A DNA stretch of 64,000 bases from Peribolospora baueri (lineage: Eukaryota), in the NCBI GenBank assembly GCA_029717555.1, contig JAMDHS010000001.1, positions 434,001-498,000 on the forward strand, written 5' to 3'. Positions 1 to 64,000 of the stretch are shown piece by piece (position 1 is the stretch's first letter; every line of letters begins with the position of its first letter). A model generated the notes under the pieces. The model searched no databases and was not told where the DNA came from. It saw only the letters and a list, made by a program, of their open reading frames with translations. A program made the position numbers and the translations under genes.

Positions 1-12226: not shown

Positions 12227-13230
12227 CTACTTCCTCCGACCGCTGCGAAGAAGACCGGCCAGCACGATGCCACCGACTGCTGCGAGGCCTCCGACGAGCG
12301 CCATGCCGATATAACCCTCTAAAGAAAGAAGAATGGCGGTTTGCAAGGGCATGACCACAAGCGCGGCAGGTGTAGCGAGCGGATGTTGGGACGAAGTTGA
12401 AAGCGAATGGTTCAGGTAAACAAGAAACGAAAATAATCCGCCCAACCAAACGAATACGCCTGCGGAGAACGACCGAATATGCCCACCTTTCGCGACACCT
12501 TTGTCGATGAGTTGGCCCAGGCTCTGAGCCTGCAGGTTGCCAGGCTCTTTCTGCAGAAGGAGCTCTGCAATCAAAACGACATTGATCACCTGGGTCAGAA
12601 TGAATCGAGGGACACCACACACGACCTGCTGCCGACAACCAAACGGACGAAAGGGACGAAAAAAGGCGGTCAAGTCAAACGAGGAAATGATCGCCAACGC
12701 ACCATTGAATCGCTTTGCCTCTTCAAAGTTGCCCATCTTATAGTGGCCCAGGGAAAGATAGTACAAGCATTCGCGGCGCCTTGGTGGATCCGCTCGGTAG
12801 ATCTCTGGCGATTGTGGCGATCGAGAGGATGGGAGCCAGTGGTGTAACGATTGACGGAAGCACCGGTAAGAGGTCATTCGTATAAGGGAAAATCCAAAAA
12901 GTCAAAGAGTCAAGGTCAGCGGAGAAAATTCGAATGAATGGTCCCTATTTGGGATACCCTGGTTGCCACCCTACGCCTAACTGAGGTTGTCCTCCGCCGA
13001 TCCCATCCTCCGAGCACGCTTCAATAACGACCAAACTCACCAGCCAGTAAGACAACACCCTCTGCCTGCTCCTCCCTTCTCTTACTTTTGACGAGACCCC
13101 AGGCAAAGTTGAACTTGGTCTGCGTGCTAACGTGACCCTGCGAGCTCTCCTTGACGTACTGCTGTCGGAGCACGTCTAGCTCTTGCGGCTGTAGAGACGT
13201 CTCGGCGTCTGCTGCGTAGGGTAGCTGCAT
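12227..13230 (-). CDS. FIS1: Mitochondrial fission protein 1 (multi-exon)
   Basis: [57 protein letters not shown], and a C-terminal tail anchor [23 protein letters not shown] followed by a basic end. Confidence 0.95.
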
Positions 13231-14297
13231 CTTCCAAGGGGCCAATTCAGAGGCACACGCTAGCGGGGAAAGGGCGGTTGGACGGGGTGAGAGAGAGAAG
13301 AGGAATGCTAACAATCTACGGGGATAAGTTAGGCGTCGAGCAGCGGAGCGTGGCAGCACCGCCGGCCACCGTGTTTCGATCACTCCGGGTGCTTCGCTTG
13401 ATCATTTCCCACGTGTCGCAGCTCTTCGCGCCCACGTCCACGCCGCGCGAATCTCCAGCGTCCGGCCTCGCCAGTCTCGCTCAGCAGGTCGTTCGTTCGC
13501 CATCCTTGGAATCTATCTGCCGGCGCCCACTTGGTGTGAATGTGAAGCATCTACCCTCCTCATGTACGTCCCATGAGTGTTGAGGGTCAGGCGGCTTCAC
13601 CATCGTCGAGAGCCGCGGTTTTCGAGACCCGGAGGCCTGCCCTTTCTCGAGCACCTTGTTTCTACTGCTGCTCGCGATGCGTGTTCGCCCGAGTCAACGC
13701 ACCGTCTTGCGTTTCTCGCTCTTTCTCACGCTGGCTCCTTCCTCCCTCCCTACCTATTGCCCTTACGCACGGGAAGTTTAGCTAGAGCAGGAGCGCGCCG
13801 GCAGACTGTGTGGCGAGGAGAGCGGTCGTCTTCGGCGGCTCGTCGCGCAAATACTATAAACACGCACCCCGGCGTCAGACTTGCCAACGAGACGGGGGCG
13901 GGGATTTGAACTCTTTCTCTAGCTGATAGAAGCTGCTTGGCCAAACGATGCGACCAGAAAAAAAGAGAGGAGTACAGCTCCAAAAGAAACGCCACCAGCA
14001 TGCGAAGCACACACCCAAGTCTGCGATGGTGTATATTGTGCAAGAAGACGACGGATCTGACGTTGCGATAGGAAGCTGTACACCGGCGAGACAGGGGTCC
14101 ATAGTCCATGATGGGAGCCCTCGTACGGAGCCTGTATCGAAAAGCGAAGGGACGTCCGACGCAGACAACTGAGTGGGCGGCGTTAACGGAAGAGAAGCAG
14201 ATCGGATCGGCAAAAGTTTGGAGTACACCGATCATCACCCGTCGACGACATCAGGCCATCGATCAGACTCTCTCCTTCTCTCCTTATCCACCCACTT

Positions 14298-16301
14298 ATG
14301 ATTTCACAGGCCGCCTCCTCCATACGGCACTGTTCCTGCCGCCTTGCTTTCCCTTCAGCAGGCACATTCTTGCCCCGTCTATCCTCGTCGCTGAGGTCGA
14401 GGCAGGCGCGCTCTACGTCTGAGTGTCCAATTCCGGCGGTTCGATGTAGCTCAGCAGTTTTCAGCTCGACCAGGACATTTGGGGAAACGTCACCGGCTGA
14501 GCTCGCTCCCGCCACAACGTCCGAGCTTACTGATTCGAGCGTAGGCACGGAAAGGACGGAACGGGAGGCCTTGGAGACGGCACAAGCCTTCGAGGTCAGT
14601 TGATGAGTTCCTTTCGCAAGGAGCACTCTTCGTGCCCGTTCCTTCTCACTCCATTTCACTCTCCCTCTCGCACAGGACCTCGGCGTGAACCCTAATGTCG
14701 CCGCCTCTCTCTCCCTCGCCTTTCCTCATATCCGAAGACCAACAAAAGCTCAGGCAGCACTTATCACCTCTGTCCTCGACAACCACGACGTCGTGTGTCG
14801 TGCGCACACTGGCACGGGCAAGACGTTTGGTCTCGTGCTGGCCCTCCTCGGAAAGCCGCGAGTAGTATTTCGAGACCCCTTCCGAAAAGGTGGCAAAGGC
14901 AAGGTGGACGAGGTGAACGATGACGAGGAAGGCTTGCCTGGCATCTCCTCCTTGCTCGTCGTTCCAAACAACGATCTGGCCTTTCAGATTGAGCGATGGG
15001 TCCGCGCTTTACTGCCGCGTTCCGCTTTTCCGTCGCTTGACCCGGTCCTCCAGATCGTCGTCCGTGCCGACCCAACCATGTCTCCAGCCGCACAGGTCGA
15101 GCGCCTCCGCAAATCGCCTCCGCACCTTCTCGTCGGCACCGCAACGAGGCTTTTGGAGATCGCCGAACAGAAGGAAGGCCTGCTCGGCATTCACGGACTG
15201 CGAACGGTAGCGGTTGACGAGGCAGACCAGCTTCTTAGCTTGCCTGGCCGCTTTCCGACGCAATGGCACATGCGCATGTTTGAGGCCAAGCCTAGCGCTG
15301 CCCTCACTCTTCTACGGAAGATCATGAAGGCCCGAGGGGTGAAGGGGGCGGAAGGTAAATCCGTTGACAGAGGTCAGGACACGACGACGTCGTCCCACGG
15401 CAAGAAGTCGCCGTCCTTCCCGGAGCAACGATTACAGCTTGTCTGCGCTTCTGCTACGGCCAACAGCGTTCTACGCGACTACCTCCTTCGTCGTACGGGC
15501 TGGACAACGAAAAAGTCGAGCCGCTTTCTGGACTTCACAAGGGAAGGGATGGGAGTGACGCCTCGGACAATTGAACATCACTGTCTCGTCGTCAGCGAGC
15601 GGAGTACGAGGAACATCCAAATCCGAGAGACGCTCAGCAGAGCCGCGAAGGAGCTCGCCGAGTCTGCGGACATAGGCGACGAAAAGGATGGTGACACGCC
15701 CACCTCTCGAGTACGATTGACAACCTCCGGCGCTCGCCCCGATAATCCTCATTCTCGATCCGGTTTCTTCCAACCGGCTCCCGGTTCCATCGATCCTCTC
15801 CTGTTGGAAGCCGTGGCGGAGGCGTATGCCCTGGACGAAGTATGGAGAGGAATCCTCTTCATCCCTTCCGGCGTGAGCCGCCGCAAAGTGGTCGACGAGC
15901 TTGTCGGGCTCGGTGTGCCTGCACGATACGTTGAAAACGCTGCCGAAGCGGAGGCGAGCGGAGAGGAGCCCTATCTGTTGGTCACGTCGGAGGACCAGAG
16001 TCGTGGGCTAGACATCCCAGACCTATCCCACGCGTTCATCATGGGTCCCCCTAGTAGCCCAAGCAGCTACGTTCACATGGCCGGACGGGTGGGACGGATG
16101 GGCCGGCAAGGCAGGGTCATTTTGATCGTGCGCGGCGAAAACGAAGGTGTTTCACCGGCGAAAGCGGAGACCGACTGGCCAGCATCCGTCTCGCAAGACC
16201 CGGCTGAAGGGAAGCTTGCCGTTGGTGACGAGCGCAAGGCGGCGTCTATGTATCGGCTTCTCGACATTCTAGTGCGCCCTTTCCCTCATGTCGAAGAGTA
16301 G
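14298..16301 (+). CDS. DEAD-box RNA helicase, probably mitochondrial
   Basis: Exon 14298-14594 (Arg/Ser-rich presequence-like) is spliced in frame across GTCAGT..CAG to 14676-16301, restoring Q-motif F-E-D-L-G. Motifs AHTGTGKT, DEAD, SAT, SRGLDI, YVHMAGRVGR. Confidence 0.85.
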
Positions 16302-16652
16302 ACCAGCAGATCGCATATCACGAAGTGACAGTCATTGACACCTTTGGCGCCGGACCTGTATTTCATCCACGTTTCTTTTGGTATACGGTGACTTATCCAT
16401 AATGTCTCAAGGAATCCTTTAACCCCGCCTAACCCCGAGCTCGCATCTAGTCGTCTTCGTCTACTCTTCCGTCGATCACAGCACGCACACACTTCTGCTC
16501 TTACCACCTTACTCCGCGCCACCTTGACGCTCGGCTTTTTTTTTTTTTTTCACTTCGACCTATCCGTCCTCGATCTGATCAGATTTGCGACGGCGCCTGT
16601 ACGGCACATATTTTCTGTCTTGCACTTGGGCTCTTTGGTCATCCACATTAGC

Positions 16653-17900
16653 ATGAGCGGAGCTACTTATCTCGCTTCCATCTACGGCACGGAGCAGGAC
16701 AAGGTCAACTGCAGGTGCGCATTCTTCTCCCTTCGAAGCTGGTCCACGGCCATTCGTTGATTTACCTCCTTTATTCATCTGCATCCCCACAGTTTCTACT
16801 ACAAAATCGGCGCCTGCCGCCATGGTGACCGCTGCTCACGAAAGCACACAAAGCCACCGTTCAGTCAGACGATCCTAGTGGCCAACGTCTGGCAGAACCC
16901 TCGCCACAAGAACCCCGACACCAACATAGGTGACAGTGAGGTGCAGCAGATCTTTGACGACTTTTACGAGGACTTTTTTTGGTGAGCCACCGCCATGTTT
17001 TCTTGAGGATGCTCGCGCTTCGCACGTAGACCCATGCCTTCTTCGTGCTGACCATGTTTGTACGTCGATGCGTCATTCGCCCTGTACTCTTTGCAGCGAG
17101 CTCAGCAAGTATGGGAATGTGGTGGAAATGCACGTTTGCGACAACGTGGGAGATCACCTGATCGGCAACGTCTACGTGCGGTACGACTGGGAGGACGAGG
17201 CACAGCGCGCTGTGGACGAGTTGAATCAACGATACTACGCAGGTGAGTGATCCTGCAATCTGGTCGCACCAGCGGCAGCATTTGAAACGCTTAGGATCTG
17301 ACACTTTTTTCTGCTCGCCCGCACGACCTCACAGGTCGTCCCCTCTTCGCCGAGCTGTCTCCCGTCACCGACTTTCGCGAGGCCTGCTGCCGACAGAACG
17401 AGACAGGCGAGTGCAACCGTGGCGGATTCTGTAACTTCATGCACCTCCGACACCCTACGATGTCGCTTGTCCGCGAGCTCGAGGCACAGCAACGCGTGGA
17501 GCGTCGTCTTAACCCGCGGCCCGATCCGCGCGAGTACAAGGCTTCTACGACGACGGGCATGAGCGACTGGAAACGAGAGCTGGCAGCCGAAAGTGGTAGC
17601 GACTGGAGGAACGCGCCCGGTCCGGACGAGGAGCCAAGGCCGGATTGGAGGAGCGAAGGCGATGGAGGTCGGGGCGGTGGGTGGAGAGACGGACCGAGTG
17701 CTCTGGACGAGTCGTATGGTAGCGCTGGTCACGGCACCGCGCCGGCTGTGCACAACGGCTACGCGGGCGGCAACTACCCCACTGGCGCCGATGCCGCGTA
17801 CGCCGGCAGCGCCAGCGAGTTCGGTCGGGAGCGATATGACGATTCCTATCGTGCTGGCCCACCAGGCCGGTCCGCCAGTCCGCCCGGCGCCCGCTACTAA
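16653..17900 (+). CDS. U2AF1: Splicing factor U2AF small subunit (multi-exon)
   Basis: [34 protein letters not shown] (CCCH1), UHM (MHVCDNVGDHLIGNVYV) and ELSPVTDFREACCRQ..CNRGGFCNFMH (CCCH2). Confidence 0.96.
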
Positions 17901-18064
17901 TGCGAGGTCGTTTCAGGGAGGAGGTGTTCATCTCATCTATTGTACACTACCAAAACGTCTGGTCGTCTGATCATCGAGGTATTCATACGCATCATATTTC
18001 CGTCTGTTTAACGATATTGAGCGGTCCTAACAGGTCGCGAGAGGCATACAGGTGACGTTTCCGC

Positions 18065-20889
18065 CTACTGTTTTCGGAAGATTGCGTCGGCCGTCTTAGC
18101 CACGTCCACCATTTCAGCAGTGTCGTGAACTCTGATGACGTCGCAGCCACCGGCGATGGCGGCGGTACACGCGGCTGCCGTACCGAACGCTCGCTCCTTG
18201 GGCTCGCTCCTACCGGTCAAAGCGCCGAGGAAGCGTTTCCGAGACGCGCCGACCAGAATGGGGAAGGACGAGAGTGACGCATTGGGCGCGTCCGAATAGG
18301 ACGGCACGAGCTCGTCTGATGTGGGAAGTGATGCCGCCGAAACCGGCCCGTTGATTTTAGCCAGGTGCTTGAGCAAGTCGAGGTTACCGTGGACGTCCTT
18401 GGCGAAGCCGATGCCTGGGTCGAGAATAATGTTCCACCTCCGAACGCCAGCCTCCAAAGCCAGGCGAACGCGATCCTCGAGCTCTTTCTTGACTCCCCCG
18501 AGGACGTCGCCTCCCTCGTATTCAGACATCTGACTCATTGTCTTGGGATCACCACGCATGTGCATCAGCACATACGGCACGCCGCGACTAGCGACCAGTG
18601 GGATCATCCGCTCGTCGGCTGCTCCGCCGGAGACGTCATTGACGATGTCCGCGCCAGCATCCAGCGCCGCTTCGGCCACGGACGCACGGAACGTGTCGAC
18701 CGAGATGGGGACGGTCACGCCCTCGGCTCGGAGTTGTTGGATAAGCGGTACCACACGTCCAGCCTCTTCTTCTGGGCTGACGTCCGCTGCGTTGGGTCGC
18801 GTGCTCATACCGCCGATGTCCAAAACATCTGCACCTTCGTCCACCATCTTCCGCGCTGAAGCGACCGCGTCGGAGACTGCAAAGTGGTCTCCACCGTCGG
18901 AAAATGAGTCGGGCGTCGCATTGATAATGCTCATAACGAAGGTCTTCGACGACCAAGTCCAGAGTCGGCGCCCATCTTTGCCATCAACCGTTTCGGAGCT
19001 TACAGCTGAGGGCAGAGGTAGAACTCTGCGGACTTGCGGATCGACGTAGTCCGGCGAGTTCTGGATCTGAGAAAGAATCTGCGAGACGGTCTGTTTGAGC
19101 TTTGGATGCTCATGATGGGGCATAACGCTGATCAAGTGAAGGACGATGAGAAGATCAGTCTGAAGTTTACCACCCCCAGGAAGACATTAAACACTGACAA
19201 CGGCTGCCCACTCACTCCACCAGCGGCCTCAGGACGAACTCTCGTTCCTTAAGGCCGGCATGTGGGACGTTCAGTTCTGGTGACTGATCGATTACTTGTT
19301 GGTCGTAGAAGATGATGTCGAGGTCGACAACTCTGGGTCCCTTCTCCACCACGCCAATCTTAGACCGTCCGAGATCCTTTTCGATTGCCTGGCAAAGCCT
19401 CATCAGTTCGAAGGGACCAAGGGAGGTCGTGATCTACAGAAGAAGAATCCGGTGAGCGCTCTGCTTGACATATGTCACTCCACGTTTAAAAAGCTCACCT
19501 TACAGACGGCGTTCAGGAACGTCGGCTGCTCCGTGACGTACATAGGAGCAGTTTCGTAGATGAAAGACGTGTCGACGACCTTACACCCTCGCTTCTCAAG
19601 CTCTTTACACGCGAGCTCCAGATTTCTTGCGCGGTCGCCCAAGTTCGAACCGAGGGCAATAGCGGCGATGTGCTTCTCCGTGGCTGAGTTAGTGACCTGT
19701 TCAGCCGTGGAGGTGGAAAAGTCTCGCCGTTGAGCGGCTGCCGGCGTTCTCTGCTCTCTTTCGAAGAAATCTCGGTCTCGCTTCACCTCGACGGCGGAGC
19801 TGCCGGCGAACATGAGCGCGCTCGGCTTGTCCACACGGATGGCTACGCGAGGGAGGCCTGAGCGCTGAATAGTGATTCTAGCGAGGGCGGTCGCGAGGGA
19901 CTCTACCGTTTGGTAAGAGGACGATTCCGCATACTTCGTAGTCCGGAAGGGTGTTCAGAGTTCCCCAGACAGAGGCCGTGAAGAAGACCCATTAGCGACA
20001 CGAATGCAGACACGGCAAGATCGACCTACTCCACGAGCTTACCTCCTGTACACCCTTCACGACGGACCTGACATCGTGCAAAGGCATTGCCCCACCCGTC
20101 AGGCGGGGCCACCACCTCAATCCTATCCTGACCATTTGCTTGTCTTCCCGTTCACAAGGGTTAACACCAAGAATAATCGGCAACTCCAAGTCCTTGACGA
20201 ACGCAATGTCCTCGGGTGCGTTTGGAGAATCGGCCGCGAGTTGGTGATGAGGAAGGCGGGGAGGTGCTTCAGGGGCTGTGGGGCTTGATGCGGCCAAGGA
20301 CTGACTAGAGACGACGTAGTCTTGCCCAGAGCGAACAATTTCTATCCCTGCTGCCGCTGCGCGGAGAAGGAGACGAGGCGCTTCTACTCGGAGTGTCACT
20401 ACGGGAGCGTGACATACAAAGACGCAGACCTCGGCTAGCCGTTCCTAGAGAAGAATATCATTTTTATAGGTCGATGACCCTTCCGGATGCGTCAGACTTG
20501 GGAGCTCGAATCTTCTCAAATTGCCTGAATCGTAGGACGCCGCCGCTCACCGCCAACTCGCTCAAGTTCTCGCACGCGCTCTCCGTCGCACACTTCTCCA
20601 GCTGCCTGCAGAGCACGCCGTAGTGAATGGAGTGGGGAAGATGGTCGGATCGACCGGCTTGGGCGACGTCGGTGTGGACGACGGCCGAGATGTGTACCGG
20701 CTGTGGCTGAATGCGGCCCCAGAGGTCAGGACCTACCAAGGCTCGGGCAACGAGGTCGTTTACGATGATCTACACGCGAATAGGGAGAGGGCGGGCAAAA
20801 GACCGTAAGTAGAGGGTCGGCGATGGATAGCCTCCGGTGAAGCGGGCTGTCTTCACCTTGTCAACGTAGGCCTCTTTTCCGTCCACCAT
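18065..20889 (-). CDS. FOL1: Trifunctional folate synthesis protein (2x DHNA, HPPK, DHPS; multi-exon)
   Basis: DK|IIVNDL..VGPDLW, ILGVNPCEREDKQ, IALGSNLGDR, GPRVVDLDIIFY, PHAGLKEREFVLRPL, INATPDSFSDGG, DPGIGFAK, GASRKRF, IRVHD. Confidence 0.95.
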
Positions 20890-21311
20890 GGCTGACGAGG
20901 GAATCGGATGGACTCGCTTACGGCTCAGAAAATTAGCCACAGGAAGACCGATCGAACATCTTTTTCGCACGTGCATCGATCGATTTAGACCGTGGGAGAG
21001 ACCGTGGAAGTTTTGTTTTTCGGACGATATAGCGTGAGCCTCGGGCATCGTCCATAAAGCCCAATGTGTACAAATGGGCGGAATGCCCATGGGAAAGACA
21101 GGCATAAAGGGGAGAGGGCGGTACATGCGAAAATGCGATAGCATGGGAGTGTAACCCTGGCTGCAGCCCGGAGAGGGAGAGAGAGGAGAGGGTGCGAAAG
21201 GGAAGTCGAGGAAGAGGCGGGAGGAAGAGAGAAAGGAACGATGCGCCGATACGCTGCACACCGGATTCAAGCTCGCGAAATCGGACAGTTTGAGCCAAAT
21301 CAACCAGACGC

Positions 21312-22488
21312 TTAGTCCCAGCCGGACGGCTGCTGCGCAGCGGCCGCGGGAGCGGCCTCCCAAGTGCCACCGGCCGGCTCGTTGCTCCAGTCCTGAGTAC
21401 CCTGAGCGTCCGCAGCCCAGTCGATGGTGCCCTCGGCCTGAGGAATGTTGGCAGCGAGCGTAGGGTTGATGCCACCAGTTTGAGCGGCGCCGCTGACGTC
21501 CCAGTCGCTAACTGCCTGAGCTTCCGCACCCTCTTGAGCGGCACCGGCGGCAGCCGCGGCCTTGGCACTAGCAGCCTCGGCCTGCTCCCGTTCAACCTCT
21601 TCAGGGTCGCGGTAGAAGAACATGTCCACCATGACACCCCAGCCATCAGGCGTGCGCGGGTGGGTGCCACGAAGACGGAGGACCTCACGGCAGAGGAGCC
21701 ACCACACGAGACCGATGGCGTGGCGGGACTTGTTGTTGGTGGGGATGGCCACGTCAACGTACTTGAGAGGAGCGTCGGTGTCGCAGAGAGCAATGACGGG
21801 GATGTTGACGTAAGCCGCCTCCCGGATGGCCTGGTGGTCGACGCGAGGGTCGGTGACGACGATCAGGCGGGGCTCCTTGAAGGAGCGGGTGATGTAGTTG
21901 GTGAAGTTACCGGGGGTGAAACGACCGGCGATGGCCTGAGCACCGGTGTTGGCGGCGAACTTGAGGACGGCGCGCTGACCATACTGGCGAGAGGAGATGA
22001 CGCAAACATCGTTCGGGTTCTCGATGGCGGCAATGACGCGGGCAGCCAGAACGAGCCTGCAGGGAGGGCATGGCATCATGTATCAGAGATCTGAGCACGG
22101 ACACCAACGAACTGCATATCAAAATGATAGGCTCACTTCTCCCAAGTCTTGCCGAGGTTGATCAGGTGGATACCTGAGGGCAGACACACGAGGGTGAAAA
22201 AAGGTCAGTTAATGTCTCACTGCAAGCCTCGTCCCGAGTTCCCATCCTCCGGAGTTCCGACGTAAGTGAATCCAACGCATATGCTACGGCCCCACCGCCT
22301 TTCGCCCTAATCTACCTCCTACCGCCAACACGGATCACTTGTGGACACGCACCATCGGCCCTGCGCTTGTAGACATAGGGCTCCATGGACTTGTCGCAGT
22401 TCTTCGCGCCAATGTGGCACTGCGCAGCAAGGAGCATCTGAATGTCCTCCTCAGAGGCATTCAGGACGGACGGGAGTTTGGAAGCCAT
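21312..22488 (-). CDS. RPS0: 40S ribosomal protein uS2 (multi-exon)
   Basis: [68 protein letters not shown]. Probable 5'-UTR intron at 22499-22784. Confidence 0.97.
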
Positions 22489-23090
22489 GTTGGGTAGGCT
22501 GGATAAGAGACGGTAGGGAACGAACATCCGAATGAGTCCTAGCCCTCAGTTTGCTCGCCTGGAACGGTAAAAAACGCCTGGACGTATAGCTCCCGGCCCT
22601 TCCAACCCTCCTCTCGCGGTCTGCAATACGTTCTAGCCAGTCCGCTACACTTCCAACGCAGTCGCCGTGCGAATGAAGCAGAGTCGGCAGCCAAACGAAG
22701 AGCCCTCCCAGTCTGTCCGTTTCCTACCTCTCGTCATCCGCCCGACAAATTCACGTTCTACTGCTCTTCAGCGCGCACACTCACATTGTAGCTCGGCCTG
22801 GGCTCGTCGCTGGGCTGGTCGGGTCGGTCGTTGCTTGACGTGACTTGGACTTTAGGCAATCGTTCTCTAGCCCCAGCTTCGCCCGAGGCTTCGCGCGGAA
22901 TCGCTCGTGCTGCGGCGCTGACCAGAACTGTACATTCGGTGGAAGCGATTGGAAAAGTAGGGTTACATTGCTGCGGCACGCTCCTCCACGAACGTTCACT
23001 CCTTCGCGGCTCAGCCGACCAAGGCTCCAATCGAGAAGCCAAGTCGCAAGATCCCCTACACGCCGCCCATCAACTCGCATCCTTGTCGCC

Positions 23091-23987
23091 ATGCCGGTCC
23101 AGCAAGCTTTCAAGCGCTATGTCGAGGTCGGTCGTGGTGAGTGTTGGTGACAGTGCGTCCTGCGAAACGAGCCCTGCGCAGAAGAGGGGTTTGAAGTTTG
23201 GTAAACGTGACGGGTAGGCAACGTTGATGATACTCACTCACCTTCCTTCGTATTTGCGCCGCCTCTTCAGTTGTCCTCATCGCTGACGGCCCGTCCGCTG
23301 GCAAGCTCGCCGTCATCGTTGAGATCATCGACCACAACAGGGTGGGTGTCTACTCGATTGGGATGTCATTGTCGCGGAATAGGCGGGTCTTGGAGGAATC
23401 ATTGTAGGCCCTCGGTGTGCTCTTTGCAGCGAGGGAGCGACATTTAAGATGAGGTCGAGATGGAGCGGGGCTCTGACTGTGGATATTAGTGGTTTGAGGC
23501 TGAAGGAGGGCGAGCACGCACTGAACGTCAGATGCTGACAGTTGCACATCAATCTCCCTTTTTAAGGCTATGATCGATGGTCCCACCACCGGCGTTCCCC
23601 GTCAGGCTTTCCCTTACCGCCATCTCGTCCTGACGCCTCTCCTGGTTGCCAACCTTACCCGCGGCGCCCGCTCAGCTACTGTCAAGAAGCTCTTCGAGAA
23701 GGAGAACGTCGCGGCCAAGTGGGAGTCTTCTGGCTGGGCCCAGAAGCGCAAGGCCGTCGAGAGGAGGAAGGCCACCTCTGACTTTGAGAGGTTCGAGATC
23801 ATGCTGCTCAAGAAGCAGAGGAGGCGGGTTGTTGGCAAGGAGGTGAGCGATTCGTGCCAGCGTCGTATTGTTGCGCCGTTGAGCTAGTGGAGTTCAATAT
23901 GTGCAATCTGGCTGATATGCTGACCTATCCCTTCGTGCGATTTCTGCGATCTGTCAGATTGCCAAGGCGAAGAAGGCCAGCGCTTGA
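23091..23987 (+). CDS. RPL14: 60S ribosomal protein eL14 (multi-exon)
   Basis: FKRYVEVGRV|VLIADGPSAGKLAVIVEIIDHNR|AMIDGPTTGVPRQ, WESSGWAQK, SDFERFEIMLLKKQRR. Last exon 23958-23987. Confidence 0.96.
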
Positions 23988-24531
23988 GCGATCACGACTA
24001 GGATCAATCTTCCTGCCTAACCCGATTTGCCATGGTCATCCCTCAGTCGTCTTGTATGTCTAGCTACCCATGCCTCCCCCCTCCCGCATTTCCGCAATAA
24101 AACATTCGCCAGCGCGGCGTCCCAGGGATTGTGTTTGCTTGAGCTTGACCCGACGCTGATATCATGCGCTGCTATGCGTGACACTTTCGCGAGACGAGAG
24201 CGACAGCTGAAGAGGTCGCGAGTTAACCTGATTTATGCTCGCTTCGGCGCACTTTCCAGGCCGAGCAACAGAGAGAAGGGCCAAACCTGGGTAAAGCCGT
24301 CCAGGTCACGATCCCTGCAAACGACCTTCGAGTCACCATGTCGGTCTGCGAGTGAAGCCGCAAGATGATTATACGTAATGCCGTTCGATTACTGCATATA
24401 CCCACACTCAGGCAGGCTAAACCTCTGCGTCCAAAGGTCCTTTTCCACCGATTGCTCCACACCCTACCTCGTACGGAACGCAGTTACACAACAACACACC
24501 GCGATGAAAAACATTCTTTCCAGACTGCAAA

Positions 24532-27500
24532 CTACGGTCCCAAGTTCGCCTTCTTGCTGAGCTGATCCGCCAGCTCGGCGACCTCCTTTTTGAGACTCTG
24601 CAAAGTGAGCACCTCGGACTGCAGATTCGCGCCCGTCTCGGCATGGTCGACTCCGCCGTCGGCCTTCTGGGTCGTCTTGAGGTCGCGCACTTTCTCGCCT
24701 TGCGCTTTGATCTGGAATGGCAGAAGCGGGGACGAAGGAAGAGATCAGTGAAAAGGTTGGTTGCGCTCTCAAAGGTTCAAACCATACAGCACGAGAAAGC
24801 GATATGACACTCACCTTCGCTTCGAGCGCCACCAGCTCGGGGAACTGCGCGCGGAGCGCCTCCATGGCCTTTTCGTTATCCCCCGCCGCCTTCTTAGCTG
24901 CCTCCTTGGCCGCCTTCTGCGCCTTCTTCTTGCTCACGGGAGGCTTCTCCTCCCCGTCCCCGCTGGGTTTTTTGGGCGCGCCTCCGAACTTCTCCCTCCA
25001 CGTCTGCTCCATCTTTTCGTCGACCCTCTTAAAGAGGTACTCAGGCTTGCCGATCTTGTGTCCGGGCAAAAGGTCCACGCTGAAGCGTTCCGGAACCGCC
25101 CGCGCAGGAGCGTCGAGCTGCCGCAGGATGCCGTCACTGGTCGAAGGCATGAAGGGGTGGAAGACAGCGCTGAGCGCGTAGATGAGGTTGATGGCCTTCA
25201 GCACGACCGCGTCGCAGACGGCGCGGTTCGACGCGAAGAGTGTGTTGTCCAAGCGAGATTCTTGGAGGTACTGATTACCGCGCGCCGACAGAGACATGGC
25301 GATTGACAGTCCCTGACGGAGCTTGACCGCGTCCATCGTGTCGATGTACGAGGACAAGAGTTCGTTGACATCCTTTGCAAAAGCGTCATTTTCGGGCTGC
25401 TCCCCCGCGGGCACGTCCGCAGCTTCGGGCAGCACGCTGTCGTATTTCGCGACGACGAATTTTATGACCTGGACGGGACGGGGGGACCAAAGCCCGCATG
25501 TAAGCCTTCGGAGAGCCCTTCATGTTCACGCTTGGCTCAGGAGAGCTACTTACCCGGTTGACAAAGTTGCCAACGTTGTTCAACAGCTCCGCATTGTTCC
25601 TGGAAATGAAGTCCTTCCAGGCAAACTGACTATCGCTCGCTTCCGGTCGGTTGGCCATGAGATAGTACCGCCACACGCTCGGGGGCACGCCAGTCAGGGA
25701 GGGAGAGTTGCCGAAGACGCCAATATTTCGAGATTTGGAGAACTTTCCGCCCTCGTATTGGAGGTATTCTGTAGACACAGGGAAAGGACAATGGCGTGAG
25801 ATAGCTACCTCGGTGAGTGACGACCAAGTTCCCTAAACTGGCGAAGTTTACCTGTCGTGCTGATATGATGAAGCTTAGTCCACTTGTCGCCACAGCCGAT
25901 CAAGCAGGCGGGGAAGATTACGGAGTGAAAGCGCACATTGTCCTACAGTGGGCAGCCTCAATGAGATGATAGTGAGCGACGAGCGAGAAATAGAGACGAA
26001 GGCCAAGCCTCAGCACTCGTTGACATCGTGCTCACCTTGCCCATGAACTGATAGAGCTTCACGTTATCGGGATCTTTCCACCACTTTTCCCACTCGTCCG
26101 TGTAATTAGCCGTGATGCTGGGGTATCCGATGGGTGCATCAAACCAAACGTAGAGCACCTTCTCTTCCATGCCCTTGACAGGTACAGGCACGCCCCACTT
26201 AAGGTCCCTCGTGATGCTGAACGGCTTGAGACCCTCGCGGAACCAAGAGTCGGTGATCATTTTCCCATTCGCGGACCACTTGCCCTCCGCATAAGCTTGC
26301 TCTGCCCATTTCTCCGTCGGCGGCTGGAGGAGGTCCATGCGGAGGAACATGTGGAGAGAGTCGCGCTTGACCGGCGGGGTGCCATCCAGCTTACAGCGAG
26401 GCTTGACCAGGTCGACAGCGTCGAGGAGCTGCCCACATGAGTCGCACTGGTCTCCGCGAGCGTCCTTTGGGCAAATCAGAACAGCAAACACGTCTCGGTT
26501 AAGGATGCTGACCTTGTATGCGGTATGCAGAATGTGGGACTCACATCATAGCCACATTTCGGGCATGTACCCTCGACGTAACGATCGGCAAGGAATCTGC
26601 CGAAGAGACGGAAGTTTAGATGAGTGGCCCACTACGCCGAGTTACACATTTCGGAAGAGTTGGAAGGCTCACCTTCGGCAGCCCTCACACCACAGCTGCT
26701 GCATCGACCGCTCCTCGAGATAGCCGTTGTTGAGCAGCTGTAGGAAAATCTCCTGGGCAATCCTGGCGACGATGGACGAACGTGTGAATGTTCAAAAGAA
26801 CTTCTTTTTTGACACTCCCCTCCCTATCGTTCGTTCCTCTAATAGGACGTTGAAATGCACGGCTCCACTCACTCGGTCTGCTTCGGCGTGGTAGTCCTCC
26901 CAAAGTAATCGAATCCGATCTCGAACCATTCATAGACCTCCTTATGCAAAGCATTATATTTGTCGCACAAAGACTTTGGGTCCGTCTTTTCCTCCAATGC
27001 CTTGGTCTCCGTCGCCGTGCCATACTCGTCCGTGCCGCAGACGTAGAGAGTGCGGCGGTTCCGTGTGCGGCTGTAGCGGGCGTAGACGTCAGCGGAAAGG
27101 GTGGAGCCAATGATGTTGCCTGTTGAAAGAAAGGTGGGTTCCAGACACGGGAAAGAAGGTAGCGAGTAGGTGAAAGAGAGGAAAAATGACAGGTGGTCTC
27201 AGCTCAATGCAAACAAGCCAGCTGTAGGTGCAGGTGCAGAGGAGATCGGAGGAGGCGCATCCACAGACCAAGGTGAGGTACGTTGTTAACATAGCTAGAA
27301 AGCGCAAATACCAGTATATGGGAGGGATTCATCAGCATTGGTCTCCAAACGAATACGATATCGCCACCAAGCTGTCAAGAGACACTCACGGAAGGGCGGA
27401 GGTGATCAGCACATTCTTCTCGCCCTTTACGGGGAGACTTGAAGAAGCAATAGCACGTCCAACGACAAGGTCAGCGCCGGCTGCTCTCGCGGGGAACAAT

Positions 27501-27672
27501 TGCACTTTGTAGTAGGAAGTAGTGACGCTTCAGATCTTGGTCTCGATGGACTGGACGGCACTCACATGGGTCCCTTGGCCGCATCGTCGGTGGCCCTCAT
27601 GAGCACGCCCGGAGCATCTCGCACCTTCCTCGTTTCCGAGGGCGGCAAGACAACGGGGAAGGGCGAGGCCAT
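24532..27672 (-). CDS. MES1: Cytosolic methionyl-tRNA synthetase with C-terminal WHEP-like domain (multi-exon)
   Basis: [69 protein letters not shown] and C-terminal [12 protein letters not shown]. Confidence 0.96.
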
Positions 27673-28277
27673 GTTGAGGTATCGATGTACACCTGGGCTC
27701 TTTAACGTGGCGGCTGACGGCAACGGCGAGGGGGCAAGGATGGAAGGCGAGGACAGAGATCTGTCGAGCTCGTCCGCCGCCTGCTCGTGTATCCGATCCG
27801 AATTCGAAGGACTTGACTCGGTGCACGTGACTTGGCTTGGAACCACGTGCGGGGCTCTGCTGCAGCGAGTGTCCAAGGTGACCAGCGCTAGTGACGTTAA
27901 ATATTCTCTGATCCAAGAAACTGGATGCCTGACTCAGGCACAGCACCAGAGCCGATACAAACATCTGCGCTCGTTCGTCCTTTGAACAGACGTAGCGACG
28001 GACACTCCGCTTCGTTTTTTGTTCTGTCGCTCTTATCGCTCGCGCCGTCCATGCAAGACGGAATCGTCCACGGCGCCGTCGTTGCCGCACGGTATGCTGC
28101 GGCACTCCATGTACGCCGCAACCGCGCCCGGCGAGATAACCCGGCAACGGTGCTCGAGCGCACAGTGAAACGACCACGATCTCCAATCCGCGGCCGACCA
28201 AGGCCCTACTGCTCACCGGCGTGCTGCCCGTCACCGGCGTCTTTGTCTTCTGACGTCTGCTGATTTTACAGGGCGCC

Positions 28278-28922
28278 ATGACTCGCGTGCTTCTCACCGG
28301 ATTCGAGCCGTTTAACGGCGAGGGCGTCAACCCGTCTGAGCAAGCAGTCGCTGCCGTCGCCGCCAACCCACCGCCCGGTCTCGACATCGTTACTGCCCGG
28401 CTGAGCTGCACCTTCGGGCTTGCCCTCGATGAACTGCGTGCCGCCATCAACCAGACCGAGCCGGACCTGGTCATCTGTACCGGCCAGGCCGGTGGCCGCC
28501 CGAACGTGACGGTGGAGCGCGTCGCCGTCAACATCGACGATGCGCGCATCCCGGATAACGCCGGCCGCCAGCCTATCGACCAGCCGGTCGTCGAGGGTGG
28601 CCCGGCCGCATACTTTGCCGCCCTCCCCGTCAAGGCCTGCGTCGCAGCGGTGCGCGCCGCCGGGGTGCCTGCTTCTGTTTCTCAGACCGCAGGCACCTTC
28701 CTTTGCAACCACGTCTTCTACGGGCTGATGCACCTGATCGCGACCGAGCGTCCGACGCTGCGTGGCGGTTTCGTCCACATCCCGTACTCCCCTGAGCAGG
28801 TCCTCGACCGCGCTGCGCCCTCGCTCTCGATTACCCTCGCCGCTGATGCACTGCGCGCCATCGCCTCTACTGCGGCAGCAACCACTACAGACATCGTCAT
28901 GGTAGGCGGATCTACGCACTGA
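28278..28922 (+). CDS. pcp: Pyroglutamyl-peptidase I (peptidase C15), bacterial-type with an intronless core
   Basis: VLLTGFEPF..NPS, GQAGGR..VTVERVAVN.DDARIPDNAG.QPID, AGTFLCNHVFY, GGFVHIP. Catalytic triad E80/C143/H167 is intact. Confidence 0.95.
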   Translation: MTRVLLTGFEPFNGEGVNPSEQAVAAVAANPPPGLDIVTARLSCTFGLALDELRAAINQTEPDLVICTGQAGGRPNVTVERVAVNIDDARIPDNAGRQPIDQPVVEGGPAAYFAALPVKACVAAVRAAGVPASVSQTAGTFLCNHVFYGLMHLIATERPTLRGGFVHIPYSPEQVLDRAAPSLSITLAADALRAIASTAAATTTDIVMVGGSTH

Positions 28923-30223
28923 CACCATAGGCACATGGCTGGTCGTTAGCGGTTTTGGGTCGACCGACCATGACGACACCTTCATCGAGAACGTGGCGAT
29001 TACCTCGGGGTGCTCGACCTTGGGCTGGAGCCGCACGAGCCGATCCTGACGGACCGGATCTATGCGCTGAAGATGGATACCGTCGTTGCTACCAACGCGC
29101 AGCTGGAACGCGCCGTGACGCACCCGTCCTGGTCGTCCTGACCACCGTATACCTTGGCGAGGACGGAATGTGCGTGACTGGCGTCATCTCGCCCAAGCAG
29201 TCTATCGCGCCGAGCGCGTCAACATGTTTCCCGCCCAGGCCAAGCCCGTCGACAGGTGACCAGGCCCGGCAACCCATCTTTCTGACACGCTGGTCTTCCG
29301 ATTCCGTCCAAGAGGAGAGCGGCTCGGATAAGTCGGAAAAGTGATTGCCTTGCCTTCCCAAGCCGATATGTTGTCGGTCTTCCCACCACGAACGATTTGA
29401 AGGAAGACGAGGTTATAGATAGTATATTCCATTCTATTTCACAGTGTCATCATCACACATGGCCCCGCATTGTCGTGAACAATGTTGAAGAATAGCTTGC
29501 GCGCTCTTACTTCGACGGTCCCGTGGGACGGTCTTGGGAGACGATTGTCCTCGGCCGGAGAAACCTTTAAGACGGACGAGAATGAAGGACCGGAGGCGAG
29601 AACGAGCGACGCACAGTATCCTCCGTAATTTTTGTGTTTTTTTATCTATATTTTTTGTCAATACCAAGACGGTGAGAATCTACCAGCCATTGACGGCGAG
29701 TCATGTCAGCTTGACCTTCATGCAGAAAAGATCGACTTGCGAGATCTCAGAGAGAACCGTAAGCGACAATGAACTGATGAAGCATGACAGGGGGCTTCAG
29801 TGCGAAAAGAGATCGTCCGAGAGTTCGTGAGCTGGGTTGAATTGAGGACGACGTGGGCAAAGACCAGACTTTGATCGTTGCGCCAGCGAAGTCGGGCGAT
29901 AGACAATGGTATGGAGACGAGAAGGGACGTTGTTTTGCAAAGCGCGTTCGCAAAGTTGTCCATGGTAGTGTGGGAGGGGCTCGGCGTTATACAAAATCGG
30001 CATCCAGCGTAGCTTGGTAGGGGTGTCTGGCGCGGTGATGATCGCCGCCTACCCACCCGTCTGTTCTCTCCGCGTTGTGACCAGCTGCTTCGGTGACGGC
30101 AAGGGCACCGGGAGTCGAGTATCATGCATGACCTCCGTGGGGAGTCGTCCAGAGTAATCTAACTTGAATAGTAGATTTGGTGGGAAGGGAAGCTGACGCG
30201 GAGATCGTAACTTGGCGGTCCGG

Positions 30224-31094
30224 TCATTCCTCGTCATCGCTGTTCTCGTCAGGCCTTCTAAACACTACGCCCGCGCCTTCGCCCGCGCCACCAGCTAACT
30301 TCCTCCTCTTGGCCCCGCCGCCTCGGTCGTCCTCATTCTCCTCCCCCTCGCCATCGCCAGAAACGCCTGCCCCCGCAGCCTCCCTGACAGCCCTGACGGC
30401 GGCTTCTGGATCTTCCCCAGCCTTGAGCGCCTTGGCCCTCGCCTGGGCCTCCTTCTTCTTCTGACGCTTCAGGCGGTTCTTCGATGTCCTGGCATCTGCC
30501 GCCGCTTCGCGCTCCGCTTGGGCGCGGGCGAAGGCGGTCTCTTGTTCTTCCTGGTGGCAGGGATAAACAAAAGGGGAAAAGGATGTGGCGAGAAAGACGA
30601 CAGTGTGAGCGGGACAAAAAAATGAAGTGGGTTAATGGATCGTTAAGGCTCCTCAAACCATTTCTGCCATCCTGTCCAGTCCCTATCCGGCACGCTTCGC
30701 TCGCCAGGCCGCCACTTCAACTCACCTTCTTGGCCTGCTCTTCCATCAAACGCAGCCTCTCATACTCCCTCCTCCTGGCGTGCTTGTAAACGTGAAACTC
30801 GCCGGACCCGGCACCGGCGCTGGACCCACTGACGTTCTTCATCATCTCCCGCGGAGGGCGAATGGTCTTTTCCTTGGGCGGCTTGGGCAAGTGGATCTGT
30901 CTATCCGGGCGGGCAAGGAGCCTGGCTACCTGAGCGGCTTGGTAGTCGCGCGCCGTTTGGGCATGTCGCGTGGAGGGGAGGCGAGGGGAAGGGGAGGCGG
31001 AGGCGGAGGCGGAGGGCGTATTGGAGTCGGAGGTCGACCCAGTGGCAGGGACGGGTGATCGACGCGCGGGGGAAGAGGGCGATGGAGAAGCCAT
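30224..31094 (-). CDS. PRKR-interacting protein 1-like (DUF1168) spliceosome-associated protein
   Basis: PREMMKNVSGSSAGAGSGEFHVYKHARRREYERL; one intron; second exon RTSKNRLKRQKKK ending ..NSDDEE-stop. Confidence 0.9.
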
Positions 31095-31988
31095 GGCGAG
31101 AGGGGCGCGTAGGTCTCGTTTTTTCCTGCGTTCGGCACTTGCTCGACGAAAACGTAGCTCGTCCTTTCGCAGAAGCTGGATCAGTTAACTGGTCGGTCGT
31201 CGTTCGCGTGGACGACGGTTTGGACGTCGGACGGTAGCCGTTCGTCACGAACTGCGGCGAGTGCGACTGTCTTATCGCGACTGGACTATTCGGACTGTCC
31301 CCTCTTTCCTGCTTCGATTCCGGTTCGCAAGCGTGACGGCCACACAACTTTTTTGTCACCTCACATCCTCGATGCAGGCCTGACCTGGCGGGTCTAGATC
31401 CGTCCGCGCTTGAACGCACACGCACGCCATCCAAGATCCGTCCGCGCCCGATTGCGAGCCAGGACGAGGACGACAAAGATGGAGTTGTGGGTGGGCAGCT
31501 CGTATTCGCCTTTCGCCAAGCGCAAAGCGACGTTGAGAGTTGAAATGGGGCCATGTTGAGCCGAGATCGCGCGGCGTGGCTGGCTAGCCGCCTCGAACCC
31601 GGCCACTCGACCAAGTACACTTGATGTTGATCGTGGGGTGTTGGCTCTGGATGGACTCTCTTGGCGTGGCTCTCTCCTTGCTCAACCGCGAGCTACATAC
31701 CTTGCCAGTTAGTCTGTCGACCCAACCCGACCCTGTCTTGAGTCGTCGGGGGACGACACCAAACCATCCCCCAAATCCAGCGTTCCTTCTCTAGCCGTCC
31801 ACCGCCTCCCTCCCCCCTTCTTCCCCGCCGGCCGTCCTACTCACCCCAGCGTCCTCACCGACAAAAGGCCAAGGGTTGCAGGCGTCGTTCGGCGCTCCTT
31901 CATTCGTTTGACACCCAGAACGCCCTTCAAAGCAAACTGACGCTCGTCGTCCACTCACTGTCACCCACCTCCATCCCTCTTTCTCGTC

Positions 31989-32939
31989 ATGCTCAGTGCC
32001 CTCACAATATCTTGTTCTTTCATCCTCCTCGCCCAGCTCGCCGTCGCCGCACCTTTCGGTGACGGTACCGTGTCGTGGAACACGCCCGCTGGGTTTCGCT
32101 ACGACAGCACCAGTGCCAGCGACTCCTACGCTCCCTCATTCGCCCCCTCTACGTCCAGGTACTCGGGGACGCTTCCAAGCCTGCCGTCCAATCTTTTCAG
32201 CGGCAGTGCCGACACCTCCGGTACGAACGCCGGGCCGGCATCCTCTGCATCGTTGTGAGTATCATCGGCGTAGCTCGGCGAGCTCCAGTGCCTCTAACGT
32301 CCTCTCATCGTCATCGAACATTCTCACAGCAGCTCCACTCAGGTCTCCCAACGCTCTATTATCATCATCGCCTCCATTCTAAGTGCCTTCGTTGTCTGTG
32401 TCTTCCTCGCAGGCGTTTTTCAGCGTCTTCGCTTCCGACGCGCTAGGGCAGCTGGCGCCGCCTCTTCCGGATGGACCAGGAACCCTAGCGAACCCGTCGC
32501 TCCTTCGACGGGCGAGGCAAGAACCGTAGACGTACTCGCACTACCTTTGCCGGCTCTTTCCTATGCTTCCAGAGGTGCGCCTCGCCCACCCGTGATCGCC
32601 TTGCCCTCTCGTGCGGCGAGGAGGCACGCCGCGAGACTGAACGCTCCCCGAGGATGGGATGACGATGAACGAGGAGGCGCGACGGACGACGATGAGGACG
32701 ACAGCTTCTTCGACGGCTTCTTCGCTGAAGCCTTTCGGCTGGACGCAAGGGATCGACAGGCGGCGATCGAGAGGACGCTGAGGATACAGGCAGAGAGAAG
32801 ACGGATGGTCGGAGTCGCTTCCACCGGCGGTGCCACCAGAGTGAACGGCACGCCCGAGGTGATGCTAAGGACGAGAGAGGGAGAGGACGAGAAGGCCGAG
32901 GAGTGGGTGGAACCGCCGCCGCCGTACGGTCGACGTTGA
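31989..32939 (+). CDS. Single-pass type I membrane protein with a Ser/Thr-rich ectodomain and C-terminal PPPPY motif
   Basis: Signal peptide. Intron 32255-32329 (GTGAGT..CTAAC..CAG) joins in frame to TM SIIIIASILSAFVVCVFLAGVF, basic stop-transfer QRLRFRR, and a tail ending EPPPPYGRR. Confidence 0.75.
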
Positions 32940-33973
32940 CTTGGCTCCCCATCTTGGCCTTGCGTCATCATTCCACCGCTCTTCCCCCTTTCGTTCCTCT
33001 TCTTTCTCCCAGAATACCTAGCTGGAGGTAGCCCAAAATATTCCCCCAGATTACCCACCGCACACGGCTTCTACCATTGTCCTTCTACAGCGTTCAACCC
33101 CCTAGCCATCCTTTCTCCTACCGTTTCGTCTTCACTGCTTACGACTCTGACGGTTTTATAATGTCCATGGCAGAGGCGACTGACTGGCACGACGCACCTT
33201 GTTCACGATCACGCAATGGACCACATCCTCATCGCCTCTCTCACCCTCACCCCTCCCTCCATTTGTCCCCCTCTTTTTATTTAAACTTGCGCATACATCA
33301 AAAAAGGAATCCAAGCCACATTGCATATCGAAGTTGGGCTCATCTCGGTTGCGCACGAAATGGCACCTCCCCTCCTCGTCCCCATCACCTTCTTCTCCCG
33401 CACCGGCCGCTCGATTGCATCCATGTCTTGGCTCCTCACATCGGGCTTGTATGAGTGGCCTCCTTGGGGATCGGACGGATCACGTGCATGGCTACACGCA
33501 TCGGAGGATGCCAACGACCGCGCACCTTCCACCCATCGATCTTACCACTCCTTCCTCCGTCCCTGCTGCTGCTGCTGGCTGAGCCCGGCTCGACTGGCGC
33601 GAACGAGAGTGGAAAGAGCATAGCAACAGGAAGCATTCCCCGGCACGGTCGGAGCAGGTCGGGATAGAGTGGCTCGCCAGCGGGGCGGGCGCTTACCTGC
33701 TATCCGACCATCGTGAGCGGGGATGCGGGGTTGTGAGTGACCCCGCAATCGCCCTTTCCTTCCATTCCGACCCACGGGGTGGTTGCAATTTAAGAGGGTG
33801 CAGTAACAGGTCTTCCTTCCCGACGCCGACGCCGACGTCTTCTCTTCCTCTTCTGTCTCATCTCCATTTCTTCTCTTCGCTACCTTCTTCTTGTCCGTGC
33901 ACAGTCCAGCGCTCCGCCTTGTCCGCCTGCACCACCTCCTGCTTGCGTAACGGCACGACTCGACCCTGACGTC

Positions 33974-36900
33974 ATGTCCCCCTCCGCGCCCCTCCATCCA
34001 GCTCGAGCGATCCACCAGCAAAGCTTGCGCGACCCCCAAGCCTTCTGGCTCAACGCCGCCAAGGACATCCATTGGGTCACCCCTCCCTCCCGCGCTTATG
34101 GGCGCAGCGAACGGACGGGGACGGAGGTGAGCATGAACGAGAGCGGGAGTGCGGGCGCTGGGCCGTTTGCGCGACCGCGGCGAGGTGGATGGAGGAAGGG
34201 AGCGAGGTGAATTGCTCAACCACCGATGCTGTCTTCCGGTCGCATCCGTCTTTGTGTCCCTGCACAGACGTGGTTCCCAAATGCGACCCTGAACACCTGC
34301 TACAACGCCCTGGACCGACACGTCTATCCGCCCGCTCACTCCACCTCCCCCGCCAGCCTCGCGCCTCCCGCCCACCCTCCTCTCGTACACCACGCCTCCA
34401 AACCATGCATCCACCACGTCTGCCCCCTCCCCGCTTCCACTTCGCCCTCGCGGACCATCTCCTACGGCGAGGCCCTCGAACAGGTCCAGCTCCTCGCCGG
34501 CGTCCTCCGCCATACGATGGGCGTCGGCAAGGGGGATCGCGTCGTCGTGTACATGCCCAACTCGCCCGAGGCGCTCTACGCTATGCTTGCCTGCGCAAGG
34601 ATCGGAGCCGTGCACTCGGTGAGTCCGACTTGGGAGGACGGAGAAAGCAGTGCTTGCAGACGTTTTCGGGGACGGGAGGAAGTAGGGCTCGCTGAACATC
34701 TCGCCGTTTCAGGTCGTCTTCGGCGGCTTCGCTGCACGCGAGGTGAGTCGTCAGGGTCGCCCACGAGCGACCGGGAAGAGGGCCGACGAAGGAGGAGGCT
34801 AATACGATGGTCCGCCGGCCTATCCCTATCCCCGTTTGTCGACTCTCAGCTCGCGAAACGAATCCAGGATTCGGGCTGCAAAGCTGTCCTGGCCTCTTCG
34901 TGTGGCCTAGAACCGAAAGCCGTGATCGAGTACCACCCACTGCTGGTCTCCGCGCTCCAGCAGTCGACGCACAAGCCTGACGCGTACCTCCTCTTCCGAC
35001 GCAATCACGTCCGCGGCCACGACCCTCCGTTGCCTCCTCGCCAAGGTTGGGCTGGAACGACGGCGAGGCAAGGCCTCCCGACGAAGCATCTGGATTGGGA
35101 GATGGAGATGCGCAAGATCAGAGCGGAGGGCAAAGAGGTCAGGCAGTGTGTAGAGATGGGAAGCGAGGAGCTCGCATACACGCTGTACACCAGCGGGACG
35201 TGAGTGAACAAGCCCCAAGTTCTCCCGAGTCGATTCGCAGTCACTCAAGCGCGTCGTTGCTTACCGCCCCGCTTCTCTCAACGCGTCGACGGACACACAG
35301 TACGGGCATGCCCAAAGGCGTCGTCCGCCAGACGGGCGGACATGCTGTCGGTGCGTCTGTCCTCCCTCATTGTGGTTGCCGTCTCGAAGACTCGTCACTG
35401 ACCGACGATCGGATCGATCCGTCTTCGCACTACCAGCTCTCCGGTACAGCATGGAAAACGTCTTTGGTATCCGACCACAAGATACCATGTTCACTGCATC
35501 GGACGTGGGCTGGGTCGTCGGTGCGTCGCGAGCTCGCTCGCCGGGCTGACCCCGGCGTACTGCACATGGCGGCGTCTTTGTCTCGACTGACTCTCCCCTC
35601 CGGGTCTCCCTTTTTGCAGGCCACTCTTACATCGTCTACGCCCCCCTTTTCCTCGGCTGCACCACCGTCGTCTTCGAGGGCAAGCCCATCGTGCCGGATG
35701 CCGGCGTCCTCTGGAAGATAGTTCAAGTGAGTTGGCTGCCCATTTTTCTGGACTGACTCCCATCGAATTGGCTCTCTGATCGACGAGCTCTCCCCCCCCC
35801 TCCCCCTTCAACAGGACCACCGCGTCTCAGCGCTCTTCACCGCTCCGACCGCGCTACGCGCTATCCGAAGAGAGGATCCGCAAGCCAGCCTGATGCGCAA
35901 GTCGGACCTCCGATGCCTCCGCACCCTCTTCCTCGCTGGCGAGCGCTCCGAGCCTCAGATAGTCAACGCCTACGTGCGTTTGCTTAGCGAGCTCGCGGCG
36001 CCGGGCTGTGTCGTCAATGACAATTATTGTGCGTGCCGTCAAGCATTGGTTCGCCAATCGTTAAAGTGGACTCACCCGTCGTCTTCTCTTCTCTGCGCGT
36101 CGTCGAGCAGGGTCGACCGAATCAGGCTCGCCGATCACTGCGCTGTCTCTCTCCGCCTCCCGGTCCTACGCGCCCATGCCGCCACGGCCAGGTGCGGCAG
36201 GATTACCGTTGCCCGGGATGGACGTGCGCGTCGTGGACGACGAGGGCAGGGAGTTACCCCCTGGACAGATGGGCAACTTGGTCCTCAAGACGCCGCTCGC
36301 GCCTTCGGCTCTTGGCGGACTGTGGAACAACCCCGAAGGCTTTGAGGGGTGAGTCAGCGAGCGCGGCCGGCCGGTCGTTCGAGACTTGTCAGACGATTCT
36401 CTCTGAGCGCGTCTTGTTCGTTTCGGCGTAGAGCCTACTTTGCCAAGTTTAGGGGTAAGGGCGACTGGTTCGTCATGGGCGACACTGGCATGATTGACGA
36501 AGATGGCTATGTGAGCGTCCTGAGCCGATCGGACGACATTATCAACGGTGGGTGTGTCGCTTCGCTCTGCTCCTCTCTCGAACCATGCTCTTCTGTCCCT
36601 GTGTGTCGCCTCACAACCCTTTCGCGGCGCCTCTCTTGCAGTGGCCGCTCATCGTCTCAGCACGGGACTGATCGAGCAGGTCGTCGGAGATCATGAAGAC
36701 GTCGTCGAGTGCTGCGTCGTGGGAGCGCCTGACAAGGTCAAAGGCAAGTCTCGGCGAGCCTTCTCCGCGGCACCGGCCCTACTTGGCTTGATCTGAACCT
36801 CTTAGGTCTTCTCGCCACCGGTCCCCTTCAGGTCAAACGCCTTTCGCCCTCGTCGTCCTCGCTTCCAGCTCTGAAGCCGCCTCCTCGCGCACCTCGCCGC

Positions 36901-37202
36901 GCCTGCGCTCCGTCCTCAACGACGTCAACGCCCACGTACGCTCCGAACTCGGGCCGATCGCCCAACTCTCCGGCCTCGTCGCTTCGCCCAAGATCCCCAA
37001 GACGCGGTCCGGCAAGCGCCTCCTGCGCACCGTGCGCGCCATCGTCGAGCTCGCCGCGGCGGGTCGGTTCGAGGACGGCGAGGTGCCGGTGCCTCCGACG
37101 GTGGAGGACGCGAGCATTGTGCCGCTCGTCAGGACGGCGGTCAACGAGCATTTCGGCGGCAGTGGCGCTGTCGGCGGTGGCGAGACCAAGGCGAGGCTGT
37201 GA
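33974..37202 (+). CDS. Short-chain acyl-CoA synthetase (propionyl-CoA synthetase/ACSS3-like) with PTS1 (multi-exon)
   Basis: [65 protein letters not shown]; ends ..TKARL-stop. Confidence 0.92.
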
Positions 37203-37814
37203 ATTTTTCGTGCGCTCACTTCACTGACAAACGAGCCGCGGTGTGTACGTTCGCACATACGTATATGTACGCGAGGAACGAAAGGAGGACAAAGGACGAG
37301 GGCCGCTTGTCGTCGCATCGCTACTTGAACGCGAAAAGGAAGGTGGGGAAAAGTACAAAGTTCGGACGTGCTCCTCACGCGACGCGAACAACCAGACAAC
37401 GATAGAACCAAGAGGACGAGATGAGACGAGACGAGACGAGACGAGAAGGGAGACCGAGCGTCCGTCTAAAGTCTAGGGAAGAGCGAGGGGAACGGTGATA
37501 CGTCGAGTGGGGGGTGGGTGGATGGATGGAGGGAGGGAGGGAGGGATGGGAAATAAAGAGCGGGAGAGGTTGCACTGCGGGGAACGACACACGAAAAGAG
37601 GAACGAGGGACGGAGAGGCGGGGAGGTGGAGGGAGTGAAGGAATGTGAAAAAGAAAAGAAAGAGATTGACCGTGACGGAAGGAGCGAAGATCAAGATCCC
37701 AAGCGCGTCGTCCACAAAGGGGCAGGCAAATAATAGAGAGCCCGTCCGTTCGTCCGTTTCCGACAGGCGTCCTACCAGCCTCAAAGCCAACGCGGGGCCT
37801 CCTTCCGATGCCCG

Positions 37815-40800
37815 CTACCGCTCCCAATCCACCCTCCCCCCGCACGCGCCTCCCTCCCGTCCCTCATCGCTCAGGCTGACGTCCATGAGCGCCTGCGCGG
37901 CGCCACGGAGGGTCTGCCGAGTCTGCTCGTCCATACCCGCGGCGGCATCAGGATCAGGAGCAGGAGGGTTCGGGGCGAGTCTTTGCACCACTCGCGCGCC
38001 TCCTTCGCCCACCGCCGTCGTCGAGCTCTCCAGCTCACCATACGTCGGCAAGCCGTCATAAGCGGACAGGGGAACGACACCTCCGCCGAGGAACCCGCGG
38101 GCTGCGATGTCGTACGAGGGTACCTGGCTCAGAGGGTCTTCGAACAGTCTCGTGTCGGTTGCGGTCGGCTGCGGCGGCGGTGACGTCTGGTGGTGGTGGT
38201 GGTGGTGGTGGTGGTGCGACGGCGATGGCTGTTCCGATGTGCGGCCGGAGGACGAGGCGGCGTCGGGAGGCGGCGTCAAACCTGCGGAGTGCGGGGCCGA
38301 GTGGGAGCCGGCGGCGACGACGGCGGCGGTGCCGCCCTGGTCTCGCAAGTTGACCATCGAGCTACGCCGACTAGCAGAAGGCGAGGAGCCAGCGGTGGTC
38401 GGTTCGCTCGCATCGCCATGCCGATAATGCTTTTCCTTCTTCTTGTGCGACGACGAAGACCCGGTCCAGCTGGTCAGAGGACGGATGGAGGAGGGAAGGT
38501 GGAACTTGGAGACGCCGCCAGTCATGCGATGCAAGGAGGAGGAGGAGGAGTTGCGGTGGTGCATTTCCGGCCTCTCACCGCCGCCTCCACCTCCACCGCT
38601 GCCGCCTGCGTAGGCATCTGTCGGGCTCGTCGGAACCCACGCGGAGCCGTGGTGGTGGCGGCTTGAAGAAGAGGGCGCGTGGGCGTGGGCGGTCTCTCCG
38701 AACGAGGGGCTCGAAGGCCGACTGCTGGTAGGTCTGCTCGAGTTGCGGCTCGACGGCCGACTGTTGGGCCGGCTACTATCGCGCGATCCAGGCTGCGAGG
38801 CGCTGGACGCGTGCTCGCTCGTCGTCGTCTGCAACGACGAGGAGGGGGGCATGCGTCCGAGCGAGGCGAGTAGCTCCGAGTCCTGGCTCCAATGCGACGA
38901 CGACGGCGTGGGCTGGACGACGTTTGGTCCGAACGACATGCTCATCCGGCCGTTTCTCGGTGACGACGCGCCTGAGCCGGGCGCGGAAGACCAAGCTTCG
39001 ACGGGGGTGGGGAAGTAGGAGTCTTGACCGACAGAAGAAGCGCCGAGGCGGGGGGAGGAGGGCCTGCTGGGGTGAGGGGTAGCGAACGGAGTCCAAGGCG
39101 CTGGGACGAAGCGGTGCTGCTGCGTCTGCGGGCCGGCGCCGCCGCCGCCGCCGGTGAAGGAGAACGCGAGGGGCGGGGCGTCGCCACGGAGCGCGGCCAG
39201 TTCGGCGTTGGCAACACGATCGTAGACGTGGTCCGAGTAGCTGGGCAGATCGGCCTGAAGCACGCTAATCTCCTCGTTGCCGTCCGTCAAGCCAAAGAGC
39301 AAATTGCGCGCGGCTTGGGACGCGACGCGAGCTTCTTCCAACAAGGGATAGCAGAGTATGTGGATCGGGAGGGCGCAGCGCAACTCCGAAGTATGGCCGT
39401 CCGGGTTGAGGATCATGCAGGACCACTTGATCTTGTGGGTCACGTTGATCGGGTGGTGCGCGTTGGAGGGAGTGGTGGAGAGAGGGATGGGGATGTCGAT
39501 ACGGGCGTTGATGTCCCCGGACTCGTCCTCGTCCTCCTCGTCGGCGCCCCGAGTGCCGGCGCCGGTCGAAGAGCCTTCGCCGCGGTCAGCGGGGGCAGGG
39601 ACTGGGCCATGAGCGGGCGAAGGGGTGGACGTCGACGACAACAAGTCCGCCGCTGCCGACGCCGAAGTAGGCTCCTCGAAAGGGGGAGAGTGAGAAAGCG
39701 GGGCCAAGCCCATGGTCGGCATCAAGCGAGGGATCGAAGTAGTGGATCGGACTGTCCTGAAGCTGGGCCGGCGCGAACCCGAACCGCTACCGCCGGCGCC
39801 GCCCTGCGAAGGGATCGCCGCGATGGGAGAGACGTCTTGATTTCCGCCGGCCTGGGGTTCCAGCGACGGAGAAGAGGGTGCGGTTCGTGTGCCTCCTCGC
39901 GCTGCGGCGGCCGCGGCGATACGGCTCTTGTTGGCGGCCAGGAGATACGGGTCTGGGGCCTCCTGGACCTCTGTCGTTCCCGCCCTCCTCCTGACCTCGT
40001 GCTTGGTGGAGATGACGAGCCTGCTTTCGGACTTACTGGCGTTCTTGGCGTACAGGACGGTGTACTCTTTGATGTTGGTATGGACGGCGGTTACTTTTAC
40101 GCCCTTGACCAGAGGACTAAACTTGATCGACACGGGCACCTTGTCGCCGGCGGCGTAGGCACGCTGAGGGAGGGTGATGGCGTACATGATCTTGTTCGGC
40201 CACGTGTTCTCGATCTCGAGCGTCTGGGTGAACTCGAGCGAGTCGGGCCTGAAGGACTTGTAGATCTGGACGGCCTTGCGCGCGTGCAGGTTGGCGGCAA
40301 AGGTGCTCCGGACGGCGGTCGCTTTGAGTTTGTAATAGACGAAGGCGGTGCCGGTGGCCGTGCGCATCGAGGGCGGGAGATCGTAGTTGAGGGGAAGGGA
40401 GAAGGGGAAGGAGTGGACGCCGGCCTTGAGGGTGTGGAAGCTCTTTTTGCCCGAGGCGGTCTCGAGGAAGGACCAGGTGTGGCTGATGACGATCTGATCG
40501 TAGTGATGATTCCGGGCGGCCGTGCTGCGAGAAGGAAATAAAAAAATGAGGCGGGTATCCATATAGCGCACCGTCGCGCCGTCGCCGCGCGCACTACTCA
40601 CCCATGTCCTTCGGCCCAGTTCAACTTTGCCTTTCCGACGAATTGGAGCTCGACGTCCTTGATGCTCGTCGCCTCGGGTAGGCTCAGCACGACGTGGCCG
40701 GAGAGCGTCGCCGGCTCAGTCTCGCTTTCGGCGGCGGTGGAGGCCCTCATGATGATGGTCTCTGACGTCGGGTGGATCTCGAGCGAGGCGTGGGCGGGCA

Positions 40801-40876
40801 GCGAGGCGGCGGACAGCGCGGAGGGAGGAGGGATGGGGGTGGTGGCGGTGGCGGTGGACGGCGCGGGCGTGGCCAT
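37815..40876 (-). CDS. Alpha-arrestin (Rod1/CreD-like Rsp5 adaptor)
   Basis: Exons 40602-40876 and 37815-40524. Motifs LSGHVVLSLPEATSIK, GVHSFPF, LEIENTWPNKIMY, NPDGHTSELRCALPI; PY-like motifs LPSY, VPSY, LPTY. Confidence 0.92.
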
Positions 40877-42550
40877 GTTGGAAGACTGGCCGTCGCCGCT
40901 CTGCAAAGCCCTTGGCAAGATGCGGCCCCGTCGCTGTCGGCCCGCTCCTTCGGTCCGCGATCACGCTCGGCGGTGGCGGCGGGGTTCGGGGAGGACGGAG
41001 AGGGGGGTAATTGGAGGTGGAAGGAGAAGAGAGAGAGGAGGGAAATGAAGAGGGCGGCGAAGCGAGATGAAGCGAGATGGACGGTGGTGGTGTGGGCGGT
41101 GGTGGTGAGCAGCTGAGATGGTGAGAACGGAAGATCTGTTTGCCGCGGTTGGTCCGACCTTCCGTTTTCAGTTTCCCGTTTTCAGTTTCCCGTTTCCCGT
41201 TCCTGCGAGCCACCGGCGGCAAGAGATGAGACGGATTCGCTCCGACTGTGATCGGTCAGTCAGCTCGAGCTAAGCAAGCAAAGCTTGGCTATCTTTGCTT
41301 TCTGCCGCCGTCGGCAGCCCGATAAGAGAGGAGCGTCGATCGATGCGTCCAGGAAGAGCATGTGCGGGTCTGGTTGGTTGGCTGGGGACGTCGAGCGGTA
41401 TCCACGTTGGTTAGGCGTGCGCACAATCGATCGTCGATGGGTTGGATGGGCGAGATGAGGACGACCAGTCAGTGGGGCGAAGGAAGGCGACGGAGATGGC
41501 GACAGATGCATCCATCATCCATCCATCCATCGTCGCCCATCATCCGACTTGGCCATCGATGATCGCAGACGCAATCGCAGACGCAGACGCAGACGCAGCT
41601 TCGGCATCAAAGCTTGGACCGATTCGACTCTCCGACGACAGCAACCCAGCAGAAATCGTCCGCTGTCCGGCTGCGGGCGGCGCACGGCAGAAATTGTGCG
41701 CTTTGTCCGCCGAGGCCGAGCTGACGAAAAAAAAAAAAAAAAAACATGGAAAAATGGAACGAAAGGAACGCTTTCGATCGTGCGCTCAGAACAACCAACC
41801 GCTCGGAACGACGACGAGGAAGCACGTCGCCGCTCGCTAGTCCAATCCCGTCCGTCTCCTCTCGCTTCCTCGCTGGCATCACCCCATCGACCGACGCCGC
41901 GGCGACAAGCCAGTGCCGCTGTTCGGCCTCTTCCGATATCGTACTCGTTTTTGTGGTTCCTCGGATCTGATCAGCCACGTCTCTATTCTTGCCATCCAAG
42001 ATCTTTCTTTTGCACGTTCGCACGTGGGTTTGCAGTACGATCGATTACATGGATGAAGAAAAAGGGAAAAGCGATCATGTTCAACGACACGAAGAGAATA
42101 ACAGGCTCGCTCGGTGTAAAGCCTATCTATATGTAGTGGAACGACGTTTGAAACCGAAGAAGAGAGGAAGCGAACCGATTGGCTTTTACCCCGTGTCGAG
42201 TGCCTGCCCAAGTACACGCACGGTCCGAGAGCTGGCAGGTGTCTCAGGATAACGCAGCTGACAGCGAGCGGTGTTCCACTCGGAACGACGAGGACGAGGC
42301 CATGTCGCCTCTGTTCGGACTCATTGGTCATGCGGAGACAGCCCCGCTTCTAGATATGGATGAAGGAAACGAAACGACTTAACGCTCGATCAAAACCAAT
42401 TACGACGAGAAGAACAGACGCTCGGAACGGCGAGACCACGTCGCCGCGAATCCCGTACCCGCATCACCGATCGCCGACGCTGGGACGCTGTCGATGACAA
42501 GCAAAAACATCCGCTCACCCTCGACGAAAAAAAATATCAGCCCATGCCGC

Positions 42551-42556
42551 AAAAAA
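42551..42556 (-). terminator. RNA polymerase III T6 terminator of tRNA-Phe
   Basis: Six T residues on the minus strand directly after the discriminator base. Confidence 0.85.
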
Positions 42557-42643
42557 TGGGACCACCCGGGTTCGAACCAGGGACCTCACGATATCGGACC
42601 GCTTTTCTTCAGTCGTGCGCTCTCCCAACTGAGCTATAGTCCC
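42557..42643 (-). tRNA. tRNA-Phe(GAA) with 14-nt intron (42593-42606)
   Basis: GGGACTATAGCTCAGTTGGGAGAGCG-CACGA-CTGAAG-[AAAAGCGGTCCGAT]-A-TCGTG-AGGTC-CCTGGTTCGAACCCGGG-TGGTCCC-A: full cloverleaf, 73 nt after splicing. Confidence 0.96.
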
Positions 42644-42746
42644 ACGAATTATTTTTCATATTTGTGAGTGCAGTGATAGGTGGCAGAGCGACTGCAGTTG
42701 GCGGCGTTGTAGTACTCCTTCACGCGAAATTTTGTAACGTTCACGG

Positions 42747-42840
42747 TTTGTAGTGAACATTGAGATAGTCGTTTCCACGAGTCTCGTAAACGCTAACGCT
42801 TTGTAGTGAACATGTTTTCGTCGCCCTTTGTAGTAAACAT
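42747..42840. repeat. Three 14-bp direct repeats TTTGTAGT(G/A)AACAT
   Basis: Copies at 42747-42760, 42800-42813 and 42827-42840. Confidence 0.9.
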
Positions 42841-43599
42841 TGACGTCGGGTGCTTCTTCACGTGGGAAATGCTATATTTTCCCCGATTGTTCCACAAGAA
42901 ACATGGTATTCCTACGCACATCTGGGCAAACCTGCGACGAGGAGCCTACCTATGACACGCGCACCAACCGCCGGAGGGCAGAGCGAGAGCGAGAGACATG
43001 ACATGAGATGCTCCTGATACGCCCCTCAGGGACGCGACAAGACTCAACCTTCAGAGAGAGGCTCTTGACAGCGGCTTCTTCTGAAGGTCATGGAGGCCAA
43101 AGCTTGAATGGTCGAACGACTTATTATACTCACTTCTACTCAGTTCACATCGCGAGACCTCACATTAGACGACGCGACCGACGCTCTATAGACGCCGCAC
43201 TAGACCAAAATGGACCTCTTCTTCCATTCGCCCGTTGCTCCGCAGTCTCTTACCCTCGACCCTGGACTCGCCCCACCTCTGTCGTGGAAGTGATGGAGAC
43301 AGAGAAGAGAGTAACGAGACGAAGAGATCTGGACCGATTGGTTTGGTTGTAGTAAGGTCAAGGTGATCCTCCAGGGATGCTCTGAGTCCCTGTGTACTCG
43401 TCATAACCATGTTCAAGAAGAAGCGTGCGCAGAAAAGAATTGTCGAAGATCGGTTTGTTTACGCTGCTCGTTGACATGTTATTTGAAAGTGCGACTGAGT
43501 TGAGTGACACACTACTGCATCTTGAGCCACTTCTCTGTGCGTGGCTTCGTGAAAATTGCTTCGTGGATGTAGCGCAGCTGGCGTACGATGTTTTCCGAT

Positions 43600-43950
43600 T
43601 TATGGTGTTCTTCTTGAAGCAAGACCACATCATCGGGTCAGCAGGCGCTCCCTCCTCAGTGTCGCAACCAGCTCTCTGAAGGTGATGCCGCTTTTTGAAA
43701 GACTCGACCCAGCCATTAGAGCAACATGAGCTACTCCTGGGCAGGGATGTCCAATAAGTCGGATATCTTGCGAGCTTGCGCCTTATTAATCAGCTCCTCG
43801 CTGAAAACTGCACTGTTAGAAAGACCGTCGTTTACCCAGTAGACGAGCGCCGCTTCTAGCTCCGGATGCTTGAGCACGCCTTGGCGCTTACGCTGTCCAT
43901 CACCGGCGTTGACTTTGATCGCGCCGTATTTGGTATGTTTCCATCGCAGG
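43600..43950 (-). mobile_element. Degenerate pogo/Tc5-type transposase CENP-B-like HTH fragment
   Basis: RKRQGVLKHPELEAALVYWV..FSEELINKAQARKISDLL, then a TAG (43731-43733) and a frameshift into CSNGWVESFKKRH. No DDE domain recognised; boundaries approximate. Confidence 0.75.
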
Positions 43951-44040
43951 TTGGAATCCTGCCTCATTCCGGGCCTGGCGGCGCGCGCGGCCCCTGTCCC
44001 CCGGAGGCCGTAGGACGCAGGTGACTGGAGAGGGTGCGCA

Positions 44041-44610
44041 CCGGACGCCATCTACCAGACGAACTCTCTCGACGACTTCATTGCGCGAATCTACCCGACC
44101 GATCGGCTCCGCCACGCCCATCTCCATCCTGATTTCTTCCAGGGACGCGCCATCCTGATCCCCTGAAATCGCCAGGTGGATGATCTGAATGCCGACCTGC
44201 TGCAGCATATGGACGGCCTAACCCTGTCATTCGACTCGCATGATTCGGCTGAGCTGAATTCGAACGCGGCCGGTCGAGTCGAGTTGACCGCCGAATTCCT
44301 CGCCAGCATGAAGGTGCCGAGCCTGCCGCTGGCCCATCTGGAGCTCCGCATGGGCGCCCCGGTCATCCTGATGCGAAATCTCGATCCGAATCAGGGCCTC
44401 TGCAATGGCACCCGCATAACGGTCGTACGCACCGCCCGCCACTGCATCGAGGTGCGCCTGAACGGCGGCGAATTCGACGGCCAGCATCGTCTAATCTATC
44501 GATGCAAGCTCTCGGCCACTGACGGGCTGTTCTTCGAGTTAACCCGGCTCCAATTTCCCCTACGATTAGCATTCGCTATGACCATCAACAAATCGCAGGG
44601 CCAGTCGTTC
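44041..44610 (+). mobile_element. Helitron-type PIF1 helicase C-terminal fragment (pseudogene)
   Basis: FFQGRAILIP*NRQVDDLN, HLELRMGAPVILMRNLDPNQGLCNGTR, RLQFPLRLAFAMTINKSQGQSF, then abrupt truncation. In-frame TGA at 44164-44166. Confidence 0.88.
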
Positions 44611-46612
44611 CGCCACGGAAGCCGGTCCCCCAATGCCGCCGGGTGGCCCCACCTCGCCCGCTGCGCCTTGTGGTCTCGGTAGGCTTCCGCCTGCCGGACC
44701 CGCGCTACAGAGTACGGCTCTCCGTAGGCGCGTGGCTTAAGGAGAGCTTTCGCCTTTATGTCCGCGTCAGCGTCCGAGTCGACGCCGGCACGAAGCAGGA
44801 TCGGCGCAAGTGCTGAAGCCAACTCGTGGTGTGGGCGGCGGGGACGGAGGCGGCCTCCGCTTCCATGTCGTCATCCGCCTCCTCGTCTGGTACGGTCCGA
44901 TGGGCTTGACGAAGCGTGCTGACGGCCTTGATCGTCCTCCCAAGTCGGTCCTTGACGTCGGCGACCGCGGTCGCGAACGATCCGCTGATTCTCTCCTCGA
45001 CCTCCGTCTTCACTTCCAACAGCTGCCGTTCCGTCTCTTCTGCGGAGCCGGTCGACTTCCAGGCCCCAGCGGCGATGCGCTCCTCGATCGAGCGGTCCAC
45101 CCGGGCGGCCACGGCCCGGCCCAAGAGAGCCAAGTCGTATAATCCCGGCGCAAATGTCGGGTTGTACGCCAGCTCTCCCGGATGGCGTTGGACGGAGAGG
45201 AGAACGAGGTCGGTCGGTCGAGGACCGACGCGGGCGATGAGAGGCCGGCAAGCGAGGTCCAGGTAGACTTCTGGGTCGAGCCGGCGGTTGAATCCGGAAT
45301 GGTCCCTATCCGTGCGGCTCGGATCCAGGGCCAGAGAGGCGACCAAGAAGTCGACAATACCTCTGATCTCCCTTTCTAGCCTCATCGCGGGCCCTGCCTC
45401 TGGCGCCCACCTCCATCCTATGCGACCTTCTACCTCCTCCTCAGTCGTCGCCTTCATTAGGGTCAAGCGGACGACCCTATCTCCGCGCTTGCGAAGAGCC
45501 TTCGCGGCCGCCTTGAACCGTCCCCACCGGGGCCCGGTCCCACCGCCATCTCCTGGCGGACGCCCTCCAGCATGCGATCGAGCTCCTCTTCTAGCTCTTC
45601 GTCGCGTTCGGTCGGCAACTCGATCTTGGGGTATCGAGTGAGAATGTCGCGAACGAGCCGCATGAGGTGGGCGTCCGGCTCTATAGCGTGGTCGAACCCG
45701 CCTGGAGAAGAGTTCAGGGAAGAACGGGCGCTGATGGCGATCAAGAGGCGCTCCGTCTGAGAGATGAGCGCCTCTTGGCGGGGCGGCCAGCGAGCCGGTA
45801 ATGTCGACAGCCAGTCCCGGAAGGTGAAAGACGGACCACTGGGCTGCGGTCGACGTCGACTTTTGGAAATTGCGCAACCTGGCATACTCGCCGTCGACGT
45901 CGTGCTCGATTCGGCCTTGAGGGCTGCTCGCTATCGTGTAGCCCCAGTAAAAGAGCGACGCGGGCGACGGCTCGGCGGGCGGTACGTCGCACTTGAGGCG
46001 TGGAACCCCGTGGGCGTCCTGTGCCAACTGGATGGACGCCTCTGAGCCAAGCCGATACGTCCTCACGACGTCCCGCAGCGTCGCAACTGCCTAAGCCGTA
46101 TCTCCGGGGTAGTCTCGTTGATACCTGAGGAGGCCTTGCATGAGAGCGGCAGGCGAGTCAAAGGCGCATTGACGCAAGTAAAAGATCGCCTTTTGGGCAT
46201 TGGGCTTGAGGTCCTTTGCTCTGTGACAGGCATCAAGGGACGACGGGTCGAGGTCAAACGGCGATGTGACCAAGGCGAGGCTGAGGCGGCTGATGCCGTG
46301 GTCGACCTTGGTCCAGATGCCATCGGCGGCGTCAAAGGGGCGCTGCTGGCGGTGAGAGCGGACCTTGTTGATTGCTTCCTTGAGGCCGTCGCTAGGCCCT
46401 TGCCAGACGGCGGCTTCCTGCCGTCGAAGGCCCACCTCGTCGACGAGCTTGCACATGGCTATATTCGCATCGTCGAGGTTCTTCCGAGCCTTCTTCCGAG
46501 CCTCGTCTCGACGGAGCTCCTTGGCCTCGGTTGGGGAAGTGGGATCGGCGCGACGGGCTCGACGACGGGCATTCGAGGGGAGGTCGGACAACGAAGCGGT
46601 GAGTCGCGGCAT
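44611..46612 (-). pseudogene. Decayed intronless ORF of unknown family (about 650 codons)
   Basis: ORFs 46091-46612 and 44756-46066 share a frame and are split by one TAG. Protein-like sequence appears to switch to the 45463-45885 and 44496-44822 frames, implying frameshifts. Confidence 0.55.
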
Positions 46613-47945
46613 AAAGCAGGGCCGTCCTTATGTGCTTCAGGCTCCCACCTTGCGCTTTCCGTTACCTACGGCGACTTCTTTTCCCTTGTTCATGGCTGCT
46701 TAAGCACGCTCGTTCGGTGATTTTGGTTTTCTGGGTAATCGAATCAGCGTCCATGCGCCTGCCGATGGAAGCAGGAGGGCGAGCGAAGGAGCGCGCTTAC
46801 TTGAAGTCTGGTCGGGAACAAGGCGTCGCGACCACAACTGTTGGCGGCGAGGATGGGGTTGGACGAAGACGGGGGACACCTACTGGAACGGTGAAACGAC
46901 GAGGCGACGAGGGGACAGGAGGACACGAGGAGACGAGACGAGGAGATGAGGGAACGAGACGAGGAGACGAGGAGGTGACGAAGGGACGAGGAGGGGACGT
47001 CGGCGAGATTAAATATAAGGGAAGTCAGGCCGACGGAGATGAGGGAGAAAGGGGGGGACGACAGGGACGAACGAGTGGGCGACGACCGGTTGGCGTCCCC
47101 CCTTCCCACTTTCCCACCTTCCCCTGGCGAGCTGCCGACCCCTGGACGCGCATACACCACGTCGACGCATTCATACTCGCTTCCTAGTCGGTGGACATGG
47201 CTCTGCCCTGGGGTATTTGCCGACGGTGTGTGGTGTCCCACCAGGTTAGTCCTCCCATTGCCGACAGACCGGGAAATCAGAGCGTGGACCGCCGTTTGCA
47301 ACGAACCTCTCGATAAAGGGTTATTCGTCCTCCTACCATCGTCCGATGGCGGCCGCGAGCGAAGCGAACAGAAGGGAGCGGGGCGGCGTGAGTGCGTGAG
47401 GAGAGAGGAAAAGAGAAAGGGAGGGAGAGAGAAGAAAAGGGGCGACCAAGAAGGTAAAAAAAAGTGCAAACGGTATGGTACGACGATCGCTGACCTGAAC
47501 CCCGACACCAAAAGACATGTTAGGAGACGGGAGGCCGGCTTGCACGCCGTATGCTCTCTCTGTCGCGAGCTAGCTAGCTTGGTCCCTTTGGGTCCAAGCT
47601 GGCCCTCTCTCTCACTGCGGGCGGGGCTTTGAAGAGATCGGTCCACAATCCATCCGTCGTGAGCTCCCCGTCGCCCTCCCCGTCGCCCCCGACCTCCCCG
47701 TCCCTCTCGCTCCCCGTCGGCCAGCTGGCTAGCCCAGCCTAGCGGCAGGTTTCCCGCCGAACTCGAACTCGAACTCGATCTTCTCATCCCGGCCCCGGCA
47801 AAGGAAAGGAAAGGAAAGGAAAGAAATGTGCTGCGTCTGGCAGCATGGATTTCGTTCCGATGACGGCGACGACGACGACGACGGCGACGGGTATTCGTAC
47901 AGTGCAGGCAGGCGCGTTCGAAACGTGTGTGTGGCCTCGCGCGGG

Positions 47946-49384
47946 TTAGATTTGGCCGGCGCCGGTGCTGGTGACGTCGGTGTGGCCTTGGAGGAACGCG
48001 ACGACCTTTTCTGCGAGGATGCGATCGGCGTGCTCGCTGGGGCTGAAGAGAAGAAAGGAGCGGAGCGGGATCGACGTCAGCGATCCGATCTGATCCGAAA
48101 AGAAAGCCTTCTTTCCCTCCGCGCTCGCTCACTGCAGGCTGTTCCAGAAGAGATAGTTCTCCGGGTCCGAGCAAGCGCCGGAGGGCTGGTCGCAGAAGGA
48201 CGAAGTGTTGGTGAAGCCGTAGCGGGACGGGTTGTGGTATTCGTCCCAGCTGAACGAGCGGACGGCGGGTGGCGGCATGAGTGAATCGGCGTCGCTCGAG
48301 GCGGCCCGAGAACGAGAACGAGAACGAGAACGGGCTCACAAAAGATCATAAGTAGGAAAGATCTGGATGTCGGTGCCGTCGGCCAGGGTCGTCTGAAGAG
48401 CGTCCAGCTCGTACTTTTGCACCAGGTTGTTCGCGTTGACGTAGTTGGCCATGGTTTGCGCTACCAAGGGGCCTGATAGCAGGGGCGGGACGACGACTGG
48501 TGAACAGGAGAGAAGGGCGGGACGACGACGACGACGAGACGACGCGCTCACCGTTCTCCGGGTAAGAGCCCCACATACTCGTCAACTGTAGGGGGATATT
48601 TTGAAGGACAAGAAACTTGCGTATGCCCAACGCTCTTAACCTCTTCACTTGTGCTACCACACAGGCCGCCTCGTCCTGAAGGAGAACGCCGGGGGGTAGC
48701 TTGTCGTTGGTGTTAGGGTTGAAGAACTGGGTGAAGAAGAAGCCGAGGTCGTTGGTGCCTATGAAGATGGCGGCGAGGGTGTCGGAGGTGAAGAGGTAGG
48801 ACAGGGACTTGTTGCCGGTCAACTCGTCGATTTGCATGGTGACGTCCTTTAAGAGACGAGCGGGTGGTGATGAGCAAGGGACGACGGCACGTCCACCCAT
48901 TCCACTCACGAGCCGCCACCCATTCCACTCACGAGATCAGGCGCTCTCGAAAACAACGAGTTGTTGCACGTGGCGGCAGAGTAAGCAAAGTTAAAGACAT
49001 TGATGGACGTCGTGTTGGCAATAAACTCGGGCCAGGCGAGGCCGTTGTCGGCCCTGCCTGTGGGAGGGGGTGGGCAGGAGGGGAAAGGGTAGGCGTCGGA
49101 GACGTTTGGGGGTACGGAGAATTTGCGCCAGGCGTTGCAGTTGTCGGTGTAGCCTTGGCGAGGAGGAGGATGGTAAGGCGTCCGCGTGCTGCGCTCTTCA
49201 CGAAGCCCTCGCCGCCGCCTCTTGACTCACTATCGCCAAAGATGATCATGTTCTTCGGTAGCGGCTTGGCTCCATGGCTCGGGGGACTCGCGCGAGGGTC
49301 GACAGCGACGGCCGAGACGGCGTCGAAGCGGATAAGCGGAAGAGAAGCGGCGAGCAGGGCGGCCACCCAGGCGAGCTTGGTCAT
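47946..49384 (-). CDS. Secreted GDSL/SGNH esterase (CE16-like; multi-exon)
   Basis: Signal peptide, block I MIIFGDS, block III AIFIGTND, LGIRKFLVLQ, NPSRYGFTN, block V YLFWNSLHP; ends ..GAGQI-stop. Confidence 0.88.
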
Positions 49385-50679
49385 GACTTGCGGCTGGCGA
49401 GAGAGGAGGGAATATCAATGCAATGCGCTGTCACGACCTAGACGTCGTGAGTGGACGATGGAGGGAGAGGGGAGGAGGTGTTGGTCCCCCCCTTTCCCCG
49501 ACCCCCCGCCCCCGCACGACGGTGGACGGCCAAGGCAGGCGGGGATCGCCGGTTATTCCTCGGCTAGGGCGGCGTCTAGCTTGATCGACGCGGTGATGCG
49601 AAGGAAGGAGAGGTCAGCTGAGGAAGAAGAAGCTGCAGCGAGCGCCGCTGGCGATCCGGTGCGCCGAAGGGTCCGGCGGCGTCACAGTGACATGACGGCT
49701 GCATCGGGATGGCCACGGCCAAGGACGGTCGGTCGGACCGGCTTAGCGGATGGACGAGTGGGCGATGGGAAGAAGGCCGTGGCCGACGTCGGCCAAGCGT
49801 GCGGAGAGGAGGAGGAGGAGGAGCCATCATCGACGAGCGGAGGTTGTGCTTGTGCGAGTGCGACCAAGGTGAGCCCGCTGCCGTGCTAAACGAATCCAAA
49901 GCCATCCATCCGTCCCTATCCTATCCCATCCATCCATCCTCCCTCCCTCCATGTCTCCGTCTCATCACGATCACGACCACCGGACTAATTAAAACGAATA
50001 AGCCTTGCTTCTGGGGGCCAACGCGCGCACGAGCTGCGAGCGAGCGAGAGAGGCTTGAAGAGGAAGGCCGAGGCGGCTGCTGCGTACCCAGTGGTGGTGG
50101 TACGCCCCTGGATGGTGCAAGGCGAAGAAAGAAGAAGAAGGGGTCAAGGCGTTGGTCGACTTGGATTTGATATGATCGGAACCGGCGCTTATTACTCCTG
50201 TCCGCCATCCTCCATCCGCCATCCCTCTCATCCTATCTGATTTTTTCTGTCTTTGCTCCATCACGCCGACGACCTCTTCACTCCTCGTCCCGTCTCTGGC
50301 TGTCTCTCTCTCTGCCCTCGCCTCGCCTCGCACACAACGTCGACGACACGGCGGATCGCCGCGTCCGGCGCAGCCAGCACGACGCCACCGCATCTTCTTC
50401 TCGTCGCCGCACAGCCGTCCTCGTCCGTACAGCCGGGCTATCTTAGCACGCCCTGTCCGTATTGCCATTGTCATTGACATTGATATTGCCATCCCATCGC
50501 CATCGCCATCGCCATCGCCATCGCCATCCCTGTCACCGCCACCAGCGTATCCCCCACTCTTCTCCCTCCTCGTCTTCCTCTTCGACGAACGACCACTCGC
50601 AACGACAACCGCAACGACAACGATAACGACGACCGCTACGACGACGCACAACCACCCCCACCACAACAATCACCATCAC

Positions 50680-53365
50680 ATGACGACAATGACCACACAT
50701 TATCTCCCTCGCCGCTCCACCACCTTGCCCGCCTCCAACCCTCCTACCTCCTCCCCCGGCTCCTCTCCCATTCCATCCCCCTCACCACATCTCCCTCCCT
50801 CCCTCCCGCTCACCTCCAACTTTCGTCCCCTCTCCTCCCCGTCCCCGCGCTCCCCGTTGCTCTCCCCACCCCCGCACTCTCCCCTCCTCTTTCCACCTTC
50901 CCCGTCTTCCTCTCCTCGACACAGCCGCCAAGTGGCCATGCTTTTACTCGTCTTTATTCATGGGTGCGTGTCGATCGATCCATGACTTCACGCCCACTTG
51001 GTTGATAGAAACCGCAATCGCCCCGCTCATCCTCCTCCTCTTCTTTGTTCGTCCACACAGCTTCAAAGGCAGCGCAGAAACGACGTTTGCAGACTTTCCC
51101 TCCCGCCTAGCTCACATCCTCACAGACACCTACCAAGATATCGTCGTACAGTCTGTTGTCTATCCTACCTATGAGACTAGCGGCCAGTTGGTGAGGTCTT
51201 CTTCTGTGTTCCCTTTTCTTTTCTTTTTGTTGTCACTACGGCTCCGGCTTGCTCTCCATTTCCTTTTCTTTGTGTCGTCGTTACGGCTCCCACTTGCTCT
51301 CCATTTCCTTTCTTTTTGCTGTCACTACGGCTCCGACTTTCTCTCGATTTGTTTTTCTTTTCGTCGTCACTACGCCTCCCACTTGCTCTCTATGTGTCCT
51401 TGCGCTCCAGTCGAATCCTTCCCCCTTTTTCGTACTAACCGTCGTCCTTGTAAATAATCCTCCTCCTGTCTCTTTCGACCCTCTACCCCCTCAGTCCGAC
51501 GCCGTCGACAACTTCGTCTCCTGGCTCACCCGTCTCGTTCTCAACTACGAAGCCCAGCCTACCACCGCTCCGCCTCGCTCTTCCAAAGTCCAACGCGACC
51601 ACGACCCACACCGACCTCGCCCTCCCTTGCGCTCGCCCTCCTCCGCCTCCTCCTCTAGGACTTCCTCTCCCATCCCCCCGCCTTCGCCCCACTTCCCTCC
51701 CGGCCACGGAGGAGGTGCAGGAAGCGTCAAGGTCGTCCTCTGCGGACACTCCATGGGCGGCCTCATCGCCGTTGACGCCGCACTGCAGATCGCCAGGGAC
51801 AGGGTCGGAGACGAGATGAAACTCTGGCCCAGGGTGTGCGCCGTTGTCGCCTATGACACGCCCGTGAGTAGTCCCTGGTAGTCCCTGGTCGTCCCTTTTA
51901 CTTAGCTCGGACCGGCTTGACTCTTCTCTTCTGCTCCGCCCGTCTCCATCGTAGTACTACGGCGTCCATCCGCACGTCTTCCGAAACACCATTTCCAAGT
52001 ACTCTCCCTACGTCAAGGCCGCCTCCGAGATCGGCGCCGTCCTCGGCCCCATCGGCCTCGGCATCGCGTCCAAGCTCGGTTGGGCCGCCGGCGGTGCCAA
52101 CAAAACGCCCGACAAGGGTAAGGCCAGGGCCGAGGACGTGGAGATGGGCAGCCCGGCCGACGGCTCTTCGCCCACCGAGCGCGTCGACAAGACCAAGGCC
52201 AAAGCCAGCGCCGCACATTGGAACCGACGCTCTGTCTCTTTCGGCGGTTCCACTGTCGGAAATGGCGTGGGTGGAGGGACGGGCTTCTGGAGCAAGCTGG
52301 GAGCGTTCGGAGGGAGCGAGTCGCGAGGAGACAGCGCGTCCTCCTCTCCCCGTTCCAGCCCCTTCGCCACGCCCCTGTCGCCTTCCTTCCCATCCAACGT
52401 CCAAGACTTGCCCCCGCCGGCGTCATCACCGCTCCATTCCCCCCCGGTACCCTCCTCCCCCCTCCTCTCCCGCTTCACCCCCACCTCCCAAGGCTTGCGA
52501 AACGCCCTCTACGCAACCTCCGCCTTTGCCGTCGCTGGCGGAGCAGCAGCGGCCGCGTACTCGCAAAGAGAGAACATACGCATGTCCTGGACTTCGCTCA
52601 ATGCTCATATGCTCTGGCTTAGCAACCTTTGGGACGATCATGGGCTGAGGAAGCGGTGAGTACGGTTCGTCGAGCCGCTTCCATTTGGTCGTGTCGGCTC
52701 ATCGCACATCCGTCCTTGCCTCGCATCGCATGCAGCGTCCAAGACCTCATCGAGCTCCCCGACGTGCTCTTCCACTGCTTCTACACGCGCCTGCCCGAGC
52801 GCCAGGCATTGGGCGAGAAGGAACGCACTTTCATCATCCTGCCCAGCAGGACGGCCATCGCCGCTGCCGGCTCCTTCAGCCCTTGCAACAACCACGTGGC
52901 CAAGGATGAGGTGGAGGCGCACGTTGGCATGTTTACACCCAAGGCTAACACTGGCTTTTATGACCTTGGTCTTCGTGAGTTCTATCGTCAGGATTGGGCC
53001 GCGGGACGCCGGCTCACCCGGGGTCTATCATTCTCTCCTTTTCGTTTTTTTTCTTGGGCCACCCAGGCTCTGCCTCTCTGATCGGCCAAGCGCTCGACTC
53101 GGAAACGCGGTACGGCAACCAGACGCGCTCCCAGCTGGCCACGCACGTCGATCCCGAGCCCGAGACGGGCCTCCGCGAAGGCGATCCGTCGCTGACGGTC
53201 GCGTGGGAGGCCGAGCTGTCGGAGCGGCAGAGAGCGAAGGAGGAGGCTCAGAAGAGGGAGGAAGAGGAGGAGAAGAGGAGGTGGGGTGAGATTGAGGAGG
53301 AGAAGCGGAGGAGGTTGATGGATGAGTTGGACGAAGACGAGTTGGAGAGCGCGGACAGGGCGTGA
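50680..53365 (+). CDS. Alpha/beta hydrolase (DUF676/PGAP1-like; multi-exon; start at 50680 or 50938)
   Basis: LLLVFIHG|FKG, TFADFPSRL, YPTYETSG, nucleophile elbow VVLCGHSMGG, AYDTP|YYG, RTFIILP, DEVEAHVGMF. Confidence 0.85.
51232..51390. repeat. Intronic minisatellite, ~45-bp unit, about 3.5 copies
   Basis: Units start GTCACTACGGCTCC-like and continue ..CTTGCTCTCCATTTCC. Confidence 0.8.
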
Positions 53366-54937
53366 TCGGCCCTGACTGAGTGCGTGGATCGGCCAGCACG
53401 GTCGAACGAAGGAACGAGCAATGCTTCTATCTCTGCAATCCCCATTAATGAACATGCGGTTCGGTCTCGGCTCTCGGCTTTCGAGCGCCTCCCAGCGGAC
53501 CTCGCCTCGACGGTTATACCTCCCTCTTCGTTCGTTCAGCTGGCTAGCTAGTGGCTGGCTTAGCTTTGCTACCTTTGGTGCCCTTATCGCCTTGGATCGT
53601 GCCCGCCATCAGACTTTGGGTGCTTAGACTTTTTTCCCTTATTATTCTTTTTTCCTCCCTTGGCTTTTTCGTTGGACCTTTGTCTTCCCCCCCGTCTTCC
53701 CGTTTCATTTCACCCTCGTCTCTCAATGGCATGCGACATTTATCAGATCGTATCAGATTAGACACACCGGTTCCCGCTCCGCTCCCCTCTTCTATAACCT
53801 TCCCTTGCTCCTCTGCCCCCCTTCCTGTCTCTTTCTCGTCTGCTCTTCTCTCGAGGTTTTTTTTACACAAGATCGAGACACATTGGGCGTTCCCGCCCTC
53901 CTCCTGCAGCGCTCGGTTCGGTGCGCCGAGTCGTCAGAAAGAAACCTGTCCCTCTCTGACCGACTCGAGGTTGGCTAGACTAGACTAGGCAAGACTAGAC
54001 TTGTCTTTTTCTTTTTCTTTTTTCATCAGAGGACGATCGATGCGTTCGTTCGTTCTCTTGCGAGTCGCCTCCGCCCCGTCCCGTCCCGTGTAGACGGTCT
54101 TCTGTCCTGTGGGCAGAATGAGCCGCGAGTGGACACGCGCGAGTCGCTCGGCCTCCTTTCTTTCTTCTTTCTTTCTTACTTTCGCCTCGTCCGATCTGAT
54201 GTGATCTGACCTGATGCAATCCAATCCAATCCCATCCAATCCAATCCAGACGTCCGCGTTGCAAAGACAGGTAAAGAGGCGAACGGAAGGAAATGAAGGA
54301 ATTAACATGGAACGAGAGGCGGGGCGAAGGGAGGAGAGGAGGGCGGGGGGGGGGGGGGGGGGGCGGCCCATGCGGTTCGGTTCGAAACCAACCGAGTCTC
54401 GATCGATCCATCGAAATGGAAGGACCGATCGACCGATCGAAAGAGGAAATGCGAGCCCCATCTATATCTACGATGGCGGAAGGACGGATGGACGGATGAA
54501 TGGATGAATGAACAGATAAGATAGATAGAGAGATAGAGAGATGGATAGATAGATGAATGAATGAGCGAATGAGCGAACGAACGGATGGATGGATGGAGGC
54601 GAAGCGACGAAAGGACGAAGCGACGAAGCGAAGGGAAGGAAAAAAAAAGAAATTAGGGAGTGGGAGCGGGAAGCGGGAAGCGAACAACAAGGGTAGCGAC
54701 GACGAAGGACCGAAGGAGCGTGGGTGACGACGAGGGAGGGAAACGAACGAACGAACGAGAGTGGGGTGACGATACGAAGACGAGAAAAGACGGCGTCGAC
54801 TTTTGGCCAGTCGGCGTGAACGGAGGAAGGAGACTGAGAAGCCTCGCTCGACGACACGACAGCCCGCGGGTGCGGGTGCGGGTGAGTCTGAATCGGCCTG
54901 GGCCGGGCACTCGGGGCGGGGGCGGGGCGCGATCGGC

Positions 54938-57900
54938 TCAGGAAGCGGCACGCTTGGACTTGGCTCGGATTTTGGCTCCCCATTTGTAGAAGGCGAAGGG
55001 GATGGGCATCTGAGGAGGACGAGGGGAGGTAGAAGTGGACATAATGAAATGGGCATGGAAAACGGAGATAAGCGACGTCTGTGACTGGCACGGACGACGT
55101 GGTTCGCTCTTCGCTCACCATGCCAAGAGCGACTGACGACGGGAAGAGGGGCGAAGGCGCACGCACGTCGATCAGTGACTGATGAACACAAGAAAGGGAA
55201 GACGAGGACCGACTCACCTGCTGCGAGCAAGCTGGCTGCAGCGCCAGTCCCCATGCCGTGGTACATCTGTGCGCCCAGCACAATCGGCGGATTGTTAGAA
55301 ATGATATTCACGTAACGCCCGTTCGCGCCGAACGCGTTGCCACGGTGCGACAAGGTTGGGCTTACCTGCGTGATGAACAGCGGCATTGCAGCGCCCATAC
55401 CGGATCTGGGGATGAAAGGAAAGGAAAACAGCGCATTGGTGGGCTATGCTCGCCATGCAAAACCGACACGAGGGCAAGAACGAACGCGGTGCTCACCGTA
55501 CGACCGTCTTTGCTGCCAATGCCGAAGCCACGTAGTCCGGGAAGGTGTCGATGAGATACGCGTTGGCACTGATGTCACGGCGACGGTCCATCAGGAGCCA
55601 AAACGAATTGTTAGCGAGCGGCGACAGCAAAAACAATTGAGTCAGGAGCGCGAATGGGAAGACTCACGAGAAGTAGATGCAGACCTGTACCGAACAGATA
55701 AAAAGGAAGCATGACCCGTGAGAAGGATGCTTGAAGCAGCAAACGACCGGCCGTACACGCCTGCCGAGACTTTCTACGGTGACTCTCCTGTAAACTCACC
55801 ATTCCGAATCCAAAGGGAATACCAGCAGACGATGGGCCGACCCACGAACCCGTCTGGGGAGTCCATCCGAAAATGAAAAGCGCTGCGAGCGAGGTGATAC
55901 CGGCGCGCTTGTTAGAAAAACCGAAGCGGGCAAACGAAGGAGATAAAAGTCCCCGGTCGAAAGGATTTCCTCAACTCACATATCGGGACGAAGGGAGAGC
56001 CGAGCATCATCCCCGGCAGCCTGTCCTCCGGATCCGCCTTGCCGCCTTTCTCAACCGCCTTTTTCGCATACAACTTTTCAAGTTGGGGCGTGACGACGAG
56101 GGCAAAGGCGACGCCGATGAAGATGCTGCAGAGCGTGAGACCGATCTGCCCGTCGTTGAAGTTGAACGGCGCGCCACCGAAGACGACGGGGAAGGAGAAG
56201 AACATGCCGTAGAGCTGAGCGTAGATCAGAGCTGTCCAGATACGAGAGGCAAAAAGAACGTCAGTTCGGTGTGCAGAGGAGCTAACAGGAGCGGTACCGG
56301 TAACGTTTTGCAGATTGAGTTCTACTCACCGATGTAGAAGCTCATCAGGACCAAGATGGGCTCGGTGGCCAGCATCTCTGTGGAGAACGAGGGAATGAAA
56401 CACGTCAGTGGCGCACGCAAGAGGGAAAAAATGGATGGAGTGGACGAGCGCGTTGGGGAAACTCACCGAAAGGCCTAATCAGCGTCTCCTTGAGCAGCTG
56501 AGAGAGGCTAGCTTTGAAGAGCTCCTGTTCGGTAGCAATGTCGTCCCTTCCGGTCTCCTTACGCATCTTCTCAGCGCGCCTCTTCAGCAGGACGGGCGCG
56601 AACGTCTCGGGGATGGGGAGTACCAAGACCCAGCTGGTACGACGATAGGAAGACGAAGAAAGAAAAAAAAAGGGTCAGCCTCTGAAATGGAGCTTAGAAA
56701 GGGGAGGCGAGCGGAATACGCACATCAAGGCCGCGAAGATCATGTTGATCCACAACATCCACCTCCAACCCAATGCGTCGCCAACGAAGCCACCGATGAG
56801 AGGGCCGAGCACGGGACCGGAGTAAGGTGCGGCGGCGAAGAGGGCGATGGCGAAGCCTCTCTCGTCAAAGTCCCATACGTCCGCGATGGTCCCGCCGGCC
56901 AACGTCAGAGGAGCCGAGGCGAAGAAGCCGGCGAAGAAGCGGCAAATGAGCAGGGTCTCGATATTCTTTGCGACGGCGCAGGGGATGTTGAAAACTAGGA
57001 GCGGATGACGGGGCGAGGGCCAAGACGCAAGGAAAAGCGCTTCAATGGAGGGTGTTTGAGGGGAACGGGACAAGGCGCGCAGGAGACGACTCACTGATGT
57101 AGATGAAGAACGGCACGATCCACAACGTTTGACGACCGTAGAGCTCGGAGAGTGGTGACCAAAACAACGGACCGATACTGTTGTTGATCGCGAACGCGGA
57201 CAAGATGATCCATCAGCACAACCTATGCGCGCCGACGAGCAGCTCATGCGGGAGAGAGCGATACGATTCGGTAAGGTGTATTGTCCCCCCAAGCGCCTCT
57301 CCGTCACACTCACCCGAACCCGCAAACCATCAAGGAGACGCTAAGCGTGACAACCTCGAGACCCATATGAAACTCTTTCTGCATGTCTTCAAAGTCGCCC
57401 GTCACCACTGCAGAGGCGAACGCGACGGAAACGACGGCCATGGCTGACACGCCGGTGATATACCTGTTGTGGGGGCGGAGGAATGAAGGGCGATGCGAGG
57501 TCAGCGTCGATGGCAAAAAAAAGGGTCTTCGAACCTGACAAGAGATAGAGGGAAGGGTAAAAAGGGGAGGACGCCTAACTCACCACCTGAACCCCTTGGA
57601 CCAATTGCGCGGGTTCTCCTTGTCGTCGGGCTTCCAAACGACGAGTTCAACGTCCTCAAGCCTCGTAGGTCTCCTGCCGCCCTTTTCCAGGTCCGCATTG
57701 GCGGCCGCCTTCCCGATCTTGCTCGGCAGCTTCCGAAGCTCTGTCTTCGGGTCTGTGCCCCCGATGTATGGGGCAGCTTGTCCCTCGCCCTGGGGGGCGG
57801 CTGGTGTTGATGAGGGCTGTTCCGCACGCTGCTCTGCTTCGAGCTCCGACGAGAAAGGTACGAGGCCAGTGGGGGAGGTGGTGGTGTATTCGTCCGTGAG

Positions 57901-58119
57901 ACCGGGGCCCGCAGCCTCTCGGTCGGTGGTGAGGTAAGGGAAAGCAAGGGTCTCGAGACCATGCGGTTGGTGATGTTGATGGGGGGGGAACGGCGACGTG
58001 GCGAGGTCTTGACCGAAGTCGTTCTGCAGAGTTGTTGAGGACGCTTGGGAAGGGAGGGCGCCACGCGCTTGCGTCGGTGATGAGGAGGGACCTATCGGCC
58101 CGTTGTTGGAGTCCGCCAT
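54938..58119 (-). CDS. MFS drug/polyamine:H+ antiporter, DHA1 family (Tpo1-like; multi-exon)
   Basis: WKPDDKENPRNWS, LICRFFAGFF, GGTIADVW, GPVLGPLIGGF, GWRW, PETFAPVLL, PEDRL; last exon MPIPFAFYKWGAKIRAKSKRAAS-stop. Confidence 0.93.
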
Positions 58120-59246
58120 CGAGAACGAAGGAGGACGAAGGGCAGGTGAGTAGTGTGACGACGCTGAGCTGAAGGAAGGAAAGAAAAGAAGGAAAGAAAA
58201 TGAGAGAAGGAACGAAGGGTAGGGTAAGGGTAGGGGAAGGGAAGAGGAGTGGCGAAAGAGAAGGTGAGTCGGGCGGGCGCAGAGGCGCGACGGTGTTGTT
58301 TATATGTACCCTGGAACGCCGTCGAGTGGTTAGCCGGTGTTCGAGGAAAGGGAAGCAGACTGGTGAACGGTGGTACAGTCAGATATGCGATCAGTGCTCG
58401 CCAAAGCACACAGTCCGGCATCTCAAACGACGTTGAGGAGCGGATTGCATCCATACGGGCAGACCGGCCAGCTTGGAGAAGGCGAGAAGGTGGTCAGCTC
58501 GAACAGATTCTAGACGAAATGAAGGGGACCAACTGAAGTGGCCGGAACAAACAGGGCCCGGACGAGGGCAGAGACGGACGAGAAGCAGGAGACCGGCGGT
58601 CTGTCTGCCTCGCTCGCCCGCCGTGGCGGACCGTCCGCGACGGGCGATGGATCGACGCGGGTGAAGTCGGCAAGAATACGAGCATGGCGGTGGTGAGATG
58701 GAGGGCGATCGACGTCTTGGACGCCGGCGAGGCCATTCTCGAACCGCCATCACCAGCGATCTTGGCGAGCCGTCGGAAACGTCAGGGTCGGACAGCTGAT
58801 CGACGTCCGGAGCTCGGGCGCACGCACAAGCCGAGCCGGAGCGGACCACCGTCCCTTGCCCGCCTGGCCTCCTCTCCTGCTCCGACCCTCCTGCCATTTC
58901 ATCGTGCATGCCTTCCTTCTATCGATCCCGTGCGAGGTTTAGATCTCGGCGGCATATCCCTCGGTAACGCCCCCGTCCACAGCCTTTCCCGCTTCTCGCC
59001 TCGCGACGGCGCGCTCAGCGTCCCGTTCCGGCCCGCAAGGCCGCAGTAGAGACAAGTCCAGTTACATTTGTATCACTCCGACATGCAGTACCTGTAATGT
59101 GTCCTAGAACCGCCGTCCACAACACCACCAGCCTTCTGCCTCCCCGACGCCTATCTACGGGCATCGTCGGCCTGGCCCCGTCGGAAGCAGGTGCGGGAGC
59201 GGGAGCGGGAGCGGGAGCTGGAGCATCTGCTAACATCTCCCAACCG

Positions 59247-60071
59247 TCATAACCCGCAGTCGCCGCTTGCTGCCGCCGCCGCTCGCTCGTCCTCCCCTCG
59301 CTCCTTATATTTCTCCTCGTCCTCGTCCTTCTTCGTCTTGCGATGCTTGCGTCGCTTGTGCTTTCTTCTCTTCTCCCTTCTCCTCCGACGACAGCACCAC
59401 CGCCCCAGTAGCAGGACGAACGCGGCCCCGGCCATGGACCCGATCACAGCGCCCGCGATCGCGCCCGGCGAAGGCGATGAGGCGTGCGACGAGGTGTTGG
59501 ATGGGGAGGCCGACGCTGCCACGGACCCGGGAAGCGTCGTGAGCTGGCCATTGGGACGGGTGGACAGAGAAGTAGACGAGGTGGCTTGTTGACCGCTGGC
59601 GTTGGTCGAGACGGTTGGATGTGGAACACTAGGTCGTGCTCCGTCTCTCGACGCCGCCCCTGCGGAGGAGGGCAGGCAAGGGACGGATCCGCTGGGGAGA
59701 GCGCTTCCACCTCTGCTCGCTGGAGGAGCGGTGGACGCTGACGTAACTGAATAGGGCCCCGTCGTAGTCATCGACCACGACGTGCTTTGTGCGCCGCCGG
59801 CGCCGCCGCTGCGGTGCCACGGTCCTCTTGCAGTCGTCGCTCTCCCTCTTCCTCCGCCTCTGCTACCGTCTTCCCCGCTGTCATGTCTACCACCATACTC
59901 GCCACCGTCGGTCGTGGTGGTGGCCGTCGCGTGACACGTGGACCTCGTAAGCGTCGTTGAAGACGTGTTGCAGCTCGTCTTGACGGCGCGATGCCGTTCC
60001 TGCAGCTGCGCTGGCTGTGGGACACGACTGTCGGTGACGGATGGTGGGGCGTGGAAGACGGCCGGTGGCAT
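59247..60071 (-). CDS. Putative Ser/Thr-rich single-pass membrane protein with a highly basic tail
   Basis: Ser/Thr-rich region, TM GAIAGAVIGSMAGAAFVLLLG, then RWCCRRRRREKRRKHKRRKHRKTKK and an acidic stretch. No signal peptide seen; 5' end uncertain. Confidence 0.55.
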   Translation of the reverse strand: MPPAVFHAPPSVTDSRVPQPAQLQERHRAVKTSCNTSSTTLTRSTCHATATTTTDGGEYGGRHDSGEDGSRGGGRGRATTARGPWHRSGGAGGAQSTSWSMTTTGPYSVTSASTAPPASRGGSALPSGSVPCLPSSAGAASRDGARPSVPHPTVSTNASGQQATSSTSLSTRPNGQLTTLPGSVAASASPSNTSSHASSPSPGAIAGAVIGSMAGAAFVLLLGRWCCRRRRREKRRKHKRRKHRKTKKDEDEEKYKERGEDERAAAAASGDCGL

Positions 60072-61106
60072 CGTGACGTGAGGCGGTTGGCTAGCTGGAG
60101 GAGCAAGCTAGGTGGCTCGTGCGGCTGAGGTGAATACGAAGACGGAGACGAGGTGAGAAAGACAGCTGCCAAAAAAAGGCCACGTCCTTCTTGACGATGA
60201 CTAGGTATGTGGACTCGCAAATGCGATGGGTGTGTCGTGTCCGGATGACGGGCGAAAGGGAGGGGGCCTCTCGCCGATGCTGGTTGTCTAAGTGGTTTCG
60301 ACGGAACGAAGCCGTGCGTCTACGTCCACATCCTGGTCTATAGGAAACTCGTTTGCCGTGCTCGACTAGAACAAGTCAAGCGCCCCTGGTCGTGAGCAGA
60401 AAGGAAAAAAATGAGGTTCGGCGAGTGGCTGGAGAACCGGTGAGCGACAAAGGAAGGAACAAAGGGAAGATCATAAGCGAAAGCACGTGCTACAAGCTTG
60501 CGGTTTTTTTCAAATAAACGGCTGGAGCGCGGACTGGTCGTTCGGCTTGGACCGCGGCGATGGTGAACAAAGGACGAACGGCAGGGGAGATCACATCGCC
60601 GTATGTTCATGTCTGCGAACTCTTGAGATGCAGGTCAATCGAGGTGGAGGCAGCCCGGCTCACTGTCCGGCACCACGAATAGCCTCTACCACCGATGTGC
60701 TGGCGCCTCGCACCCGCGCCCTTCGCCTCCAAAAACGGCTGTCAGCCAAGATTTGGTCAGACCGAGATGATCCGTCGCGACGGCATTCCATCTCCTTGTT
60801 GGTTGCGCCCCTTGTCGACGATGATCGTCGGGTGGAACAAGAAAGAGGAGCGAGGCGAGCTTGTTTCTTCGATGTCGCTGCTGCGGCATCCGATCGAATT
60901 CAAGCTTGATCCTCCGACGACGGCCGCCCGTCCGAGAACGTGACGAAGATACCTCAAACCATCATCGTCCGTAACCATCTCCATCCCACCCATCCTCGAC
61001 GAGACGACGCACTTCGATGAGTTCTGTTTAGTCTTCCCCTCCGGATCCCATCCCTCCCTTTGCGTGCCCTTCCCTCTCCGCCGAGTCGGGTCGGGTTCGC
61101 CTTGTC

Positions 61107-64000: not shown

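Follow-up and report, generated by a model that had tools for sequence, protein, structure and literature searches.

A Streptomycetaceae-type pyroglutamyl-peptidase gene between decayed remnants of its donor neighbours in a basidiomycete chromosome

The 64,000-nucleotide stretch of DNA analysed here (the window) contains an island of Streptomycetaceae DNA, about 1.1 kb long and corresponding to 1.2-1.3 kb in the donor, in which an intact pyroglutamyl-peptidase I gene (pcp) lies between broken pieces of the genes that neighbour it in bacteria. The same island is present in a second organism, and pcp has been conserved while its flanks have decayed. It is probable that a fragment of an operon from Streptomycetaceae came to lie beside a methionyl-tRNA synthetase (MetRS) gene, that only pcp was kept by selection, and that this gene encodes a working pyroglutamyl peptidase (Pcp). 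Alignment identifies both flanks of pcp as remnants of donor neighbours, which were missed in the first reading of the locus. The features discussed below are as follows, G016 being the bacterial genome used for comparison.

24532..27672, minus strand: methionyl-tRNA synthetase-like host gene (10 introns, 712 codons, GC3 0.76), head-to-head with pcp
~28038..28253, plus strand: decayed 3' end of a DUF979 gene (family PF06166), left edge between 28038 and 28065, with the same TTC-TGA stop as the donor
28092..28271, plus strand: candidate 180-nt 5'-UTR intron (GTATGC ... CTGAC/CTGAT ... TACAG), from the DUF979 remnant and the spacer
28254..28277, plus strand: spacer before the pcp start codon, ending GCC-ATG where G016 has the purine-rich GGAG-ATG
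28278..28922, plus strand: pcp, pyroglutamyl-peptidase I (C15), 214 aa, intact, Streptomycetaceae-derived
28935..29137, plus strand: decayed 5' end of a 5-oxoprolinase (hydantoinase/oxoprolinase) gene, with a stop at codon 5 and four gaps
30295..31094, minus strand: DUF1168/PRKRIP1-like host gene (PF06658, E 8e-28), convergent with pcp; the lower coordinate is approximate

Translation of 28278-28922 (+) gives an unbroken 214-aa reading frame that ends in GGSTH followed by a stop codon. In family profile scans, the product matches TIGR00504 (262.3 bits, cut-off 201.75) and PRK13197 (271.8 bits, cut-off 199) over their full length and scores 231.6 bits against PF01470 (cut-off 22.7). The solved Pcp chains 4gxh, 3rnz, and 1aug align to it end to end (E 1e-72 to 5e-67), and these matches point to a Pcp fold; a single-sequence structure model reached a pLDDT of 42 and was left unused. 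The catalytic triad, E80, C143, and H167, is intact, is invariant across a 12-row alignment, and aligns to 3rnz with an offset of one, the triad of the Bacillus enzyme being presumably numbered Glu81/Cys144/His168. In the part of the source available to us, the C15 family triad is given as Glu, Cys, and His (PMC12445089). The coding region has no introns, the candidate intron being situated upstream of the ATG. The initial annotation had described an intronless 214-aa frame with an intact triad between intron-rich MetRS and PRKRIP1-like genes, and this description holds in both parts, as the minus-strand gene on one side has 10 introns and the gene on the other matches PF06658. The product is probably cytosolic, because it has no leader and the first conserved strand begins at the very N-terminus. 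An atlas search with the product returned C15 clusters and nothing else. In the 22.7-Mb genome there is one match only to the pcp protein and to PF01470; a PF06162 profile matched nothing in the genome, as was also the case for its controls, and an intron-split, divergent native C15 could escape it. The product thus resembles bacterial Pcp (MEROPS C15, clan CF) in full-length match, triad, length, and C-terminus, but its gene lies in a chromosome of a fungus and has third positions like those of the host, and the product is a candidate enzyme known from sequence.

Among 80 loci from bacteria and archaea, 62 have a gene bearing the C-terminal motif of DUF979 upstream of pcp. An nhmmer profile made from the last 450 nt of this upstream gene, with no pcp sequence included, has its best match in the 64-kb window at 28088-28247 (+; E 0.0017). 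Pairwise alignment of 28038-28254 with the DUF979 end scores 80.6, against 28.8 +/- 4.1 for shuffled sequences (maximum 42.4 among 200), and is the best of 850 window tiles. The signal exists at the DNA level only: the remnant escaped both PF06166 and a protein profile of DUF979, and translated searches with both flanks against the 80 loci gave nothing significant. In G016, whose Pcp matches P0003, the tree sister of the query, pcp is followed by the gene for a 1217-aa hydantoinase/oxoprolinase (PF05378/PF01968/PF02538), and 28935-29137 is a broken copy of the first 273 nt of that gene. The downstream flank has a local score of 138 against G016 (shuffles 29, maximum 44), and when it was compared with 12 further loci, 11 showed no signal, G016 being the exception. 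In blastn, the oxoprolinase remnant matches at 73-74% identity (E 6e-15 and 1e-5), and in a ranking of 850 tiles it takes first and second place. A blastn comparison of the entire 64-kb window with a 15-kb piece of G016 has its four strongest matches inside the island, in collinear order. Searching the whole genome with the oxoprolinase protein of G016 also recovers the remnant (64%, E 0.0014); any further G016-like DNA in the genome amounts to simple repeats and to brief matches within the host's oxoprolinase exons. The oxoprolinase N-terminal motif occurs in 2 of 175 fetched pcp loci, a set with some duplicates and uneven flank lengths, and an arrangement this rare suggests that the donor belonged to a narrow lineage. 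In another genome, G085, the oxoprolinase is present, with no pcp or DUF979 within the 8.5 kb examined.

The island therefore agrees with the Streptomycetaceae DUF969-DUF979-pcp(-5-oxoprolinase) locus (G016/L189) in the order and strand of the DUF979 end, pcp, and the oxoprolinase start. It differs in that pcp alone is whole, with roughly one quarter to one third left of DUF979 and less than one tenth of the oxoprolinase gene, both broken, and in that the spacer 3' of pcp is 27 nt shorter than in G016. DUF969/DUF979 have been tied to pyroglutamate transport in Bacillus in the accessible portion of one report (PMC6904757). No signal above shuffles was obtained beyond 29137 or before ~28038, and a search for terminal repeats or a target duplication yielded none that was convincing (an 8-nt match at most). 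Past the oxoprolinase remnant, at 29138-29300, the GC content is still ~0.59 and the DNA is single copy in the genome; this segment has no significant match to donor genes or to an inverted piece of pcp. Two other candidates were rejected. A conserved gene of ~510 aa, which follows pcp in 16 of the 80 loci, was considered for the downstream flank and was unsupported by nhmmer and hmmsearch, the true match being the G016 oxoprolinase; an inverted partial pcp copy at 29232-29270 ranked 8 of 1260 tiles and was dropped.

Similarity searches and trees place the gene in the same bacterial group. The 120 best homologues of the product are 67-76% identical to it. Organisms are named for 77 of them (the remaining 43 are without an organism), and 76 of these 77 are Streptomycetaceae-type, comprising Streptomyces, Streptantibioticus, Embleya, Kitasatospora, and their kin, with one labelled Stenotrophomonas; no eukaryotic name occurs among the 120. 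The Stenotrophomonas-labelled entry (P0020, a Streptomyces-type Pcp 72% identical to the query, in a cluster of 24) is probably a mislabelled record. The best bacterial donor match has 76-77% nucleotide identity, none closer being found, and in a search of metagenomes for fungal carriers the best of the 80 loci kept is 69% identical to the query. In a Bathyarchaeia genome bin (L079), pcp likewise has a DUF979-like gene before it, the arrangement seen in bacteria.

The tree comprised 95 rows (80 genome loci, 14 top proteins, and the query), was computed under LG+G4 with SH-aLRT as the sole support measure, and, like the other trees, contained no eukaryotic or fungal C15 sequence. The query falls inside Actinomycetota with an SH-aLRT of 98 and inside a subclade of 15 rows with 95; its sister (84) is P0003, a Streptomyces humicola protein by NCBI and UniRef naming; the supports for its nesting in the bacterial clade are 98, 96, and 95. 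Among 12 aligned rows, only the query and P0003 have E at position 21. The homology search and phylogeny proposed in the initial annotation were thus borne out as to nesting in Actinomycetota but not as to significance: in AU tests on 38 rows (2000 replicates, a low number, and time-limited searches), placement of the query outside Actinomycetota was unrejected (delta lnL 26.6, p 0.215), as was placement outside Streptomycetaceae (delta lnL 42.3, p 0.125). The Streptomyces-type origin that had been proposed is upheld by the best homologues, the tree placement, and the donor-gene remnants on both sides, and the proposal of horizontal transfer is likewise supported by similarity, by the tree, and most strongly by the remnants of donor neighbours on both flanks.

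The pcp locus is single copy in the genome. In four sequencing runs from two organisms and one study (X1 and X2, possibly of the source organism itself, and X3 and X4 of organism B), 26600-30961 is spanned in one contig each time, these being contigs and not raw reads. Coverage of both junctions, a check named at the outset, was accordingly obtained in the form of single contigs of the four runs that cross them, and not as reads. Organism B (X3, X4) has the same locus and junctions at ~97% identity, with ~110 substitutions and many small gaps relative to the window over 26600-30961. Shared synteny, a further check named at the outset, is seen in organism B, which has the island between the same joins, and the linkage of pcp to the host is reproducible in contigs from four runs, two organisms, and one study. 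Among the differences listed for organism B, the deletions (28090, 28139, and 29049) are all inside the remnants; depth is full over 28261-29015 and no deletion falls in the bins of the reading frame among the rows listed, a further 69 rows of substitutions and 21 of gaps being unlisted, which could include changes in the frame. Insertions of 61 and 63 letters occur in organism B at 29671-29673 and 30000-30003, in the stretch that separates the island from the DUF1168 gene.

The pattern of change is different in pcp and in its flanks. Relative to G016, pcp is identical at 487 of 645 nt (75.5%) with no gap in the 645 nt, as against 17 gaps in ~390 nt of remnants (13 in DUF979, a count that varies with alignment penalties, and 4 in oxoprolinase; Fisher p 3e-8). 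All 73 invariant columns are kept in the product. A or T is found at 19 of the 82 synonymous sites of pcp that are G or C in bacteria (bacterial mean 4.3%, maximum 11.9%), and 3 of 108 conserved residues are altered, which differs from the silent-site drift at p 1.4e-5. The GC3 of pcp is 0.77, that of host exons 0.73-0.80, and that of 21 bacterial copies 0.85-0.97. Overall nucleotide identity to G016 is a weaker point, being equal in pcp and the oxoprolinase remnant (75.5 and 75.4%); at second positions the two differ only a little (192/214 vs. 54/66, p 0.13). The gap counts, the retained residues, and the silent sites indicate that pcp has been under purifying selection after the transfer and that its silent sites have drifted to the host composition. 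The transfer is real and the gene probably functional, the latter being supported indirectly by these signs of purifying selection.

The start codons of pcp and the MetRS-like gene, which we take to be MetRS from its motifs, are 605 bp apart, and ~365 bp separate the MetRS-like start from the edge of the island. At 27806-27895, within this interval, are a TGACGT site and two CACGTG boxes (the latter at ~27825 and ~27844), presumably CRE-like and of the E-box type, respectively. This stretch is possibly a promoter shared by the two genes. In organism B, several substitutions occur at 27850-27889, just downstream of it. We hypothesize that 28092-28271 is a 5'-UTR intron of pcp. The fit is moderate, because host introns in the MetRS-like gene are 76-149 nt long and 7 of 10 start with GTGAG. 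An ATG at 28051, if transcribed, would give a 16-codon out-of-frame uORF ending on the pcp start.

The history that we favour is as follows. A piece of some 1.2-1.3 kb from an operon for 5-oxoproline (pyroglutamate) of Streptomycetaceae, with the end of DUF979, the whole of pcp, and the start of the oxoprolinase gene, entered between the MetRS and DUF1168 genes in an ancestor of the host, before its split from organism B. The origin and extent of the piece and its presence in both organisms are shown by the sequences; its insertion was presumably by non-homologous repair and without a mobile element. The two partial genes then decayed, while selection, to judge from the substitutions described above, kept pcp intact as its silent sites moved to the host composition. 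Transcription of pcp probably borrows the divergent MetRS promoter region. The product would most likely act in the cytosol as a cysteine omega-peptidase, taking pyroglutamate off the N-terminus of peptides; from what is known of these families, host aminopeptidases would finish the unblocked peptides, and the freed 5-oxoproline could be converted to glutamate by the host's own intron-containing oxoprolinase-type gene. Because the host gene could carry out this conversion, the bacterial oxoprolinase piece would have been redundant even if it had been whole on arrival. The exons of that gene (G000:C175:43764-46101 and G000:C583:55712-58709) are 37-55% identical to the G016 protein. An N-terminal half is on one of these contigs and a C-terminal half on the other; the gene may be split by nature, or two genes may be present.

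A more specific proposal, which we put forward tentatively and regard as doubtful, is that the DUF979 remnant was recycled into the expression signals of pcp, and that pcp is the only C15 of the host, replacing a lost native one. The Gly-Met codons of DUF979 would have become the splice donor GTATGC at 28092, its last codon and stop the branch-point-like CTGAC, and the bacterial spacer the acceptor TACAG at 28271 together with the GCC-ATG start context. If true, this would offer a base-by-base view, against a near donor, of a bacterial gene gaining an intron and promoter from a co-transferred neighbour.

Two other readings accept the transfer. The DNA might have come by an indirect route, through another fungus, a mobile element, or a cDNA copy of a polycistronic operon mRNA rather than chromosomal DNA; all three pieces run in the same direction, so that a single transcript could have held them, and the closest bacterial donor found is as distant as stated above. 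We consider this unlikely, since nothing beyond the 8-nt match suggests terminal repeats or a target duplication, the locus is single copy, and the 120 best homologues include no eukaryotic name. Or pcp might be a silent or recently relaxed relic, once selected and today unexpressed or useless, as the out-of-frame upstream ATG at 28051 could suggest. That is slightly less likely still, as the 645 nt are free of gaps and stops while both flanks are decayed, conserved residues are retained where silent sites have changed, and organism B has no deletion in the bins of the frame among the rows listed.

The readings that deny the transfer fare far worse. An assembly chimera or bacterial contamination, for which it may be said that the evidence comes from contigs of one study only, is very improbable: a contaminant would have intact neighbours and a GC3 of ~0.9, whereas broken neighbours and host GC3 are found here, and organism B, at a divergence of ~2.5%, has the same joins. 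That this second organism carries the locus in one contig makes contamination unlikely in itself. Vertical descent of a native fungal C15 peptidase could draw on the sole PF01470 match in the genome and on the non-significant AU test, but it is barely conceivable given 75% protein and 76% DNA identity to Streptomycetaceae together with operon remnants on both sides, and it is already refuted by those remnants, which cannot arise by vertical descent. Transfer of an operon fragment from Streptomycetaceae, with pcp retained by selection, remains our preferred reading.

Transfer of genes from bacteria to fungi is well documented; one survey, as far as its text was accessible, counts 20,093 prokaryote-derived genes in fungi, 36% of them actinobacterial (PMC11708051). 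The accessible rows of its supplement file 3 include at least nine fungal pyroglutamyl-peptidase entries from at least five events, at 29-58% identity; among the rows listed there is no Streptomyces best hit, and for one event the best hit is actinobacterial, in Micrococcaceae (PMC11708051). The present case shares the family and the bacterium-to-fungus direction with the transfers listed there, but it is much closer to its donor and keeps flanking donor DNA. An operon transfer into Wickerhamiella/Starmerella yeasts has also been described (bioRxiv 10.1101/399394; PMC13376923). In the portions of these sources available, the likeness is that multi-gene bacterial DNA in a fungal chromosome must gain eukaryotic expression; the difference is that several genes are functional there, whereas here a single gene stands between two dead fragments, in a basidiomycete and beside a housekeeping gene. 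Transfers of that type have at least two intact operon genes, and here both flanking genes are partial and broken. In the literature searched, which left most subscription papers outside, we found nothing on a Streptomyces-derived pcp in a basidiomycete or on the present locus. The enzyme is ordinary and pcp-to-fungus transfers are already in print; the fossil context is unusually complete. Transfers from bacteria to fungi are mostly argued from trees of distantly related proteins, whereas here donor neighbours survive as fossils on both sides; these establish which lineage was the donor and how far the insert extends, and they provide a neutral control for selection on pcp. The locus is also a compact case of how a foreign gene gains expression beside a housekeeping promoter, and is open to study as to whether pyroglutamate removal from peptides aids fungal nitrogen scavenging.

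The best named matches of the ribosomal S0 protein of the window are in Basidiomycota (69-78%), by which the host is identified as a basidiomycete without a close relative in the collection searched. Within the model of the MetRS-like gene, one 149-nt intron (27268-27120, -) starts with the unusual donor GTCTGT and one intron ends in AAG, so that the borders of the model may be slightly off there. Elsewhere in the window, at 18065-19123 (-), a long dihydropteroate synthase-like exon, which we take to be of the FOL1 type, runs for 352 codons without an intron.
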